A stretch of DNA of 64,000 bases from a virus (lineage: Duplodnaviria > Caudoviricetes): the IMG/VR virus record IMGVR_UViG_3300034198_027116, positions 1,766-65,765 of that record. One strand, given 5' to 3'. Positions 1 to 64,000 of this stretch are shown here, one piece after another. Within the stretch, counting starts at the first letter, position 1. The number at the start of each line of letters is the position of its first letter. The notes beneath the pieces are model-generated. The model was not told the origin of the DNA and did not search any database. It was given only the letters and a program-made list of their open reading frames with translations. The position numbers and the translations under genes are program-made.

Positions 1-1
1 C

Positions 2-304
2 AGCGCCCTCGGCGTTACCTTCCGCGTCGATGTCCCTCGCCGCGATACCGAGCGCCGTTACCACGACGTCGGAACCCTCTATACGGATACCTACGAGGTT
101 CTTCTTCTCGCCGGGGATACCGAGTACGGGGATTCCTCGGGCGTCGTTCTCGTCGCTCGTAACCCCGAGGGGGGATTCCTCGACGACGAGAAGCTCGCGC
201 CGCTTTTCTGGTTCGGTTATACCGCCTACGGAACCCTCGCCGAGTACGACGAGAACGGTTACGTCAGGAACGGCTGGCGCGCCGGCTTCCTCGCCGGCGA
301 ATAA
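2..304 (+). CDS. 5'-truncated hypothetical protein (SALGVTFRVDVPRRD...GWRAGFLAGE*), not in the ORF track
   Basis: Open frame 2 from the window edge to TAA at 302-304, followed by a hairpin; more gene-like than the listed 30..479 ORF. Confidence 0.7.
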   Translation, partial: SALGVTFRVDVPRRDTERRYHDVGTLYTDTYEVLLLAGDTEYGDSSGVVLVARNPEGGFLDDEKLAPLFWFGYTAYGTLAEYDENGYVRNGWRAGFLAGE

Positions 305-310
305 GCGACG

Positions 311-340
311 AGCCGGCTATCCGATCGGAGATAGCCGGCT
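311..340 (+). terminator. GC hairpin after first gene
   Basis: AGCCGGCTATC (311-321) / GATAGCCGGCT (330-340); no U-tract. Confidence 0.5.
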
Positions 341-459
341 ATCGCGCAATCGAAAACGTCGCGCTTGCCGCGGCGCGATTACGGTTACGCGTCGAAGTAC
401 ATCCAAGTTCTACAACCAAATCGGGAAAGCGATTTCCCGGCAACCCGGAAGGAACAACC

Positions 460-837
460 ATGAGCGACAACCAAGATAACGCCAACCGCCTCGCTGGCAT
501 CTACCTCGCGAGTCTCCGTAGGAGGATTGCGAGTACGAAGAAAATCACGATCGAGTATGTCCGGGAGGATACACTCGAGATCCTGGATACGGCAACGATC
601 CCGGTGGATACCCGGATCACGCTGGCGCTAACGATCCTGCGCCGGCTCGACATCCCCTGTCCCGTCAAGGCCGAGATCCTCAGCGCCGACGAGGTTGGCC
701 ATGACGAGCACCCCGAATGGCTTGTCATGACCTACGCCAACCAGAACGGCTCCAGCTCCAAGATCCGCAGCGCCAGCAGCGCCGACGTCAAGCGCGGCCG
801 GCTGGTGCCCGAGATCCCACTCCGAAACCGAATGTAG
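460..837 (+). CDS. hypothetical protein
   Basis: ORF with GGAAGGA RBS. Confidence 0.75.
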   Translation: MSDNQDNANRLAGIYLASLRRRIASTKKITIEYVREDTLEILDTATIPVDTRITLALTILRRLDIPCPVKAEILSADEVGHDEHPEWLVMTYANQNGSSSKIRSASSADVKRGRLVPEIPLRNRM

Positions 838-851
838 AAAGGACTACAACG

Positions 852-1313
852 ATGAACGACAATCACGAGAACGACCTGCCGCAGTACTGCCATCGCATCG
901 ACGCCAACCCGCCGATGTACTGGCAGGCTTACCCAGGCGAGGGCTGGTATCTCCTCGTCGTCAACGAGGGGAACGCCTGGGACGACGCGCTGGAGGAAGC
1001 GATTGAGCCGGGCCACAGCGAGTACCCGTACTCGTCCGGCGCGTTGCCCTGGACGGCTTATACCGTCGCCCTCAACCCGCCCGGCAGGATGACGCATCGG
1101 CCATCGGCAAGCGACGTAGCCGCCATCCCGGAACTCGTCAAGTGCCTCTGCGCCAACGTCGCGTCGTTGCCGCCTGAGGTGGTTGGGACTCTGCTCAAGC
1201 ACGTCTACGACAACGCTCAGGAGTTGTGTAACGAAGCGATTGCCCTCGACGTCGAGTGGCACTACGCGACTGCTGCGGAGGCGTTTGCCTCTTCGGTGAC
1301 AACCAGCGTCTAG
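852..1313 (+). CDS. hypothetical protein (start moved to ATG 852)
   Basis: AAAGGA RBS before ATG 852; coding-like codon usage. Confidence 0.75.
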   Translation: MNDNHENDLPQYCHRIDANPPMYWQAYPGEGWYLLVVNEGNAWDDALEEAIEPGHSEYPYSSGALPWTAYTVALNPPGRMTHRPSASDVAAIPELVKCLCANVASLPPEVVGTLLKHVYDNAQELCNEAIALDVEWHYATAAEAFASSVTTSV

Positions 1314-1319
1314 CGCAAC

Positions 1320-1347
1320 GGGGCGAGCGGTTGCTGCCGCTCGCCCC
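1320..1347 (+). terminator. GC hairpin
   Basis: GGGGCGAGCGG / CCGCTCGCCCC immediately after the stop codon. Confidence 0.5.
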
Positions 1348-1392
1348 AAGCGTCGAAGCGGTTGCTGTTACGAAACTGTTACAGCAATCGCC

Positions 1393-1421
1393 TTGACTTT
1401 GGTTCGGCAATATGGTACAAT
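1393..1421 (+). promoter_or_regulatory. early promoter P1
   Basis: TTGACT-17 bp (ending CAATATGG)-TACAAT. Confidence 0.85.
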
Positions 1422-1472
1422 AGGTTGTAAGTGTTCGAGATGTCACCGACAACCGCAACCAAGGGAGGGATT

Positions 1473-1571
1473 GTGAGTGAGTTGATTGAGGAGTTCGTGT
1501 TCTGGACAATCGTCGTAGCGGGTGGCCTGTTCTCCGCTGCGACGTCCGCCTGGCTGCTGCTGGCAGCCTGA
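1473..1571 (+). CDS. 32-aa small membrane protein
   Basis: GGGAGGG RBS, GTG start, hydrophobic FVFWTIVVAGGLFSAATSAWLLLAA. Confidence 0.55.
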   Translation: MSELIEEFVFWTIVVAGGLFSAATSAWLLLAA

Positions 1572-1597
1572 CCCAACCAAGACTGGAAGGAACAATC

Positions 1598-1798
1598 ATG
1601 AGCAACACCATCGTCAAGCCGCGCATCTACACCACGATCAGCGCGAGCCACCGCAACGTCGAGACCGACTGGGCCGAGCGGCGTGTCGCGTTCTACCGCA
1701 AGCGCGCCGAGCGCAAGTGGGAGTACGGATTCCTCGTCGGGCTGGCCATGGCGACCGCAATCACCGTCGCCTGGTTCTACCCGATGGTCAACCCGTAG
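1598..1798 (+). CDS. small protein with C-terminal TM helix
   Basis: GGAAGGA RBS; YGFLVGLAMATAITVAWFY. Confidence 0.7.
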   Translation: MSNTIVKPRIYTTISASHRNVETDWAERRVAFYRKRAERKWEYGFLVGLAMATAITVAWFYPMVNP

Positions 1799-1872
1799 GA
1801 GGGCACTGCGCGGGGGCTTACTGCCCCCGCGCAACCCTTCGTAACGGTTAGGTAACGATGATGCACAGTACC

Positions 1873-1901
1873 TTTCATTTGGTTACACAGTATGGTAATC
1901 T
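1873..1901 (+). promoter_or_regulatory. early promoter P2
   Basis: TTTCAT-17 bp (ending CAGTATGG)-TAATCT. Confidence 0.75.
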
Positions 1902-1907
1902 TGAAGA

Positions 1908-2010
1908 GTGAGAAGTTTCCGTTATCGCTTTCGCAACCCGGCAGCGACAAGGGCAACTGATTGCCTCAGCTCGATTGACCCGTCGAGCGCCAATCTCTTA
2001 CAGGGTCAAC
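1908..2010 (+). ncRNA. candidate structured 5' leader with pseudoknot next to the RBS
   Basis: Hairpin GCTCGA/TCGAGC (1969-1988); its loop TTGACCC is complementary to GGGTCAA (2003-2009); additional small stems. Confidence 0.45.
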
Positions 2011-2026
2011 AGGAAGGATGGTTGTC

Positions 2027-2527
2027 ATGACCACCAGCAACGAGATCGTCCCCAGCAGCCTCACCGACATCGAGGGACTGGACACCAACGACCCGGCGGT
2101 TGCCGCGCTGCTCCAGCGCTACGCCGACCTGGAGGCCAAAGCGCAGCGCTCCCCGCGCCAGCGCAAGTCCTTCGGCGAGATGTGGAACAAGCGCATCGCC
2201 ACTCCCGTCGAGAAGATGCCGGCCGGCTACAAGATCATCGTCGAGTGGCTCATCGACGAGGGCCACATCGAGCAGGAGCAGGCCGGGCTGGTGTACGCCG
2301 CCTGCTGGTCGTACCAGTGCGCCGAGGGCAAGGAGGTCCGCCACGCCGGGGGCGCCAGCCGCGAGGCGCTGAAGGAGGCGCGGGAGGCGCTGGAGAAGGC
2401 CGCGCACTCGCGCATGACCAGCCAGCCCGAGGCCAACGCCGACGACGACACCGACGACGACGACATTGAGGACGAGGACATCGACCTCGACGACATCGAC
2501 GACGAGGACATCGACGACGAGGAGTAG
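2027..2527 (+). CDS. acidic-tailed early protein, paralog A
   Basis: AGGAAGG RBS; LDTNDPAVAALLQRYADLE N-terminal motif; D/E-rich C-terminal tail. Confidence 0.85.
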   Translation: MTTSNEIVPSSLTDIEGLDTNDPAVAALLQRYADLEAKAQRSPRQRKSFGEMWNKRIATPVEKMPAGYKIIVEWLIDEGHIEQEQAGLVYAACWSYQCAEGKEVRHAGGASREALKEAREALEKAAHSRMTSQPEANADDDTDDDDIEDEDIDLDDIDDEDIDDEE

Positions 2528-2534
2528 CGCAACC

Positions 2535-2561
2535 GGGGCGGCCGGCAACGCCGGCCGCCCC
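2535..2561 (+). terminator. GC hairpin abutting hammerhead 1
   Basis: GGGGCGGCCGGC-AAC-GCCGGCCGCCCC. Confidence 0.6.
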
Positions 2562-2619
2562 TGCGTCGCCCCGGGGTGGTGCCCGGCGGCCTGATGAGGC
2601 AGCCCTTGCCGAAACGCAG
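2561..2619 (+). ncRNA. type III hammerhead ribozyme (HHR1), predicted cleavage after C2567 (GUC)
   Basis: Stem III CUGCGU/ACGCAG; stem I GCC-CCGGG/CCCGG-c-GGC; core CUGAUGA (2591-2597); stem II GGCA/UGCC; GAAA (2611-2614). Confidence 0.9.
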
Positions 2620-2698
2620 CAACTACCAACCTCCTATGGCCTAGCCGATTGCCGTTTCTGACGGCAATCGGCTAGCGGCCAAGGAGAAGGGAGATGGA

Positions 2699-2929
2699 AT
2701 GGACCCGCAACTGCGAGCGTATTGGGAGATCGCCATTCTCAAGCGCACCTGCGCCGAGCACGCGCAACGCAGGATTCAGCTGGAGCAGAATCGCCTGACG
2801 ATCCGCTCCGCAACCGATCAGATCGGCTGCCGCATCTGGCACGTTCGCGCGCTCCAAGCGACGCGGCGTGCCATTCGTGATTGCGAGCGCGACATCAAGG
2901 AGTGCCTCGGATGCGCGTGCGGCGACTGA
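2699..2929 (+). CDS. hypothetical protein
   Basis: AAGGAGAAGGGAG RBS. Confidence 0.6.
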   Translation: MDPQLRAYWEIAILKRTCAEHAQRRIQLEQNRLTIRSATDQIGCRIWHVRALQATRRAIRDCERDIKECLGCACGD

Positions 2930-3111
2930 TCGAACTCGGACAACTCACGCGCGCAACGGAGCCGGCGCTGGTCGAGCTGTGGCAGCGTCAGCTGGAGTTG
3001 CCCTACCTCGGCGATGCCACGATCGGGATGCTGAAGCTCAGCAACGGCGCGTTGGCAACCAACGTCGAGGCAATCAACGCTCTGGTAAGAGGAGGTCGCA
3101 TCGATGCCTGA
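2911..3111 (+). CDS. hypothetical protein
   Basis: AAGGAG RBS before ATG 2911; fills the operon. Confidence 0.55.
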   Translation: MRVRRLIELGQLTRATEPALVELWQRQLELPYLGDATIGMLKLSNGALATNVEAINALVRGGRIDA

Positions 3112-3703
3112 CATCGAGCGCTGCAACTGCGGCGACGACTGGCGCCGCTGCGACTGCAGCTGCGCGCCAACCGAGAACCCGCAGTTCATCGGCGAGTACG
3201 CGGCCGGTCAGCTGGCCGAGGGCGACGTTGCCGCTCCGTGGATGTACCCGGAGACCGACATCCAGTGCTACCGCAGCGTGCCCTGGTTGTACGCGGACGG
3301 CAAGTTGGAGGACGTACTGCGGCACGACCTGCTGTACGTCCTCAACGACCACCGCGCAACCAGCCTCATCTGGCGTCGCAGGGAAACCTTCGACGGCGAT
3401 GTCTACTGGTTCGCAGCCATGCTGCCCGGCATCCACCACGTGACTGTCGAGCGCATCCCCTGCGTGGCCTACGTGTGGCACCGCATGGTTGACGTAGGCT
3501 TCAGCGGTGAGATCCGCAACCTGCACGAGACAAGCGGCCACGTGATGATGCTGGACGACAGCGAAGCCATCGCCAACGCGGCTGAGATCCAGGCGCAGCA
3601 CAACGCAAGAGCGCTGCCGTTGCTCAACGCAGCGACTGGCGAGGAGCGGCGTGCGCTGGACCGCGCAGCCTACCTCGCCGACATCCTCTCCGACACCAAC
3701 TAG
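3104..3703 (+). CDS. hypothetical protein with N-terminal Cys cluster
   Basis: GGAGG RBS; CNC...CDCSC. Confidence 0.8.
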   Translation: MPDIERCNCGDDWRRCDCSCAPTENPQFIGEYAAGQLAEGDVAAPWMYPETDIQCYRSVPWLYADGKLEDVLRHDLLYVLNDHRATSLIWRRRETFDGDVYWFAAMLPGIHHVTVERIPCVAYVWHRMVDVGFSGEIRNLHETSGHVMMLDDSEAIANAAEIQAQHNARALPLLNAATGEERRALDRAAYLADILSDTN

Positions 3704-3718
3704 AACAGGAGCAAGACT

Positions 3719-4009
3719 ATGCCCAAGAAGCCCCCGAAGCGCACTCGCGAGCGCGACACCCTCAACAAGGCAGCCAAGATGGAGCGCAACCGTTTCATCC
3801 GGGTGGTGCGCGGCGCACGCAAGGTCGGCAACCCCGATCCCGGCTACGGCGCGTGGCGCAACGAGTGGCTCGATGCCACCGAGCACAGCGGCAAGCGGGT
3901 CAACCGCGACGGCCGCATCCTGACCGACCACTCCCAGGTCGTCAGCCAGACGGAGCGGCTGCGCGCCGAGTTCCAGCGCTTCGCCGCACCGCACTTCGGC
4001 CTGCGCTAG
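3719..4009 (+). CDS. basic hypothetical protein
   Basis: AGGAG RBS. Confidence 0.75.
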   Translation: MPKKPPKRTRERDTLNKAAKMERNRFIRVVRGARKVGNPDPGYGAWRNEWLDATEHSGKRVNRDGRILTDHSQVVSQTERLRAEFQRFAAPHFGLR

Positions 4010-4030
4010 CTGCTCAAGCGCGACCCACCA

Positions 4031-4064
4031 GCCCCGGTAGACGGCAACGTCTACCGGGGCTTTC
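4031..4064 (+). terminator. intrinsic terminator-like hairpin
   Basis: GCCCCGGTAGACG-GCAA-CGTCTACCGGGGC followed by TTTCGTGCTTT. Confidence 0.7.
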
Positions 4065-4236
4065 GTGCTTTCTGGGTGCGCGCCGAGGGCTGCTGAGCCT
4101 GGTTGCCGCCCTCGCGCAATCGAAAACGCGCAGATTGCGGACAACGACGCATCCCGCTTTGCGAAAGTGAAAGCCGGTTGTCTTGGTGCGCGCAGTTGTT
4201 GCGTGCTTAGCCAGACGAAAGCAAGTCGTACAGGGA

Positions 4237-4265
4237 TTTCCTTTCTATCGACAGTATGGTATAAT
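4237..4265 (+). promoter_or_regulatory. early promoter P3
   Basis: TTTCCT-17 bp (ending CAGTATGG)-TATAAT. Confidence 0.85.
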
Positions 4266-4347
4266 CTAATCAGACAGAAGAAACGTCTCGCAGATGTACA
4301 ATCCCCGATGCATCCGCTATCACCAATCAGGGGAAGGGAGAACCATC

Positions 4348-4950
4348 ATGTCCAATGTCGACGAGATGCCGGATCTGGATACCAGCGATCCGGCGATCGC
4401 AGAACTGGTTGACCGGCTGGAAGACCTCGAACAGCAGGTGGAGGCCAAGGAGCAGGCCAAACTGGCAAAGGCGAACCGCAAGCGCCCGGGTCAGTCCGTG
4501 CCGCGCATGACGCTCGAGGAGCAGTTCGTCTACGACCTGGCCCTCACCGAGGTGGACGTGCCGGGTGGCCGTCGCCGCGATGCCATCGCGGACGGATACG
4601 CCAAGATCTACGACCTGCTCATGTCGCGCGTGGGCACCGAACTGGAGGAGTACGTCGAGGCCAACGGCTTCACGCTCCAGCTGCTCATGGCAACCATGAA
4701 GGTGTACTACTCCAAGGAGGGTCGCATCGTGCGCGGTGAGCAGCCGCGCGCCAAGGGTGACCAGACCCCGCAGCCGGCCGCTCCGATCGCCACTCCTGGT
4801 CCTACCACGGACGGCAACACGGAGGACGAGCAGCCGACTCAGGAGGCAGACGTTCTCGGCATCGACGCTGACGACATCGGCATCGACCTGAGCGACCTGG
4901 TCGGCGACGACGTGCTCGCCGGCTTCGTGTTCGGCGACGACGATGACTGA
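4348..4950 (+). CDS. acidic-tailed early protein, paralog B
   Basis: GGGAG RBS before ATG 4348; LDTSDPAIAELVDRLEDLE motif; acidic tail ending FGDDDD. Confidence 0.85.
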   Translation: MSNVDEMPDLDTSDPAIAELVDRLEDLEQQVEAKEQAKLAKANRKRPGQSVPRMTLEEQFVYDLALTEVDVPGGRRRDAIADGYAKIYDLLMSRVGTELEEYVEANGFTLQLLMATMKVYYSKEGRIVRGEQPRAKGDQTPQPAAPIATPGPTTDGNTEDEQPTQEADVLGIDADDIGIDLSDLVGDDVLAGFVFGDDDD

Positions 4951-4955
4951 TCGCT

Positions 4956-4986
4956 CGCAGCCGCCCGGCGTTGCCGGGCGGCTGTG
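4956..4986 (+). terminator. GC hairpin abutting hammerhead 2
   Basis: CGCAGCCGCCCGGC-GTT-GCCGGGCGGCTGTG. Confidence 0.6.
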
Positions 4987-5047
4987 GCTTCGCTGGAAAC
5001 TAATCCAGCCTGAACGAGCGCTGGGTAGTTACCAGCCGAAAAGCCAC
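4984..5047 (+). ncRNA. variant type III hammerhead ribozyme (HHR2), predicted cleavage after C4991 (UUC)
   Basis: Stem III GUGGCUU/AAGCCAC; stem I GCUGGA/UCCAGC; core CUGAACGA (one extra nt); stem II G(c)GCUGG/CCAGCC; GAA; loop I AACUA complementary to loop II UAGUU. Confidence 0.75.
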
Positions 5048-5156
5048 GCGTGGACGATCTGGTCGGTACGGGCACTGCCACCCCATTCCTTGGTGAACCC
5101 GTGCGCGTGTCATCGACTGCTATCCAGCGCTCGTTCATCAACCAACAGGAGGGGTT

Positions 5157-5237
5157 ATGCGAATCCAGATGCTGATGATCGGAATCGTGGTGCTAGCGTT
5201 GCTGATCGGCGCCGCAGCCAGCGGCGATAGCAAGTGA
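5157..5237 (+). CDS. 26-aa hydrophobic peptide
   Basis: AGGAGG RBS; MRIQMLMIGIVVLALLIGAAASGDSK; GTGA overlap with next gene. Confidence 0.55.
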   Translation: MRIQMLMIGIVVLALLIGAAASGDSK

Positions 5238-5488
5238 CGAGTGCGGAGATCGTTGCGGAGGAGGCGCCAACCGCTACGATAGAGCCAGTGGTAAAGGAAC
5301 TGGACTCGCGCATCGTCGATACCGACAAGGGTCGCTACAGCGTCAGGTTGCTGTGGCGCAGCACCGACAACACCCTAGTCGTCACGGCGTCAGTTATCGG
5401 TGGCGAGGAAGTCGCCACCCGCAAGGTACCCCGGCACATGGCCAGCGAGGCCATGCGACATCCGGTCGTGTACCTGAACCTCATCTGA
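5234..5488 (+). CDS. hypothetical protein
   Basis: ORF coupled to upstream peptide. Confidence 0.7.
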   Translation: MTSAEIVAEEAPTATIEPVVKELDSRIVDTDKGRYSVRLLWRSTDNTLVVTASVIGGEEVATRKVPRHMASEAMRHPVVYLNLI

Positions 5489-5509
5489 TTCGCTCAAAGG
5501 AGAGAAGCG

Positions 5510-5869
5510 ATGTCCGAGCAACTGCCCTATCGGGTAACCCTGCGCTTTGAGATCCCTGTCGACGTGACGGCAAGCACCGAGGCGTCTGCGGTTGACCGCG
5601 CAATGGCCGAGTGCTACAGGCAGCACCCCTCGCTGGAGTCTCGCGACTTCGAGCACGAGGTCGAGAGCAGCCTGTGCGCAGACTGCGGCAAGCAGTTTCC
5701 CTTCCAGCGCTTTGAGGCTGGCTACGAGAACTGTCTGGCCTGCAGCCAGGCCAACCCGATCGTTGACACGTACGTGCTCAGCGCCAGCGGGTTCAAGAAC
5801 AACGGCGCCGAGCTGGTGCGCGTCGAGCAGCACTTCAAGAACCAGCAGGACAATCACGTCCGCGGATAG
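5510..5869 (+). CDS. zinc-finger protein (CADC...CLAC, DksA/TraR-like spacing)
   Basis: AAGGAG RBS; C4 motif. Confidence 0.7.
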   Translation: MSEQLPYRVTLRFEIPVDVTASTEASAVDRAMAECYRQHPSLESRDFEHEVESSLCADCGKQFPFQRFEAGYENCLACSQANPIVDTYVLSASGFKNNGAELVRVEQHFKNQQDNHVRG

Positions 5870-5893
5870 CCAGATCGAAACTCCACACAATCA

Positions 5894-5922
5894 TTTAGTT
5901 TCTAGCCGCAATATGGTATACT
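5894..5922 (+). promoter_or_regulatory. early promoter P4
   Basis: TTTAGT-17 bp (ending CAATATGG)-TATACT. Confidence 0.8.
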
Positions 5923-5934
5923 ACCTCTAGGCAA

Positions 5935-5973
5935 GAAATCTAGGAAATCTAGGAAATCTAGGAAATGTAGGAA
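5935..5973 (+). repeat. 9-bp tandem repeat (TAGGAAATC, about 4 copies) in a 5' UTR
   Basis: gaaatc-taggaaatc-taggaaatc-taggaaatg-taggaa. Confidence 0.9.
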
Positions 5974-5984
5974 GGGGAACTGCG

Positions 5985-6410
5985 ATGTACGAAACGCATT
6001 GCGAACTACGGCTTCAGGAGTTGCGGCGCAGGCTCGCCGCGATGCTAGAGGATGACAGGCGCTGCGGCGTCGATGGCCTAGCCACGCATACCAGCCACGT
6101 GCTGGAGCGCGGCCATGCGCTGTTCAGCATCTTCAGCGACTACCACGCACTCTTCTCGGTCATCGAGGAGATGGTCGCTGGCATGGAGGCTAATGAGGCG
6201 CGCGACCTGTACTCGGTGCGCTTCGACTGTCAGACCGAGGGGCACTTCACCGGCTCCTACAGCCAGTGCGAGGACTGGATCGAGCAGGACCAGGATGCCG
6301 TCGCCTCTGACATCCGCTACGTCATCGACGACGCCACGCAGGACGAGGTTGCCGAGTGGCGCAAGCAGCGCACCGACCTGGCGATGGCTCGGCTGGAGGC
6401 GACATCGTGA
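5985..6410 (+). CDS. hypothetical protein
   Basis: First gene after P4; GGAAGGGG RBS. Confidence 0.75.
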   Translation: MYETHCELRLQELRRRLAAMLEDDRRCGVDGLATHTSHVLERGHALFSIFSDYHALFSVIEEMVAGMEANEARDLYSVRFDCQTEGHFTGSYSQCEDWIEQDQDAVASDIRYVIDDATQDEVAEWRKQRTDLAMARLEATS

Positions 6411-7186
6411 GCGCCGTCGACGCATTCGCAGAGGCGCAGCGCCGCCTGGAGCAGCTCGAGCTGCTGGTGGACGAGCGCAAGGTGCGGTCCAACGCCAAGC
6501 CGTGGGACGGTAGCCTGCTGGACCTCGTGCAGAAGTACGTCGAACTCACCATCGACAACGGTTCGCATCACGAGACCGTGCGCTTTCGCGCCTGGGGCAA
6601 CCTCAGCGACAAGCTGAACGAGCGCAAGACGTTTCTCAAGCCTGCCTTCTACTTCGTGGACCTTGGCAGCGGATGGAACGCGCTGAACATCGCTCGCGTC
6701 CAGGTGTACTACGCCAAGGACGATAACGGTGAGGAGATCATCGACCAGCGCACGTACCGCTTCAACCTCAACCAGGAACTGGTCAGGGACTCGCGCTTGC
6801 ACGGTCGGGTCAACGAGCGCATGCACAACGTGATCGCTCGCAAGCTGGGCGTTCACGTCGACAGCCCCATGGGTTTGGCGTCTAGCGACGAAGCCATGGC
6901 AGCCGTCCTGCGCTACACGCGCAGCGGTGCCTACGCGGCGCACCTCTGCTTCCTGGCGCTGACCGGCACTGACCTGGAGCAGGACGCGTACACCGACGTA
7001 CTGGGCGTGCACCGCCAGCCGTCGTCGAAGTACACCATCCAACCCGTGACGCGTTGCGTGCGTTGCGCTCGCAAGTTGACGGCGCCTGCGTCCATCGACG
7101 CAGCCTTCGGCCCAGACTGCCAGCGCATCGTGTTCGGCTCCACCGAGGCGTACAACACGCGAGTGCTGGGAGGGAAGCGACGATGA
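6407..7186 (+). CDS. protein with C-terminal DUF6011-like zinc finger
   Basis: GGAGG RBS, GTG 6407; CVRCARKLTAPASIDAAFGPDC. Confidence 0.75.
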   Translation: MSAVDAFAEAQRRLEQLELLVDERKVRSNAKPWDGSLLDLVQKYVELTIDNGSHHETVRFRAWGNLSDKLNERKTFLKPAFYFVDLGSGWNALNIARVQVYYAKDDNGEEIIDQRTYRFNLNQELVRDSRLHGRVNERMHNVIARKLGVHVDSPMGLASSDEAMAAVLRYTRSGAYAAHLCFLALTGTDLEQDAYTDVLGVHRQPSSKYTIQPVTRCVRCARKLTAPASIDAAFGPDCQRIVFGSTEAYNTRVLGGKRR

Positions 7187-7380
7187 GCAGAAAGTACGAC
7201 CACGGGCAACCCTTCGTCAGCAACACCGAGACATGGTCCGAGACTGCTCCATCCAACGGGATCGGCAAGGGGCCATGGCGATGGCGGTGCATGAGTTGCG
7301 AGCGCACCAGTTCGGTCAAGTACAGCACGTTCGTCAACGCCCGCAACGCAGCGGTCACGCATCAGAGGTCACACAAGTGA
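7183..7380 (+). CDS. small C2H2-like zinc-binding protein
   Basis: WRCMSC...HQRSH; ATGA coupling. Confidence 0.6.
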   Translation: MSRKYDHGQPFVSNTETWSETAPSNGIGKGPWRWRCMSCERTSSVKYSTFVNARNAAVTHQRSHK

Positions 7381-7532
7381 GCCAGGACATCACCCATCAT
7401 CCAGACTGTCCCAAGCACCGCGAATGGCCCATGTGCTGCGGGTCGCCTGCCCAGGTCGAGGAGCACTTCGACGAGCACTTCGACGACTACTACGCCGAGG
7501 ACTACAACCTCGCAGAAGCAGAGGAGAACTGA
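7377..7532 (+). CDS. small acidic protein
   Basis: GTGA coupling. Confidence 0.5.
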   Translation: MSQDITHHPDCPKHREWPMCCGSPAQVEEHFDEHFDDYYAEDYNLAEAEEN

Positions 7533-7533
7533 C

Positions 7534-7764
7534 ATGAGCGACAAGATCTTCGATGGTGTCGATTGTTCCACAGTCCTACGAGGAGGCATGATGCGTCACA
7601 ATGTTCAGTTCATTGGCGACTACTTCGTCCACCACACCACGATGACTGACACCGAGGGAATGGACGAGGAGCAGATCATCGCCAAGGCTAACGAGTTGCT
7701 GAAGCAATACTACGGCTGGGATGTTGCAGCCGCATCCAACGATATCGAAGTGGAGGAAGCATGA
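7534..7764 (+). CDS. hypothetical protein
   Basis: GAGGAG RBS. Confidence 0.65.
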   Translation: MSDKIFDGVDCSTVLRGGMMRHNVQFIGDYFVHHTTMTDTEGMDEEQIIAKANELLKQYYGWDVAAASNDIEVEEA

Positions 7765-7982
7765 GCGTACAGATCGAAACGAATGCGGTCAGTGAGAACT
7801 TTGTCATTGACTACAGCGAGGAGCAGGTGACGGTTCGCCTGCATCCTGATTGCACTGGCTGTTTCAGTGTTCACGTTGTCGATGACACCGCAGAGACGCT
7901 AGAGTTCACTCTCCAGCATGATGGTGAGTCCTGCCCGGTCCACTCGGTTTCCACCGGGTTGGCGCCGCGAGAGGGGGCGTGA
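7761..7982 (+). CDS. hypothetical protein
   Basis: GGAGG RBS; ATGA coupling. Confidence 0.65.
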   Translation: MSVQIETNAVSENFVIDYSEEQVTVRLHPDCTGCFSVHVVDDTAETLEFTLQHDGESCPVHSVSTGLAPREGA

Positions 7983-8206
7983 TGCGCGCCGTGTGCAAGG
8001 TCATCCTCAACGACGAGCAGTGGGCCGAGGTGCTGCAGTGCTTGTGGTGGCAGACCGTCAGCAGCCAATCCTCGCACCTCGCCGCGATTGCCCACTCCGT
8101 ACAGGAGCAGGTAGAGCGCCAGCAGGAGGCCTCGCTCATCGACCTCGACCCACGCGAGGTCGAGTTGCGTCGGTGGGATGGCGAGCGCGAGGTGCCGGCA
8201 CTGTGA
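7979..8206 (+). CDS. hypothetical protein
   Basis: Coupled ORF. Confidence 0.65.
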   Translation: MMRAVCKVILNDEQWAEVLQCLWWQTVSSQSSHLAAIAHSVQEQVERQQEASLIDLDPREVELRRWDGEREVPAL

Positions 8207-8985
8207 ACTCGCAAGACCCGACGACCTGGCCAGCCTTCGCACTCTGCGCCGAGGCAGAGGCGCTTCCGCGCAACGCGGGAGAGCGCCTCTGGCAGCGCAA
8301 GGCAGATGGGTGCCGCGCTTACCTGACGAAAGAGCTGCTGATGTTTCGGGGCGGCAAGCCCACGCGGCACAACCTCGCCATCGCGGAGCGGATGCCTAGC
8401 GACTGGTTGCTGGACGGAGAGCTGGTGTCTCCCGCGCAAAACGTAGGCGAGTGCACCTCGCTCGTGGCATCTAGGTCCTGGCAGTCGCTCTCGTTCCAGG
8501 TATTCGATGCGCTGACGATGAGCGGCATCGACCTTCGCGTCCTGCCCTACTACAAGCGGTGGGATGCGCTCAACCAGGTCTTGCCAAACGACGTGGTAGA
8601 GGTGCACTGCCTGCCCAACCACGAGATGCCTCCCATCCCCGAGGGATGGGAGGGCATCGTGGGCAAGGACCTCAACGCGCGCTGGCAACCGGGGCGTACC
8701 CGTGCTTCCGTCAAGTGGAAGATCACCGGCGAGCTGCAGGCGATCATCACAGGCTTTAGCGAGGGCAGCGGGTCGTGGCGTCACAGCGTTGGCAAGGTGC
8801 ACTTTGGCCTCGCTAACGCTCAGGGCGAGATCGTTGAGGTAGGCGTCGCTGGCGGCCTCGGCACCTTCGATCGGCGGCGCTTCTGGGCAACGCCCGAGCA
8901 GTTCGTAGGTAGAGGGTGCGTCATCCGTCACTACGGCATGAACCGCAACAAGCTGCGCAATCCCATCTTCGTGGGACTGCGCTGA
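8203..8985 (+). CDS. minimal ATP-dependent DNA ligase
   Basis: KADGCR (KxDGxR), LDGEL, FQVFD, WEGIVGK, VKWK, OB-fold ending LRNPIFVGLR. Confidence 0.88.
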   Translation: MNSQDPTTWPAFALCAEAEALPRNAGERLWQRKADGCRAYLTKELLMFRGGKPTRHNLAIAERMPSDWLLDGELVSPAQNVGECTSLVASRSWQSLSFQVFDALTMSGIDLRVLPYYKRWDALNQVLPNDVVEVHCLPNHEMPPIPEGWEGIVGKDLNARWQPGRTRASVKWKITGELQAIITGFSEGSGSWRHSVGKVHFGLANAQGEIVEVGVAGGLGTFDRRRFWATPEQFVGRGCVIRHYGMNRNKLRNPIFVGLR

Positions 8986-9009
8986 AATGTGCCACATTGG
9001 CACGTTTCG
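8983..9009. repeat. 27-bp palindromic element, copy 1
   Basis: TGAAATGTGCCA-CAT-TGGCACGTTTCG. Confidence 0.8.
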
Positions 9010-9186
9010 AGCACTCGCATGAACTGCTCTCGCAGTCATGCTCCGATGCTTTCGCACGGAGGTTCTCGCTGCGCCAGGTGCCGCGCATGGCTTCTGCCGC
9101 TAGGCATATCAAACCCAACCCACACGGCCTTTACCCCAAGGCCGTGCGCGGTATCCTATAGGGGTAACTATCCACGAGGAGAGATT

Positions 9187-9735
9187 ATGACAACCGGAGA
9201 TGAGTTGCGCGGCAGATGCCGTGGCCTCAGCATCGAGCAGTTAGAGGAACTGATCGAGGAGCAGGAGAGCGACGAGATGCGCGAGGTGCTGGTGGACGTG
9301 CTGCAGCAGCGACGCGATCGGCAGACCGGCGAAGCACCCGCTCCCGCTCGCAAGAAGCGCGGACGAACCGCACTTCGCGCGGAGCAGCCCCGAGACATCG
9401 CAACCAACTCCGCTGACCTGTTCATGCAGGATGAGGAGCGCGCGGCTGCCTGGCGCGAGGCTCTCGTGGAAGCGACTGACGAGAACGGCAACGTCGCCCT
9501 GACCGGACGCATCGTGCAGCTGGCGGTGGGCGCTTACTACGCTGAGCGTCGCGCGCAGAAGCGCAAGCGAGTGAGCGAGGCAAAGGTTGTCTCCGAGGCC
9601 GCACCTGAGCCGGTTGCTGCTCAGGCCGAGGCCGAACCGGCGCAGCTCGATGACGTCAATCCCGACGACCTGCTGCTCTCGGCGGATCTGGTAGCGGACG
9701 GCTTCCTGCCCATCCGCGCACCCGGAGAGGAGTGA
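9187..9735 (+). CDS. acidic-tailed protein, possible distant paralog C
   Basis: GAGGAG RBS; similar layout to the 4348 protein. Confidence 0.75.
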   Translation: MTTGDELRGRCRGLSIEQLEELIEEQESDEMREVLVDVLQQRRDRQTGEAPAPARKKRGRTALRAEQPRDIATNSADLFMQDEERAAAWREALVEATDENGNVALTGRIVQLAVGAYYAERRAQKRKRVSEAKVVSEAAPEPVAAQAEAEPAQLDDVNPDDLLLSADLVADGFLPIRAPGEE

Positions 9736-9736
9736 T

Positions 9737-10141
9737 GTGGTCGCTCAGTTCGCAGCGGCGATAGCAATCGTACTTCTGATTGCCTTCATCATCGGTTGTG
9801 CGATCGAGCAGATTACGCCGGAGATTCACGTCATCGAAGTGATAGAGCGCGTTGTCGAAAAGCCAGCACCAACCACCGCCAAGAGCAATAAGTCAAAGCC
9901 GAAGCCCACGCCTCGGCCAGCAAGACCAACGCCAACAAGCCAGCCAGCGCCGCAGCAACCCCCGCCACCTACTCCACCACCGCCAGAGGTAGACGAGACA
10001 GACAAGCAAGCGCTGGAGGAAACCGCGATGGGTCTGCGCTCCTTGGGCTTCCCCGCCAAGACGGCAAAGGCGATGGCCGAAGGCACCAGCGGTACGGTCG
10101 AGCAGCGAATCAAGCAAGCACTCAACGGAGGTAAGACATGA
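9737..10141 (+). CDS. membrane-anchored Pro-rich protein with RuvA C-terminal (domain III)/UBA-like domain
   Basis: N-terminal TM helix; PT/PP linker; EETAMGLRSLGFPAKTAK...VEQRIKQAL. Confidence 0.65.
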   Translation: MVAQFAAAIAIVLLIAFIIGCAIEQITPEIHVIEVIERVVEKPAPTTAKSNKSKPKPTPRPARPTPTSQPAPQQPPPPTPPPPEVDETDKQALEETAMGLRSLGFPAKTAKAMAEGTSGTVEQRIKQALNGGKT

Positions 10142-10329
10142 CAGTCCTGGGACCCAACGACGATATGCGCATCATCATCGGAAACCGACCGGTGCGACGC
10201 GTCGGCGTGGATGTCTCGTTCGACGAGTTGATGAGCGGGATGATCAACCGCCTGAGCAACCCGCAGCATCGCATCGCAACCCCGCACGTAGATCGCCTCG
10301 GTCGCCCCAAGGCCGAGGACGGTGAGTAG
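10138..10329 (+). CDS. hypothetical protein
   Basis: GGAGG RBS; coupled. Confidence 0.6.
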   Translation: MTVLGPNDDMRIIIGNRPVRRVGVDVSFDELMSGMINRLSNPQHRIATPHVDRLGRPKAEDGE

Positions 10330-10335
10330 GGCGAG

Positions 10336-10509
10336 ATGTTCAACCTACAGGCCGAGGTCTCGGAGTGGCTCGTGCAGATGGTGTTCAAGCATCTGCAGAT
10401 CGACCCCGCAGATCAGAAGGAGTTCAATCGCATCATCACCGATGCGCGGTTCCACGAGACAGTTCTCTACTTACAGGAAGGTCAAGACGATGAACACACC
10501 GCAGGCTAA
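10336..10509 (+). CDS. small hypothetical protein (57 aa, not in the ORF track)
   Basis: MFNLQAEVSEWLVQMVFKHLQID... fills the gap before Ku. Confidence 0.5.
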   Translation: MFNLQAEVSEWLVQMVFKHLQIDPADQKEFNRIITDARFHETVLYLQEGQDDEHTAG

Positions 10510-11338
10510 GGCACCCAGCCGAGCCACCACCACGACCGTGCTAAGCCTCGGGCTAGCCAGCATCTCGGTCGAGCTGCTGACGGGATCGGAGGAGTCGCGT
10601 GTCTCGCGCTCGCAGTTCGTGGTCGTGAGCAGCGACGGCGAGCACCCGCTGCCCGAGTACCACCCGGTCGGTACCAAGCCGTACGACAAGGTCACCGGCG
10701 AGGACGTCAGCCGAGACGCCATCGTCAAGGGTGTGACGGTCGGCAGTGACGTCGTCCTCGTGAGCGACGAGGAGATGGCATCCTTCGGCATGGAGCGCGG
10801 CGAGACTCCCATCCTGGGCTTCGTGCGCCGCGCAGACCTGACCGCCGAGCAGCTGCGCTGGCTGGTCCCCACCAAGATCTACCAGGTGCGCCCCGCCGCT
10901 CTGCGCGTCGGCAAGGACAAGCGCCCCAACCGCTCGGCGCAGAAGCTGTTCACGCTGCTGATGGGATCGCTGGAGCGCAGCGACGCGTGGGCGCTCGTCG
11001 CCCTGACGCTGCGCGACGGCGGCGCCAAGCGGTACGGGATGCTCGACCATCACGGGCGCCTATCCGTGATGGCGTACGCGCAGGATCTGCGCGAGGAGGC
11101 TGACCTGCCGGTGATCGACACCACGGAACAGGAGCAGGCGCTGATGGATCAGATGATCGCCGGCAACGTCCTCTCGGATCTGCCGTCCTTCGACAACGAG
11201 TCCCGCCAGATGCTCGACGATCTGGTGACGCGCAAGCTCAACGGCGAAGAGATCGTGCAGGTCGCCGCCGTGACCGCGACCGAGCAGGAGCAGGATGTCG
11301 CTGAGCTGCTGCGCAAGAGCCTGGGGCTGGACTCGTGA
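10490..11338 (+). CDS. ku: Ku DNA end-binding protein (NHEJ)
   Basis: LSLGLASISVEL, DKVTGEDVSRDAIVKG, ILGFV, YQVRP, DLR...EQEQAL, KLNG...LLRKSL are typical of prokaryotic Ku. Confidence 0.88.
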   Translation: MNTPQAKAPSRATTTTVLSLGLASISVELLTGSEESRVSRSQFVVVSSDGEHPLPEYHPVGTKPYDKVTGEDVSRDAIVKGVTVGSDVVLVSDEEMASFGMERGETPILGFVRRADLTAEQLRWLVPTKIYQVRPAALRVGKDKRPNRSAQKLFTLLMGSLERSDAWALVALTLRDGGAKRYGMLDHHGRLSVMAYAQDLREEADLPVIDTTEQEQALMDQMIAGNVLSDLPSFDNESRQMLDDLVTRKLNGEEIVQVAAVTATEQEQDVAELLRKSLGLDS

Positions 11339-11604
11339 CCCTCATCGTACGCTACGGGGTCTCGCGCCAGCGTCCCGACTCGCCAGAGTTCTACTCCGTC
11401 ACCGAGGAGAGCGGGCAGCTGGCGTGCGACTGCCCGGGCTTTGTATTTCGCCAGACGTGTCGTCACGTGACTGCCGTTCAGCGCTATCGCAAGTGGCGCA
11501 TCAACCTGCCTACCGATCGCGTGCTACCGCCTCCTGCTGCTTGGCTAGAGCGCGAGATTCACATCGCCGGCGACGACGGTCAGACCGATTCAAGCGCACA
11601 GTGA
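11335..11604 (+). CDS. SWIM zinc-finger protein
   Basis: CDCPGFVFRQTCRH. Confidence 0.8.
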   Translation: MTLIVRYGVSRQRPDSPEFYSVTEESGQLACDCPGFVFRQTCRHVTAVQRYRKWRINLPTDRVLPPPAAWLEREIHIAGDDGQTDSSAQ

Positions 11605-11605
11605 C

Positions 11606-11634
11606 TTTATTCTTAGTACGCAGTATGGTATGAT
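11606..11634 (+). promoter_or_regulatory. early promoter P5
   Basis: TTTATT-17 bp (ending CAGTATGG)-TATGAT. Confidence 0.8.
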
Positions 11635-11660
11635 GAATCAAAGGGAAAGGAAGGGGTTTC

Positions 11661-12230
11661 ATGAGCAGGCGATACGTGATGAAGGTCAGCGAACTGACCG
11701 AGCTCGCCAGCAAGCAGGTACAGGCGATCAACGCGATCGAGCGCCAGGCCAACGCGCGCGTCAAGGCAGCCTACGAGACGCACGCCAGCGATGCGGTGCG
11801 CGAAGCGCTGGGCCGGCTGGACGTGCTGGACGACTTCAAGCGCATCGGCCAGCTGCAGCAGGAACTCAACGTGCTGCAGCGCCGGGTGCGCGAGAACCTG
11901 GGTGATACCACCCAGTCCTACGCCTACCACAGCATCGTATACGCCGCGAACGCAGAGGACGCGATCGCTGCGTGCTCTCGCTTCGGTACGCAGCTCCCGC
12001 CGTATCTGGCCGAGGAGATCCAGCAGGTCATGCTGGAGCGCGGCGTGCAGATCGCCCTGGGCTACAGAGCCCCGGATACCGCGCAACTCGTGCGCGAGTT
12101 CAAGCAGTGTCAGTCCTTGGCTGAACTCAAGAACGTCATGCACAAGCACCACCAAGAGGCACTGACCCACTTCGGTCCAGTACTCAAGGCCACCACGCCC
12201 ACCCACCAGGAAGGACACATCCATGCCTGA
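11661..12230 (+). CDS. coiled-coil hypothetical protein
   Basis: Strong RBS; first gene after P5. Confidence 0.8.
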   Translation: MSRRYVMKVSELTELASKQVQAINAIERQANARVKAAYETHASDAVREALGRLDVLDDFKRIGQLQQELNVLQRRVRENLGDTTQSYAYHSIVYAANAEDAIAACSRFGTQLPPYLAEEIQQVMLERGVQIALGYRAPDTAQLVREFKQCQSLAELKNVMHKHHQEALTHFGPVLKATTPTHQEGHIHA

Positions 12231-13272
12231 TCTGACCCACCTCATCCCCGCCAAGCGCTTCGGCAGCAAGGCTACCGGCGGCTCGTACATCTCGCGCCGG
12301 CTGCCCGGCTTCGACCAGCCCGACACCGAGGTGCTCACCACCGCGGTCAAGGAGGGCTGGAACGTGCTCAAGCTGGGCCCAACCGGCAACGGCAAGACGT
12401 CGGCCATCCAGGCCACGTGTGCCGACAACGAGTGGCCGCTGGCCATCGTCAACTGCAACGGCATGACCACCGTCGAGGATCTGGTCGGCCAGGTGCTGCC
12501 CAGCGAGGGTGCTGATCGCGACTCGCAGGCGCTCATCGACCGCGTGGCGAAGGCCAAGCAGCAGACGCTGGTTTGCAAGGCGAAGTCCGACACGCAGGGC
12601 TTCTTCGCCGCGCAGCTCGAGCAGACGCGTGCGGAGCTGGAGCTGGAGGTCGCCTACAAGGAGGGCGCGTCCGGGCTGGAGTGGCACGACGGCGTGCTCG
12701 TCGCGCTGATGAAGGGCGACCCCAACTACGAGCACACCGTGCTGCTCGCTGACGAGATCAACTTCGGCCCAGCCAAGGTGCTGTCCGTGATCAACGGCGT
12801 CACCGACGATCGGCGGCAGCTGACCCTCGCCCAGCACAAGGGCGAGGTGGTCCAGGCACACGACGGGTTCGCGTTCATGGCAGCCATGAACCCCAACTAC
12901 GAGGGCACTCGTCCGCTGAACAAGGCGCTCCGCGACCGGTTCCACCTCACGCTGTCCTACGACTACGATGAGGAGATCGAGGCGCAGCTGATCCCGAACG
13001 ACAAGCTCCGCGGCCTCGCCAAGAAGCTGCGCGACATGCACGCCAAGGAGGAGTTGCTGACGCCGACTTCCACCCGCGGCCTACTTCACTTCATGGAGAT
13101 CGAACGCGTGCTGGGCACGACCGCAGCCATCGAGTCGTTCGTCGCCATGTTCGAGGAGGACGAGCGCGCTGCGGTGCGCGAGAGCATGATGCTTCATCTG
13201 CGCGGTGGCGCAGGCACGACCCGCGGCGGCATCGGCCGCACGGACATCAACGACCCGAACGAGGTGCAGTAG
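12223..13272 (+). CDS. MoxR/CbbQ/NorQ-like AAA+ ATPase
   Basis: Walker A GPTGNGKT, Walker B LLADEIN, AMNP, ALRDRF, STRGL. Confidence 0.92.
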   Translation: MPDLTHLIPAKRFGSKATGGSYISRRLPGFDQPDTEVLTTAVKEGWNVLKLGPTGNGKTSAIQATCADNEWPLAIVNCNGMTTVEDLVGQVLPSEGADRDSQALIDRVAKAKQQTLVCKAKSDTQGFFAAQLEQTRAELELEVAYKEGASGLEWHDGVLVALMKGDPNYEHTVLLADEINFGPAKVLSVINGVTDDRRQLTLAQHKGEVVQAHDGFAFMAAMNPNYEGTRPLNKALRDRFHLTLSYDYDEEIEAQLIPNDKLRGLAKKLRDMHAKEELLTPTSTRGLLHFMEIERVLGTTAAIESFVAMFEEDERAAVRESMMLHLRGGAGTTRGGIGRTDINDPNEVQ

Positions 13273-15440
13273 TGGAGGCCGCCGACCAGCAGGTGCACGG
13301 CAAGCGCCACAAGGGTATGACGTCGGCTGAGCGCGAGCACATGCGCCGCAACGCCATCTGCGCCGTGCTCCAAAAGACGGATCGCATCCTGCTGGGCGAC
13401 GTGGACCTGGCCGTGCAGCATCGCGACAACCCGGACATGCCGCCTGGCTGGACCACCGGCACCGAGATCGTCGTGAACATGCACGCGATCCCGTCCGTCA
13501 CCGACGAGGACTTGGTGGCCCTGTGGGGTCTCAACTACCACGAACTCGCCCACGTGATGCTCACCCCGCGCATCAAGGGCAAGTTCCGTGACCTCGTGCG
13601 CGAGCACGAGTTTCGAGTGGCCATGAACCTCGCGGAGGACTGGCGCATCGAGACCCAGTTCGCCTCTCTGTTCGAGGCCGCAGACCGCTACTTCAAGTGC
13701 ACGTTCAAGAAGCTGGTGATCGACGGCAACGACGAGACCAAGGCCATGACGTACCCGCTGGCAGTGGGTCGGGTGTACCTCGCCACCACTGACCGCGAGC
13801 GCTACAGACGGCGCTTCGTCCAGGAGCACGCCGGCAAGACGCCGCGCGACAGCTTCAACGAGGAGCAGATCCAGCAGATCGAGGGTGGCCCTAACGCGCA
13901 CCTGCTCGACCTCGATGCAGAGGCGTGGTCGCTCGCTCTGCGCGACCTGGCCCATCGGTACGTGAGCGTGTCGTGGTCGCGTGACGACCGCGAGCATAAC
14001 CAGAAGCTCATCGGCATCATCGAGCAGATCAAGATCCTCGTGCCCTGGGAAACCTCCAAGGACGCCGACAACCACGGCATGCCGGTGGCAGGTAACGAGA
14101 GCGGCGTGTACGGCCCAGACCTTCCCTCGTCTGGCCAGACCTCGCCAGAGCTGGAGAGCGATGCGGCCGAGGCTGCGATGCGCGTCGTCGCTCGCAGCGA
14201 GGAGGAGGCCGAGCGCATCGCCGAGATGCTGGAGGAGATCGAGAACGCCAGCCTCTCCGACGCACCCGATGACGGTGCAGGCAGCGCGCCCGACGGCACC
14301 GATGGAGATACCACGAGTGCACAGGGCGAGGGTGCCAGCGGCGAGAGCCGGGTGGGTGGCGCCCCGCAGGACCACAACGAGGTCATCGTCGATCCCAACC
14401 AGTCCATCTCTACCTCTGGCGGCGGCGGCAGCGTCGGCGGCTCTACGGTATCGGGCGGTGCTAGCGCCGGCGGTTACACCGGCGAGGCCGTGCGTACCGC
14501 TCAGCTCAGCGACGAGCAGCGCCAGCTCATCGACCGGATGTTCTCCAACGACGAGCAGTATGACGCGCTGCTCAGCGATGAGGTGCGCGACGAGATGGAG
14601 GGACGGGCGATCAAGCGCGATCTCCAGTCCATGCGTCGAGCTGTCTCCGAGGCGCTGGGCGAGGGCATGCACCTGCGCCCCGAGGACAACGGCTCCCTGA
14701 TGGTCGCTCCGAGCGACGTGCGCGTCGAGCGCAATCGCCTCGCGCGTGAACTCAAGCAGCTGCGCGCCTCGCTGGAGGGCACCTACGTCAACGAGCAGCC
14801 GAGCGGCAAGGTCCACGTGCGTTCGTGGATCAACGCTTCTCCCGCGCAGCGCACATCGGCGTTCCGCTCCTGGCTGCCCGACGAACTCGATGCCGCTGGC
14901 ACCGAGGTGGTCGGGCTCATCGACCGCTCTGGCTCGATGTCGGGCGTGAGCGATCACGCGTCTCAGGTGACCTGGGCGCTGGCGTCTGCCATCCAGGAAG
15001 CCGATGGCCACGTGACGGTGATCGGCTTTGCCGATCCTGGCAAGGACGAGGTGCTCATCGGCCGTGAGACGCGGATGGACAAGCATCGCTACGCCTCGTA
15101 CGGCACGTACGGCGGTACCACGATCGCCCCCGCGTTGGTCAAGGCGCGACAGGTGCTCGTCGCCTCGCCGATGCCTAACCGCCTGCTCTACATCGTGACG
15201 GACGGCGGCTGGTCGGACATGCCGCAGGCTGCCGACGAGCTGCGCAAGATCAACGCGGCCGGCATCGACACGGTGCTCGTGCTGCTCGGCATGCATCTCG
15301 AGCGTGAGACGCGCGGGTGCCGCCACGTCGTGCAGGCCAACGACGTAAGCCAGATGGGGCACGAACTCCAGAAGATCGTGCGCCGCATCAACCGCGACGT
15401 GGTGCGCCGCGTCGCCTCAGAGAGGGGACTGATGGTATGA
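13272..15440 (+). CDS. vWA-domain protein with N-terminal HEXXH metallopeptidase-like domain (CobT-like AAA partner)
   Basis: YHELAH; MIDAS DRSGSM, GGT, VTDG; acidic/Gly linker. Confidence 0.88.
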   Translation: MEAADQQVHGKRHKGMTSAEREHMRRNAICAVLQKTDRILLGDVDLAVQHRDNPDMPPGWTTGTEIVVNMHAIPSVTDEDLVALWGLNYHELAHVMLTPRIKGKFRDLVREHEFRVAMNLAEDWRIETQFASLFEAADRYFKCTFKKLVIDGNDETKAMTYPLAVGRVYLATTDRERYRRRFVQEHAGKTPRDSFNEEQIQQIEGGPNAHLLDLDAEAWSLALRDLAHRYVSVSWSRDDREHNQKLIGIIEQIKILVPWETSKDADNHGMPVAGNESGVYGPDLPSSGQTSPELESDAAEAAMRVVARSEEEAERIAEMLEEIENASLSDAPDDGAGSAPDGTDGDTTSAQGEGASGESRVGGAPQDHNEVIVDPNQSISTSGGGGSVGGSTVSGGASAGGYTGEAVRTAQLSDEQRQLIDRMFSNDEQYDALLSDEVRDEMEGRAIKRDLQSMRRAVSEALGEGMHLRPEDNGSLMVAPSDVRVERNRLARELKQLRASLEGTYVNEQPSGKVHVRSWINASPAQRTSAFRSWLPDELDAAGTEVVGLIDRSGSMSGVSDHASQVTWALASAIQEADGHVTVIGFADPGKDEVLIGRETRMDKHRYASYGTYGGTTIAPALVKARQVLVASPMPNRLLYIVTDGGWSDMPQAADELRKINAAGIDTVLVLLGMHLERETRGCRHVVQANDVSQMGHELQKIVRRINRDVVRRVASERGLMV

Positions 15441-16090
15441 GCGATACACCGATCATCACGCCGGAGCAGCACGAGGAGATCCTTCGTGCCGTTCAACCTC
15501 GGCTGTCGTATGCCGAGCAGCGCGCGCAGCAGCGCGAGGCGATGCGCGAGGTCGCTGGGGAGATCTGCGGCGCGCTCACCGACTACGGCATCGAGGCCAT
15601 CTGGGCAGAGTTCAACGGCTCAGGAGACTCGGGCGACGTGGCCGAGGTGGCGTTGCAGCGCACCGCGCCCACCATGATGTACCAGCGCGGGGAGGACGGG
15701 CACGCCCGATTCGATCTTCCGCAGGTGCCGATGCTCGATGACAAGGGCGAACCGGTAATGCAGCTGGAAAACGTGTATGTAGGTGAGGAGTACCAACCCC
15801 AGCCAGTCATTCAGGCAAATGAGTTCCCGCTGCCCGACGAGCTGCAGGGAACCCCGCTGCCCGACTTCACCAAAGAGATGGAGAAGGCACTCTGCGACAA
15901 GATGGAGACGCTGACCTTCATGGTGCTGAGCCAGGAGCGCGGGGGCTGGGAGAACAACGACGGTGCCTTCGGGTCCATGACCCTACACGCCAACGGTCGG
16001 CTCGTCTGTGACTACAACGAGCGCGTCACGGAGACGCTCGACAACTCGTTCGAGCTGGAGAACCCGTTTCAGATGGAGCAGGTCTCGTGA
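15437..16090 (+). CDS. DUF6878-like protein
   Basis: FNGSGDSG...GWENNDGAFG. Confidence 0.7.
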   Translation: MSDTPIITPEQHEEILRAVQPRLSYAEQRAQQREAMREVAGEICGALTDYGIEAIWAEFNGSGDSGDVAEVALQRTAPTMMYQRGEDGHARFDLPQVPMLDDKGEPVMQLENVYVGEEYQPQPVIQANEFPLPDELQGTPLPDFTKEMEKALCDKMETLTFMVLSQERGGWENNDGAFGSMTLHANGRLVCDYNERVTETLDNSFELENPFQMEQVS

Positions 16091-16524
16091 GCGCTAGGTA
16101 CCACTACGAACCGGCTACGGAACTGACGCGAGACCTTCGTTCCGCGAGTGGCGACGTACTCAAGTCGGAGCTGCAGGTGTCGTTCGGCCTACCCCTGCCT
16201 ACTGACTTCGAGGCCTGGGTTGGCGAGGTGATGCGGTTGGCCCAGCTGCACAACGTCCCGCTATCCGTGAATCGCTACGGCAGCTACGACCCGTACGTGT
16301 GGATGAACAACCTGGTGCGCTACTACACGCAGGACTCAGAGAAGCTGTCTAGGTTGATCAAGTCCTACGCCGCCTGCCGCGTGACGCAAGCGCAGCACGC
16401 CAAGCGCATGAGCGCGCGGGTTTCATCGATGCTGGGCATCATCGACGAGGTGCGAAAGCTCGACCATAGGGTAGGAAGCCAGCTCTACGGGAAGCCTGCG
16501 GCGGCATCGGAGTTTCCTCTGTGA
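16087..16524 (+). CDS. hypothetical protein
   Basis: Coupled ORF. Confidence 0.65.
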   Translation: MSARYHYEPATELTRDLRSASGDVLKSELQVSFGLPLPTDFEAWVGEVMRLAQLHNVPLSVNRYGSYDPYVWMNNLVRYYTQDSEKLSRLIKSYAACRVTQAQHAKRMSARVSSMLGIIDEVRKLDHRVGSQLYGKPAAASEFPL

Positions 16525-17210
16525 TCGCTACCGCGACATCTCAGCAGACGCGCCTGTCAGCGCCAGCAATAGCGGCGATGATCATGCGCGAGTCCTGCAG
16601 GCGCTCGCTCAAGAGCCAGAGCCGCATGTCCTTCGACGCGCTCATTCAAGAGTACGCAGACGGCAACGCGCCTGTCATCGAGGGTGGCGTGCGCAGCGCT
16701 CGCATCAACGATACCGTCGCGTGGACGGTCGTCAGCGGCAGCAGCGGCGGCCTGCGCCCCCACTCTCACGCCTGGCACCTGTTCTCCTCCGGCTTATCTA
16801 AGCAGGTCGATGAGGAACTCACCGAGTGTACCTTCCTGCTGCACTACGGGACTCCGATGCTCGCGTGGCGCAACTACGACGACGGCGAGTTCCCGCTGGA
16901 CGACGGCGGCAAGCAGCGAGTGCCCTACCTGGTGTCCTGCGGACGCGTGAGCGCCACCGACCAGCGCGGCTTTCACAAGGCCTGCGAAGCGCTGGGGTTT
17001 GAACTGCGGTTCGTGCGTAGCAAGCAGCGCTTCGACCAGATGGTCAAGCGCCTGTCCAAGGAGGAGCAGCCAGCCGAGTACTGGTCGCACCCTCACTCCA
17101 AGTGCATGGTGTTAGACGCTAGCGGTCGCGTTCTCAACCGAGAGCACAACATCGTGCACATCTGTGGTGCTAGGTGCCACGTCATCGACCTACCAGGAGG
17201 ATTGCGATGA
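16521..17210 (+). CDS. hypothetical protein
   Basis: Coupled ORF. Confidence 0.7.
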   Translation: MIATATSQQTRLSAPAIAAMIMRESCRRSLKSQSRMSFDALIQEYADGNAPVIEGGVRSARINDTVAWTVVSGSSGGLRPHSHAWHLFSSGLSKQVDEELTECTFLLHYGTPMLAWRNYDDGEFPLDDGGKQRVPYLVSCGRVSATDQRGFHKACEALGFELRFVRSKQRFDQMVKRLSKEEQPAEYWSHPHSKCMVLDASGRVLNREHNIVHICGARCHVIDLPGGLR

Positions 17211-17485
17211 TCTCGCTCAAGACACGTCCCGACGGCATCCAGGTGGTAGACCTGGGTGACCTCTGCACCCACTGCCTGTGCGACACGTCGCCGGGCAGCG
17301 GGGCGTTCGTCAACCGCGTTCCTAGTACGCGTCACGACGCACTCGAGCTGCCCGAGTTCGACGGGTGGATGTGCGCCGACTGCCAGGCGACCAAGTGCGA
17401 CGCCTGTTCTGAACGATCCATCGACTGCACCCAGTACGGAGATCACTGGCTCTGCGAGGAGTGCGCTCCTGAGGAGGAGAACTGA
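17207..17485 (+). CDS. Cys-rich zinc-binding protein
   Basis: GGAGG RBS; four CxxC motifs. Confidence 0.7.
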   Translation: MISLKTRPDGIQVVDLGDLCTHCLCDTSPGSGAFVNRVPSTRHDALELPEFDGWMCADCQATKCDACSERSIDCTQYGDHWLCEECAPEEEN

Positions 17486-17652
17486 TGAGCAAGATGTCTG
17501 ACCTGCATATCGACATGCAGGAACTGATTCACCTGGGCGTCACCGCCGAGGACGCCAGGGAGATGTTGCAGGAGGAGGGCGACTCCATCGACCCGGGTCG
17601 TAAGATCATCCTGGAGTGGATCGCCGACGGCAACGAGCAGGAGGAGAACTGA
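17485..17652 (+). CDS. small acidic protein (55 aa, not in the ORF track)
   Basis: GAGGAG RBS; TGATG coupling on both sides. Confidence 0.6.
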   Translation: MSKMSDLHIDMQELIHLGVTAEDAREMLQEEGDSIDPGRKIILEWIADGNEQEEN

Positions 17653-18032
17653 TGGCTCACAGCTACCACCACGCAGTCTCCAGCGCCAAGCGCTACGGAG
17701 GCACGCCCGTGGACTACCTGGAGATCCACGCCTGGTTCGACGAGACGAAGGCCATCCTGGCCGACGCGCGACACCGCGCCCTGCGGCACCACGCCGAGGG
17801 CATCTTCCTGTGCGAGCGCATCTTCGGCGTCACCATCACGAACTCGGCTGGCAAGGAGATCCCCGTGCGGCTCATCGGCGAGCAGCACGTGCTCGAGGAC
17901 ATGGGGTGCATCCCCAGCGCCGTCGACTGGCTGCGCAAGATGTCGATCGAGGAGTGGATGAACAAGCCCAAGCGCCTGCAGGTGGAGATCGACATGCTGG
18001 CAGACGTGCGAAAGCCGCAGCCGGTAGCATGA
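17652..18032 (+). CDS. DUF6915-like protein
   Basis: MAHSYHHAVSSAKRYGG...HRALRHHAEGIF...EQHVLED. Confidence 0.8.
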   Translation: MAHSYHHAVSSAKRYGGTPVDYLEIHAWFDETKAILADARHRALRHHAEGIFLCERIFGVTITNSAGKEIPVRLIGEQHVLEDMGCIPSAVDWLRKMSIEEWMNKPKRLQVEIDMLADVRKPQPVA

Positions 18033-18151
18033 ATGGTCTGTGGATGCTGCGCGTACTTCTGGCTATAACGCTGGGAGTGCTGGCCCTAAACGCTGTAGCG
18101 TCTCTAGCGATTTGCTGGGTCATCATGCGTGAGCGAAGGCGCCGATGCTAA
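18029..18151 (+). CDS. small membrane protein
   Basis: Single hydrophobic helix followed by a basic tail. Confidence 0.5.
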   Translation: MNGLWMLRVLLAITLGVLALNAVASLAICWVIMRERRRRC

Positions 18152-18218
18152 ACTGAGGTATCCACTCACACGAATCGCGCGCCGGGTACGCCTGGCACTC
18201 GCGAGTCTGGAGGCTTCC

Positions 18219-18644
18219 TTGCGAACCATCGCACTCATCATCACGTTGCTATTCATGTATCTGTTTCTCCCAGCATCCGCGCTCGCGCTCGCTCCGCCAA
18301 ACCCATGGCGCCACGACGCCAAGACGAGGCAGATGTACGCGTGTAACCATCGCCCCGCAGCGTGGACGGAGCGCGAACTCCGCTGCGTCGTGCGGTTGGG
18401 GTTCGGGGCGCAGTCGGAAAACGCCGCCGCTGTCGTAGCGTGCGAATCCGTCTGGAATCCTCGCGCCGTGTCCCCAACCTCGGACTACGGACTGTTTCAG
18501 ATCAACCGTAACTACAACCAGGAGGGCTGGAGGTTGGGCGCAAACATCTTTGATCCGGTCTGGAACACTCGCATCGCCTATTACTTCTGGGAGACACGGG
18601 GATGGGGAGACTGGACCTGCGGACGCATGACGGGAGCGGCGTGA
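18219..18644 (+). CDS. secreted lysozyme-like/SLT transglycosylase
   Basis: Signal peptide; ACES.WNP, DYGLFQIN, FDPVWN, GW.DW. Confidence 0.82.
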   Translation: MRTIALIITLLFMYLFLPASALALAPPNPWRHDAKTRQMYACNHRPAAWTERELRCVVRLGFGAQSENAAAVVACESVWNPRAVSPTSDYGLFQINRNYNQEGWRLGANIFDPVWNTRIAYYFWETRGWGDWTCGRMTGAA

Positions 18645-19138
18645 TGCGGTGGTTCGCGTTGGCAGCGCTGATCTGCACCGTGGGTCTCATCGCCGCTACC
18701 AACAGCCCCGCTGACGCTACCCGCGTGGGGGCTGCGTCCATCAGCCGTCCTGCTCCTCGCGTAGCCGAGCGCAGCTGGCCTCCGGTAGCACGAAAGGCGA
18801 AGGCAAAACTCCCGAAGAACTGGCGCTTCTTCGTGGCCATCGGCCGGTGCGAGCAGCCGGCACCCGAGACCCGCAAGCGGCACGGGCGGTGGCCGAAGCG
18901 CTACGCGTGGGGCATCGACTGGCACCAGACCCGTAACTACTCATATCCAGGAGGCTTGGGCGTGTGGGCTCCTCTCTGGAGCGAGAAGGGAATCGCCGGT
19001 ACCAAGATGGCTCCCTCCGCAGATCGGGCGACCCCGATCCAGCAGATGATCCAGGCCCAGCGCATCGTTGACCGATATGGCAAGTACGCGTGGGGTTGTA
19101 CTGGGGTAGCGCTCGCGCAGGCGAAGTTCGTCCCCTAA
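18644..19138 (+). CDS. secreted resuscitation-promoting-factor (Rpf)-like transglycosylase
   Basis: Signal peptide; IGRCE, YPGGLG, W..., ATPIQQMIQAQRI, AWGC match the Rpf core pattern. Confidence 0.75.
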   Translation: MRWFALAALICTVGLIAATNSPADATRVGAASISRPAPRVAERSWPPVARKAKAKLPKNWRFFVAIGRCEQPAPETRKRHGRWPKRYAWGIDWHQTRNYSYPGGLGVWAPLWSEKGIAGTKMAPSADRATPIQQMIQAQRIVDRYGKYAWGCTGVALAQAKFVP

Positions 19139-19294
19139 GTACAGATAGAAACTGCTAGCAGTTGCTGGCAGCTGATCGCTCAAGATGCTATCTTGAGCCT
19201 AGTAAGTAAGAGGGAGATACCGTGGAACTCATAGCCATGCTCATCGTGGTCGTCATCCTGGCGCCCCTGTGGCCCTTTGGAAGAAGGTAGTACC

Positions 19295-19669
19295 GTGACC
19301 GAAACGCTAGACGACATGATCGAACGCCTCGCTCGTGCAGAAGCGGAGCTGATGGCGCAGAAGGAGATCGTCGAGCAACTACGCGTGAGCCTGGTCGAGC
19401 AGCTCGGCGCACTGGGCGTGTCCTCCACCGTTACGGAATCCGGCCGTCGGGTGACGGTCGTCCGCAGCACCTCTACCTCCTGGGACGTCGAGGTGCTCAA
19501 GGACATCCTGGCGCCGCGCGGTCTCTGGGAGCAGGCGCGCATCGTGCAGGAGGTCGTGGACGACAAGGCGATCGAACGACTGGTCGATCGGGGCGACGTC
19601 CGGCTCGAGGAAATCGAACCGGCGCTCAGCGTCAAGGAGCGCAAGCCCTACCCGAAGGTCAGCGGATGA
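19295..19669 (+). CDS. conserved phage coiled-coil/beta protein (Gam/Gp157-like)
   Basis: Helical N-terminus, TESGRRVTVV, VDDKAIERLV pattern. Confidence 0.6.
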   Translation: MTETLDDMIERLARAEAELMAQKEIVEQLRVSLVEQLGALGVSSTVTESGRRVTVVRSTSTSWDVEVLKDILAPRGLWEQARIVQEVVDDKAIERLVDRGDVRLEEIEPALSVKERKPYPKVSG

Positions 19670-20118
19670 ACTACGACATCAGCGACGAGACGTTCGCGGA
19701 CATCAGCTACTGCATCGAGGTTACGGCGTGGCTTGCCATGACGCACGGGAACGACGCTCTTCGCAACGCCTGCAACGCCATCACGCGGCAGCTCAACGCG
19801 GCGTGGCCAGACTCGGTTCCGCCTCATTATCTGCCGAGCAACCTATCGGCGCTCGCGATGGAGCACCACCGCAACGACCTCGAAGAAAGATGGATCAGGC
19901 TATCTGGCGCAGACGTCAACGCAATCATCCTCAGCGCCGAGCGCTTGCAGCAAATGACGCCAGACGTGATCGTCGTCGGTACCGAGCCCTTCACCGAAAC
20001 GAGCCTCATGCTTTCCGGGATCGCCCGGCGATGGGAGGACGCACCCAGCTGCTGCCCATCGGAAGTGCGATGCTCGTCTTACCCCGAGTGCGCATGCTCG
20101 GGTGGAGTACCCGTCTAG
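19666..20118 (+). CDS. hypothetical protein
   Basis: Coupled ORF. Confidence 0.65.
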   Translation: MNYDISDETFADISYCIEVTAWLAMTHGNDALRNACNAITRQLNAAWPDSVPPHYLPSNLSALAMEHHRNDLEERWIRLSGADVNAIILSAERLQQMTPDVIVVGTEPFTETSLMLSGIARRWEDAPSCCPSEVRCSSYPECACSGGVPV

Positions 20119-20156
20119 GCAATACCGCCTAGCACCTAGCAGGGAGAACGAACCTC

Positions 20157-20894
20157 ATGACCAAGAACCAGCGCACGCTACTTCACAAGCTGGAACCCCT
20201 CGGCTATCGCGCCACGGGGTACGACCGCAGGGGGCACCTCGTGGTGCAGCACCCGGAGGCCGGCTACGTGTCGATCGCCGGAACCCCGGGCAACCACCGC
20301 GACACCGTCAACACGCTGCTCGAAGCCAAGCGCCGCCTGCGCTTTGCTCGCAGTCACCACGCTCAGTTCCTACAGTACCTGTACGAGAAGTTCGAGATCC
20401 TGCCGGGTGAGACCAAGATCGTCGAGATGAACGCGCAGAGCTTGCTTCGAGAGTACCTGGATACCAACCAGGTGACGTGCGACCGCAAGCAGTTTCATTC
20501 CGTGTACGAGAACGCGAGGCGCAACATGACGTGCATGCGTCGGGGCGCGAACGGTCAGTGGAAGATTCAGCGCCCAGCAGAGCCGAAGGTACAGCACCCC
20601 TACGCCGCAGAACGCGATAGCGCCGCTCTCGCGCCCGTCGCGCCGAAGGGTACCCCGCTCCCGGTGATCGCGCCGAAGGCCGCTAGCGACGCGGGAAAGG
20701 CTCCCGACGCCGATTTGGGCGGCCTCTCGCCCGTCGTGGTCGCCGAGTTGCGGCGCGTTCTAGAGCTGCCGGACGATCGCGAGCGCCTCGTGCTCGCCCA
20801 GTCCACGGCGAGTCAGCTGGCAGATCGCATCGAGGCCGATGCCCGGCACGTCGTCGCTGAGCTGCGCGCCCTGGCCAGTCTGCTCGCTGTGTGA
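20157..20894 (+). CDS. protein with N-terminal HicA-like domain
   Basis: LGY...RRGHLVVQHPEAGYVSIAGTPGNHR..N. Confidence 0.6.
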   Translation: MTKNQRTLLHKLEPLGYRATGYDRRGHLVVQHPEAGYVSIAGTPGNHRDTVNTLLEAKRRLRFARSHHAQFLQYLYEKFEILPGETKIVEMNAQSLLREYLDTNQVTCDRKQFHSVYENARRNMTCMRRGANGQWKIQRPAEPKVQHPYAAERDSAALAPVAPKGTPLPVIAPKAASDAGKAPDADLGGLSPVVVAELRRVLELPDDRERLVLAQSTASQLADRIEADARHVVAELRALASLLAV

Positions 20895-20918
20895 AACATG
20901 CCAACGTGGCATGTTTCA
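20892..20918. repeat. 27-bp palindromic element, copy 2 (perfect)
   Basis: TGAAACATGCCA-ACG-TGGCATGTTTCA. Confidence 0.85.
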
Positions 20919-20928
20919 GGAGACTAAG

Positions 20929-21390
20929 ATGCAGACCTTTGTTCCAGAGTACGACTACGCAGTATGCGCGCGCGTGCTCGATCGCCAGCGCCTAGGTAAG
21001 CAGCGCGTAGAGTGCCTGCAAATCCTCAAGACGATCGTCGCAGGTGACTCGGCGCGTGGCTGGCGCAACCATCCTGCGGTCGCGATGTGGAGGGGACACG
21101 AGTACGCGCTCGTGCAGTACTCCAACGCGGTATGCGACGAGTGGACTCGCAGGGGGTACCGCGATACCTGCCGGGAGAGCATCAGGCAGATCTTCGACGA
21201 GTGGCAGGAGGGCAAGTGCCTATCCTGGCACGAGTACCCGTCGTGGTGGCTCGAAGCTGACATCCACGAGTCGCACAAGTCCAACCTCGTGCGTAAGCTG
21301 CCCGAGCACTACAAGAAGCTGTGGCCATCCGTAGCGGACGATATTTCGTATGTATGGCCGATATTTCGTACACAAGGAGAAACGAAGTGA
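20929..21390 (+). CDS. pyrimidine-dimer DNA glycosylase/endonuclease V-like (MSMEG_6728 family)
   Basis: MQTF...LDRQRLGKQRVE...HPAVAMW...EWTRRGY...HESHKSNLVRK. Confidence 0.85.
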   Translation: MQTFVPEYDYAVCARVLDRQRLGKQRVECLQILKTIVAGDSARGWRNHPAVAMWRGHEYALVQYSNAVCDEWTRRGYRDTCRESIRQIFDEWQEGKCLSWHEYPSWWLEADIHESHKSNLVRKLPEHYKKLWPSVADDISYVWPIFRTQGETK

Positions 21391-21890
21391 ATCGCACCGA
21401 TGACATCCTCAGCATGAGAAGGGAAGGCATGACGCTCAAGGCAATCGGTGATCGCTATAACATCACGCCGCAGCGGGTGCAGCAGATCTGCAAGCAGCAC
21501 GCTCCTGATCTAGCGAGCGAGCGTAACTGGCGATCGATCAGCGCGAGCAAGAAATACGACGATCGGCGCCAGCGTGTGCTTGACCTGTACCGAGGCGGCA
21601 CGCGCAACCTCCACGAGATCGGCCGTCAGACCAACAGCTCCTACAAGTTCGTACGCACAACGCTCTCTGACAGCGGGGACATCCAGATCAAGGAACCTTG
21701 GACGCAAGATCAGGTCGTCTCAGCGATGATCGAGTGGCGTCGTCTGCACGGCTCATGGCCTCGCAGCGATCAGTGGATGCGCCGAGGCTCGTGGTGGCCG
21801 TGTCGCGCTACCGTCGTCGGCCGATTCGGATGGAAGTCGTGCCTAGATCACGCCAAGGTACGGTGGGCGCAGAGAGAGATGGCGAAATGA
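21387..21890 (+). CDS. HTH DNA-binding protein with homing-endonuclease-associated repeat
   Basis: TLKAIGDRYNITPQRVQQI (sigma4-like HTH); WT...P...W...PCRATVVGRFGW. Confidence 0.7.
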   Translation: MNRTDDILSMRREGMTLKAIGDRYNITPQRVQQICKQHAPDLASERNWRSISASKKYDDRRQRVLDLYRGGTRNLHEIGRQTNSSYKFVRTTLSDSGDIQIKEPWTQDQVVSAMIEWRRLHGSWPRSDQWMRRGSWWPCRATVVGRFGWKSCLDHAKVRWAQREMAK

Positions 21891-21979
21891 TGTCCTTCAT
21901 CTCTCACGTCCTCGGCATCCTGCTGGTGCTATCCATCGCACTCTTCATCATCACGGGGTTGATGGGACGAGATAGATAG
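21887..21979 (+). CDS. small membrane peptide
   Basis: Hydrophobic, 30 aa, coupled. Confidence 0.45.
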   Translation: MMSFISHVLGILLVLSIALFIITGLMGRDR

Positions 21980-22081
21980 GCTCCGCGGGTGCGCCCGAGG
22001 GAGGGGAGGCGCGTCGCATTTTGCCTTGCGGCTTTACCCTATCTGCCGGCGGAGGGGATACGCCAGCAGCTGGTCGTGGAG

Positions 22082-22750
22082 CTACGCAATCTTACCGTGC
22101 GGCATACCCAGGCCAGCCGTCACCGTACCGTCCTTGAGCACGACCTCCGTAACGCGAGCGCGCTTTCTGCCAGCGCAGATGTTAGAGACGTGAGCCCACG
22201 AGCAGTTGAAACGCTTGGAAATCTCCTCGAGCGTGGCTCCGTCCCTGCGCATGCGCCTAATCTGCACCACGTCCTCGTCGGATAGCGACTTGCCGCGCGG
22301 GATGAACATCCTGCCCTTGGCCGCCGCGTCTCGAAGGTTCTCGGCCTGCGTACCGGCGACCAGATGCTCGGGCGCCACGCACCAGCGGTTGTCGCAGGTG
22401 TGCATGACCACCTGTGGCATGACCTGACCAGGGTTGCTCAGGGCCCAGGCTACCCGGTGGGCCTTGCGCTTCCCGCCTGCTGCTCGGCAGGTGCCGTATC
22501 CGAGTCGGTCGAAGGTGCCCTTCCAGCGGCGGCACCCGTTGTCGTCCGCGACCTCAACGTGGTCCCAGAAGTTCGCGGATTCGGCCGCGATGTCCCCGCT
22601 CAGCGCAGCGTCGCGATGACGCTTTAGCTTTCGCCGGCTACTAGGAGTAGCGGCTCGAACGACGTGATCTGGCTTGACAAAGCGCCCGTTCGCACCGCGC
22701 CAGATGCGAGTGTCGCCGAATCCCCTGAGCTCTGTGAGCTGCGCCTGCAT
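22082..22750 (-). CDS. HNH homing endonuclease with C-terminal HTH (leaderless ATG 22750)
   Basis: CRRWKG...GYG...AHRVAW...VMHTCDNRWCVAPEHL..GT..EN; TGTTACAAT 6 nt upstream of the ATG. Confidence 0.88.
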   Translation of the reverse strand: MQAQLTELRGFGDTRIWRGANGRFVKPDHVVRAATPSSRRKLKRHRDAALSGDIAAESANFWDHVEVADDNGCRRWKGTFDRLGYGTCRAAGGKRKAHRVAWALSNPGQVMPQVVMHTCDNRWCVAPEHLVAGTQAENLRDAAAKGRMFIPRGKSLSDEDVVQIRRMRRDGATLEEISKRFNCSWAHVSNICAGRKRARVTEVVLKDGTVTAGLGMPHGKIA

Positions 22751-22788
22751 AACGGTATTGTAACAACTCGTATTACCGATTTCGCTGT

Positions 22789-22986
22789 CTATAGATAGAT
22801 GGCGCTGAGCACCTCTCCACACTTGACGGCGCACTCCATGTCCCAGGTATAGACCACAAGCTGCACGGACTTCGAGTCTCTAGCTGCATACGGCCTGATC
22901 CTCAGGAGGTAGGCGGACACGCGGCCGTCCTCACCCTCATCCCACTCCCCTTCGTCGCAGTCGTCCCAGTCGCCCCAGTCAGACAT
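22789..22986 (-). CDS. small acidic protein
   Basis: Coupled ORF. Confidence 0.55.
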   Translation of the reverse strand: MSDWGDWDDCDEGEWDEGEDGRVSAYLLRIRPYAARDSKSVQLVVYTWDMECAVKCGEVLSAIYL

Positions 22987-23182
22987 CGTCTAGGTCATCT
23001 TCGCCTAGATCGCGATGCCCGATCAGCTCGTCGACGTTAGCTGCGATGCTACCCAGCGTAACCTCAAGACGCTCGAGCGTGTCCAGAGCGGTCAACCATG
23101 CGCATACCATCGCCCGATGATATGGATTATGGATCTCCTCCAGCGTCATGCGGAGTTCGTCTAGCGGTTCGTATTCGCTCAC
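22979..23182 (-). CDS. small hypothetical protein
   Basis: Coupled ORF. Confidence 0.55.
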   Translation of the reverse strand: MSEYEPLDELRMTLEEIHNPYHRAMVCAWLTALDTLERLEVTLGSIAANVDELIGHRDLGEDDLDDV

Positions 23183-23207
23183 CCGCGCATTGTACTCAAC
23201 GTCCAGG

Positions 23208-23903
23208 TCAAGCCGGGTACCAGACGCCGGCGACGGCCGCTAGGAAGTACCATGCCCCAAATAGCATCGCCAACGCGCTGCCCCAGATCACGATTAGTCG
23301 AGGACTAGCTACGTCGTCTAGGCGGTCAACGCCCCTGCACATGAGCCACGAGCAGAACATCATCGAGAGGCCTGCGAACGTCGCGATCACGACCAGCGCT
23401 ACGCAGGCAAGCGTTCGATCATCTAGCGCAGACAGGATCAGCGCCACGGCTCCCGCGCTACCCCCGGCCCCGTGCATCATGCCTACCAGAAAAGCGCTAC
23501 GTGGCGTGCGATGGACGTGCTCTCCGCCGTGCGTATGAGAGTGCGCTACGCCCTGGTGGTGATAGTGCTGGTGTCTGTGCGGCAGCCTAAACAGAGCTCG
23601 AGTAGCCATTACCATGATGACAACGCCGACGCCAGCTTCGAGCCCCTGCTGAACCTTCTCGGGAAGCTCGGCCAAGAACAAGATGGCTGGTACGCCGAGG
23701 GCAATCATGGTAACGGCGTGACCCAGACCCCAACCCATCCCGATCAGGTGCGGGTTTCTGCGTTTTGCCCCGAGCCTGAGGGTTAGCAACGCGGTCAGAT
23801 GATCGGGATCGGTGGCATGACGTAACCCCAACAGCACCGCAAAGAGGCACACGAATACCCAACCGCTCCCGAGAGAGGCCAACCAGTGATCGAGGCCTAG
23901 CAT
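23208..23903 (-). CDS. HoxN/HupN/NixA (NiCoT)/UreH-like Ni/Co transporter
   Basis: GLRHATDPDH signature, WGLGH, His-rich loop HRHQHYHH..HSHTH..EHVH, GMMHGAGGS; about six hydrophobic segments. Confidence 0.85.
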   Translation of the reverse strand: MLGLDHWLASLGSGWVFVCLFAVLLGLRHATDPDHLTALLTLRLGAKRRNPHLIGMGWGLGHAVTMIALGVPAILFLAELPEKVQQGLEAGVGVVIMVMATRALFRLPHRHQHYHHQGVAHSHTHGGEHVHRTPRSAFLVGMMHGAGGSAGAVALILSALDDRTLACVALVVIATFAGLSMMFCSWLMCRGVDRLDDVASPRLIVIWGSALAMLFGAWYFLAAVAGVWYPA

Positions 23904-24358
23904 CAGCGAGCCAGATTTGCCTCTACCTGCCGGCGAGTGAGCTCGCGCGAACAGGCCTCTGCGTACCGCTTGTGGGCTTCTACCAAGCCAGAGACCATGG
24001 CGTCTGCGGCATCTACCCGCGCAAACTCAGCCTCGATCTGCAGGCGTCGATCGTTGACTCGGTCTCCCCCTAGTTGATCGCCGATAGAACGGAGTCGTCC
24101 TAGCTCGAACTTCAGCGATCGCTTCTGCGCTACGACGATGCCGTGCAAGCTGGTGGTGCGAGCGAACTGCGCCGTGTAGTACGAGTGCATCTCGCCTAGC
24201 TCCAGCAGGCTAACGCTCGTGATGTCGGACGGGAAGGGCATCTCCTCTGCCTCTACCGCGCGCGGGAAGAACAGGCCTAGATCCTCCAGCATCGTCACTA
24301 CCTGGTTGGTGATGGCGTCCAGGTCTCCCACTCCCACTCCGCCCTTGAGCCTCGTCAT
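23903..24358 (-). CDS. helical recombination-associated protein (UvsY-like, tentative)
   Basis: ATG 24358 coupled to the exonuclease stop; ends SRELTRR. Confidence 0.55.
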   Translation of the reverse strand: MTRLKGGVGVGDLDAITNQVVTMLEDLGLFFPRAVEAEEMPFPSDITSVSLLELGEMHSYYTAQFARTTSLHGIVVAQKRSLKFELGRLRSIGDQLGGDRVNDRRLQIEAEFARVDAADAMVSGLVEAHKRYAEACSRELTRRQVEANLAR

Positions 24359-25188
24359 AGCGGCAACTCTCCTTCGATGTAGTCCTTGGTCCACTCGGCG
24401 GCGACGCAGTCGATCTGAAAAGAGCAGGATCGGCAGTCTGGGTTTGCTGGCGCCTGCGGCAGGGGATCCGGCAACTTCTCTGCGTCGTAATAGTGACGTA
24501 ACGCTGCGAGACGAGCCTCCAGAGCGGCCGCTACGTCGGAGTCTGCGTCCACCTTCACCTCTAGGTAGTCCTGCGATCCCTTGTCCTCGTAGAACAGCAT
24601 CGCCTTGTCGATGCCCGACGCCTGCATGTAAGCCAGCAGCTGCATCTGATACGCGCGGTACGGTGCGGCGTCCTGCTTGATCGACGAAAAAACTCGGGGG
24701 TTCGCCCCCTTGATGTCGACTATCCATAGCTCGCCGTCGATCAGCAGCACGCAGTCGATGGTGCCACGAACCATCTGATCTGGCATCTCTACCCCGACCT
24801 CTAGGAGTAGTTCGCCTCCTTCGTCGAGCACGATGCCCGTTCCGGGCACCCAGCTTCCGCGCGCCACCAGACCCATCTCCACGAACAACGCCTGCCACCG
24901 CAGATGGCGCCAGTTACCGTCGAAGAAGATGTTTGCCAACCTCGCGTCTGGCACCTCCTCCTGCGGGTATCCCAGCAGCTGGAAGAACTGTTGCCGCATG
25001 CAGCGATCTAGCCCACTCGCGCTAAAGCTACGAGAACGAGAGCGCGGGGGCTTGACAGCCAACGCTACTATCGCTTGCAAGGTATCGCTGGAGAACTGTG
25101 GAGTACCCAGGCGCAGAAACGCGTCTACTCGGGGCGTCAGCACGTCACCCCGTCGGTGCTGCAGCAGCCTCTTTCTGATGTTACTCAT
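24355..25188 (-). CDS. Cas4-like PD-(D/E)xK exonuclease
   Basis: SASGLDRC, GTID, DIK, Q..AY, CRSC....DC. Confidence 0.85.
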   Translation of the reverse strand: MSNIRKRLLQHRRGDVLTPRVDAFLRLGTPQFSSDTLQAIVALAVKPPRSRSRSFSASGLDRCMRQQFFQLLGYPQEEVPDARLANIFFDGNWRHLRWQALFVEMGLVARGSWVPGTGIVLDEGGELLLEVGVEMPDQMVRGTIDCVLLIDGELWIVDIKGANPRVFSSIKQDAAPYRAYQMQLLAYMQASGIDKAMLFYEDKGSQDYLEVKVDADSDVAAALEARLAALRHYYDAEKLPDPLPQAPANPDCRSCSFQIDCVAAEWTKDYIEGELPL

Positions 25189-25543
25189 CGCCGCGCTCTA
25201 ACTCGCGCAAGTCGTCCAGCCTCACGACGGCCCAGGTCTCCCCGCGATCTCCGTCCTTCCAAAAGGTAACCGCTAGCATCGGGCGGCGACCCTCTCGCAG
25301 CGCTCGTTCGGTCAGATCCTTGGTCAGCGATAGCTTGACGCCGTACGAGGCGGCCGAGGTCTCCTTGGAGTCCACGAGCCAGCGATCTGCAGCTACGTCA
25401 AAGGGCAGGTTCCCCGCCCCGGACATGGCTCGACGACGTCCTCCGCTGAGCTTAGCGGCGATGTCGCTCTCACCTGGCAGAGAGCTGAAGCCCTTCTTGC
25501 CCGGCTCCGGGCGTTCTGGGCGAGCCCAGTTAGGCAGCTTCAC
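25181..25543 (-). CDS. Hjc-like PD-(D/E)xK Holliday-junction resolvase
   Basis: SGAG...DV...LVDSKET. Confidence 0.65.
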   Translation of the reverse strand: MKLPNWARPERPEPGKKGFSSLPGESDIAAKLSGGRRRAMSGAGNLPFDVAADRWLVDSKETSAASYGVKLSLTKDLTERALREGRRPMLAVTFWKDGDRGETWAVVRLDDLRELERGDE

Positions 25544-25812
25544 AGCGGTAGCACTCCCTTGGCGGCGGAGCGATAACGCTGAACAAGCTCTATCGCGTCG
25601 CTCGTGGTCGTTGCCTCCTTGGCGTGCTCCATCACCTCTTCGGCAACCGAGCTAGCAGCCATCTCGTCGAGGCCTAGCACCGTGATCCCGTACGTCATCA
25701 GCGATACGTGCATCGCCATGTTGGCGGCCATACGCGTGCTCTGAGCGCCCATGGCCGTATCGTAGATCATGGGGGCGATGGTACCGACGCTGCTGGTGGT
25801 GCCGTTACTCAT
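25540..25812 (-). CDS. hypothetical protein
   Basis: Coupled ORF. Confidence 0.65.
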   Translation of the reverse strand: MSNGTTSSVGTIAPMIYDTAMGAQSTRMAANMAMHVSLMTYGITVLGLDEMAASSVAEEVMEHAKEATTTSDAIELVQRYRSAAKGVLPL

Positions 25813-26881
25813 CAGCTTCGTCTTCTGCGTCGTCGTCCTCGGGTACGCCGTCGTCGCTGTCGTCGGTCATGGGCAGCACGCCGTCGCGGAGTAGGTCATC
25901 GACCATCTGCCCAAGCTCGTCCGGGTTCTCGGCGATCTTCTTGAGCGCCCCCTTGGCGAAGCGCACCCTGTTGTCTCCCCACACGTAGTACTGGCCCTCG
26001 ATCTTGATCAGGCCCATCTCCAACCCGAGGTTCAGGAGCTCGTTGGCCTCGTCGACCAACCCACGCTCCAGGTCAAACAGGAAGATCGCCTCCTGGAAGG
26101 GCTGCCCTACCTTCGACTTCTCGATCTTGGCCTGGATCATCTGAGCAACCTCTACCTTGCCGTTGACGACCTTGCCACCTCTCCAGCGCTTGCGCTCTTC
26201 CTTGATGGTCTCGATGCGGCTAAAGCGCACGCGATGAGTCGCGTAGAAACCGAGAGCCTTTCCGCCCGGCGCGCGCACCGGAGACCCAAACATCACTCCC
26301 ACCGCTTCGCGTAGCTGGTTGATGCAGATCAGAATCGAGTCGGTGTTGGCGCTCGTCAACTTGCGCATCGCCTTGCTCATGAGCGCGGCCTGGCGCGCCA
26401 TCGTCTCCTCGCCCATGCGCCGTTCGGCCTCGGCCTTTGGGACCAAGGCAGCGATGGAGTCCACGACGATGATGAAGTCCCCCTGCAGCAACAGCTGCTC
26501 GATCACGTCGAGCCCCTCGTCACCTCGCAGCGAGCGATCGATGAGCAGCAGGTTCTCTACGTCTACCCCCAGCTGCTCGGCGCGTTCCGGCTCGAAGCTA
26601 CCCTCTAGGTCGTAGAACGCGGCTCGCATGCCGGCGGCCTGAGCGTTTGCGATCGCCTTCAGGGAGAAGTAGGTCTTCAGGGTGGATAGCTCGCCGGAGA
26701 ACTCCACCGTGCGCCCCTTGACGAGGCCACCTCCGAGCGCGCGGTCTAGGGAGCGCGAGCCCGTTGAGACAAAGTCGAGCACGATCTCAGAGGCTCCCAC
26801 GAGAACGTCTCGCTTAGCTCCGCCCTCCTTCCGATAGAAGTCATTGATCTGCTTACGCAGGTCTTCGATGTCAGCTCTCAC
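25805..26881 (-). CDS. recA: RecA/UvsX recombinase
   Basis: STGS..LD.ALGGG, GELSTLKT, VVDSIAAL, INQLR, PGGKALGFYA. Confidence 0.95.
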   Translation of the reverse strand: MRADIEDLRKQINDFYRKEGGAKRDVLVGASEIVLDFVSTGSRSLDRALGGGLVKGRTVEFSGELSTLKTYFSLKAIANAQAAGMRAAFYDLEGSFEPERAEQLGVDVENLLLIDRSLRGDEGLDVIEQLLLQGDFIIVVDSIAALVPKAEAERRMGEETMARQAALMSKAMRKLTSANTDSILICINQLREAVGVMFGSPVRAPGGKALGFYATHRVRFSRIETIKEERKRWRGGKVVNGKVEVAQMIQAKIEKSKVGQPFQEAIFLFDLERGLVDEANELLNLGLEMGLIKIEGQYYVWGDNRVRFAKGALKKIAENPDELGQMVDDLLRDGVLPMTDDSDDGVPEDDDAEDEADE

Positions 26882-29555
26882 CGTGATTCTCCTTTGCTGT
26901 CTTCTTCTTCTGAGCGGTTAGCTCGGCCACCGCGTCTACCAGAGCCTGCTCGTCCTCGATTCCGAGGCTAGCTAGGGCGCGGGCGCGAGCCAGCTTCTTG
27001 AGCACGCCGACGTTGCACGCGGTCGGGCTCACGTTGTTACGCAGTTCTTCGAGAGAGTGGAAGGGGCGAGCGGCAGCGATCGCCTGGGCTGCCTTCTCGC
27101 CTACCCCGCCTACCGACGTGAGGCCGCGCCGAAGTGCCGTACCCTCGATCTGCCAGGTGACTCCCGACCGCATGATGCAGGCCGGCAGCACCTTGATGTT
27201 GTCCTTGCGAGCCAGGCGAACGTACAGCTGCTGATCGGTCTTGGCCGTCTGGGTCTCGAGCGTTGCGCAGTAGAACTCCAGCGGGTGGTTGGCCTTCAGA
27301 TAGGCCATGCGGTACCCGAAGCGTGCGTATGCGTACGAGTGCGAGCGGTTGAAGCCGTATCGGGTGTAGCCCTCCATCAGCTCCCAGAGCTGCTCTACTA
27401 GGTCGGGCTCCTTCTCGGCGATGCGCCGACGCACCTCAGCCATGAGCGTGGCGTCCTTCTTCTTGACCGCTCGCAGCATGGTCATCACGTCGTCGGCTGA
27501 AAATCCCAGGCCCTTCATCACCTGGATGACCTGCTCCTGGTACACCGCGATGCCGTAGGTCTCCTTGAGCACCGAAGCGAGCACGGGATGCCAGCTATCC
27601 GGCGGCACCCACTTGGCAGCTCGTCGATCTAGGTAGAGCTGCTCGAGGCCTAACTCTAGGCACGACGGGCGCCACATGGCGGCTACGAGTGAGCAGTCAT
27701 CGATGTTCTTCGGCTTGAGCAGCTTGCATCCCTTCTTGGCCGACCATCCCTGGAACGTAAAGACTCCATCGGTATCACCACGCCCGATCAACTTGATGGT
27801 CTCTCGGTCGCGCTCAGGAATCCAGTTCCAGTCTCGCTTCTCCATCAACTCTAGGCAGCGGCGAACGGTGCGCAGGCTGCGAACGCCCAGGATGTCCACC
27901 TTTACGAATCCCAGAGATTCGATCGCATCCATGCTGTACTGCGTTACCCAGCGATCAGACGACGAGATCATCATCATGGGAACCAGGTCAGCTACCGGGC
28001 GACGCGCCGTCTCGGCGATGACGCCCGCGGGGTGCCCACCGAAGGCTCGCTTGAGCCCTGTGATCTTAGAGAGCATCAGCCTACCTCGCTCACTATCGAG
28101 GGCGTCGTCGTCGGTCTCGAGCTCAAGCGCGGGGTTCTCCCGCTTGAGCTGTGCAGCTATCTCGTTGCGCGCGGATCGATCTGCGTAGGTCAGGTTGGTG
28201 CCGATCTGCGTAGTGGCAAAGCGGCGCGACACGTACTCGAGCACCTCGTCGCGCCGATGATCTTCCACGTCTAGATCGATGTCCGGCGGCTTAGAGCGAT
28301 CGTTCGACAGGAATCGCTCGAACAACAGCTTGTGCTCGATGGGATCCATCTGAGTGATGTTGAGCAGGTGGCACACCAGCGAACCACTCGCCGAACCGCG
28401 GGCGATTACGAAGATATCGTTGTCCTCGCAGAACTTGACGATGAGGCGTACCAGCAGGAAGTACTGGGCGAAGCCGGTATCGCGGATCACCCCCATCTCG
28501 GTCGCGTAGCGCTGACGGTAAGCCTCGCGCTTCGAGGCTGGAGCTGACTCCACAAGGGCCTTGAGCGGAGGCTGGGTGATGGCGAGCAGCGCTCTTAGCG
28601 CGTCGCCCTCGACGACCTCTGGAACCTCGTAGGAATAGGTATCCAACGGCGGGAAGGACATGCCGGAGCAGTCTGCGCGAAGGGCGTCTAGACCGCGAAG
28701 GGCTTCGGCGAATCGCGTCGCTCCGAGCTGCTGTTCAAGCAACTCTGGGCCACAGAGGTGAAAGCCGGTCGTGCCGTTGAACTGAGCCCCGCTGGCCTTC
28801 TTGTAAGCCAATCCCTTGAAGAAGTTATGCACCTCGAGATCATCTGGTTCTAGATAGTGCACGTCGTGCGCGGCGATTACCGGAATGGACAGGCGCTGAC
28901 CGAGGTCCCAGAGGTAGTCGACCACCTGGTCGTCTTCCTCGATGCCGTGATGCTGAAGTTCGATCGCGAACCGCTCGCCGTATAGGTCGCGGTAGTGGCG
29001 CGCTCGCCGCTCGGCGTGTTCCTCGCGTCCCTGGATGATGAGTTTGGGGATCTCGCCGTTGAGACACCCCGTCGTTAGCCATACGTGACCGCCCTGAGCC
29101 AGTTCTTCGATGTCGGAAAACTGAAAGAGAGGCTTGAAGTAGCCCTGCTGAAATGATCTACTAGCCGCTCGGCACAACATCTGGTAACCGGTAAAGTCTC
29201 TCGCCATCAGCAGGCAGTGACGACGCATCTTGGCCGCCTGCCCAGCGACCGTGGTCGCGTGCTTGCGCTGGCCGTTCTCCCTAGCCTCCTTGTTTATCGC
29301 GTCGGTCTTCTCCTTGGCGAGAGCGCGGTGCTCTTCGACGTCGGGAACCATGTAGGCCTCGATGCCAAGGATGGGTAGCACGTCGAAGCTTCTGCAGGCC
29401 TGATAGAACTCCACGCATCCCGCCATGGTGCCGTGATCGGTCAACGCCATGGCGGGCTGACCCATCTCCGCGGCTCGCTTCGCCGCCTCCTTGATCCTGA
29501 GGATCGCATCGTTGACGCTGTACTCAGAGTGAAGGTGTGAGTGAAAGAAGCTCAA
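26871..29555 (-). CDS. dnaE: DNA polymerase III alpha subunit (DnaE-type; PHP + polymerase + HhH)
   Basis: HLHSEYS, ALTDHG, RGSASGS, FERFL, PDIDLD, KVDILG, YQEQ, YGFNRSH; TTG start at 29555. Confidence 0.95.
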   Translation of the reverse strand: MSFFHSHLHSEYSVNDAILRIKEAAKRAAEMGQPAMALTDHGTMAGCVEFYQACRSFDVLPILGIEAYMVPDVEEHRALAKEKTDAINKEARENGQRKHATTVAGQAAKMRRHCLLMARDFTGYQMLCRAASRSFQQGYFKPLFQFSDIEELAQGGHVWLTTGCLNGEIPKLIIQGREEHAERRARHYRDLYGERFAIELQHHGIEEDDQVVDYLWDLGQRLSIPVIAAHDVHYLEPDDLEVHNFFKGLAYKKASGAQFNGTTGFHLCGPELLEQQLGATRFAEALRGLDALRADCSGMSFPPLDTYSYEVPEVVEGDALRALLAITQPPLKALVESAPASKREAYRQRYATEMGVIRDTGFAQYFLLVRLIVKFCEDNDIFVIARGSASGSLVCHLLNITQMDPIEHKLLFERFLSNDRSKPPDIDLDVEDHRRDEVLEYVSRRFATTQIGTNLTYADRSARNEIAAQLKRENPALELETDDDALDSERGRLMLSKITGLKRAFGGHPAGVIAETARRPVADLVPMMMISSSDRWVTQYSMDAIESLGFVKVDILGVRSLRTVRRCLELMEKRDWNWIPERDRETIKLIGRGDTDGVFTFQGWSAKKGCKLLKPKNIDDCSLVAAMWRPSCLELGLEQLYLDRRAAKWVPPDSWHPVLASVLKETYGIAVYQEQVIQVMKGLGFSADDVMTMLRAVKKKDATLMAEVRRRIAEKEPDLVEQLWELMEGYTRYGFNRSHSYAYARFGYRMAYLKANHPLEFYCATLETQTAKTDQQLYVRLARKDNIKVLPACIMRSGVTWQIEGTALRRGLTSVGGVGEKAAQAIAAARPFHSLEELRNNVSPTACNVGVLKKLARARALASLGIEDEQALVDAVAELTAQKKKTAKENHGES

Positions 29556-29896
29556 GACTGGATCGCCCGGAGCACGCACAGTCCCGTAAGCGCGCCGCCG
29601 AGAGCGAGAAAGCCTCCGCCTACTCCCCAGATGGCAGTCGCCCCCGCAGCAAGAGACATCGTCGCAGCCAGTCCATAGAAGTGGCTGTGCTCGGTCATGC
29701 GAGCCTGGCGATCTCGATGGTACTGGATGCTGTCGTCCAGCTGACGCTTGACGTCGTAAACACTTTCGGTGCATGCCGCGCAGGCGGTGACCATCCTGTT
29801 GTCACCGTTCCCGGTGGGGAGGAGCATGAAGGTCAAGCGCTCCTCCCCACCGCAGAACTGACAGGCGATCCCAGTGGGCTCGTCGTCTTCGTCCAT
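29552..29896 (-). CDS. zinc-finger membrane protein
   Basis: CQFC...CAAC; C-terminal hydrophobic helices. Confidence 0.6.
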   Translation of the reverse strand: MDEDDEPTGIACQFCGGEERLTFMLLPTGNGDNRMVTACAACTESVYDVKRQLDDSIQYHRDRQARMTEHSHFYGLAATMSLAAGATAIWGVGGGFLALGGALTGLCVLRAIQS

Positions 29897-30750
29897 TACT
29901 TCTTAGCGACCAGGCACTCGGAGACGTCGAAGGAGCAGATGGTGCACTTCCCGTCGGCGCCCTTGTCGCACGGGAGACCGTTGGCCTTGGCTGCGGCCCA
30001 CGCGTCGTCGGCGGGGGCATCCTCCTCCCAGGGGAGAGGATCGGTCTCGGCATCTCCGAACTTGGCCTTCAGCTCGGCCTCCTTCTTCGCGTCCTCGTCC
30101 GCCTTGCGCTGGGCGCGCTCGGCCGCCGCGTCCTGGGCGCGCTGCGTCGCGTCGGCATCCTCGTCGAGGGTGTTGCCGCCGTTGCTGCGCTCGTACTCCT
30201 CGGCGTAGTCCGTGCCGTGGTAGCGGTCCGCCTCCTGAAGCAGGAAGAGGGTCATGTCGTGCAGCTTGCTAGAGAAGCGGGCCAGGTCCATCGGTTCCGG
30301 GTCGTCCGGCTCGATGTCGTAGACGGTCTGCAGGCCGGTGCCTGAGCGCACGATCTCGTAGTTGCGGTCGGTGAGGTTCTCGTACCGGTTGAACCGCATC
30401 ATCAGGCGATTGGTCAGGTCCTGGTTCATCTTCAGGAGCTGCACCTGCATGGTCTCGATGTTGAGGACGTTGGCCATGTGGCGCAACGACGTGCGCCGAA
30501 CGCGCTCGTCGGGATGAGACGAGAGTGGGTCAGGATCGAGAGCCGGCACGAACATCTTGCTATCGGGCACGTAGTGCTCGTAGAAGATCATCCACTCGTC
30601 GGGGTTCTGGAGAAAGCGAACCTTGACCGGCTCGTCTTCCCTGATCAGCAGCAGCTTTCGCGAGTTCCCCGCTCCGCTCGCCGCGGTGAGATTCTGGCGC
30701 AGCTTCTGCACCGAGCCGGCGATACCGCCGGCCAACGGACTATTGGACAT
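29896..30750 (-). CDS. phage single-stranded DNA-binding protein (gp32-like)
   Basis: GGAGG RBS; KVRFL...YEHY...DRNYEIVRSGTGLQTVY; acidic tail; located between primase and polymerase. Confidence 0.72.
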   Translation of the reverse strand: MSNSPLAGGIAGSVQKLRQNLTAASGAGNSRKLLLIREDEPVKVRFLQNPDEWMIFYEHYVPDSKMFVPALDPDPLSSHPDERVRRTSLRHMANVLNIETMQVQLLKMNQDLTNRLMMRFNRYENLTDRNYEIVRSGTGLQTVYDIEPDDPEPMDLARFSSKLHDMTLFLLQEADRYHGTDYAEEYERSNGGNTLDEDADATQRAQDAAAERAQRKADEDAKKEAELKAKFGDAETDPLPWEEDAPADDAWAAAKANGLPCDKGADGKCTICSFDVSECLVAKK

Positions 30751-30784
30751 CCTCAGCCTCCTTGGGCTTCCCTTTTGACTAACT

Positions 30785-31744
30785 CTACCAGGTGTGGTCG
30801 CGGGACAGTAGCATGCTGCGCGACCAAGTGGAACTAGGAATCGCTCTGTCGATAGCCCCTGCGATCTCCTCATCGCTCAAGCCATCAGGGTCCTTGGCCT
30901 CCGAGTTGCGCGGGTACCTGGCGATGCGGAACAACCTGCTGTGCTGGGCGACCATTCGACGAGTAGCCGCCTCGCCGGCAGGATCGCGATCGAAGAAGGT
31001 GACTACCCGCAGACTACGGAGCGCCGCTAGCTGCTGATCGAACACGCCGCTACCCAGCAGGGCCACGACGTTCGTGTATCCGGCTTGCCACACGCGCATC
31101 GCGTCGATGGACCCCTCGGTGACTATAACCTCGCGTCGAGGATCTACTCGATGCAGGTTGAAGACTGCCGATCTAAGGGGAAATCCCTTCGGATATCGGT
31201 AGCGTGGACCATCGTGGTCTGGCAGAGTAGCTCGCCGAATGAGATAACGTGCGACCCCGTCGGCGTCGCGATAAGGAATCACGGCGGTCGACGTCTCGTC
31301 ATCGAACCCGAGATCGAACGCGTCGATAGTAGCCGAAGCTAGTCCGCGCTCCGAAGCCCAGTAGCGCGTGCTTCGCATCTCGTCTATCAGCGCCTGCGAG
31401 ATTTGGCGTGGCGCCACCTCGGGCGAGCGAAACTCCGCGAGTCGTTCGCGAACCGCCTGGACGCGCCGCTTGCCGCCCATCGATAGCTCGGCTGCCACGG
31501 CCTCTAGATCGATGCCGCTGATCTTGGCCACGAGCTCAAACGCAGAACCCTTTTCGCCGCAGGCTGTGCTCATGCAGATGAAGACACCCTTGCGTACGTT
31601 TAGGTACAGGTCGGGCTTGTTGGTGCCAGAGTCCTGATGGAAGGGGCATACGCACTGCCACTCGTCGCCCATGCGGTTACGCACATCGAGTTCCGCCTCA
31701 GCCCATTCCGCCAGGCGATCGGGATCAACGCGCCGTTTGTTCAC
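30785..31744 (-). CDS. dnaG: DNA primase (CHC2 zinc finger + TOPRIM)
   Basis: CPFH..., CMSTAC, VTEGSIDA, FDRDPAG, KDPD. Confidence 0.92.
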   Translation of the reverse strand: MNKRRVDPDRLAEWAEAELDVRNRMGDEWQCVCPFHQDSGTNKPDLYLNVRKGVFICMSTACGEKGSAFELVAKISGIDLEAVAAELSMGGKRRVQAVRERLAEFRSPEVAPRQISQALIDEMRSTRYWASERGLASATIDAFDLGFDDETSTAVIPYRDADGVARYLIRRATLPDHDGPRYRYPKGFPLRSAVFNLHRVDPRREVIVTEGSIDAMRVWQAGYTNVVALLGSGVFDQQLAALRSLRVVTFFDRDPAGEAATRRMVAQHSRLFRIARYPRNSEAKDPDGLSDEEIAGAIDRAIPSSTWSRSMLLSRDHTW

Positions 31745-32067
31745 AGCGGAATATCCTCTTGCTCGTGCTCGACCGCGGTCTCAGATCGCAGAAACTCGAC
31801 GTAGACGGCCGCCTGATCAGGGGTGATCTTCTCCGTCAACTCGACGCCGCTCGACTGCTCGCAGAAGCGCAGCAGCGCACGCTGGCTCGGAGAACACCAC
31901 TCGTTGACCTTTACCAGCTGGCGCGCTAGCTGACTGCTAGCCCAGCCCGGATCGAACATCATCTCGCGTAGTCCCTCGGGCACGGTAGCCACCTCTAGGT
32001 GATGAGCTAGGGCTGACTCGACCTTGCGCAGCAGGGACGCCGAGTTCACTGATCGAGTGCTCGCCAC
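31741..32067 (-). CDS. hypothetical protein
   Basis: Coupled to primase. Confidence 0.6.
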   Translation of the reverse strand: MASTRSVNSASLLRKVESALAHHLEVATVPEGLREMMFDPGWASSQLARQLVKVNEWCSPSQRALLRFCEQSSGVELTEKITPDQAAVYVEFLRSETAVEHEQEDIPL

Positions 32068-32240
32068 AGCTTCTCTAGATCGCCGGGGAATGTGATCACC
32101 CGCACCTCGCCATCTCGGAAGAATCGCAGTTCCGGCATGCGCTCGGTGATCCGAGCGTCTACCCTGCGCTCAATCTCCCAGATTTCCAGTCGATTCCCCT
32201 CGCGCGGAATCGAGCAGATCAATCTCTCTTTTGTCATCAT
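32046..32240 (-). CDS. hypothetical protein
   Basis: GAGGGGG RBS. Confidence 0.55.
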   Translation of the reverse strand: MMTKERLICSIPREGNRLEIWEIERRVDARITERMPELRFFRDGEVRVITFPGDLEKLWRALDQ

Positions 32241-32430
32241 GAGCCCCCTCGAGCTTCTCGACTCTCAACCTAAGATCCACCAGCATCAGCAGCATGCTGA
32301 GGATGACCTCGCTGCCGATCTCCTTGCCGTCCTGCAGCAGGCGCAGCATGCGCATCTCGAGCTCCTTGACGTCCTCTGCAGCCGGCCTCATGCACTCGAC
32401 TATAGCGCGAATGCTCGCGAAATCTGCCAC
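32170..32430 (-). CDS. hypothetical protein, first gene of the leftward replication operon
   Basis: ORF; its start overlaps palindrome copy 3. Confidence 0.5.
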   Translation of the reverse strand: MADFASIRAIVECMRPAAEDVKELEMRMLRLLQDGKEIGSEVILSMLLMLVDLRLRVEKLEGAHDDKREIDLLDSARGESTGNLGD

Positions 32431-32444
32431 GTTGGCATGTTTCG
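32418..32444. repeat. 27-bp palindromic element, copy 3
   Basis: CGAAATCTGCCA-CGT-TGGCATGTTTCG at the primase-operon/helicase divergence. Confidence 0.75.
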
Positions 32445-32547
32445 GTCTGACTAGTACGCTAATCGCTTAGAAGACCTACCGACCCTGGAGAAGTGTGGTA
32501 CCGTCCAATCACTTTCGAGGAGGCAACGGTGCGAACAGGAGAGGAAA

Positions 32548-33831
32548 GTGCGTGACTTTCAACGGCTAGCGCTAGCGGCCATGATCGATTCGGGGTCGAT
32601 CAAATCTGCCCTGGAGGAGGGGGTAAACGAGGAGCACTTTCCCGCGTATGCCGATATCTGGCGCTTCGTTGAGCAGTACGTTCGGCGCAACGGCAAGGCG
32701 CCAACGCGGCAGATCATGGAGGCTCGCTACCCGAAGCTGGATCTTCCTATCGGCCAGCAAGAGGAGGTCGGCGCCCTGCTGGAGCACCTCAAGCACGACT
32801 GGCTGTTTGAGCGCGCCTCTACCATGCTAGACGAAGCGTCGCAGCTGCTGCTCAAGGATGAGCCTCAGCAGGCCGTTGCGTTTCTGCAGGGCAAGGCGCG
32901 CGACCTGTCGGCGTTTGCGAGCACCGGGCAGCAGGACTCAAACCTGCTCCAGGACTGGGACAAGTTCTTCCAGGACGCGGTGGGTCGCATGGCCGCCGTT
33001 CAGGGAGGCGCCATTCGCGGAACGACGACCGGTTTTGCGACGCTCGACGAACGCACCGGTGGCCTAGACTCTGGCGAGCTGGTTACCGTGGTAGCTCGCC
33101 AGGGAGAGGGCAAGTCGTGGGCGCTCATGCACATGGCCGTCTCGGCCGTCATGCAGGGCAAGAAGGTGTGCTTCTTCCCGCTGGAGATGAGCCCTACTCA
33201 GGTCGCGTTTCGCATGCACGTGATGTTTCAGCATCGCCTCGACCCCAGCGGCGCATTGCGCAACAACTCACTCGTTCAGGGCAAGGGCTACAATCTCGCC
33301 GCCTACCGCGCGTTTCTTGAGCGGCTCGCCGAGGAGGTGCCTGGTCAGCTGATTATGTGTCAGTCCGATCGCCGCTTCAGCACCACCCAGGTACTGGCCA
33401 AGCTGCAGGAGCACCAGCCCGACCTAATCGTCATCGACTACCTGACGCTGATGGCGCTAGACAGCCGTGAGCTGGAGGGCTGGAGTGACATCCGCATCCT
33501 GACTAAGGAGCTGAAGTCCCTCGCTACGGAGTTTCAGATCCCCATCATCGTAGCTGCGCAGGCAAACCGCGTTGCTACCAACCGCAAGGGCCCGCCCGAG
33601 CTAGCTGACATCGCTTTCGGAGACGCGATCGGCATGGACTCGGATCGGGTATTGTCGTTCAAGAAGGTGAGCAACCGAGTTACGCACGGACGCGTCATCA
33701 AGAACCGGCATGGCGACGACATGCGGAAGGATCTGTGGCTGTACACGGACTACAACCGGGGGCAGATCATGGAGATCGACCAGAACAGAGCTAGCGAGAT
33801 CATCGACGAAGACAAGGACCACAGCGAATGA
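32548..33831 (+). CDS. dnaB: DnaB-like replicative helicase
   Basis: TGFATLD, ARQGEGKS, LEMS, IDYLTLM, AQANR, DSD..., KNRHG. Confidence 0.95.
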   Translation: MRDFQRLALAAMIDSGSIKSALEEGVNEEHFPAYADIWRFVEQYVRRNGKAPTRQIMEARYPKLDLPIGQQEEVGALLEHLKHDWLFERASTMLDEASQLLLKDEPQQAVAFLQGKARDLSAFASTGQQDSNLLQDWDKFFQDAVGRMAAVQGGAIRGTTTGFATLDERTGGLDSGELVTVVARQGEGKSWALMHMAVSAVMQGKKVCFFPLEMSPTQVAFRMHVMFQHRLDPSGALRNNSLVQGKGYNLAAYRAFLERLAEEVPGQLIMCQSDRRFSTTQVLAKLQEHQPDLIVIDYLTLMALDSRELEGWSDIRILTKELKSLATEFQIPIIVAAQANRVATNRKGPPELADIAFGDAIGMDSDRVLSFKKVSNRVTHGRVIKNRHGDDMRKDLWLYTDYNRGQIMEIDQNRASEIIDEDKDHSE

Positions 33832-34169
33832 ACCTCGACGACCTCCTCAGCCAGTCAGATGAGAGCGATGCGCGCAGGCGCAGCATTCTCTCCGCGTCAA
33901 ACAGAGCGTACGCTAGAGACGGGGACGCGCTCGCGAACTTCAAGAACACCGCGAGCCTCCTGACGCAGGCCGGAATGCCTACGTCGCCCGCTCAGGTCTG
34001 GGGAGTGTTCTTCTTCAAGCACCTCACCGCGATTCTCAAGGCCGCCAGCGATAGCGGCTTCCAGGACCGCGAGCCGATCGGGGGGCGAATCGACGACGCG
34101 CAGATCTACCTAGAGTTGCTTCGGGCCATCCACAGCGAGGGGGACGGGGATGCTGCTCTACGAGAATGA
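33828..34169 (+). CDS. nucleotide-modification-associated (DUF1599/MazG-like) protein
   Basis: AYARDGDALANF...KHL...EPIGGRIDDAQIYL. Confidence 0.65.
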   Translation: MNLDDLLSQSDESDARRRSILSASNRAYARDGDALANFKNTASLLTQAGMPTSPAQVWGVFFFKHLTAILKAASDSGFQDREPIGGRIDDAQIYLELLRAIHSEGDGDAALRE

Positions 34170-34905
34170 TCGGTTCGACGACCTCCCCCTAGAGATACAG
34201 GGCGGGCACCACGTCATGCAACACGAGTTTGAGGAACGCGACGATCCGCGAGAGATGATGATCGAGCGTATGAGCTGGCTCTCGCAAACGCCTACCGACG
34301 GCGTGCTCCTCAGAGCCAACATGATCACCCCGCTACTCGCCCACTTTCACGAGCGCACCGTGATCGAGATGATGCTGATGACGCGAGGCTGCTCTCTGCT
34401 GCTCTCCTACCTACCTGGCTCGATCCTAATGCCCGCCGGAGAGCACGGAGAGGACGATCACGCCTCCTTAGCGGCGGCCTATCGCCGCGCGTTCCCCGGC
34501 ATGCCCGGGATCGGCAGCCTCGCGCCCTACGTCGTGTTGGTAGGCGAGACGCCGAACCCTCGCACCCTAGACAAGACGCTGGGGGTACCGTTCTCAAACG
34601 GCCCCTCGGGCGAGTGGCTCATGACTAGCGTCGGCTGCATAGACATTCGCCCAACCGCGTACATCACCAACGCGATCAAGGCGGACGGCGACGAACGCAC
34701 GGCGGCGCAGGAAATCCGATGGTTGCGTCCACAGGCCGTGGTCGCCCTAGGGCAGGTGGCCTCGAAGATGCTGCGCAAGGCCAAGATCGAGCACACCACT
34801 ATCGTTCATCCTCAATACGCGCGACGATTTCACTTTAAGGAGCAGGGAGCATATGTCGACCAGATTCGCCGAGCCATCCTCGAGTCAGCCCGCCATCGAG
34901 CCTAG
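34150..34905 (+). CDS. uracil-DNA-glycosylase-like protein with degenerate kinase-like N-terminus
   Basis: LVGETP, PFSNGPSG..L, YITNA, VVALG..A, HPQY. Confidence 0.72.
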   Translation: MLLYENDRFDDLPLEIQGGHHVMQHEFEERDDPREMMIERMSWLSQTPTDGVLLRANMITPLLAHFHERTVIEMMLMTRGCSLLLSYLPGSILMPAGEHGEDDHASLAAAYRRAFPGMPGIGSLAPYVVLVGETPNPRTLDKTLGVPFSNGPSGEWLMTSVGCIDIRPTAYITNAIKADGDERTAAQEIRWLRPQAVVALGQVASKMLRKAKIEHTTIVHPQYARRFHFKEQGAYVDQIRRAILESARHRA

Positions 34906-35389
34906 TGGCCTGTGCATGTGCGGTTGCGGAGAGCGTACGCAGCCCTGGATCGTGGACGGCAAGATCGACGGATACAGGATGTACGCGACGGGTCACGCAG
35001 AGCTAGACACCGACCCCGCCGCCAAGATGCAGGACGACGAGAGCATGCGCGTTGACCCACTGTGCCTTTGCGTCGGAGACCCGATGGGAGTAGAGCTGAT
35101 CAATCGGTGCATCGAGCACTATGGCACAGCCATGAACCTTGAGGATCATCTAGGGCTGTCGCACGGTGGGCTCAACCGATACCGAGGTGAGCGTTACATT
35201 CACCTAGACCTGGTCGACAAGCTACTCGTGATGATGGGTGATCAGCACATGCTCGAGGACTTCGACTTCCGTCGTCGGAGTGAATGGGGCAGGTCGCCGG
35301 CGACGGACGCTAGAAACGAGCGGCGCAAGGCCGATCGCGAACGGCGACGCAAGCAGCGAGCAGCTAAGAAGACTTCTGCTGCTGCCTAG
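34853..35389 (+). CDS. hypothetical protein (CxCGC motif + HTH-like)
   Basis: CMCGCGE; LEDHLGLSHGGLNR. Confidence 0.6.
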   Translation: MSTRFAEPSSSQPAIEPSGLCMCGCGERTQPWIVDGKIDGYRMYATGHAELDTDPAAKMQDDESMRVDPLCLCVGDPMGVELINRCIEHYGTAMNLEDHLGLSHGGLNRYRGERYIHLDLVDKLLVMMGDQHMLEDFDFRRRSEWGRSPATDARNERRKADRERRRKQRAAKKTSAAA

Positions 35390-35597
35390 TCGCTAGATAG
35401 GCGTCAAAGCGCACCATCTTGTCGAGGTCGTCCTCGATCAGGATCATCCACTGTTGCACGATGGCGTCGTGCAACCAGCGCTTCTGCTTCTCGGAGATGG
35501 CCTGTAGCTGGGCTGAGCGCTCGCAGGCAGCACACCTACCTTCAATCGTGAAGGCGGTATGCGCCAGCGAGGTGCGGCAGTCTCGGCAGAAAGCCAT
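35364..35597 (-). CDS. small zinc-finger protein
   Basis: CRDC...CAAC. Confidence 0.55.
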   Translation of the reverse strand: MAFCRDCRTSLAHTAFTIEGRCAACERSAQLQAISEKQKRWLHDAIVQQWMILIEDDLDKMVRFDAYLATRQQQKSS

Positions 35598-37148
35598 CTA
35601 CTGAATGACGAGAGGCACCGACTCCACCGACTCGCTCAACTTGACGCGATGCGTGGCGATGAGCCCGTGCTCCGGGTGAAGCACGTGCATGTTCTGACTC
35701 GGGGCGCTAGCTCCACCGCGGCCGATCGAGAGGTTGTTAGTGCCGATCCATGCGCCTGACCAGATGGTCATGCTGTCGGCGCCGACCGTTATCTGGGTAG
35801 GGCGATGGTAGTGGCCCTTGAGGTGAAGGTAGTGCTGAATCCCGGTAGAAAGACGAACCTGCAGGTCGTTCTTGAGACCCGTGACCACCGGGGCGCCGAC
35901 TAGTCCGCCTCCTCGGTCCTGGTCTCCGTGCGTCAGCAGGATGATGCCCCCAGAGGTCTCGAAGTAGACGGCCTTGCGCGCCTCCGGGTCGTACCAGTCC
36001 ACGCCACCGTTGTCTGGAAGAGCGGCGAGCTGGTGGCGCACCGACTCGTAGCACAGATAGTCGAACGACAGCGACGGGGGCAGCGCGCCTCCCTTTCGCC
36101 CCTGAGGAACGCCATGGTTGCCGACCACCGACACCACAGCCACTCGATCTGCGCCAACCGACTTAGCTCGAGTAGCGATGCGCGCTACGGCTCCTGCCCA
36201 GGCGCGCGAAAGGCGTACTACCTGGGAGCCGGCGTCCAGCGCGAGGTGCCACTCCTGCCCATTGAAAACTCCGTGACCCTCGACGAAGTCGCCACCCTGC
36301 GCGAACCAGACGGTTCCGATGGGGTTGGAGTAGCTGACGTTCTCGAGCAGAGCCTCGACGGCCTCGACGTACCTCGGCAGGCGCTCGTCCTCGTAGACCT
36401 CAGGCGAGTAGCGGCCGCCCGGAGTGTCCTCGGCGTGCACGATCTCGCCGTACTGCTTGTCCGAGACGTGTAGCACGACGTCTACCGGAGTCTGACGCTT
36501 ACGCTTGCGATCGGCCACAGGCAGCGGTGGAGGCGGCGTCACGCTCACGGTCTCGGCTGCGTAGCGCAGCTCGTCGATGAGCTCGCGAATCGCGTTTCCC
36601 TCGGTCTCGAGCTCGCGAACTCGGCGCTGCAACATGGCAACCTTGGGCGTGCTGGTGGCGCGCACCGAGATGTCTCGATCCGAAGCGATGGCTGCCAGAT
36701 GACTACGCGACACGCCGAAGACCGCAGCTGCGCGCTCGTACCCCATCGCCCCTAGGATCGCCTCCAGCTCGGCGTTCGTCATGCGGTCTACCACCAGGCG
36801 ATCATCGCTCTTGGGAGTATCGCGGTGAGTTGGCACCCCTCGCTCACGACACCAGCGTAGAGCCGTGTTGTAGGCCACGTTGTGATGTCGGGCCATCTCG
36901 GCCACCGAACCTAGTTCGTCGAGCCCGGCCTTGAGCTCGTCGGCAGAGGCGTACGGGCACCCTGCGCGAGGAGCGCCCACCTTGCCCGTGCGAGTAGACG
37001 CGCCCATCTCGCGGCACCACTTACGCACGGTAGAGGGAGAAGCGGCGATTTGCTGAGCGAGGATGTCTACGCTTCCTGCGGCAGCGATGGCCTCTTGCAG
37101 TTCATCGGTGTTGGCGTACGGACACTCACGCCTGCGACGGTTTGTCAT
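35598..37148 (-). CDS. calcineurin-like metallophosphoesterase with tandem N-terminal HTH repeats
   Basis: SDKQ, GGD, GNHG, HGD, GHYH; duplicated CPYA..DEL...W CRE.G units; leaderless ATG 37148. Confidence 0.85.
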   Translation of the reverse strand: MTNRRRRECPYANTDELQEAIAAAGSVDILAQQIAASPSTVRKWCREMGASTRTGKVGAPRAGCPYASADELKAGLDELGSVAEMARHHNVAYNTALRWCRERGVPTHRDTPKSDDRLVVDRMTNAELEAILGAMGYERAAAVFGVSRSHLAAIASDRDISVRATSTPKVAMLQRRVRELETEGNAIRELIDELRYAAETVSVTPPPPLPVADRKRKRQTPVDVVLHVSDKQYGEIVHAEDTPGGRYSPEVYEDERLPRYVEAVEALLENVSYSNPIGTVWFAQGGDFVEGHGVFNGQEWHLALDAGSQVVRLSRAWAGAVARIATRAKSVGADRVAVVSVVGNHGVPQGRKGGALPPSLSFDYLCYESVRHQLAALPDNGGVDWYDPEARKAVYFETSGGIILLTHGDQDRGGGLVGAPVVTGLKNDLQVRLSTGIQHYLHLKGHYHRPTQITVGADSMTIWSGAWIGTNNLSIGRGGASAPSQNMHVLHPEHGLIATHRVKLSESVESVPLVIQ

Positions 37149-37194
37149 TGCCACACACTACCACAAAATGTACCTAGTATGGTATGCTATTTAC
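37149..37194. promoter_or_regulatory. divergent leaderless promoters
   Basis: + strand TATGG-TATGCT (37183-37188) 6 nt before ATG 37195; - strand TGTGG-TAGTGT 6 nt before ATG 37148. Confidence 0.7.
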
Positions 37195-37491
37195 ATGGAC
37201 AAGCTGTACAGCATCGGAGAAGCGGCAACGGAACTGGGTACGTCTTCGCAGCAGCTGCGCCGCTGGGAACGCGAGGGCCTGATTCCTCCTCCGTCCTCGC
37301 GCATTCAGAGAGGCAAGCGCCTTGACCGACGCTACACGCAGGACGACATCGACCAGCTCAAGGAGCTGCGCTGGCTGTTCAAGGTCGGCGCGCCCACGGC
37401 AGAAGAGGTCGAGGAGCGGGAGCGCCGGCGGCGTGAGTTTCTGCCCATGCGCAGTCAGGTCCAGGACCAGGGCAAAAAGCTAGGGGAGTAA
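37195..37491 (+). CDS. MerR-family HTH protein
   Basis: YSIGEAA.ELG....LRRWEREGLIP...RRYTQDDI. Confidence 0.88.
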   Translation: MDKLYSIGEAATELGTSSQQLRRWEREGLIPPPSSRIQRGKRLDRRYTQDDIDQLKELRWLFKVGAPTAEEVEERERRRREFLPMRSQVQDQGKKLGE

Positions 37492-37492
37492 C

Positions 37493-37693
37493 ATGAGTCA
37501 GATCGACGAGGGAGACGAGCTGGAGTACGGGCTCTCGATCGAGGCCGCCCCGGGCGTCTGGGTGAAAGCGGCATTGAAGGTAAAGGCTCGTCCGGGCGAG
37601 ACTCCGATGGCTTGCTGGGAGCGAGCTAGCGAAACGGTGGACTCGCTGCTGCGCTTTCACGCAGACCGATTAGCCTCAGAACTCTCGAAGTAG
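37493..37693 (+). CDS. hypothetical protein
   Basis: GGGGAG RBS. Confidence 0.65.
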   Translation: MSQIDEGDELEYGLSIEAAPGVWVKAALKVKARPGETPMACWERASETVDSLLRFHADRLASELSK

Positions 37694-37708
37694 CCGCTAT
37701 AATAGGTA

Positions 37709-37829
37709 GCGGATAAGGCGCGAGAGTCCTAGCTACGAGCCGTCATGTCATGGCCCTTCCAGGGGTGGCCCAGCCTCCAGCTATCCGCGCAGGGCAGGCG
37801 GGGGACGTTATAGTCCCCCGCCATCCCTG
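37709..37829 (+). ncRNA. candidate small structured RNA plus hairpin
   Basis: TATAAT at 37698-37703; closing stem GCGGATA/TATCCGC (37709/37788); then GGCGGGGGAC/GTCCCCCGCC hairpin. Confidence 0.4.
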
Positions 37830-37842
37830 ATATCCTTTAGGC

Positions 37843-38163
37843 ATGGCTCTCTACTACCTAGCAGGTCCCATGAGCGGTATCCAGGACTTCAACTATCCTG
37901 CGTTTGACGCGGCCGCGCGCGACCTAAGGGCGCAGGGATTTGAGGTACTCAACCCAGCGGAGCAGTTTGAGGGCGATCAGAGCCTGCCTCGCTCCGTCTA
38001 CCTGCGAAGAGCGGTCGAGAACCTGCTGCAGTGCGAGGCCATCGTGATGCTGCCGGACTGGCAGCGGTCGCCTGGAGCCATCTTCGAGATGACCGTGGCG
38101 AGCGCCCTCGAACTCAGCATTCATCGCTACGTGGCACACATGCCTCCGGCCTCGCTGCTGTGA
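37843..38163 (+). CDS. DUF4406 / nucleoside deoxyribosyltransferase-like protein
   Basis: YLAGPMSG..DFNYPAF...LNPA...W..SPGA..E. Confidence 0.85.
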   Translation: MALYYLAGPMSGIQDFNYPAFDAAARDLRAQGFEVLNPAEQFEGDQSLPRSVYLRRAVENLLQCEAIVMLPDWQRSPGAIFEMTVASALELSIHRYVAHMPPASLL

Positions 38164-38657
38164 TCGTCGGCGTTGACTTCTCCACCAAGGCGCTGCATTG
38201 CTGCTTTGCAGCTGACTCGGTACCTCAGATCGCTCGACTAGAGATCGCCTCTGCGGAGACCGAGGTGCAGGCCTCCTTGGTCTACGAGTTGCTAGGGGGT
38301 CTGTTGCGGACGCTGGAAGAGCGCTACGAGCAGGGGCCAGGGCTTTTGGTCATCGAGCGCCCATGGGCTGGTTCTAACGCCCGCTCGGTGGTAAAGCTCG
38401 GCCAGGTGCAGGGCGCAGTGATGGCGACCGCCTACGCGCATGGGTGGGTGGTACGCGAGGAAGACCCTTCGGCCATTCGCAAGGCGGTGGTAGGGGTCGG
38501 AACCGCGAAGGGCAAGGGCGCCATCAAGCAGATCGTGCGCGACTGGGTGAAGATGGTGTACAAGATGGACCTGTCCGAGGACGCGGCCGACGCCGTGGTC
38601 ATCTGGTCGTATGGAGCGGTACTGCAGAAACCTCGGCCGAGAGGTCTCGGGGCGTAA
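38160..38657 (+). CDS. ruvC: RuvC-like Holliday-junction resolvase
   Basis: IVGVD, VIERP, KLGQVQG, DAADA. Confidence 0.8.
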   Translation: MIVGVDFSTKALHCCFAADSVPQIARLEIASAETEVQASLVYELLGGLLRTLEERYEQGPGLLVIERPWAGSNARSVVKLGQVQGAVMATAYAHGWVVREEDPSAIRKAVVGVGTAKGKGAIKQIVRDWVKMVYKMDLSEDAADAVVIWSYGAVLQKPRPRGLGA

Positions 38658-38994
38658 AGTGCGCAGCCGTGCGCCAGGCGAACTCCTCCGGCAGCGTATC
38701 TAGGCGCGACCGCAACCAGAACGCAGCGTCTTCACCCCAGGCCCAGAGCTCGCGCCCGAACTGGCGCCGGTCAAAGGGCGATTCTATGCCAAAGCAGATC
38801 GAACCAACCGCAGCGTCGCGCGCGAGGTGAGCGTGAGCATCGTGCGTAGGACAGAGCTGAAAGGAATCGAGGATGCGCATCTCGCCGTACAGCTGAAGCT
38901 GCCAGCGCACGGGGATCAGATGATGCTGGCGAAAGGTGTATGGCAGCGGAAGATGGTGCGTCCGCACCGTACATCCGTGGTCAAGACTACTCAC
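38599..38994 (-). CDS. small HNH-like nuclease
   Basis: HHLIP..WQ...LCPTHDAHAH. Confidence 0.55.
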   Translation of the reverse strand: MSSLDHGCTVRTHHLPLPYTFRQHHLIPVRWQLQLYGEMRILDSFQLCPTHDAHAHLARDAAVGSICFGIESPFDRRQFGRELWAWGEDAAFWLRSRLDTLPEEFAWRTAAHFTPRDLSAEVSAVPLHTTR

Positions 38995-39217
38995 CGATCA
39001 GCTTGTTCAGCTCGAAACGCAGGCGCTCGAGCTGGCGGTCGATCCGAGCGATTCGTGCCGCTGCGGTCTCTCCTGGCCCCACGATGACCTGGTCGCCGTC
39101 ATCGCTCATCTTGGAGTTGAGCTCCGCCTCAAAGCGGGTAGCTTCGAGCTGACGAAGGGCGTCGTGGATCATCTGGGCTCGATCGGGCACATCGAGAGCT
39201 TGGTACTCCGGGTTCAT
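38987..39217 (-). CDS. hypothetical coiled-coil protein
   Basis: GGGAGA RBS. Confidence 0.6.
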   Translation of the reverse strand: MNPEYQALDVPDRAQMIHDALRQLEATRFEAELNSKMSDDGDQVIVGPGETAAARIARIDRQLERLRFELNKLIGE

Positions 39218-39225
39218 GCTTCTCC

Positions 39226-40002
39226 CTAGCCGGTGACGACCAGCTGGTTCGAGTTGTTGATGGTAATCGTGGCGGACGTGCCGTCTGGCTTGTACAGCAG
39301 GATGGCGCTCTGAGCGGTATTGTTGCCAACCTCCAGCGTCTTAGCTCGCACGCACAACGATACGGTACCGGTATAGGTGCCGCTCGAGGTAGCGATCGAA
39401 GCCCCGTTGCTAAACGCGATGCCGCCCGTAGCCGCCGATCCGATCGAGATACCGTTGGTGGTAACCGAGAGCAGCGAACCTCCCGTAGACAGCTTGACGT
39501 CCAGCAGGTTGCCGGTCTGAGACGACGCCCCCTGCACGGTGAGCGGCACGTCGGAGGGAACCAGCGGCCGCAGTACGAAGGCGTTGTACTGGTCAGCGCT
39601 GGCCTGCACCCCGTTGAGCAGCCTCAGGCTCGTGATGGTAGAACCACTCCACGTAGCGGTTCCTACCTTGCGATAGAAGTCGCTAGTAGGCGTACCGTTG
39701 TTGATCTCGAGGGTAGCCGACTTGGGCGAGGCCACATCATCGCTAGTCACGTAAACGTCGTAGCCGCCCGCGCTACCGGTAGCGGTAGCGCTGACCGTGC
39801 TGGCGCCGTAGCGAGTCTTAGCTCCGATCCTAACCGCGTAGGCACCCTCGGTCAAAGCGTCCCCGTACAGCGTTACCTGATTGGTAGAGTCTCGGCGCAA
39901 CCGCATACCCCAGCTCAGACCGGTGTTGATCTCCTGGGAGTCATTGAGCCACTCGGCGGTTACGGCGGTGGTGGCATCGCTGAAGTTGATGTCTCGACTC
40001 AT
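39226..40002 (-). CDS. tail fibre/baseplate-distal structural protein
   Basis: Ser/Thr/Gly-rich beta protein, VTAEWLN motif, downstream of baseplate genes. Confidence 0.65.
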   Translation of the reverse strand: MSRDINFSDATTAVTAEWLNDSQEINTGLSWGMRLRRDSTNQVTLYGDALTEGAYAVRIGAKTRYGASTVSATATGSAGGYDVYVTSDDVASPKSATLEINNGTPTSDFYRKVGTATWSGSTITSLRLLNGVQASADQYNAFVLRPLVPSDVPLTVQGASSQTGNLLDVKLSTGGSLLSVTTNGISIGSAATGGIAFSNGASIATSSGTYTGTVSLCVRAKTLEVGNNTAQSAILLYKPDGTSATITINNSNQLVVTG

Positions 40003-40016
40003 GGGTACATTCTATC

Positions 40017-41240
40017 CTACGTGCGAGTTGCCGAGGAGTCGGTGGCGGTGGCCTGCTCCCCCTGTCGGTTGGTGGTAGATTCGAGCACGTCGCCGTGAGT
40101 ATCCACGAAGTGGGTGGCGAGGGTGCTGCCCGCTAGATCGCCAGCGTAGAACACGTCGTAGTAGATGGTGACGCCTAGGTGAGCGGGCACGAGCCGATGG
40201 CAGCACGAATAGAAGTCAAAGCGCGCTCCATCCAGCGGCACGGAGACGTCGAGCGAGTAGTTCGCAAAGTCCTCGTGCAGGCGCACCTGCTGACCCGCGG
40301 CCAGGCTCAAGGCCTGCTGAAGCTCTGCGGTCGTCACGGGCATCGACAGCAGCCCCTTGATGAGGTTGCGGCGGCGCACGTCGGAGTATAGGTAGGGTTC
40401 GGCCGGAAGACCCAAGGCGTCCTCGTGTCGCAGCAACATTCTGCCGGCTAGCCCCGGGATACCTTGTGGCAGGCTCTCGTTGATAGCTGCCCACAGAGCG
40501 TCTAGCTCATAGCCCGCCCCCTGAGCGATGGCATCGTTGACGCTCTGATCCCAGTGATACTCGGGCAAGCGCTCGATGAAGGCGTTGGCTCTCGCCTCCT
40601 CTCGCGGAAGCTGAGTCCATCCAGAGAGTACGTCGAAGAAGATGGTACCGCCCGCCGTACTCTCCAGCGTGATCTCTACGGCCTCGATACGCCCCCAGGA
40701 CGGAGTGCCTACGGCGCGAAAGCTAGTCTTGGCGACGAGGGTGGTGACCCAGTCGCCAAAGGTAATCGACTGAGCGTAGCCATAGGAGGCCGCGCCCATC
40801 GAGGGATCTGCCTCGTCGTAGTAGGTAGCGGTGCCGTAGATCGAGGTACCTCCGCTCCCCGCTGCCGACGGAGACCAGCTAAACTCGAAGTAGCTGGCCG
40901 CGGCGCCCGGCATGTATGGCATCGGCGGAGGCATCGGCACCATGGGCACGTAGCTGGTATAGAGCCGCAGCGTGGCCTGAGCGAGCGGGGTGGCGTCGGG
41001 CGTATACGTCACGATGCCTACGCCGTGAAAGTCCGCGAAGTCCGTGGGATAGCGACTGGTGGCCGTGAGTACCTCGGTTCCCAGCGTGGTCAGCTGCAAC
41101 GAATAGTCACCCTGTAGCTTGGGGTAGGTGGCAAGCTGCACGCTGCCGCCCACGGGATCAGACTCGCCCGTCCAGCCCTCGGACCGGCGCGCCAGGTAGA
41201 GAGGGGTCAGATACCCGCCGTCGAGAGAGGTATAGCTCAT
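40017..41240 (-). CDS. baseplate wedge protein (C-terminal XkdU/DUF2313-like)
   Basis: LPEY...L.RHE..LGL...RR..I...PAHL; follows baseplate J. Confidence 0.7.
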   Translation of the reverse strand: MSYTSLDGGYLTPLYLARRSEGWTGESDPVGGSVQLATYPKLQGDYSLQLTTLGTEVLTATSRYPTDFADFHGVGIVTYTPDATPLAQATLRLYTSYVPMVPMPPPMPYMPGAAASYFEFSWSPSAAGSGGTSIYGTATYYDEADPSMGAASYGYAQSITFGDWVTTLVAKTSFRAVGTPSWGRIEAVEITLESTAGGTIFFDVLSGWTQLPREEARANAFIERLPEYHWDQSVNDAIAQGAGYELDALWAAINESLPQGIPGLAGRMLLRHEDALGLPAEPYLYSDVRRRNLIKGLLSMPVTTAELQQALSLAAGQQVRLHEDFANYSLDVSVPLDGARFDFYSCCHRLVPAHLGVTIYYDVFYAGDLAGSTLATHFVDTHGDVLESTTNRQGEQATATDSSATRT

Positions 41241-42343
41241 GGCGTGCTTAGGATGATCGAGCCGAAGTAGCCCTTGGTGTTGCTGGCCAGCTGGTAGTTG
41301 GTGTTAGTGCCCTCGATCGTCAGCGACGCCCACGTGACGTCCTTGACGCCGTGCGTCTGAACGATCACAGCTAGCACCTCCGACAGGTACACGACGCCAC
41401 CCGGGCTAACGGTCTTGAGGTAGCCCGCTACGTTGAGCTCGCACTCGGTCTGGACGTCGGCGATCCCGTACCCACTCTCCAGGGAGATCTGCGCGACGAA
41501 GTCCAGCCCAGCTAGGCTCGGAGTCGTGACGGTGACGTCAGCTCCCACCGGCGTTACTGCCGCGATGGCCGCCGTAGCCTGCGCTAGCACGGCGCTCGAC
41601 ACCGGGGCGTAACCCGCGTCCATCACGATGACGCGCACGGTACCGTTCCCGGCCCAGAGCGGCTCTACCACTATCACTCCCACTCCGGCTACCGAGGTGC
41701 CTGCCGCTTCGTAGTCAGCGGTCGTACCTGCGCCGCGGCCCAGCCGCATCCGCTCTAGCAGAACCGTACGCAGATCGTCGTCGCTCTGCTCGTCGCTTCC
41801 TCCCGTAGCCGGAACAGAGTTATTGATCGAGGTGATGCCGTCGATCGGATCCTCGAGGCGCACGACCGCGTTAGCCGCGACGTTACCTACCACGCCGCCG
41901 GTTGTGCACTGCGTGGCGATCGTCGCGGTCGTATCGCTCAGCGTAGTTTCGTTGAGAGTCTGAAAGTAGATGGGCTCGCCGAGGTTCGCAGAATCGAGCA
42001 GAGTGGACACCCTGGTACCGGCGGGCACGACCGTGCCGATGGTGCCGGTGAAGTCGACGTCTAGCGTGGCGTAGGCCGCGAGCTTACGAGACACGCCGAA
42101 GGACTCGGCGATGGCCTCCAGGTACACGTCCGTGGCTGTCTGCGGATACACCTGCGTGGCAACCTGGTCCATGGACTGATAGAAGGTCTCGAGCTCGGCT
42201 GCAAAGGTCGCGATCAGATCGTAGGCAAACGAACCCTCCGTGCGATCGTAGCTCGAGGGCAGCGAGACCAGCATGCGGGAGATGATCTCGGAGATGGTGT
42301 TGCGCGACGCGTACTCGGGGTCGCTGATGAAGGTGACGGTCAT
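41237..42343 (-). CDS. baseplate J-like protein (XkdT-like)
   Basis: DRTEGSFAYD, TAT..YL, GG.DEQSD..LR, G..ADY, P.WAG.GTV. Confidence 0.92.
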   Translation of the reverse strand: MTVTFISDPEYASRNTISEIISRMLVSLPSSYDRTEGSFAYDLIATFAAELETFYQSMDQVATQVYPQTATDVYLEAIAESFGVSRKLAAYATLDVDFTGTIGTVVPAGTRVSTLLDSANLGEPIYFQTLNETTLSDTTATIATQCTTGGVVGNVAANAVVRLEDPIDGITSINNSVPATGGSDEQSDDDLRTVLLERMRLGRGAGTTADYEAAGTSVAGVGVIVVEPLWAGNGTVRVIVMDAGYAPVSSAVLAQATAAIAAVTPVGADVTVTTPSLAGLDFVAQISLESGYGIADVQTECELNVAGYLKTVSPGGVVYLSEVLAVIVQTHGVKDVTWASLTIEGTNTNYQLASNTKGYFGSIILSTP

Positions 42344-42351
42344 GGGGTCTC

Positions 42352-42825
42352 CTACAGCGTTACGACGAGCCTGGTCTCGCCGGCAAGCTTGTCATAGATG
42401 GTCATGTAGATCACGGCAGAATCGCTCGATAGCTGCTCGAGCCTCACGTCCTTGACCTGCAGGATGAGGGGGTGCATGAGCAGGCATCGCTCTAGATCGT
42501 CCTGCAAACCCATCTTGAGCTCGCTAAACGATCGCTTACCGATCTGAAGCGCGAAGTCCGTTCCGTAGTCGTCGCCGTAGATGACGTACGTGCCCCTGGG
42601 AGTTCGCAGCGCCTTTTCGATCCATACCAGAAGGGATCGTTGGTCCTTTGACAGCACCAGGGTCTGCCGTCCCGCCTGCACGTAGCCGACCGCGCCAGGC
42701 CCAAACCTAAAGATGGGAGTCAGCGGATAGGCGGTCATCTCCTGCTCGATGGGCGCGTTGCTATCGGCCGTCTCGAGGTTGAAGAAGAACTGATCGTCTG
42801 GCAGCAGGGTTCCGAAGGTCGTCAC
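42352..42825 (-). CDS. baseplate gp25/XkdS (DUF2634)-like protein
   Basis: WIEKALRT.RG.Y.IY..DYG. Confidence 0.82.
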   Translation of the reverse strand: MTTFGTLLPDDQFFFNLETADSNAPIEQEMTAYPLTPIFRFGPGAVGYVQAGRQTLVLSKDQRSLLVWIEKALRTPRGTYVIYGDDYGTDFALQIGKRSFSELKMGLQDDLERCLLMHPLILQVKDVRLEQLSSDSAVIYMTIYDKLAGETRLVVTL

Positions 42826-42834
42826 TTGGGTATC

Positions 42835-43578
42835 TTACTCGCTTACCTGTTGAGCCGTGAGGATGACGGAGGGAATGGCTGGTACCGGTGACGCCGCCGG
42901 CACCGCCTTGAGCTGAACGCGGTTATCGCTAACCGACCACATCAGCTCCGCGTACTGACCAGCCTCAGCCACCGTAACGAAGAAGTTCCAGGCGGCGATG
43001 TTCTGGGCGTTGGTTCCCTGGATGGCTACCTCGCTGGCGGAGTTGGCGACGTCGATACCGTCCTGGCGCAGCCAGATGTAGATGAGACCGGTAGAGCCAG
43101 CGCTCTTGTCTAGCTGAACCGAAAACTGCAGGTTGTAGACGCCGGGATGCTCGAAGACCACGTGGCTGGTGTGGGTAGGATCGATGTGCACCCCGTCGCT
43201 AGCGTCGGTATGGTTGTACGTCATCGCGTAGGCCGTGCCGGTAGCCGCGGCAGACTGCGTGGTCGTATCGTAGAACGAACCGTAGTAAGCGCGAGCGGGA
43301 ACGCTCACGCCGGTGGCGTCTCCGATGAAGCCGACGATGAAGTGACGTTCGTTCTGGTACAGCACGAGCACACGGTCTCCCACGGACAGCCCGCCGATGA
43401 CGCCCATCGTCAGGCAGTCCCCGGCTAGTCCCACGCTGCTGTCGGGCCGTACCACGATGCCGTCCACGGGATCGTCCGTCGCTACCACCGTAGCGGTATC
43501 TAGCGTGGTGGTGCTCATGCGCGCCGCCAGCCTAGCCTCCTGGTGGATGACGCCGAGTAGGTCGCGGTAGGCGTTCAA
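42835..43578 (-). CDS. baseplate spike-like protein with C-terminal beta domain
   Basis: ATVV...LSVGDRVLV...FIVG OB-like N-terminus; synteny. Confidence 0.6.
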   Translation of the reverse strand: MNAYRDLLGVIHQEARLAARMSTTTLDTATVVATDDPVDGIVVRPDSSVGLAGDCLTMGVIGGLSVGDRVLVLYQNERHFIVGFIGDATGVSVPARAYYGSFYDTTTQSAAATGTAYAMTYNHTDASDGVHIDPTHTSHVVFEHPGVYNLQFSVQLDKSAGSTGLIYIWLRQDGIDVANSASEVAIQGTNAQNIAAWNFFVTVAEAGQYAELMWSVSDNRVQLKAVPAASPVPAIPSVILTAQQVSE

Positions 43579-43579
43579 C

Positions 43580-45022
43580 TCATACCTCCTTGACCGCTAC
43601 TGCCTTGACCTGGCTGCCGTTCGTCACGACGGGCCGCAGCGACTGAGCAGCCACCTTGGCGAGGCGGATCACGGCCTGGCTACTAGCCCTGGAATGCGTG
43701 TGAATGATCGATACGCGCTTGCCGGTCTTGCCCGAGTAGATCTCGACGGCCGGAAACTTAGCCAGCGGGTGATCGGCGCGAATCGTACAGATCGACTCAG
43801 TGCCCTTGTAGCTCGGCTCCGCGAGCTGAAAGTCGACAACCGCTACGGTCACGTTGGGATAGGTATGCGCCTTATCCATCTTGTACTTGGTCTTCGCGGC
43901 GCTGGCCTTGAACGGGTCGGTCACGTCCGGGTACTTGATGTCGGCCTCGCGGCGGCGAAGCGTGAGCTGCGTCGACCCGCTGGCCGGGCCGATCTGGTGC
44001 GAGACGGCCTCGACCCAGAACAGCTGCGAGAAGCGCAGGTCATCGTCGTAAACGTACACTCCTAGACCCGGCTCCAGCGAGTTGATGACTGGTACCGTGA
44101 GCTGAATGCTCTCGTCTGGCTTACTGTGGTCGCGCAGGACCGTCTGCACCACCCTGCGCGTCTCGCTTGCCGAGTAGTCGCCGATGTCCGCGTACTTGTG
44201 CACCACGCCATACTTCTGCTCCGCCTGGTTCGAGACGTAGTTCTTGAGGCGAATGGCCTTGTTCTTGTGACTCTTGACCGTGAGCCTCGTGGTCAGGTCC
44301 ATGATCGACGTGCTGTGCGATCCGCTCTGGATGTTAAAGCGCGAGTCGAACGTCCAGGTGTCGTCGGGGTCGGCGCGCTGCCACAGGCAGACCTTGCCAT
44401 ACTTGGAGTGAAGGCGGAAGCGCTTTCCCGTGAGCTTCTGATTCTTCTGCAGCGCCAGCACGCAGCCGTCGTACAGCGTGAGCTCACGGGTAACGACTCG
44501 GCTGATGCGAGGTCCCGTCTCCTGAAACGGGGATCCCACCTTGAGCCCGGACTGACTGGCCAGACGGCGAATGATCTGATCCGCGCGCAGCTTCTTGAAG
44601 GCCAGGTCTGACTCGTTGAGCGACAGGTAGATCATCGGATCGTAGGCGGTGATCGCCATCGAGTCCTGCAGAGAGGTGGAGGTGTTGTCTCGCGTAAAGA
44701 CGTAGCCGCGGAACAGCTCGTTCTTGAGCGCTGGGGTATCGGACTTCATCGGAAGCGGATGGGTGCCGTCGAAGGTGTCCGCCATCACGCGAATGATGCC
44801 GCCCATCTGGATGATCGAGCGGAGCTGGTTGCCGGCCGCAGCGGTCGACAGCGTCAGCGAGACCTCCTTGGCAGGCTGCGCAAACGAGTCGGAGATGGTG
44901 ATCTCCTCGACGAACTGCGAGATGTTGTATCGATCGGCCTTGCCGCTCTTGTCGTAGCGAGGCGCGTAGTACCAGACCAGGTATCGCCCAAACTCCGAGC
45001 TGAGCGTCGTGAAGTTATCCAC
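43580..45022 (-). CDS. baseplate hub protein (XkdQ/YqbQ-like)
   Basis: LFRGYVF...ITAYDPMIYL...KYGV; synteny; GTG 45022. Confidence 0.8.
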   Translation of the reverse strand: MDNFTTLSSEFGRYLVWYYAPRYDKSGKADRYNISQFVEEITISDSFAQPAKEVSLTLSTAAAGNQLRSIIQMGGIIRVMADTFDGTHPLPMKSDTPALKNELFRGYVFTRDNTSTSLQDSMAITAYDPMIYLSLNESDLAFKKLRADQIIRRLASQSGLKVGSPFQETGPRISRVVTRELTLYDGCVLALQKNQKLTGKRFRLHSKYGKVCLWQRADPDDTWTFDSRFNIQSGSHSTSIMDLTTRLTVKSHKNKAIRLKNYVSNQAEQKYGVVHKYADIGDYSASETRRVVQTVLRDHSKPDESIQLTVPVINSLEPGLGVYVYDDDLRFSQLFWVEAVSHQIGPASGSTQLTLRRREADIKYPDVTDPFKASAAKTKYKMDKAHTYPNVTVAVVDFQLAEPSYKGTESICTIRADHPLAKFPAVEIYSGKTGKRVSIIHTHSRASSQAVIRLAKVAAQSLRPVVTNGSQVKAVAVKEV

Positions 45023-45023
45023 G

Positions 45024-45974
45024 CTAGAAGACGTTGACGTTGGCGATGTTGGGCCGACCGCCCTGCACACCACCGTAGTTGCTGACGATGACCTTCTGTC
45101 CCGGCTTGAGCTTGTCGCCCACCAGCAGAGCCTTCTTGCCGTTGGCCTTCTTGACGTCCTTGTTCTGGCTCATCAACCACTTGCCTCCCAGAGCAGCCCA
45201 GTCCTTGCCGTAGAACTGTCCGGCGATGCCGGCGAACGTCGACCCCCATGCCCCCTTGGTGGTGGTAACGGGGAAGTCGTTGGGGTGCTTCTTGCCGCCC
45301 ACCGGGTTGCGAGGAGCCTTGGACCGCGTAAAGGTCTGGCTGAAGATCGGCTGCTCGACGTACTCGGTCAGCTCTAGGTCGTAGAACAGATCGAGGGGAT
45401 GCCCGGCCTTGCGCGAGACGGAGAAGTTGGTCACGAAGCACGTCATGGACTCCAGCTTGGACTGGCTCTGGTCTATCGGAGCAGCCTCGGGCTGGACGCT
45501 GAGGTAGACGGGATCGGTGCGGTTCATGGTGTTCTCGATGAACGCTCGGCACTCCTCCGGCGTCCGCTCGAGCGCGTTCCCTCGACAGTAGTCGGGATCG
45601 AACGTGGCCGGAAAGAAGCTGGTCAGGGTGAGCGAGCGCAGCTGTACCTGACCCATCTGGGAGCGCTGGCGCCCGCCCACGACGTCGATGCCGCTGGAGG
45701 AACGCTGACGGGGTAGCGTGATCTCCTCGGGGTTGACCGGGAATACCAGGCGGCTGCTCATGTCGCTCAGGTTGAGCGTCTCGCTGAGGTGCAGGACGTA
45801 GTAAAAGGCGTAGTCGTAGCTAGCGGCTACCTGTCGACCGTTGTCGTCAACGCTGGTCAGCCCCATGCGACCGAAGTGGTTCCAGATCGAACCAGTGGTC
45901 GAGGCGCTACCGCTGTCGGTCGGGGACGGCGCGACAGGCGGCAGACCGTCGATGGTGGCAACCGTGATCGCCAT
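45024..45974 (-). CDS. tail tube initiator (XkdP-like, C-terminal LysM)
   Basis: FPVNPEEI, SFFP, Y.LEL.EY, IAGQFYG..W...N...LKPGQ. Confidence 0.82.
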   Translation of the reverse strand: MAITVATIDGLPPVAPSPTDSGSASTTGSIWNHFGRMGLTSVDDNGRQVAASYDYAFYYVLHLSETLNLSDMSSRLVFPVNPEEITLPRQRSSSGIDVVGGRQRSQMGQVQLRSLTLTSFFPATFDPDYCRGNALERTPEECRAFIENTMNRTDPVYLSVQPEAAPIDQSQSKLESMTCFVTNFSVSRKAGHPLDLFYDLELTEYVEQPIFSQTFTRSKAPRNPVGGKKHPNDFPVTTTKGAWGSTFAGIAGQFYGKDWAALGGKWLMSQNKDVKKANGKKALLVGDKLKPGQKVIVSNYGGVQGGRPNIANVNVF

Positions 45975-48900
45975 TAGCCCGGACCCTTGACGGGCTCCGC
46001 AGCCCCACCGTTACCCTGCACGGACTTGAGCTTGTCCTTAAGCGCCTGGGCGATCTGGTCGGGGCTCATGCCATTCGTGTTGATGGTCACGTAGACCGTC
46101 TGGCCGCCCGTGTACGGCGAGCCCTGCGGGAACTTGGGTACCCCGAAGGTGGTGGCGCCCGAGAGGCTGTTGGAGAACACGCCGCCCAGCGTCTTGCCGG
46201 CCATGATCGCGGCGTTGTAGGCGGCAGAATCGGTGGTCGCGAGCTTGGTGAAGCCGGCGGCCGTGCCCGCGTTCAACGCGTGCTGTACGGTACCGACCAG
46301 CGACTGCGAGTAGTGCTTGCCGACGGCCTTGCCGCTATGAGCGGCTTTCTGCAGCGTCTCCTCGGTGACCTCCAGTTGCATCGCCTGCGGAATCTGCAGC
46401 CCCTTGATGTGCTTGCCAGCTCCCTTGATCGACGCCAGGTAGGGGTCGCGCCCCTCCATCTTGCTACGAGTCTTCTTATACTCTCGCATGGCCTTGCGGT
46501 TGGATCGGGCGATCTGCTTATTAGCTAGCTCGACGGTGATACGATTGGCCTCGCCCTGGTACACCGCGGCGACCGCGGCGCTGACCTGCGGCGAGTTGAT
46601 GGCGGTGAGCACCGTGTTGAGCTGATCGTGCACCGCAGCTAGACCCTTGGTGCCGCGAACGTGCGCCAGCTTGTTCAGCAGCGGCTGCAGGTTGTTAACC
46701 GCCTTGACGGTGGCGACACCGTTCGTGCCGATGATGCCGTCGAGCGTCAGCTTGTCGCGGCCGATTATCTTACCGCTCATGTCGGTGGTGTAACCGATCT
46801 TCTGACCCGTCACTGCCTGGGCGAAGGCATAGGTGGCCTGGCTTCGGTTGCCACCAAACTGGTTGTTGCGCAGCATGCCCATGTAGTTCTTGAGGCGGCC
46901 CTTGGCGGCGTCGCTGGCCTTGCCCTGCTGCCACGAGTCGTAGCCGCCTCCAGCCATGCCGCCCAGCATCCCGCCGACGCCGCTGAGCGCCATGGCGACC
47001 GGCGCCATCTCAGGTCCTAGCGCTAGCAAGGCCATCGGAAGCGTGGCTCCGGCGATGCTGCCTACCTTCTGCCCCGTACCGCCTCCGCCCGCCAGACCCA
47101 TGGCGATGTTGGCCGCCGCCATGGCGAGCGGGCCACCGTAGGTCTTGCCGAACTTGAGCCCCTTGCCGATGCCGTAGCGCAGGCGCTGGAAGCGGTTGCC
47201 CTTGAGCATCGCCTGCTCGTCGAGCCGCATCTGAGCTCCGCCTCCGACGGGCGGTTTGGGCCCTGCGCCGCCGCCGATCATCAGCATGCCGTCGGTCTGG
47301 GTCGCTACCACCGGGCCGCGACCGGCGGGCGTGCCGCTGATCGGGAAGCCGTTGGCGTCGCGGTAGATCGGCTGGCCATGCACGCGGTAGACGCCGTCGG
47401 CGCCCTGAGTGAGCTGTGGCGTCGGTCCGCCGCGAACGACGCCCAGCGCGTCGAGGCGGCCGCCGATGGGAGGCATCGGGTAGGGCGACATGGGCATCAC
47501 GCCTGGCCCCAGCAGCAGCGGCTGGTGGCCCGCTCCGATCTGAGCCTGTGGGTTCATGGCGCGCTGACGAGCGCCGCCTCCCCCGATCCTACCGTTGACG
47601 ATGACGGTGTTGGCGTTGACGATCATCTGGCTGATGATGTCGCTGGCGGCAGCGCCGCCGATGGCCTTCTTGACCGCGGCCGCTGCCTCAGGGGCAGCGG
47701 GCGGGAAGAACATGCGGCTAAAGAGACCCTTGGCCGCACCTCCGATGCCGCCGGCGTACTGCTTTCCCATCGCTCGAATGCCGCCGCCCTTACCAAACAT
47801 GCCCTGCGGCAACATCAGCCCCAGCATGCCCAGGAGCGCGGAGGTCTGCATGTCGGCGCCGCTCAGGGCGCCCGCTCCGCCCATCAGCGCTCCCATCTGA
47901 GCGCGGTTGCGGAGGCCACCGCCCGAGAACCGGCCGGCGAGGCCGGTGAACGCGGTGAGACCGATCGCTCCGGCGGTGAGCGTCTCGCTGAGGTTGCCGC
48001 CCGTGAACAGCTTGCTCGGTCCGCCGCTGAGGAAGCCGCTGACGCCACCGGTGCCGTTCCACGACTTCTTGAGCTGGTGCAGCATGCCCGTGGCGATCTG
48101 CGCGCCCATCTTGACCGCGAAGGAGTAGACGCCCGGGGAGCTGTCGAGCGCCTTGCCCAGGCTCTTGAACGTCAGGTCGATGATCGAGCTCACGAGGTCG
48201 AGGAACGTCTGGCGACCGCCGTTGTCCCACCATCCACTGAGCGCGCCGCTGATGGCGCCGAAGGCCGACTGCACGATGGCCCCGCCGTTCATGGACGAGA
48301 ATGCGCGATACTGGTTGAACGCCTTGGCCTGCCCGGGCTGGAGCGTCTGGGCGTACTCGCTGGGCGACATGTACTTGCTGAACCCGCCACCGTAGTAACG
48401 CGAGTTAGCCTTCATGCCCTTCTGGCCGCCGGTGATCTGGTTGATGATGCTCGTGCCGGTGTTGAGCATCCCCTTGACGTACGGCATCAGCGAGATGCCC
48501 AGGCCGATCTTAAAGGTGTCGAACAGCGTCTGGAACTGCTTGATCATGCCGTCTAGCGAGTTGCCCTGCTCGTCGAACGCCGCCTTGGTAGCCTTGACCG
48601 ATCGCTCGATCAGTCCCAGCACACCGGCCTGGTCCTTGAGGGAGGTGTTGAACAGCGTGGTCGCCATGCGATAGCCGCGCTGGTCGTGAAAGAGCACGTT
48701 GAGCGCTGCGGCGGCGTCCTTGGCCGCTACCTTGTGGGCCTTCATCGCCTTGGTGATCTTGTCCATGGCGCTGCCGGGGCCGAAGATGCCCCCGGAGATG
48801 AGCGGCGCGCCGGGTGTCAGACCGAGCGCCTGGTACTCCTTCTCGGCCGCCTTCGTCGGGTTGAGCAGCTTGTCCAGCATCATGTTCATGCCGATGCTGG

Positions 48901-49813
48901 ACTTAGACGCCGTCAGGCCCTTCTGCGAGCCGATGACGATGCCGCCGAGGATCTGGTTGAGGCCCATCTGGCCCCGGCTCTTCTTGCCGGTCGGGTTGAG
49001 GGCGGTACCGATCGGTCCGATGACGTTCGAGAGGCTAGCGGCGAGGTCCGAGTAGGTGACGTTGACGCCGTAGTTGACCGCGGCGAACATGCGATCGATG
49101 ATGCGCTCCGGGCTGAGGTTTCCTCCCAGCGGAGCACCGGCTCCGGCCGAGCCGATCTTCTTGCCCTTGAGGCCCAGGGCGTTCATGATCTGGATGAGCG
49201 CGCGAGTAGAGGTCTGGACGTCGCCGCCGCCGGCCGTGGCGCCCATGGCACCGGCGCTGAGGATGTTCATCGCAGCGGAGCGGGCGCGAGGTCCGCGACC
49301 CGTGTAACCGGCCGAGATGACCTCCTTGAGGCCGCCGGTCAGGTCGGTCGGGGACTGACGCAGGCCGACCGACATCGCCAGGATGTCGCGACGATAGGCG
49401 AGGTACTCCTTCTGCGAATCCTTGCGAGCCTTCTTGAGACGAGCCGCCATGGAGCCCGCCCCTCCTCCCGCCGCTATCGAGCCCGCAATGAGCGCGGTGG
49501 ACTCTCGCAGCTTCTTATCGAAGTCGCGGAAAGACTTGATGGCGTTGACGGCAAAGCCCGAGATCGCCGCGCCGCCCATGATGGCCCAGATGCGGAGGCC
49601 AAAGAAGAACGATCGGAAGACGTTGCCGACCTGACGAGAGAAGAAGCGCATGACCCCGCTCATGGCCTTGGTCGTCATGCGCCCAAAGCCGTTCATCGCG
49701 CGAGCCGAGACGGCCGACTCGCGGGTAAGCGTTCGCATAGAGCGGTTGGCCTCGTTGAAGGCGCGCGCTCCCGAGAAGACGCCATCGATGATGAACTTTG
49801 CGCGGGGGTTCAT
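45974..49813 (-). CDS. tape measure protein
   Basis: 1279 aa, Ala/Gly-rich, TP901-type core, directly after the chaperone genes. Confidence 0.92.
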   Translation of the reverse strand: MNPRAKFIIDGVFSGARAFNEANRSMRTLTRESAVSARAMNGFGRMTTKAMSGVMRFFSRQVGNVFRSFFFGLRIWAIMGGAAISGFAVNAIKSFRDFDKKLRESTALIAGSIAAGGGAGSMAARLKKARKDSQKEYLAYRRDILAMSVGLRQSPTDLTGGLKEVISAGYTGRGPRARSAAMNILSAGAMGATAGGGDVQTSTRALIQIMNALGLKGKKIGSAGAGAPLGGNLSPERIIDRMFAAVNYGVNVTYSDLAASLSNVIGPIGTALNPTGKKSRGQMGLNQILGGIVIGSQKGLTASKSSIGMNMMLDKLLNPTKAAEKEYQALGLTPGAPLISGGIFGPGSAMDKITKAMKAHKVAAKDAAAALNVLFHDQRGYRMATTLFNTSLKDQAGVLGLIERSVKATKAAFDEQGNSLDGMIKQFQTLFDTFKIGLGISLMPYVKGMLNTGTSIINQITGGQKGMKANSRYYGGGFSKYMSPSEYAQTLQPGQAKAFNQYRAFSSMNGGAIVQSAFGAISGALSGWWDNGGRQTFLDLVSSIIDLTFKSLGKALDSSPGVYSFAVKMGAQIATGMLHQLKKSWNGTGGVSGFLSGGPSKLFTGGNLSETLTAGAIGLTAFTGLAGRFSGGGLRNRAQMGALMGGAGALSGADMQTSALLGMLGLMLPQGMFGKGGGIRAMGKQYAGGIGGAAKGLFSRMFFPPAAPEAAAAVKKAIGGAAASDIISQMIVNANTVIVNGRIGGGGARQRAMNPQAQIGAGHQPLLLGPGVMPMSPYPMPPIGGRLDALGVVRGGPTPQLTQGADGVYRVHGQPIYRDANGFPISGTPAGRGPVVATQTDGMLMIGGGAGPKPPVGGGAQMRLDEQAMLKGNRFQRLRYGIGKGLKFGKTYGGPLAMAAANIAMGLAGGGGTGQKVGSIAGATLPMALLALGPEMAPVAMALSGVGGMLGGMAGGGYDSWQQGKASDAAKGRLKNYMGMLRNNQFGGNRSQATYAFAQAVTGQKIGYTTDMSGKIIGRDKLTLDGIIGTNGVATVKAVNNLQPLLNKLAHVRGTKGLAAVHDQLNTVLTAINSPQVSAAVAAVYQGEANRITVELANKQIARSNRKAMREYKKTRSKMEGRDPYLASIKGAGKHIKGLQIPQAMQLEVTEETLQKAAHSGKAVGKHYSQSLVGTVQHALNAGTAAGFTKLATTDSAAYNAAIMAGKTLGGVFSNSLSGATTFGVPKFPQGSPYTGGQTVYVTINTNGMSPDQIAQALKDKLKSVQGNGGAAEPVKGPG

Positions 49814-49983
49814 GCTCCGCTAGCTGCCTTCTGGTTCTCTTCCTGCTCGACCAGGATCGCCGCGTAGACCAACGCGCGCTCCCCACGAGGCAGATCGAGC
49901 ACCTCGTGGGGAAAGCGACCGGTCTTCAGGAAGATCGATGCCAAGATAGCTGCTTCCGCGTGGCACCTGATCAGTCTTTTCCC
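49810..49983 (-). CDS. -1 frameshift extension of the tail assembly chaperone
   Basis: Slippery GGGAAAA (49983-49977); -1 frame reads KRLIRCH...FPHEVLDLPRGERALVYAAI...SGA* and ends on the TMP ATGA overlap. Confidence 0.8.
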   Translation of the reverse strand, partial: GKRLIRCHAEAAILASIFLKTGRFPHEVLDLPRGERALVYAAILVEQEENQKAASGA

Positions 49984-50513
49984 GTGTCCTCGAGGTCCTC
50001 GTCGAAGCCGGACAGCGTCAGGATCTTGGCTGCGAGGCCGTCGACCTCGCCCGGCAGCAGCGACAGCGCGATGATGTCGTGAGCCTGCGTGTTGGGGTAG
50101 CGCTTGGCCAGCTCGGGGCTAGCGAAGTCGGGCGAGACGGTACCCGACAGGCAGACGAGGAGGCTCATCGTCGTAGCGTCGAGGTCCCGATCCATGCGAC
50201 CCGAGCGCTTGTTGCGGGTGAAGCGCGTCGAGCGCTCCTGGATCTGGTTGTACTCGCGGCTCGTCAGTGCCTTGATCGTGAACTCGGTGTTCAGACGCGG
50301 GCAGGCCCACTTGTCGGTGACGGGGCCCACGGGTGCGTCGAGCAGCGCGCGTAGCGGGTCGATCAGCTCGGTGATGCCGAGCTTCTCGCGCACCTCGGCC
50401 ATGCCGCTGTCGCCACGGTCGGCGTCGTCGGTCTCGACCTCGTGCACCTCGTCGTCGAGGGCATCGATGGCCGCTTCGGCGAGGGAGTCCTCGGGGATGA
50501 TGTTGGTTTCCAC
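49971..50513 (-). CDS. tail assembly chaperone (XkdN-like)
   Basis: FTIKALT..E...PDF..PEL...LLPGE...I..LSGF. Confidence 0.88.
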   Translation of the reverse strand: METNIIPEDSLAEAAIDALDDEVHEVETDDADRGDSGMAEVREKLGITELIDPLRALLDAPVGPVTDKWACPRLNTEFTIKALTSREYNQIQERSTRFTRNKRSGRMDRDLDATTMSLLVCLSGTVSPDFASPELAKRYPNTQAHDIIALSLLPGEVDGLAAKILTLSGFDEDLEDTGKD

Positions 50514-50559
50514 TTGCTTGCTCTCCTGGGTTGGGGTGATCTCTCCGGGTGACTAACTA

Positions 50560-51114
50560 CTAGACGTTCGGGACGAAGACGCCGCCCGCCGAGTACGTGC
50601 CGTCGCTGCGCGTGCCGCTCGGGAGCGTGACGGCGTCGCCGCCGGTCGCGCTCTGAGCACCGTTGATGACGGAGTTCCAGACGATGTTCTGGAACGTGAA
50701 GGGGGTGTCCTCCTCGATGATCTGGTTGACGGCCCAGCCGAGGTTGATGCCCCACCACTTGCAGCGGGTGAGCGTGATGCTCTCAGACTGACCGTTCATG
50801 ATCTCGGGGTCGTTGAGCTTCATCGTGATCTGACCGACGTACTGCGGCGTGCGCTCGTTGGTCATCACGTTGGCGATGCGCTGGGCCATGAGGGACGTGA
50901 CGCGGAAGCCGCGCATCGTGCCCTCGCCGTGGACGGCCGTGTACTTGTAGCCGACCTTGCGGGACCCAGACATCATGATGTCCTGGCGATCGATCGTGAT
51001 CGATGCCGAGACCTCCTGAATGTGGCTCAGGAAGTTGTTGTTCTCGTCGTACAGCTCGCCGAACGATCCGAGGATCGTGTACTCCGGCGTCAGCTGACCG
51101 GGATTGGTTGCCAT
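50560..51114 (-). CDS. tail tube protein (XkdM-like)
   Basis: I.GSFGEL, GEGTM, KLNDP, EEDTPFTF. Confidence 0.88.
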   Translation of the reverse strand: MATNPGQLTPEYTILGSFGELYDENNNFLSHIQEVSASITIDRQDIMMSGSRKVGYKYTAVHGEGTMRGFRVTSLMAQRIANVMTNERTPQYVGQITMKLNDPEIMNGQSESITLTRCKWWGINLGWAVNQIIEEDTPFTFQNIVWNSVINGAQSATGGDAVTLPSGTRSDGTYSAGGVFVPNV

Positions 51115-51140
51115 GGTAGTGACTTGCTCGCTTTCTGGGC

Positions 51141-52613
51141 CTAGAGGACCCGGGCGGTGATGAAGACCTTCTCGATGGAGTCGATCGGGGTGAGGCCGAT
51201 CGTGACGAAGAACTCGTCGGAGTTCCCCGTCGCGCCGGGAGTGGGCTCGACCGTGAAGCCGGGCTCGATGGCCCCGGCGGCGCGGAACACGTCGAGGGCC
51301 GAGCGGATCAGGCCCATCGTGTACAGCTGACCATCCTGGTCGTTGTTGACGTAGCCGATCACCGACGAGTTGAGTGCCGTGTTGATCGTCTCGGCGACCG
51401 CATCGAGCGCGCGCACGACGCGGATCTTGCGGAAGTCGCGGCTCTTGGTCTGCGTGAACGTCGTCAGGGTGTTGATGCCCGACTCGACGACCGCGCTGCC
51501 AGCCTGAACCGTGAGGATGCAGAGGCCAGCGGCGAGGCCGGTCTTGATGTCCGCGTTGGTCAGGCGGGCCGTCACCTCCGCGGCACCCGTGGGGTGCTTG
51601 GTGATCGAGGAGTTGAAGCTACCGAGGCCGATCATGCCGGCCACGCGAGCGGCCGACTCAGCGCCGGAGAGCGAGTCGCCGGAGACCTCGTCGACGATGC
51701 CCGGGAACACCATGACCACGCCCTCGTGGTTGCCGGTGTTCGAGGAGGTCGCCTTGGACTTCATGGCGGCGAACTCGGTCGCGAGGTCGCTGCTGTTCAT
51801 CCCGGCGACCGACTGGCCGCCCATGACGGCGATGACCTTGCGGCCCTCGTTGCGCATGCGCGCCACGTAGGCGCGGACCGTCTGCTGCGTGGTGTTGCTG
51901 GTCGTGCTCGAGGGAACGAGGATGTTCCACTCCTGGGTCTCGAGGGCGGCCAGCGCGGCGACGAACTCGGAGTTCGTCACGGAGAGGCCGGAGTTGCCAC
52001 CCGTCATCGCCGTAGCGGACAGGTCGCCCAGCGAGCGGTTCGAGGAGCCGGAGATGGCGGCGGTCATGTACTGCGAAGCGTTGACCTCGCCGCTACCGTT
52101 GATCTGCGCCACCAGATCGTCGTTGTCCACGTGAGTGAACGTCTCGAGGATCTGACCGTTCTCGACGACCGTGAGATCCTTGAGATCGCTGTCGTTGGCG
52201 TTGACGCCGACGCTGACCTCGAAGCCGTTGGCGCGGATGCCCACGTACTTGGCGGTCAGAACGACCGCTGCGGCGGGGGTGAGGTCAGCGTCGTTGAGCG
52301 TGATCGACGCCGTCGCATCGGCCGAGGCCAGCGAGATGCGGTAGGCCTTGACCGTGGCCGCACCGCCGCGCAGAGCCTGGCGGCACAACAGCGGAAGCGT
52401 GCCGCCCGTGCCGAAGAGGCCCTCGACCTGCATCTCCGAGGTCAGCTCGGTGACGGAGCCGACGGAGCCCCAGTCAGAGGTACCGATGATCGCCACGACG
52501 CCGTTCGCGCCGAGCGACACGCCACCCTGGGCCTGCGAGAGAAAGTTGATGTAGACGCCCGGACGCGTGGCGGTGTTGCCCGCATCGGAAGCGCTCCAGA
52601 TACCACCAGACAT
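51141..52613 (-). CDS. tail sheath protein (XkdK-like)
   Basis: RPGVYINF, DWG, AKY.G.R.N, GINTLT, KIRVVR..D, DSIEK. Confidence 0.93.
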   Translation of the reverse strand: MSGGIWSASDAGNTATRPGVYINFLSQAQGGVSLGANGVVAIIGTSDWGSVGSVTELTSEMQVEGLFGTGGTLPLLCRQALRGGAATVKAYRISLASADATASITLNDADLTPAAAVVLTAKYVGIRANGFEVSVGVNANDSDLKDLTVVENGQILETFTHVDNDDLVAQINGSGEVNASQYMTAAISGSSNRSLGDLSATAMTGGNSGLSVTNSEFVAALAALETQEWNILVPSSTTSNTTQQTVRAYVARMRNEGRKVIAVMGGQSVAGMNSSDLATEFAAMKSKATSSNTGNHEGVVMVFPGIVDEVSGDSLSGAESAARVAGMIGLGSFNSSITKHPTGAAEVTARLTNADIKTGLAAGLCILTVQAGSAVVESGINTLTTFTQTKSRDFRKIRVVRALDAVAETINTALNSSVIGYVNNDQDGQLYTMGLIRSALDVFRAAGAIEPGFTVEPTPGATGNSDEFFVTIGLTPIDSIEKVFITARVL

Positions 52614-52632
52614 GAAAGATCAGTCTCCTGTG

Positions 52633-53013
52633 TTAGACGGGGAGTTGCAGGTAGGCGTTGATCGCCTGGTTGACCTGCGAGACGGTTGCCTTGTCCTCGA
52701 TTTCGGCGTGCGCGAGCGCGCCGACGACGACCTCCGGGTTGACGCCGAACAGACTCCGAGCAGAACCGACGAGCGAAGCGACCAGGTAGGCCTCCTCGTC
52801 GCGGGACCGCGCGGCCTGAGCGTCCTGCACTTCAGACTTGGCTTCGGGCTGGGCTTCGGGCTGGACTTCGGTCGCCAGTTCGGGCTGCTCTGGGACCTGC
52901 GAGGTGACGTCCTCGTCGGCAGCGGTCTCCTCGACCACGGCCTCCTCGGTCGTCACCTCGGACGCTTCCTTGGCCGCCTGCTGGCGGCGATTGCTGTTGG
53001 ACTTGGTGCTCAT
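52633..53013 (-). CDS. YqzN/YkzM-like protein with acidic N-terminus
   Basis: RSLFGV.PEVV.GAL...INAYL..PV; upstream of sheath as in PBSX-like modules. Confidence 0.7.
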   Translation of the reverse strand: MSTKSNSNRRQQAAKEASEVTTEEAVVEETAADEDVTSQVPEQPELATEVQPEAQPEAKSEVQDAQAARSRDEEAYLVASLVGSARSLFGVNPEVVVGALAHAEIEDKATVSQVNQAINAYLQLPV

Positions 53014-53034
53014 GAGAGAAATGCTCCTGTTGAC

Positions 53035-53883
53035 CTAGTTGATTGTAGTCGATGCCGTGACGTTCGCGAGCAAGGACTCTGGATCTCGACGATGGTAAGA
53101 ATGACACAGCGCCTTGAGCTGAACGTAGCCGTGAAAGGCGTCCTCCAGCATCATGCTCTCGGTGATGTTCATGGTAGCCTCCTGCACCTTCATGTAACCA
53201 TGTCGGATACGACAGGTAGTAGGTGGCGTGTGCCCCAGGCTCGAGAGCGAGGTGATCTCGATCTCCGTGGTGCTGTTGCCCTGCAGCGTTCCGTCTCGCA
53301 GCCAGATGCTTTGCTCCGCTACGCACGTCCAGGACTGGCCTGCGCTCTCGCGCGTGTAGACGCGGTAGGCCGAGGCAAAGGGGCTCTGCGAGGGCCAGTT
53401 GCCAGCCAACACGATCAACCGCTTGCCGCCAGGAACGTCGTAGTTTACCGGCATCGAGAGCAGGCTCTCGTCTCCGCCGCTGGTCAGAGCGGTGATCGCA
53501 AACTGACGCGTGCCGGAGGGGAACGAGCCGCCGGAGCGCAGGGTAACCGCCACCGACGGGTAGACCAGGTTGTAGAAGTAGTGCGGAATCACGCGCTCTT
53601 CCTGCAGGCGATTGGCCAGAAAGTCCAGCACCTCGCGCGTCCTCCAGTACACGTCAGAGGTCGGCGAGTTGACCGCGTTGCCCTCGGTGATCAGGTGGAT
53701 GCGCATCGTTCGCAGCACGTCGTGGTAGTTGCGGCCGCGGTCCGTGTACTGGTCGTTGATGTGCTCTAGGTAGAAGTAGGGCTTGTCCGTGCGGGCGGCG
53801 TTGCGCTGCACGTGGATGGCCGAGTCTGGGTACATGGCGTTCAGCCACGACCGCAGGGACCTGACGTCGTCGCTCGAGCTCAT
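53035..53883 (-). CDS. tail terminator/neck protein
   Basis: YPD..IH......PYFYL; synteny. Confidence 0.6.
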   Translation of the reverse strand: MSSSDDVRSLRSWLNAMYPDSAIHVQRNAARTDKPYFYLEHINDQYTDRGRNYHDVLRTMRIHLITEGNAVNSPTSDVYWRTREVLDFLANRLQEERVIPHYFYNLVYPSVAVTLRSGGSFPSGTRQFAITALTSGGDESLLSMPVNYDVPGGKRLIVLAGNWPSQSPFASAYRVYTRESAGQSWTCVAEQSIWLRDGTLQGNSTTEIEITSLSSLGHTPPTTCRIRHGYMKVQEATMNITESMMLEDAFHGYVQLKALCHSYHRRDPESLLANVTASTTIN

Positions 53884-54206
53884 ACCTCAAACTCCATCGT
53901 TCCGCCGGCGGGGATCATGGGCATACCCTCTGCGCCGCGGTGCGCGACGGTAACCGTCATGCGATGGCCGTCTCGCTGCACCAGCACGCTAATCGACTGC
54001 ACATTTCGATTGTCCACCTGCACGCGCTCCACCATGGTCTTGCCGCGGCTGGCGGCGTGCGTGCGCAGCAGGTACTCGTCGGCGGCACGCAGCTGGTCGC
54101 GCAGGTCGCTGAGAGCGCGGTACGCGCGGTCGATGTTGATGAGCCCAACCTCGGCAAAGCTGAGATCCTGCTCCTCGGGTACCTCGTTCATCGGCTCCTC
54201 GCTCAC
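53880..54206 (-). CDS. hypothetical protein
   Basis: GAGG RBS, GTG 54206; coupled on both sides. Confidence 0.6.
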   Translation of the reverse strand: MSEEPMNEVPEEQDLSFAEVGLINIDRAYRALSDLRDQLRAADEYLLRTHAASRGKTMVERVQVDNRNVQSISVLVQRDGHRMTVTVAHRGAEGMPMIPAGGTMEFEV

Positions 54207-55549
54207 TGTGGCCTCTTCGAGAACTGGCCGGTGTTGGCCGGGTTGCCGCCGCGGTACGAGAAGCCGCCACCGAACGCGTGCACCGCGGTCTGCACCGGTC
54301 CCGTTACGCGGAGCTGGCGCACGATCATGCGCTCCGCCTCCATGACGCTGCGCTTCTGACGCCAGACGTGGTCGAGGCCGCGCTGAGCCAGCGCGCCCCA
54401 TTGTAGTCCCAGCTTGGTGGCGAAGTCGTCGAGCCCCTTCTCGAGCATGTGAAAGCCCTCGGTATGACCGTTGTCCTGCTGCCTAAACATGATGAACTCG
54501 AACGTGGTCGAGCCGCTAGGCTTGCCGTCCTTGCCCAAGGTGACGTTGCCGGCGGCCTCGTTGCGCGCACCCATCATGGCGCCGAAGTAGGGGTAGTCGC
54601 CGAGCTGCGCCGCGTGCACGAACACCTCGTTGCCGTAGTAGCGCTTGGTTCCCACGACGGGCTTGAGCACTCGATCAGCGCCGTGCTCCATGAACCAGCC
54701 GTAGTACGAGAGCGTCTGCGCCATCATCACGGCGTTAGGCCCGTCTCCCACGCAGGTGACGTCGATGGACTGAAAGAGGTTGCCCTCGGCCTCTCCGGGC
54801 GCGTGCACGAGACCGCCCCTGCCCTTGACGTTGGTGATGTAGCGTCCGCCGCCGCCGGCGGACTGGCCGCGCGAGCTAGCGAGCTTGGCGATCTCGCGCT
54901 CGTAGGCCGCGCCCATGTCCTCGGCACCCTTGAGCGCCTTGTGCAGCTCCGGCAGATTGATGCCCTCTGCCGAGGCGGCCTGCTCGATGTTGCGCTTCAT
55001 GGAACCGGAGGCGCGGCTGTAGGCGTCGTAGTACTTGCCCAGCTCAGCGGCGGTCATCTTGAAGTCGTTGGTCATCTGGCTAGTCTTGGGCCCACCTCGA
55101 CGATTGAGGTCCTGGATCAACGCTGCGCGGGACGCGGAGGCGTCGGAGTTCTGCGCTAGGCCCACGTAAGCCCGGTTCTGGGTCGGCTTGTAGGCAGAAC
55201 CGCGCGGTGGTCCGATGGGCGTGTGCACCTGGATCGAGTGCTTCAACCCGAACGCCGCCTTCTCGCTCACCATGGCCGTGGTCGGATAGTTGCTGAGTAC
55301 TCCGTAGGCCTTGGCGAGCGCGGTGGCCAGCTCGCCGACGTCCCACAGGACGTTGAAGCCCATACCCGCGCCCATGTAGTGGTACTTGCCACTGCCCAGG
55401 TAGGCGCCCGTGCCGAGGTCCTGGCGACCGGTCGAGAACTGCGGCATGCCCTGAGGGCCACCCGGTGCGCCGGAGACGCCGTAGGTTCCCAGGTGGGAGG
55501 CGGATCCTCCCATCGGCTGGGAGACGCCGGGGATCTGGCTAGCTTGCAT
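54203..55549 (-). CDS. enlarged HK97 gp10-like neck protein
   Basis: HTP...GNL.QSI...YG.FMEHG...GFHMLEKG. Confidence 0.6.
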   Translation of the reverse strand: MQASQIPGVSQPMGGSASHLGTYGVSGAPGGPQGMPQFSTGRQDLGTGAYLGSGKYHYMGAGMGFNVLWDVGELATALAKAYGVLSNYPTTAMVSEKAAFGLKHSIQVHTPIGPPRGSAYKPTQNRAYVGLAQNSDASASRAALIQDLNRRGGPKTSQMTNDFKMTAAELGKYYDAYSRASGSMKRNIEQAASAEGINLPELHKALKGAEDMGAAYEREIAKLASSRGQSAGGGGRYITNVKGRGGLVHAPGEAEGNLFQSIDVTCVGDGPNAVMMAQTLSYYGWFMEHGADRVLKPVVGTKRYYGNEVFVHAAQLGDYPYFGAMMGARNEAAGNVTLGKDGKPSGSTTFEFIMFRQQDNGHTEGFHMLEKGLDDFATKLGLQWGALAQRGLDHVWRQKRSVMEAERMIVRQLRVTGPVQTAVHAFGGGFSYRGGNPANTGQFSKRPQ

Positions 55550-56201
55550 TGAGCACCCGCTCGACCTCTACCTCGTTGTGATGCGCGCCAAAGGCCGCGA
55601 GAATCTGCTGGCCAGAGATGGTCTGTAGCACGTAGCCGGCGTGCGCACCGACGGTGATGGCGATGTGGTCAGACGGAAGTACCTCGACCTCTGGCGGCAG
55701 GTAGCAGACGCCGTGCTCCAGACTGGTGGTCGTCATGTTGGTGCGGTACAGAGCGTCGCGGCGACCGCCCACGGGGTCGTACCGGCACGGCACGCTGGAC
55801 TCGAGGATGCTAAGCCCCTGGATCGGCGTGCCCTCGTCGCTGCCGATCTGGAGGTATCGCATGATGGAGCAGCGCTCGCTGAGAAAGCGGTTCATCGTGC
55901 CGAAGCGGTTGGGATAGACCCCGGTCGGACCGGTAGTCGGCTGGTCGGCCGGTAACGAGCCGCTTACCACCAGCTCCTCTACCGCGATCAGGTTCGCGTT
56001 GCTTCCGCGATCCCAGATGATTGAGTAGGTACCGTTGGTCGTGGGTGCCGTACCAGCCCAGTGATACAGACCGCTATCGGCGGGGTTCTCCACGATGCCG
56101 ATCGTCGTCGGATGGAGAAAGACGGCTCCGTTAGGCGTGTCGACGATCGAGATGCGGATCGTCCCGGCCAGGCCGGAGCTACCCGGCATCGCGGTGAGCA
56201 A
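55539..56201 (-). CDS. head closure/adaptor protein with N-terminal Ig-like domain (start uncertain)
   Basis: VPCR...YLPPEVEV.P.D.I.I...H.EV; frame stays open upstream to CTG 56243. Confidence 0.65.
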   Translation of the reverse strand: MLTAMPGSSGLAGTIRISIVDTPNGAVFLHPTTIGIVENPADSGLYHWAGTAPTTNGTYSIIWDRGSNANLIAVEELVVSGSLPADQPTTGPTGVYPNRFGTMNRFLSERCSIMRYLQIGSDEGTPIQGLSILESSVPCRYDPVGGRRDALYRTNMTTTSLEHGVCYLPPEVEVLPSDHIAITVGAHAGYVLQTISGQQILAAFGAHHNEVEVERVLNAS

Positions 56202-56373
56202 GCTAGCCTCGAGGCTAGAGCGGGGTGCGACGTAGATCGTCAGCGCTCTGGCCTATCATGGTGGCAGGCTGCGCCTACGAATGCTGTCAATGCGATGCCT
56301 CGGTGCTCGACCTAGACGATGGACTCACCCTCGGCGCTCGGCCTCAACAGGTGAGACCTCATCATAGCAAACT

Positions 56374-56400
56374 TGAAACGTGCCAGCGTGTCGCGTTTCA
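56374..56400. repeat. 27-bp palindromic element, copy 4
   Basis: TGAAACGTGCCA-GCG-TGTCGCGTTTCA; on the - strand followed by TGCTATGAT (-10-like). Confidence 0.75.
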
Positions 56401-57105
56401 GGCCTTGATCAGGTGCCAGATACGAGCGTGATCGGGCTGAGTGCTGCCCGAGGAGATCGTCTGGGAGCTGTCTTGCGACACAGAGACTCCGTGGCCGTGT
56501 GAGCCCTCGGCGCCCACGGATGGAGCGTTTTGGGTATGCGTGTGATCGCCATGTGCCTGAGCGTTGCCAATGAGAGCGTGGTAGTGGGCGTCGGCGGCGT
56601 CGTAGAAGCTAGTTCCTCCGTACGTGATGCCGGTAGCGCTCGGCCCACCGAGATTGGTGTTGGTGGCGTAGTGAGAACCCATGGCGGCCGCTCCATCACC
56701 GGAAGGATTCTTAGCGTTGGTGTTCACGGAGCCTGTGTTCATGTCGTGAGTATGGTTCGCAGCTGTGTTGTTGTTCTGGGTGGTGCCCGGGAGACCCGCC
56801 GCTACAGTGATGCTCGACGTGAACCGATGCGACGTAGAGTGGGTCCAGGCGCCGGGCGTGGCGGACGTCAGGTGGTTGTTGCCCGAGGCGTAGGCCGCCT
56901 GCGCCGTCCCAGGTAGCGCGAAGGTGGTGGAGCCGTCACCTACGCCGTAGGTCGTGCCAACGGCGGCAAAGAGCGCGGCGTAGGTCGTGCGGCTTCGAGG
57001 AAGCCCGTCGCACAGCAGCCAGCCCGCGGGGATCATGGAGCTCGATAGGCCCAACCAGGGCACGATCGTGCCGACCGGAACGTATGGCTGGTTGGAGTCG
57101 CTCAT
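56398..57105 (-). CDS. tail-collar-domain fibre protein 3 (HxH repeats)
   Basis: PVGTIVPW...GWLLCDG...YAALFAAVGTTYGVGDGSTTFALP. Confidence 0.85.
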   Translation of the reverse strand: MSDSNQPYVPVGTIVPWLGLSSSMIPAGWLLCDGLPRSRTTYAALFAAVGTTYGVGDGSTTFALPGTAQAAYASGNNHLTSATPGAWTHSTSHRFTSSITVAAGLPGTTQNNNTAANHTHDMNTGSVNTNAKNPSGDGAAAMGSHYATNTNLGGPSATGITYGGTSFYDAADAHYHALIGNAQAHGDHTHTQNAPSVGAEGSHGHGVSVSQDSSQTISSGSTQPDHARIWHLIKA

Positions 57106-57782
57106 GCGTATCGAATGTAGTAGCGCACCAGGTGATACGGCGGATCGTTAGATCCGCTCACGCTGTGGTTTGACTGGGTTACCGTGAGCTTGTGGCTGTG
57201 GGCCCCGGAGGTATTTACCGTTCCCAAGTTGGCGTCGTGGGTATGGTTCCACCCCGTGTTGTCGGTGTTCCCGGCGTTCCAGCCGTGGGTGTGCTGAGCG
57301 GCGTTGTTGTAGGCCGTGGTGGTATAGGAAGATCGAGCGTCGTTCTGCAGCGAGCTGGAGTTCCCGGAGGTGCCCGCGTTATAGCTGTGCCCGTGGTCTC
57401 CGCTAGCGTACAGGGTCTGGGCTGGCACGTTGTGGGAATGGCCGCCGCCGCCGAGCGCGGTGCTCGAGACCGCGTTGGTGACGTTGTGGGAGTGCGTCAT
57501 CGCGCCTCCCTGTGCGGCAAGGTTGCCGTTGGAAACCGCTCCCCTCAGCATCCTTGGGCTGTTGTCGCTGGAGTTGAGTAGCGGAAGCTTGAAGTATCCC
57601 GCCGTGGCGCTGCCGTACGTCGTCGTGATGACGTTGTACAGCTGCTGGTAGGTCGCGATCAGCTGCTCAGAACCGTCACAGGGCAGATAGCCGGGCATGG
57701 CGGTGACCTTGCCGGCCATGATGACGGCTCCTATGGGCAAGCCTAGCTGCGGACTGAGGGGTTGAGCTAGCCTGAGCGTCAC
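57102..57782 (-). CDS. tail-collar-domain fibre protein 2 (HxH repeats)
   Basis: PIGAVI...GYLPCDGS...Y..LY.VI.TTYG...FKLP. Confidence 0.85.
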   Translation of the reverse strand: MTLRLAQPLSPQLGLPIGAVIMAGKVTAMPGYLPCDGSEQLIATYQQLYNVITTTYGSATAGYFKLPLLNSSDNSPRMLRGAVSNGNLAAQGGAMTHSHNVTNAVSSTALGGGGHSHNVPAQTLYASGDHGHSYNAGTSGNSSSLQNDARSSYTTTAYNNAAQHTHGWNAGNTDNTGWNHTHDANLGTVNTSGAHSHKLTVTQSNHSVSGSNDPPYHLVRYYIRYA

Positions 57783-58471
57783 GGGGTGCCACCAGCGTAT
57801 ACGACGTAGTGGAGCTGCAGGTTGCGCGGCAGGTGGTCCTGCGCCGCGGTGTTGACGGTGACGCCCTGCGTAACGGTGCCAGAGGTATGAAGGTGAAGGT
57901 CGGAGCTCGTGTTGTTGTCGCCCGGGGTCGTAGAGGCGATCGTGTGCCCGTGGCTCACCGAGCTGCTGCTCAGAGCGATGGAGTGCGAGTGGGTCTCGAA
58001 CGAGCGAACCGTGCTGCCTCCCGATGCGCGCTTGACGTTGGTGGCCGTGTCGTTGTTACCGCTGCCACCTACCCCGTGGCTGTGGTCGCCGGCGGCCGCG
58101 AGGTTACCTGGGGTGTGCGAGTGAGCGTGGCTGCTACCGCCGCTGGTAGCGGTGAAGGCGGCGAAGTTGGAGTTGAACGTGTGCGTGTGCGTCGCGGCAC
58201 CGGCGTACGTTCCTACGTCGCTGTCCTTGAGGGGATTGAGTACGATGCGGCCGCTGAGGTCAGGCAGCTTGCCCTTGCCCGTCGCTCCTGTTCCAAACGT
58301 CGTGGAGATCAGCGCCGCTAGTCGTGGGTACGCCGCGGGGTCCACCTCCTGCCCGTTGCATAGCAGAAAGTTCTTGGGCGGCGTAGCGCTGTGCCAGGAG
58401 ATCAACGCCCCTACGGGCAGCACGTCGTCCTTAGACGTCACGCTGCTGCCGTAGGGGGTGGTGACCGACAC
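57779..58471 (-). CDS. tail-collar-domain fibre protein 1 (HxH repeats)
   Basis: PVGALISW...FLLCNGQ...YPRLA..I..TFG...LPDL.GR. Confidence 0.85.
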   Translation of the reverse strand: MSVTTPYGSSVTSKDDVLPVGALISWHSATPPKNFLLCNGQEVDPAAYPRLAALISTTFGTGATGKGKLPDLSGRIVLNPLKDSDVGTYAGAATHTHTFNSNFAAFTATSGGSSHAHSHTPGNLAAAGDHSHGVGGSGNNDTATNVKRASGGSTVRSFETHSHSIALSSSSVSHGHTIASTTPGDNNTSSDLHLHTSGTVTQGVTVNTAAQDHLPRNLQLHYVVYAGGTP

Positions 58472-59700
58472 TAGCCGATGACGATGACGCGGTAGGCGTT
58501 AGCGGTCGGCGCGCTGGCGAAGTTGAGCGTGACCGAGTTAGCCGTGGTGTACTCGACATCGACCTGAACCTGAGCGTAGGAGCCACCGTTCTCGCGCACC
58601 TGCACGATGCAGTCTCGCGTGTCCATGTCGTGCGTGATCACGAAAGACGTGTCGCTGCTATTACCGACGTTCGCCGCATAGGTCGTCGTGAAGCCAAGGT
58701 TCGTCTTCGCGCCCGCCGCGTCCGTGGCGCCGGTGCCACCGTAGTCGACCGCGATCGTATCGGCCTCCCAGGTGCCCGTCGCAACCGTGCCGAGGGTGTC
58801 GATCGAGGCCTGGCCGGCGTAGTTCTCGTCGATGTCGACCGAGTCGGAGTTGACGACGATACGGTCGGTGGTGCCGCCCACGTCGAGGCGGTTGCCGTCC
58901 TTGGTGAGGCCGTCGCCTGCCGTGATCTCGCCCGCACCAGAGAACTGCACCCACGTGATGTCATCGTCACCGATCGTGACGGGGTTCGGGGTGGAGAGCA
59001 CGTAGCCGTTGCTCGCGTTGAGATCGCCCTCCTCGACGAACACAAACGCGCCGGCATTGAGCTTGCCCTGCACCGCGTCGTCGGCACGCGTCCACGCGCC
59101 GCCGGCGACGACGACGTAGATGCCATTCTCGGTGGCATCGTCCTGGTCCTTGACGAGCACGCGGTCGCCGGCGATTAGGGTGACGCTCGTATCGAGCGTC
59201 TGCAGGTTGGCAAGCACGATGTCCGCGGTAGTCGCGGCGCGCGCGGACTGCTTAACGTCAAGGCCGATTGAGACGGCGTCGACGTACGCCTTGGTGGCGG
59301 CGTCTTGCGGATCATCTGGATCGGCGAGACCGGTGATCTTGTAGTCGTTCCAATCGACGTCCGCCTCGGGGGCCGCCATCTGATCAAGGCGGCTCGTGTG
59401 AACCTGGTCGTCGAAGTCCGAGATCGTCGAGGCGGTCTGCGTACCGGTGTGATTGGCGCGATCAAGCGGATCCGTCTCAAGCTTCGAGAGCTCGATGGCG
59501 GCGCTCGAGGAGATGTCGGCGTTGGTGAACAGCGCCGAGGCGTAGCGCCAGTCGGTGCCGTCGTAGATCTTGAGGCGGCCGTCAGAGCTGTTGAAGTAGA
59601 TCTGCCCGGCAACGGGGCTCTCTGGGTCGGTACCCAGAACGTGGATCTTGGCCTTCTGCAGTTCGTTCTGCTGAAGATCGATGTTGTTGAGAAACTTCAT
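58471..59700 (-). CDS. virion fibre/decoration protein
   Basis: GQIYFN, DAATKAYVD, GDRVLVKDQ..ATENGIY, ITH.M.T motifs typical of large-phage fibres. Confidence 0.78.
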   Translation of the reverse strand: MKFLNNIDLQQNELQKAKIHVLGTDPESPVAGQIYFNSSDGRLKIYDGTDWRYASALFTNADISSSAAIELSKLETDPLDRANHTGTQTASTISDFDDQVHTSRLDQMAAPEADVDWNDYKITGLADPDDPQDAATKAYVDAVSIGLDVKQSARAATTADIVLANLQTLDTSVTLIAGDRVLVKDQDDATENGIYVVVAGGAWTRADDAVQGKLNAGAFVFVEEGDLNASNGYVLSTPNPVTIGDDDITWVQFSGAGEITAGDGLTKDGNRLDVGGTTDRIVVNSDSVDIDENYAGQASIDTLGTVATGTWEADTIAVDYGGTGATDAAGAKTNLGFTTTYAANVGNSSDTSFVITHDMDTRDCIVQVRENGGSYAQVQVDVEYTTANSVTLNFASAPTANAYRVIVIG

Positions 59701-59709
59701 GCGCCGCTC

Positions 59710-60159
59710 CTAGCAGACGTAGGCTTTGCCCCCAAAGGGGGCTGTAAAGATGATGTTCAGGGTGTTCGAGTCGATGTACACGACGTTGCCATAGACTACC
59801 GAATCTCCGCTGTCTACTACACTCACGCCGCCCGGATGAACGCCTAGGTTGTGCTCTACGACCCACGCGTCAGACGCCGTGCTCTGCACGTGGGTGTAGC
59901 GGACGGGCTTGCCCGTCCACAGCGACGTAGCCTCGTCGTAGACGATGGCGTTGCCGTCTTGATCGGCGGATAGATCAAAGTTATGCGAAAAGCCGCTGTC
60001 GTTGAGCGGGATGCCCTCGCCCCATCCTGCCTGGCTCTTGGGTCCGTACAGCACGATGTCGGTGCTATCGAGCCAGTAGTCTCCGATCGTTCCCACGCCA
60101 GGATCTGGCGCTCCGGTTCCCTTGATGATCCGGGATCCTTGTGGTTCGATGGCGGTCAA
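59710..60159 (-). CDS. virion structural protein
   Basis: G.GAP..G..GDY.LD...YGPK; YTHVQ..ASD.W.V.HNLG. Confidence 0.7.
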   Translation of the reverse strand: MTAIEPQGSRIIKGTGAPDPGVGTIGDYWLDSTDIVLYGPKSQAGWGEGIPLNDSGFSHNFDLSADQDGNAIVYDEATSLWTGKPVRYTHVQSTASDAWVVEHNLGVHPGGVSVVDSGDSVVYGNVVYIDSNTLNIIFTAPFGGKAYVC

Positions 60160-60245
60160 GAGCGCCTATCCTTCAGAACTAGCACAGAATACCTCGAATC
60201 GCCAACAAGGAGCATCATAGCAGCGCTCCGTGGCTACAGCGAACG

Positions 60246-61055
60246 CTAGAGAGGAAGAGTTCCCCAACGAGACGGATCGCTGAGACGCTCAGTGATGGGC
60301 TGCCACCACTCGGGATACTCGACCCACAGACCCGGAGCCATGACGCTCTGAACGTGCTCGCGGAAGTACTTGATGATGGCGTCGATGCTGGTGACGCCAT
60401 AGAGATCTACCTCGGTATCGATCTTCTTGAGCTCGTAGTCATAGGAGCCGATCGACTCCTTCTGGAAGGGGCCGTAGACCACCGATGGCTGCTGAACGAT
60501 GAGCAGAGCTGCCAGCTGAGCGGTCAGGTCACGCAGCATGTTGGTCTGTAGCGGTGTGAGATCTGCGCCAACCAATAGGAAGATGTGACACTGGATGTAG
60601 GCCAAGCGGCGGGCGCGGTTGATGGCGGTCATCATCACGTCACCGTCGATCTGGCTGCCGGCGTTCCCCATCGCCAGAGCTACCTCGTAGGAGGTGGGCA
60701 CCGGCATCACGGCGTCTAGCGTGGCGTCGCGCTCGTCGAAGTCGTTAGGCAGGACCTCGACGTGCATCTGAGGGGGCGTCTCGAGCGACTGGCGAATCGT
60801 CGGAGAACCCACGGGAGAGAGCTGAATGATGGCGTGGTAGGCACCCGGCACCGTGAGATCTCCCTCCTCCCACTCGTAGGCGCACACCCCGTTGCTAGCG
60901 TCTACCTTAGCAGCAAGGCGTTCTGCGATCTCCGTCTGGTCCGCGCGCTGCCAACGCACGTATACGTTGATGTTCGTGACGTCGATGATCATGCCTGAGT
61001 CTCGAATCAAGATCTGCAGGTTGGGGCGAACGTCTCCTACGCGGTAGTAGTTCAT
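60246..61055 (-). CDS. BppU-like N-terminus fused to a head-tail connector-like domain
   Basis: GD.RP.L...Y.W..GDL..PG.Y; KESIGSYDY. Confidence 0.65.
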   Translation of the reverse strand: MNYYRVGDVRPNLQILIRDSGMIIDVTNINVYVRWQRADQTEIAERLAAKVDASNGVCAYEWEEGDLTVPGAYHAIIQLSPVGSPTIRQSLETPPQMHVEVLPNDFDERDATLDAVMPVPTSYEVALAMGNAGSQIDGDVMMTAINRARRLAYIQCHIFLLVGADLTPLQTNMLRDLTAQLAALLIVQQPSVVYGPFQKESIGSYDYELKKIDTEVDLYGVTSIDAIIKYFREHVQSVMAPGLWVEYPEWWQPITERLSDPSRWGTLPL

Positions 61056-61492
61056 GCCAGCGTCACCGAGGCGGTCAGCGTCCACGTACCGCTGCTCTTG
61101 GTACCGAGGTTCTGCACGCGTCGCGAGAGCATCTTGGCGCCGCTAGCGCCCCAGAAGATCGCGTATTCGCGCCAGGTAAAGTTGGCCTCGCCGGTGGTAA
61201 ACTGGGAACGAAGCGTGACCGTCTGAGATGCCCTGGACGGATAACCGGCCACCATGCCCTTGCGCAGCTTGCTGCTCGATGCCTGCAGGTCCGTCTGCGA
61301 CGGCACAAAGGCCGTGGAGGAGTCTCCGACCCCGATGTAGGCGTTGGTCGCGCTAACTGCCGTTCCACCCAGGCCAAAGGCGACGTCCAGCATGTTGTTG
61401 AGACCCGCGGTCGTAATCTCGTTGTGCCCGAGCTGCTCGACAACGCCGTCGCGCTCGAGTTCCCAGGTAATCACGAGAGCGCGCTCTTCCAC
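61052..61492 (-). CDS. virion structural protein (leaderless GTG)
   Basis: N.IT.AG...YIGVGD...EANF.W.E..LGTK; TATACT 6 nt upstream. Confidence 0.7.
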   Translation of the reverse strand: MEERALVITWELERDGVVEQLGHNEITTAGLNNMLDVAFGLGGTAVSATNAYIGVGDSSTAFVPSQTDLQASSSKLRKGMVAGYPSRASQTVTLRSQFTTGEANFTWREYAIFWGASGAKMLSRRVQNLGTKSSGTWTLTASVTLA

Positions 61493-61522
61493 AGCGCAAG
61501 TATACCGCAGATGGAGGCTAGC

Positions 61523-62734
61523 TCATCGACGCGCGTAGATGACTCGGATGTCGGGGTTGACCGTCATCTGGCCCGTCCATACCGTCGCGTAGCCGTGGCG
61601 CTCGAGAGCGGCTAGTGCCCGCTCGTAGAGCTCGATGGTGTGCGTCTCGATGGCGTACGCCTCGGGTACCGCAAAGAGCTGCGGAGACATCGCTAGGAGG
61701 TGCGCCTCGCCGCCCTCGAGGTCGCACTTGATCACCTGCGGTCTATGAACCAGCACCATCTTCTCGAGGTCGGCGCTGGTGCTGATCTCCGCGACTATCG
61801 GCGTGATGCGGGGATCGTCGTAGCGCTCGAGGTCCTCGGCCCTCATGTCCACCGCTAGCACGCGACTAGCGCCCTCCGAGAGCCAGTGATCCGCCGTGGC
61901 GGGGTAGGGGCGGAGTCGATTGACGCCGAAGTCGCCAGCGCCGAGGTCGAGCACCACCCGATCGCGCACCTCCACGCCCGCCCAGTGCTCGCTCGGCTCC
62001 TCGCCGTAGATCAGGCGCGTCGTCGGCCATAGTTCCGCAAAGCGCGCTTGGTCGCGAGCGATCTTCGCCGCCTTATCGTGGTTGGAAGCGTCGCTACCGC
62101 TTCCGAGGTGGTCGCATCCCACTCCCCGGACGGTGCAAGCGCGCCCGCCGCGCACGTGGAGACGCCGCATGAGGTCGTCATCGCCGTACCACCACTCGAG
62201 CCGCGGATGCACGGCGTAGAGCTCGTCCCGCCAGAACTCCGCCGCGACGACGAACGCCCACCCGATGACCTCGGTCTCGAGGAGCGGCACCGCGTGGGGC
62301 GCGACGGGCTCGGTGAGCGCGTGCAGGTCGGGGTGCCACCACCGGTGGTGCTGCGAGTACAGGGCGGGGCGGGCGGGATCCACGGCGGCGAGCTGATAGC
62401 CCCCGGCGCGCATGACCTCGCAGAGGGTGCGCACGCCGTCGGGCGGGAGGCGGATGTCGGAGTTGAGGATCGCCACGTTGGTGGGCTCGTCGGCGTGCTC
62501 TCGGATCACCGCATTCCAGGTCTCGTGGATGCCCCGTCCACGGTTGTCTATCCACGTTAGGCGCTTGTCGGTGAGCCGGCGATGAAGCGCCCATGCCTCG
62601 GTGCCGTCCGCACCCGCGTCGTAGAGCCGCACCTCGTCTACCTCGTCGCAGAGGAGGAGATGCTCCGCGAGGGTCGCCGTCCACCCGAGCGTGTTGATCG
62701 TCGGGATGACCGCGACGGTCCTAGGCGCGCTCAC
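61523..62734 (-). CDS. GT2-like glycosyltransferase fused to an FkbM-like SAM methyltransferase
   Basis: VIPT, WN, ILNSDI, GWAF, WYGDDDL; then VLDLGAG, IKCDLEGGE. Confidence 0.78.
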   Translation of the reverse strand: MSAPRTVAVIPTINTLGWTATLAEHLLLCDEVDEVRLYDAGADGTEAWALHRRLTDKRLTWIDNRGRGIHETWNAVIREHADEPTNVAILNSDIRLPPDGVRTLCEVMRAGGYQLAAVDPARPALYSQHHRWWHPDLHALTEPVAPHAVPLLETEVIGWAFVVAAEFWRDELYAVHPRLEWWYGDDDLMRRLHVRGGRACTVRGVGCDHLGSGSDASNHDKAAKIARDQARFAELWPTTRLIYGEEPSEHWAGVEVRDRVVLDLGAGDFGVNRLRPYPATADHWLSEGASRVLAVDMRAEDLERYDDPRITPIVAEISTSADLEKMVLVHRPQVIKCDLEGGEAHLLAMSPQLFAVPEAYAIETHTIELYERALAALERHGYATVWTGQMTVNPDIRVIYARR

Positions 62735-63776
62735 CGCGGTACCAAGCGAGGTTCTCGATGAGGCGCTCGTTGTCGGGTTCGAGCGTGAGGGCGCAGAGTC
62801 CGTGCTCAACGGCCACGGTGAGACGCCCGAGGTGATAAGCGGAGAGCGCCATGAGGTCGTGCGGACGCGCGCCCCATGCCTCCTTCTCGGTGAGGTACGA
62901 GTGCTGGCCATCGGTGATGCTCAGCATGCGCTGGCAGACGATGAAGCACTTCTCCCAGTCCGCGCGGTCGTGGTAGAACTGGGCGAGCTCGAGCATGGGC
63001 TCGCGCTCGTTCGACTCGTCACAGGCCATGATCAACCAGCGCTCGCGGTTCTCAGGATCGTCGACCTTGGCGAGCCCGCGATAGGAGGCGGCGCGCTCGG
63101 CTGGCCAGGTCGCCGTGGGCAACGCCAGGTGGCGTTTGTACGCCTCCACCGCCTCCGCGTTGCGCCCGTAGAACATCAGCTCCCGCGCGTAGTAGTAGGC
63201 GTTGCGGTCGTTGGTGGGCTCCTCGCGCACCGCGAGCTCGAGGAGGTCGAGGTACTGACCCCGCGACTTGGTCGGGTCGGGGTAGTGGTGCACCTCCATG
63301 CCCTCGACGTTCACCCACCGCTCCTCGGTGCGGTCGGGCTGGAGGATCTCGTGCACGGGGTTCTTCCAGCGAAAGCCGTGCCGCGCGTGGATCTTCTCGT
63401 ACCAGTAGGTGACGCCCGGGTTGCCGTCCTCGTCGTGGTTCCACGTGTAGAGGTACCGTCCGTGGTTTGCTTGGCCCCACTGCGCTTCGAGCGCCTCGCG
63501 CCAGCCCGGGCGGAGCACCTCGTCTACGTCCACGCTCACGCACACGTCGGCGTCGGCCGGGAGCAGTGCGAGCGCGGCGTTGCGCGCGTCGTCGAAGCGC
63601 CACGGGCTCACGCTGATCCGGTGAACCGTGATGCCGAGGGTCTCAGCGGCGATCACGGTGTCGTCGGTGGAGCCGGTGTCCACGAGGACGATCTCGTCGG
63701 CGTCCTTGGCGGAGTCCCACCACCGCCACACGAACTGCGCCTCGTTCTTGGCGATCGTATAGACGACGATCTTCAC
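62721..63776 (-). CDS. GT2 glycosyltransferase with TPR repeats
   Basis: IAKNE, DTGSTD.T, FDDARN, DVDE, W..PVHE; TPR C-terminus. Confidence 0.9.
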   Translation of the reverse strand: MKIVVYTIAKNEAQFVWRWWDSAKDADEIVLVDTGSTDDTVIAAETLGITVHRISVSPWRFDDARNAALALLPADADVCVSVDVDEVLRPGWREALEAQWGQANHGRYLYTWNHDEDGNPGVTYWYEKIHARHGFRWKNPVHEILQPDRTEERWVNVEGMEVHHYPDPTKSRGQYLDLLELAVREEPTNDRNAYYYARELMFYGRNAEAVEAYKRHLALPTATWPAERAASYRGLAKVDDPENRERWLIMACDESNEREPMLELAQFYHDRADWEKCFIVCQRMLSITDGQHSYLTEKEAWGARPHDLMALSAYHLGRLTVAVEHGLCALTLEPDNERLIENLAWYRGERA

Positions 63777-64000
63777 GAAAACCTCTTGAGGACGCGGAAG
63801 TTATCCTTGTAGCGGTGGATGGACTGCCGCGTGGCGCGAAGCCAGGCACGGCGATGCTCGTCGGTGTTGACTCCGGTGCGTGCCGTCCAGTCGTCGCGCT
63901 TGAAGGGAATGAGCTGCACGAACGGCAACCCGTTCTCGAGCGTGCCGGTGTAGCCCTGGCGCACGAGGAACGGGAAGTTGACCGGCTGCGGGTAGGTGTC
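63773..64000 (-). CDS. 3' end of a DUF6065-like protein (truncated by the window)
   Basis: VNFPF...G.PFVQLIPFKRD.W. Confidence 0.55.
   Translation of the reverse strand, partial: DTYPQPVNFPFLVRQGYTGTLENGLPFVQLIPFKRDDWTARTGVNTDEHRRAWLRATRQSIHRYKDNFRVLKRFS

What the first reader, a model, noticed from the sequence alone, without database searches (positions are those of the whole stretch)
5011..5137. Built-in antisense arm can sequester the HHR2 core: a ribozyme switch or product trap
UGAACGAGCGCUGGGUAGU (5011-5029: core, stem II 5' strand and loop II) pairs over 19 bp with GCUAUCCAGCGCUCGUUCA (5119-5137). The only non-Watson-Crick pairs are two G-U wobbles, which points to + strand RNA pairing. 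Inner stems (CACGCGU/GCGCGUG, UACGGG/CCCGUG) extend this into a ~127-nt rod that ends just before the next AGGAGG. The rod is mutually exclusive with the active ribozyme. Cleavage may therefore be limited to a co-transcriptional window, or the cleaved product may refold to block re-ligation and shield its 5' end, as with alternative folds in viroid-like RNAs.
Basis: partly seen in the sequence, partly recalled or inferred. Interest (0 to 1): 0.82.

Follow-up and report, generated by a model that had tools for sequence, protein, structure and literature searches.

The report
Hammerhead ribozyme with built-in off-switch
A phage message carries a self-cutting RNA followed by a stretch that can fold back onto the cutter's core; a distant relative keeps both shapes through matching base changes, so the ribozyme probably has a built-in shut-off, though nothing has been tested at the bench.

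Summary
5011-5029 pairs with 5119-5137 over 19 uninterrupted pairs, two of them G-U. This is the longest local + strand helix in the 64-kb window, and 0 of 10 shuffles reach 19 bp. It closes a 127-nt rod (-61.1 kcal/mol, z -4.98).

The 5' arm is the core, the stem II 5' strand and loop II of a type III hammerhead-like motif at 4984-5047. Its core, CUGAACGA, has one extra base after A6. Rfam does not detect it.

I found one independent relative, metagenome locus L005 (L004 is identical in this region). It keeps both folds:
- Hammerhead stems: 7 both-sided changes and no broken pair.
- Rod: 38 pairs, 6 both-sided changes, 76 of 76 cells paired. The arm follows the changes in stem II and loop II.

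The rod is more stable than the hammerhead fold by 18.0 kcal/mol (window) and 4.2 kcal/mol (L005). It takes over only once the 3' arm is transcribed.

Best reading: a kinetic gate and lock on self-cleavage. Cleavage, kinetics and in-vivo effect are untested, and the comparison rests on two sequences. An earlier scan note (e1-5915387, unchecked) reports core-occluding tails in other phage hammerheads.

The parts
4958..4984 (+). GC-rich hairpin directly after the stop codon of the acidic-protein gene (4348-4950). It abuts the ribozyme and shares G4984 with stem III. It can extend to 4955-4987 (15 bp) when stem III is open. After cleavage it would be the 3'-terminal hairpin of the upstream mRNA.
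   Evidence: Inverted repeat I2, 12 nt, 100% complementary. The 15-bp version is listed. L005 has an equivalent hairpin directly before its hammerhead.
4984..5047 (+). HHR2, a type III hammerhead-like motif. Stem III is 4984-4990 with 5041-5047. C17 is 4991, so the predicted cleavage lies between 4991 and 4992. Stem I is 4992-4996 with 5005-5009. The 8-nt core CUGAACGA is 5010-5017. Stem II is 5018 and 5020-5024 with 5032-5037, with C5019 bulged. GAA is 5038-5040.
   Evidence: All pairs are listed. My descriptor scan finds it as the only hit in the window and gives 0 hits in 30 shuffles. L005 keeps the same core and GAAA, with 4, 2 and 1 both-sided changes in stems III, I and II and no broken pair. 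There is no Rfam match.
5011..5029 (+). 5' arm of the rod: core bases U4 to A9, the stem II 5' strand and five bases of loop II.
5030..5118 (+). Interior of the rod. It holds the stem II 3' strand, GAAA and part of the stem III 3' strand, all re-paired, plus conserved inner hairpins (5045-5049 with 5104-5108, 5053-5055 with 5062-5064, 5066-5072 with 5098-5104, 5077-5080 with 5091-5094).
   Evidence: MFE structure. The consensus with L005 has 20 inner pairs, 4 of them with both-sided changes and none broken.
5119..5137 (+). 3' antisense arm. It starts 71 nt after the end of the hammerhead; in L005 the gap is 73 nt.
   Evidence: In L005 the arm (1274-1292) has changed in step with stem II and loop II: 2 both-sided and 5 one-sided changes among 18 compared pairs, none broken.
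5148..5237 (+). AGGAGG (5148-5153) and the first downstream gene, a 26-aa hydrophobic peptide (ATG 5157 to TGA 5237). Its stop overlaps the GTG start of the next gene at 5234.
   Evidence: Sequence.

Best explanation
The leader between the acidic-protein gene and the small-peptide operon is a two-state RNA. The hammerhead-like ribozyme (4984-5047) is transcribed first and can fold from local hairpins. The antisense arm appears only 71-90 nt later.

The proposed sequence of events is:
1. Once made, the arm invades through the unpaired core and displaces the stem II 3' strand, loop II and part of stem III.
2. The leader then collapses into the more stable rod, and the catalytic fold is permanently dismantled.
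3. Self-cleavage is therefore confined to a short co-transcriptional window.

The switch then fixes the outcome for each molecule. A cut molecule loses its hold on the upstream mRNA, which ends in a GC hairpin with a 2',3'-cyclic phosphate, so it cannot re-ligate. It carries a 5'-OH end flush with the stem I hairpin, followed by the rod, 10 nt before the ribosome-binding site. An uncut molecule stays polycistronic.

Shown here: the complementarity, its rarity, conservation with compensatory change of both folds in one relative, the order of synthesis, and the thermodynamic preference for the rod. Inferred: that HHR2 cleaves, the speed of refolding, and any effect on mRNA fate.
For: - The helix is real and rare: 19 bp; the longest + strand local helix in the window, with 0 of 10 shuffles at 19 bp or more; rod z -4.98.
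- L005 has the same design. Its arm helix is 19 bp with 3 G-U pairs. Among the 18 pairs compared, 2 changed on both sides, 5 changed on one side and 0 are broken.
- The whole rod has 38 consensus pairs, 6 with both-sided changes, and 76 of 76 cells paired. When the 3' partners are slid by 1-3 columns, 25-43% of cells pair and 0-1 pairs show both-sided changes.
- The hammerhead stems, which are not part of the rod's closing helix, covary independently: stem III 4 of 7, stem I 2 of 5 and stem II 1 of 6 pairs changed on both sides, none broken. The core, GAAA and a non-G at position 17 are kept.
- In the full-length leader the rod beats the enforced hammerhead fold by 18.0 kcal/mol (window) and 4.2 kcal/mol (L005).
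- Prefix folding in L005: stems I, II and III hold at pair probabilities of 0.83, about 0.82 and about 0.96 up to prefix 1285. At prefix 1290 stems II and III fall to 0.01 and the rod reaches 0.87. In the window the rod rises from 0.00 at prefix 5125 to 0.84 at 5135.
- The predicted 3' product folds as stem I (0.99 and 0.96) plus rod (0.95 and 1.00).
- The estimated barrier from 'hammerhead + inner hairpins + free arm' to the rod is 6.1 kcal/mol (window) and 10.4 kcal/mol (L005), so refolding should not be slow.
- The gap between hammerhead and arm is conserved: 71 nt and 73 nt.
- No reading frame is conserved across the element. A 10-nt indel shifts the frame between the two sequences.
- As a negative control, the 12 genome-contig hits to the core + GAAA + arm pattern extend the arm helix only 8-10 bp (8 are imposed by the pattern). 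None of the 12 has hammerhead stems I and III.
Against: - Only two independent sequences exist. L004 equals L005 in this region.
- The first 10 pairs of the arm helix are invariant and carry no covariation information.
- The structure tested was derived from the same two sequences.
- HHR2 is not detected by any Rfam hammerhead model.
- Its core has an extra base after A6. Perreault et al. (PMC3088659, section 8) report low activity for a natural insertion after A6. A slow ribozyme with a window of a few seconds would cut few molecules.
- In the window, the isolated HHR2 has a nested competitor hairpin at -33.9 kcal/mol, against -25.2 for the hammerhead secondary structure. The cause is that stems I and II have the same sequence and loops I and II are complementary. 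For the same reason, stems I and II show probability 0.00 in all window prefixes. Pseudoknots and Mg2+ are not modelled.
- The window's - strand folds as well as its + strand.
- HHR1, in the paralogous cassette, has a long downstream hairpin that does not invade the ribozyme. A downstream hairpin may therefore have a job of its own.
- No RNA data were found.
Confidence: 0.55

Rival explanations
1. The rod is mainly a 5'-leader element of the downstream operon, for example a stabilising 5' structure or a double-strand RNase processing site. Its overlap with the ribozyme only recycles a spent ribozyme into that structure. It does not limit or tune cleavage, because cleavage is finished before the arm matters.
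For: - The HHR1 cassette also has a long, very stable hairpin (16 uninterrupted pairs, 2641-2675) between the ribozyme and the ribosome-binding site, and it does not touch the ribozyme.
- The rod stops 10 nt before AGGAGG and leaves it free.
- The engineered RiboJ part (hammerhead + hairpin + RBS) raises mRNA and protein levels (PMC6206723, passages read).
Against: - A stabilising hairpin would not need to pair with the catalytic core. Here the arm tracks the changes in stem II and loop II in the relative.
- The computed barrier to invasion is low.
- The core variant is of a kind reported as slow (PMC3088659, section 8), so cleavage is unlikely to finish before the arm is made.
Confidence: 0.2
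2. HHR2 is a decayed, inactive hammerhead. Only the rod is functional, and the hammerhead-like features are a relic.
For: - There is no Rfam hit even at E up to 10.
- The core has 8 nt, with an insertion after A6.
- The conserved core bases lie within the rod's 5' arm, so their conservation could be due to the rod.
- In the window the hammerhead fold is 8.7 kcal/mol less stable than a nested competitor.
Against: - Stems I and III lie outside the rod's closing helix, yet both are kept through 6 both-sided changes with no broken pair.
- GAAA, the A15.1-U16.1 pair and a non-G at position 17 are kept.
- In L005 the isolated motif folds as a hammerhead at its MFE.
- The descriptor finds 0 such motifs in 30 shuffles of the window.
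Confidence: 0.12
3. The inverted repeat acts on DNA, as a protein-binding palindrome or cruciform, or it is a chance or duplication product with no RNA role.
For: The window's - strand folds as well by energy as its + strand.
Against: - The arms are 89 nt apart and pair through G-U at different positions in the two relatives. These would be A-C mismatches on the other strand and in DNA.
- In L005 the - strand folds much worse: -51.8 (z -2.17) against -63.4 (z -4.21).
- The interior of the rod covaries as RNA.
- None of 10 shuffles gives a helix of 19 bp or more.
Confidence: 0.03

Closest known systems
Intergenic hammerhead ribozymes of phages and prophages, including natural core variants (Perreault et al. 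2011, PMC3088659; sections 6, 8, 11 and passages read)
   Same: Both are intergenic in a phage early-gene block, between short genes. Both suggest processing of a polycistronic transcript. Loop I and loop II are complementary. The extra base after A6 matches the position of the natural 'A6a' insertion described there.
   Different: That paper describes no conserved downstream strand that pairs with the core. It only speculates that slower phage variants might be activated by conditions or signals. I could not see its supplementary figures (S6, S7), which show the variant sequences.
Downstream attenuator and flanking-sequence alternative folds of the HDV ribozymes (as summarised in PMC4615214; passages read)
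   Same: A sequence outside the ribozyme pairs with ribozyme strands. The result is a rod-like fold that excludes the active fold and turns self-cleavage off after a co-transcriptional opportunity. The alternative pairings are conserved.
   Different: HDV has a different ribozyme class and a circular RNA replicon whose rod is the genome itself. Here the element is a linear mRNA leader of a dsDNA phage, and the arm lies 71 nt downstream.
Alternative structures that attenuate hammerhead self-cleavage in satellite RNAs of luteoviruses (Miller and Silver 1991; Song et al. 1999). I saw these only as entries in the reference lists of PMC6155905 and PMC6765202; the papers were not read.
   Same: A hammerhead whose own RNA offers a competing pairing that lowers self-cleavage.
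   Different: Those are rolling-circle satellite RNAs. By my recall the competing pairing is a short loop-loop or tertiary interaction, not a 19-bp antisense arm. I did not check this here.
RiboJ, an engineered insulator made of the sTRSV hammerhead, a 23-nt hairpin and an RBS (PMC6206723; passages read)
   Same: The order of parts is the same: self-cleaving hammerhead, then a hairpin, then the ribosome-binding site. The leader is cut off and a structured 5' end remains.
   Different: RiboJ is synthetic. I read nothing there saying its hairpin pairs with the ribozyme. Here the hairpin's closing helix is built from the ribozyme's own core and stem II.
Scan note e1-5915387: 'core-clamp' tails in phage type II hammerheads (an AI note on other DNA, not checked by me)
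   Same: A tail that can fold back on the catalytic core of a phage hammerhead, said to covary.
   Different: As described, that tail is a short palindrome next to the core of canonical type II ribozymes. Here the arm is 19 nt, lies 71 nt downstream, and closes a 127-nt rod on a type III variant.

Membership tests
Hammerhead ribozyme, type III (Rfam RF00008, clan CL00010) | Three helices around one junction in the order III-I-II-III, with stems I and II closed by loops | tested here: met
   Stem III has 7 bp, stem I 5 bp and stem II 6 bp with one bulge. It is the only descriptor hit in the window, with 0 hits in 30 shuffles.
Hammerhead ribozyme, type III (Rfam RF00008, clan CL00010) | Canonical 7-nt core strand CUGANGA | tested here: not met
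   The strand is CUGAACGA, 8 nt, in both the window and L005. It has one extra base after A6. A natural insertion at that place was reported as active but slow (PMC3088659, section 8). I therefore call it a hammerhead-like variant, not a canonical member.
Hammerhead ribozyme, type III (Rfam RF00008, clan CL00010) | GAAA strand, A15.1-U16.1 pair, and a non-G at position 17 | tested here: met
   GAAA is at 5038-5041, U4990 pairs with A5041, and C4991 is position 17. In L005 position 17 is U, within GUU.
Hammerhead ribozyme, type III (Rfam RF00008, clan CL00010) | Score at or above the Rfam gathering threshold | tested here: not met
   There are 0 matches at gathering score in the window. No hammerhead family appears among the 9 matches at E up to 10 in 4700-5400. 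RF00008 gives 0 matches at E up to 10 in the whole record. L004 and L005 give 0 matches at E up to 0.1.
Hammerhead ribozyme, type III (Rfam RF00008, clan CL00010) | Stems kept by compensatory change in relatives | tested here: met
   There are 7 both-sided changes among the 18 compared stem pairs and none is broken, but the comparison has only two sequences.
Hammerhead ribozyme, type III (Rfam RF00008, clan CL00010) | Tertiary contact between loops I and II | tested here: inconclusive
   In the window, a 5-bp loop-loop duplex is possible between loop I (AAACUAAU) and loop II (GUAGUUA), -3.2 kcal/mol as a free duplex. In L005, 3-4 complementary bases can be seen by eye in the strings printed. 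Neither contact was modelled.
Hammerhead ribozyme, type III (Rfam RF00008, clan CL00010) | Site-specific self-cleavage | not testable with these tools
   No RNA run holds the stretch. Only DNA contigs were laid.
Ribozyme attenuator or alternative-fold control (HDV attenuator, satellite-RNA hammerheads) | A flanking strand pairs with catalytic-core or helix strands, so the active and alternative folds exclude each other | tested here: met
   The arm 5119-5137 pairs with core bases U4-A9, the stem II 5' strand and loop II. The rod also re-pairs 5033-5049.
Ribozyme attenuator or alternative-fold control (HDV attenuator, satellite-RNA hammerheads) | The alternative pairing is conserved and covaries | tested here: met
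   with two sequences.
Ribozyme attenuator or alternative-fold control (HDV attenuator, satellite-RNA hammerheads) | The alternative fold lowers cleavage in experiments | not testable with these tools
   This needs transcription and cleavage assays.
Ribozyme attenuator or alternative-fold control (HDV attenuator, satellite-RNA hammerheads) | Part of a circular, rolling-circle RNA replicon | tested here: not met
   The element lies between + strand genes of a 65.8-kb dsDNA virus record. It works like these systems but is not a member.
Intrinsic terminator | GC-rich hairpin followed by a U tract | tested here: not met
   The scan of 1800-5600 finds no terminator-like site at the rod. The rod is followed by UCAACCAACAGGAGG.

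The most novel reading that the evidence does not exclude
The leader is a true natural hammerhead switch. The choice between the active fold and the rod would not be fixed. It would be set by a signal such as RNA polymerase speed or pausing, temperature or Mg2+, or a phage or host factor. One candidate factor is the acidic protein encoded just upstream in both cassettes. Under this reading the phage decides conditionally whether its early message is split. In L005 the two states differ by only 4.2 kcal/mol before tertiary contacts are counted. With the hammerhead intact, the 3' arm has an alternative partner in the conserved ACGCGUGG-CGAUC block in both sequences, which could hold the arm back.
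Probability: 0.2. Interest if true: 0.85.

Novelty: new variant of a known kind. Interest (0 to 1): 0.62.

Why it matters
What phage and bacterial hammerheads are for is still called largely elusive (PMC6765202, section 13; PMC6155905, passage). Apart from glmS, natural self-cleaving ribozymes are generally treated as constitutive.

This locus offers a concrete, conserved second fold that switches a phage hammerhead off. The full anatomy is laid out in order: a 3'-protective hairpin, the ribozyme, a rod built from the ribozyme's own core, and the ribosome-binding site. That turns a vague idea ("processing of polycistronic mRNA") into a small set of clean experiments with truncations and compensatory mutants.

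If it holds, phages use the viroid and HDV trick of time-gated self-cleavage in ordinary mRNA. It would also be a natural counterpart of engineered insulators and ribozyme switches.

Tried and rejected
**Searches for more relatives**
- blastn (distant mode) of 4900-5250 against phage records: no match.
- tblastn of the acidic protein against phage records: no match.
- The search for related loci in viral contigs found no relative with P0001, with the 8-protein alignment A1, or with P0003.
- Exact and pattern scans of viral contigs all gave 0 hits: the 19-nt arm, core + stem II + GAAA, the inner-rod block, and core + GAAA + arm.
- The first genome contigs pattern was mis-specified. Its second gap of 40-70 was too short to match even the window, where the gap is 85. 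Its 0 hits mean nothing.
- The corrected pattern gave 12 hits, all judged chance: arm helices of 8-10 bp, and 0 of 12 with stems I and III.
- The metagenome scan found 2 loci (L004, L005) that are identical in the RNA region, so they count as one relative.
- The protein search found 7 proteins including the window's own.

**Sequencing runs**
- 3 DNA runs from one study were listed and no RNA holder was listed.
- The laid contigs are near-identical strains at low depth. No difference is listed inside 4984-5137, so they add no covariation and no information on RNA ends.

**Other checks**
- MAFFT + RNAalifold on the hammerhead alone recovered only stem II, because stems I and III are unalignable by sequence. 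I compared those stems position by position in a script instead.
- No conserved ORF crosses the element on either strand, so a coding explanation is rejected.
- No sigma-70-like promoter was found in 1800-5600. That scan does not cover other promoter types.
- HHR1 has no comparable antisense arm. The best duplex between its core and the downstream sequence is -23.7 kcal/mol and is discontinuous, against -37.7 for HHR2.
- A stochastic co-transcriptional folding simulation was not attempted. It would be too slow in Python on one CPU, and no kinetic folding program is listed among the installed tools. I used prefix folding and findpath barriers instead. The first findpath run started from a constrained MFE with a different downstream fold and gave 19.8-28.9 kcal/mol (window) and 13.7 (L005). 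I replaced it with a start state that keeps the inner hairpins.

**Literature**
- Searches for a described attenuator of a phage hammerhead listed none.
- 'The case of the missing allosteric ribozymes' is cited in held papers but is not held, and I did not read it.
- Supplementary files were not opened. Figures S6 and S7 of PMC3088659 may show the A6a variant and its flanks.
Full report
**Setting.** The window is bases 1766-65765 of a 65,765-base virus record. All genes around the finding lie on the + strand:
- an acidic protein of no known family at 4348-4950 (no Pfam or PHROG hit);
- a 206-nt spacer;
- a 26-aa hydrophobic peptide at 5157-5237;
- two small genes after that.

One large protein has 26-29% identity to proteins of Gordonia and Brevibacterium phages. 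The host is therefore probably an actinobacterium, but this evidence is weak.

**The observation.**
- The repeat finder reports 5011-5028 with 5120-5137: 18 nt, 94% complementary.
- With U5029-G5119 the helix has 19 uninterrupted pairs. Two are G-U (G5025-U5123 and U5029-G5119) and the rest are Watson-Crick.
- The stretch 5011-5137 folds into the described rod at -61.1 kcal/mol, z -4.98, with 0 of 200 shuffles as good.
- I scanned the whole window for uninterrupted + strand helices (span up to 200 nt, at most 3 G-U). This is the longest of four helices of 15 bp or more, and 0 of 10 shuffles gave one of 19 bp or more.
- Two of the other three helices are the hairpins flanking the two ribozymes.

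**The ribozyme under the arm.** 4984-5047 has the full type III hammerhead layout:
- stem III, 7 bp, 4984-4990 with 5041-5047;
- C17 at 4991;
- stem I, 5 bp, 4992-4996 with 5005-5009;
- the core strand;
- stem II, with G5018-C5037, a bulged C5019 and 5 further pairs;
- GAA, followed by A15.1, which pairs with U16.1.

A simple descriptor finds it as the only hit in the window and gives none in 30 shuffles. It is not a canonical member, however. The core strand is CUGAACGA, one base longer than CUGANGA, and no Rfam hammerhead model reports it even at E up to 10. Perreault et al. describe a natural insertion after A6 ('A6a') with low activity (PMC3088659, section 8). I therefore treat HHR2 as a hammerhead-like variant of a kind already seen in nature. 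I expect it to be slow, and its activity is untested.

For comparison, HHR1 at 2561-2619 is canonical. Alone it folds as a hammerhead at its MFE. It scores 30.2 bits against Rfam Hammerhead_II, whose gathering score is 37.

**Relatives.** The acidic protein has only six relatives among 5.8 billion clustered proteins (7 hits including itself). One metagenome scan gave two loci, L004 and L005. They are identical in the RNA region, so they count as a single independent relative. The protein is 60% identical over the matched part, and the aligned spacers have 76% mean column identity.

L005 has the same order of parts: acidic protein, GC hairpin, hammerhead-like motif, rod, ribosome-binding site, a homologous 26-aa peptide, then homologues of the next genes.

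**Both folds are kept in the relative.**

Hammerhead fold:
- The core CUGAACGA, GAAA and a non-G at position 17 are retained.
- The stem sequences are largely different but still paired. Stem III has 4 of 7 pairs changed on both sides, stem I 2 of 5 and stem II 1 of 6, with none broken.
- The isolated L005 motif folds as a hammerhead at its MFE.

Rod fold:
- L005 again has a 19-bp closing helix (1164-1182 with 1274-1292), with three G-U pairs.
- Of the 18 positions comparable with the window, 11 are identical, 5 changed on one side through G-U, 2 changed on both sides and none is broken.
- All the changes lie where stem II and loop II differ between the two ribozymes, so the arm has followed the ribozyme.
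- Over the whole rod, RNAalifold gives 38 pairs, 6 with both-sided changes and none broken. The count of structure pairs finds 76 of 76 cells paired, against 25-43% when the 3' partners are slid by 1-3 columns. The structure was derived from these same sequences.

Strand and coding:
- In L005 the + strand folds at -63.4 (z -4.21) and the - strand at -51.8 (z -2.17). Together with the G-U pairs, this fixes the + strand.
- In the window alone the two strands are energetically equal.
- No reading frame is conserved across the element, because a 10-nt indel shifts it.

**Energetics and order of events.**
- In the full leader the rod fold is the MFE in both sequences. It beats the enforced hammerhead fold by 18.0 kcal/mol in the window and 4.2 kcal/mol in L005.
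- Folding growing prefixes shows that the rod cannot form until the 3' arm is out. In L005, stems I, II and III hold pair probabilities of 0.83, about 0.82 and about 0.96 up to prefix 1285. At prefix 1290, stems II and III fall to 0.01 and the rod reaches 0.87.
- In the window the rod goes from 0.00 at prefix 5125 to 0.84 at prefix 5135.
- The arm starts 71 nt (window) and 73 nt (L005) after the end of the ribozyme.
- I built a start state of hammerhead plus inner hairpins plus free arm. From it, the best direct path to the rod has a barrier of 6.1 kcal/mol (window) and 10.4 kcal/mol (L005). Pseudoknot and metal-ion stabilisation are not modelled. At face value, refolding takes from well under a second to some tens of seconds. 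That is no slower than cleavage by a weak hammerhead.
- The predicted 3' product folds as a flush 5' stem I hairpin plus the rod (stem I 0.99 and 0.96; rod 0.95 and 1.00).
- The rod also re-pairs 5033-5049, which includes part of the stem III 3' strand. The upstream GC hairpin can extend from 12 to 15 pairs over 4985-4987. Both changes would help release the 5' product.

**Interpretation.** The data show a selected two-state leader in which the second state dismantles the ribozyme. The most direct physical consequence is a time gate. The ribozyme can cut only until the arm arrives. After that the outcome is frozen: cut molecules cannot re-ligate, and they carry a 5'-OH, highly structured leader that ends 10 nt before AGGAGG, while uncut molecules stay polycistronic. 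These data cannot rank them.

I give this reading 0.55. The rivals are:
- a leader structure with its own function that merely recycles the spent ribozyme (0.2). This is favoured by the non-invading hairpin behind HHR1;
- a dead ribozyme (0.12). This is disfavoured by covariation of stems I and III;
- a DNA-level or chance repeat (0.03).

**Weak points.**
- The comparison has two sequences.
- The conserved half of the arm helix is uninformative for covariation.
- The core variant is probably slow.
- In the window, stems I and II have the same sequence and loops I and II are complementary. A nested hairpin (-33.9 kcal/mol) therefore outcompetes the hammerhead secondary structure (-25.2) in nearest-neighbour terms. 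This competitor is not conserved in L005. By my inference, co-transcriptional formation of the two local hairpins should still favour the hammerhead topology first.
- No RNA run was listed among the runs that hold this stretch, so there are no expression or RNA-end data.

**Comparison with what is known.**
- Phage hammerheads between short genes, with loop-loop contacts and rare core variants, are known. Their role is unsettled (PMC3088659, sections 6, 8 and 11; PMC6765202, section 13).
- Ribozyme shut-off by a flanking complementary strand is established for HDV (attenuator and Alt structures, PMC4615214, passages). It is cited for satellite-RNA hammerheads, which I saw only in reference lists.
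- The order of parts resembles the engineered RiboJ insulator (PMC6206723, passages).
- My three literature searches listed no paper describing a conserved antisense attenuator of a hammerhead in a DNA phage message.
- An unchecked note of this scan (e1-5915387) reports short core-occluding tails in other phage hammerheads, so the principle may be wider.

I class the finding as a new variant of a known kind.

Noticed in passing
window 2527-2625: HHR1 (2561-2619) is a canonical type III hammerhead and folds as one when isolated (-27.2 kcal/mol). In context, the upstream GC hairpin can extend (2527-2531 with 2562-2566) over the stem III 5' strand, and that fold is 5.0 kcal/mol more stable than the hammerhead fold. 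So the paralogous ribozyme may have an upstream competitor instead of a downstream one.
   Followed up: partly
window 2630-2687: A long hairpin lies between HHR1 and the next start codon. It has 16 uninterrupted pairs (2641-2656 with 2660-2675), the second-longest helix in the window. Its base pairs CCUCCU with the AAGGAG just upstream of the start codon, so it may mask a ribosome-binding site.
   Followed up: partly
window 5157-5237; L005 1318-1398: The first gene behind the rod is a conserved 26-aa hydrophobic peptide. Its stop overlaps the start of the next gene in the window. Its function is unknown.
   Followed up: partly
window 4992-5036: Stems I and II of HHR2 have the same sequence (GCUGG/CCAGC), and loops I and II are complementary over 5 bases. 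The same bases can therefore form either a pseudoknotted hammerhead or one long nested hairpin, at -33.9 against -25.2 kcal/mol. This does not occur in L005.
   Followed up: yes
window 2027-2527 and 4348-4950: The two acidic-tailed proteins in front of the two ribozymes are distant paralogues, 30% identical in alignment A1. They have no Pfam or PHROG family and only six relatives in the large protein collection.
   Followed up: partly
L004 1240-1455: A 71-aa ORF upstream of the acidic-protein gene in the relative resembles the C-terminal half of the window's 119-aa protein at 5510-5869. That protein has a weak DksA-like zinc-finger PHROG hit, E 0.0021. Gene order therefore differs between the two phages.
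   Followed up: no
window 13272-15440: A 722-aa protein with a C-terminal VWA domain (Pfam VWA_2, 28.3 bits). Its only phage-record matches are 16 Gordonia and Brevibacterium phages; the 12 listed are 26-29% identical. This is a weak hint at an actinobacterial host.
   Followed up: no
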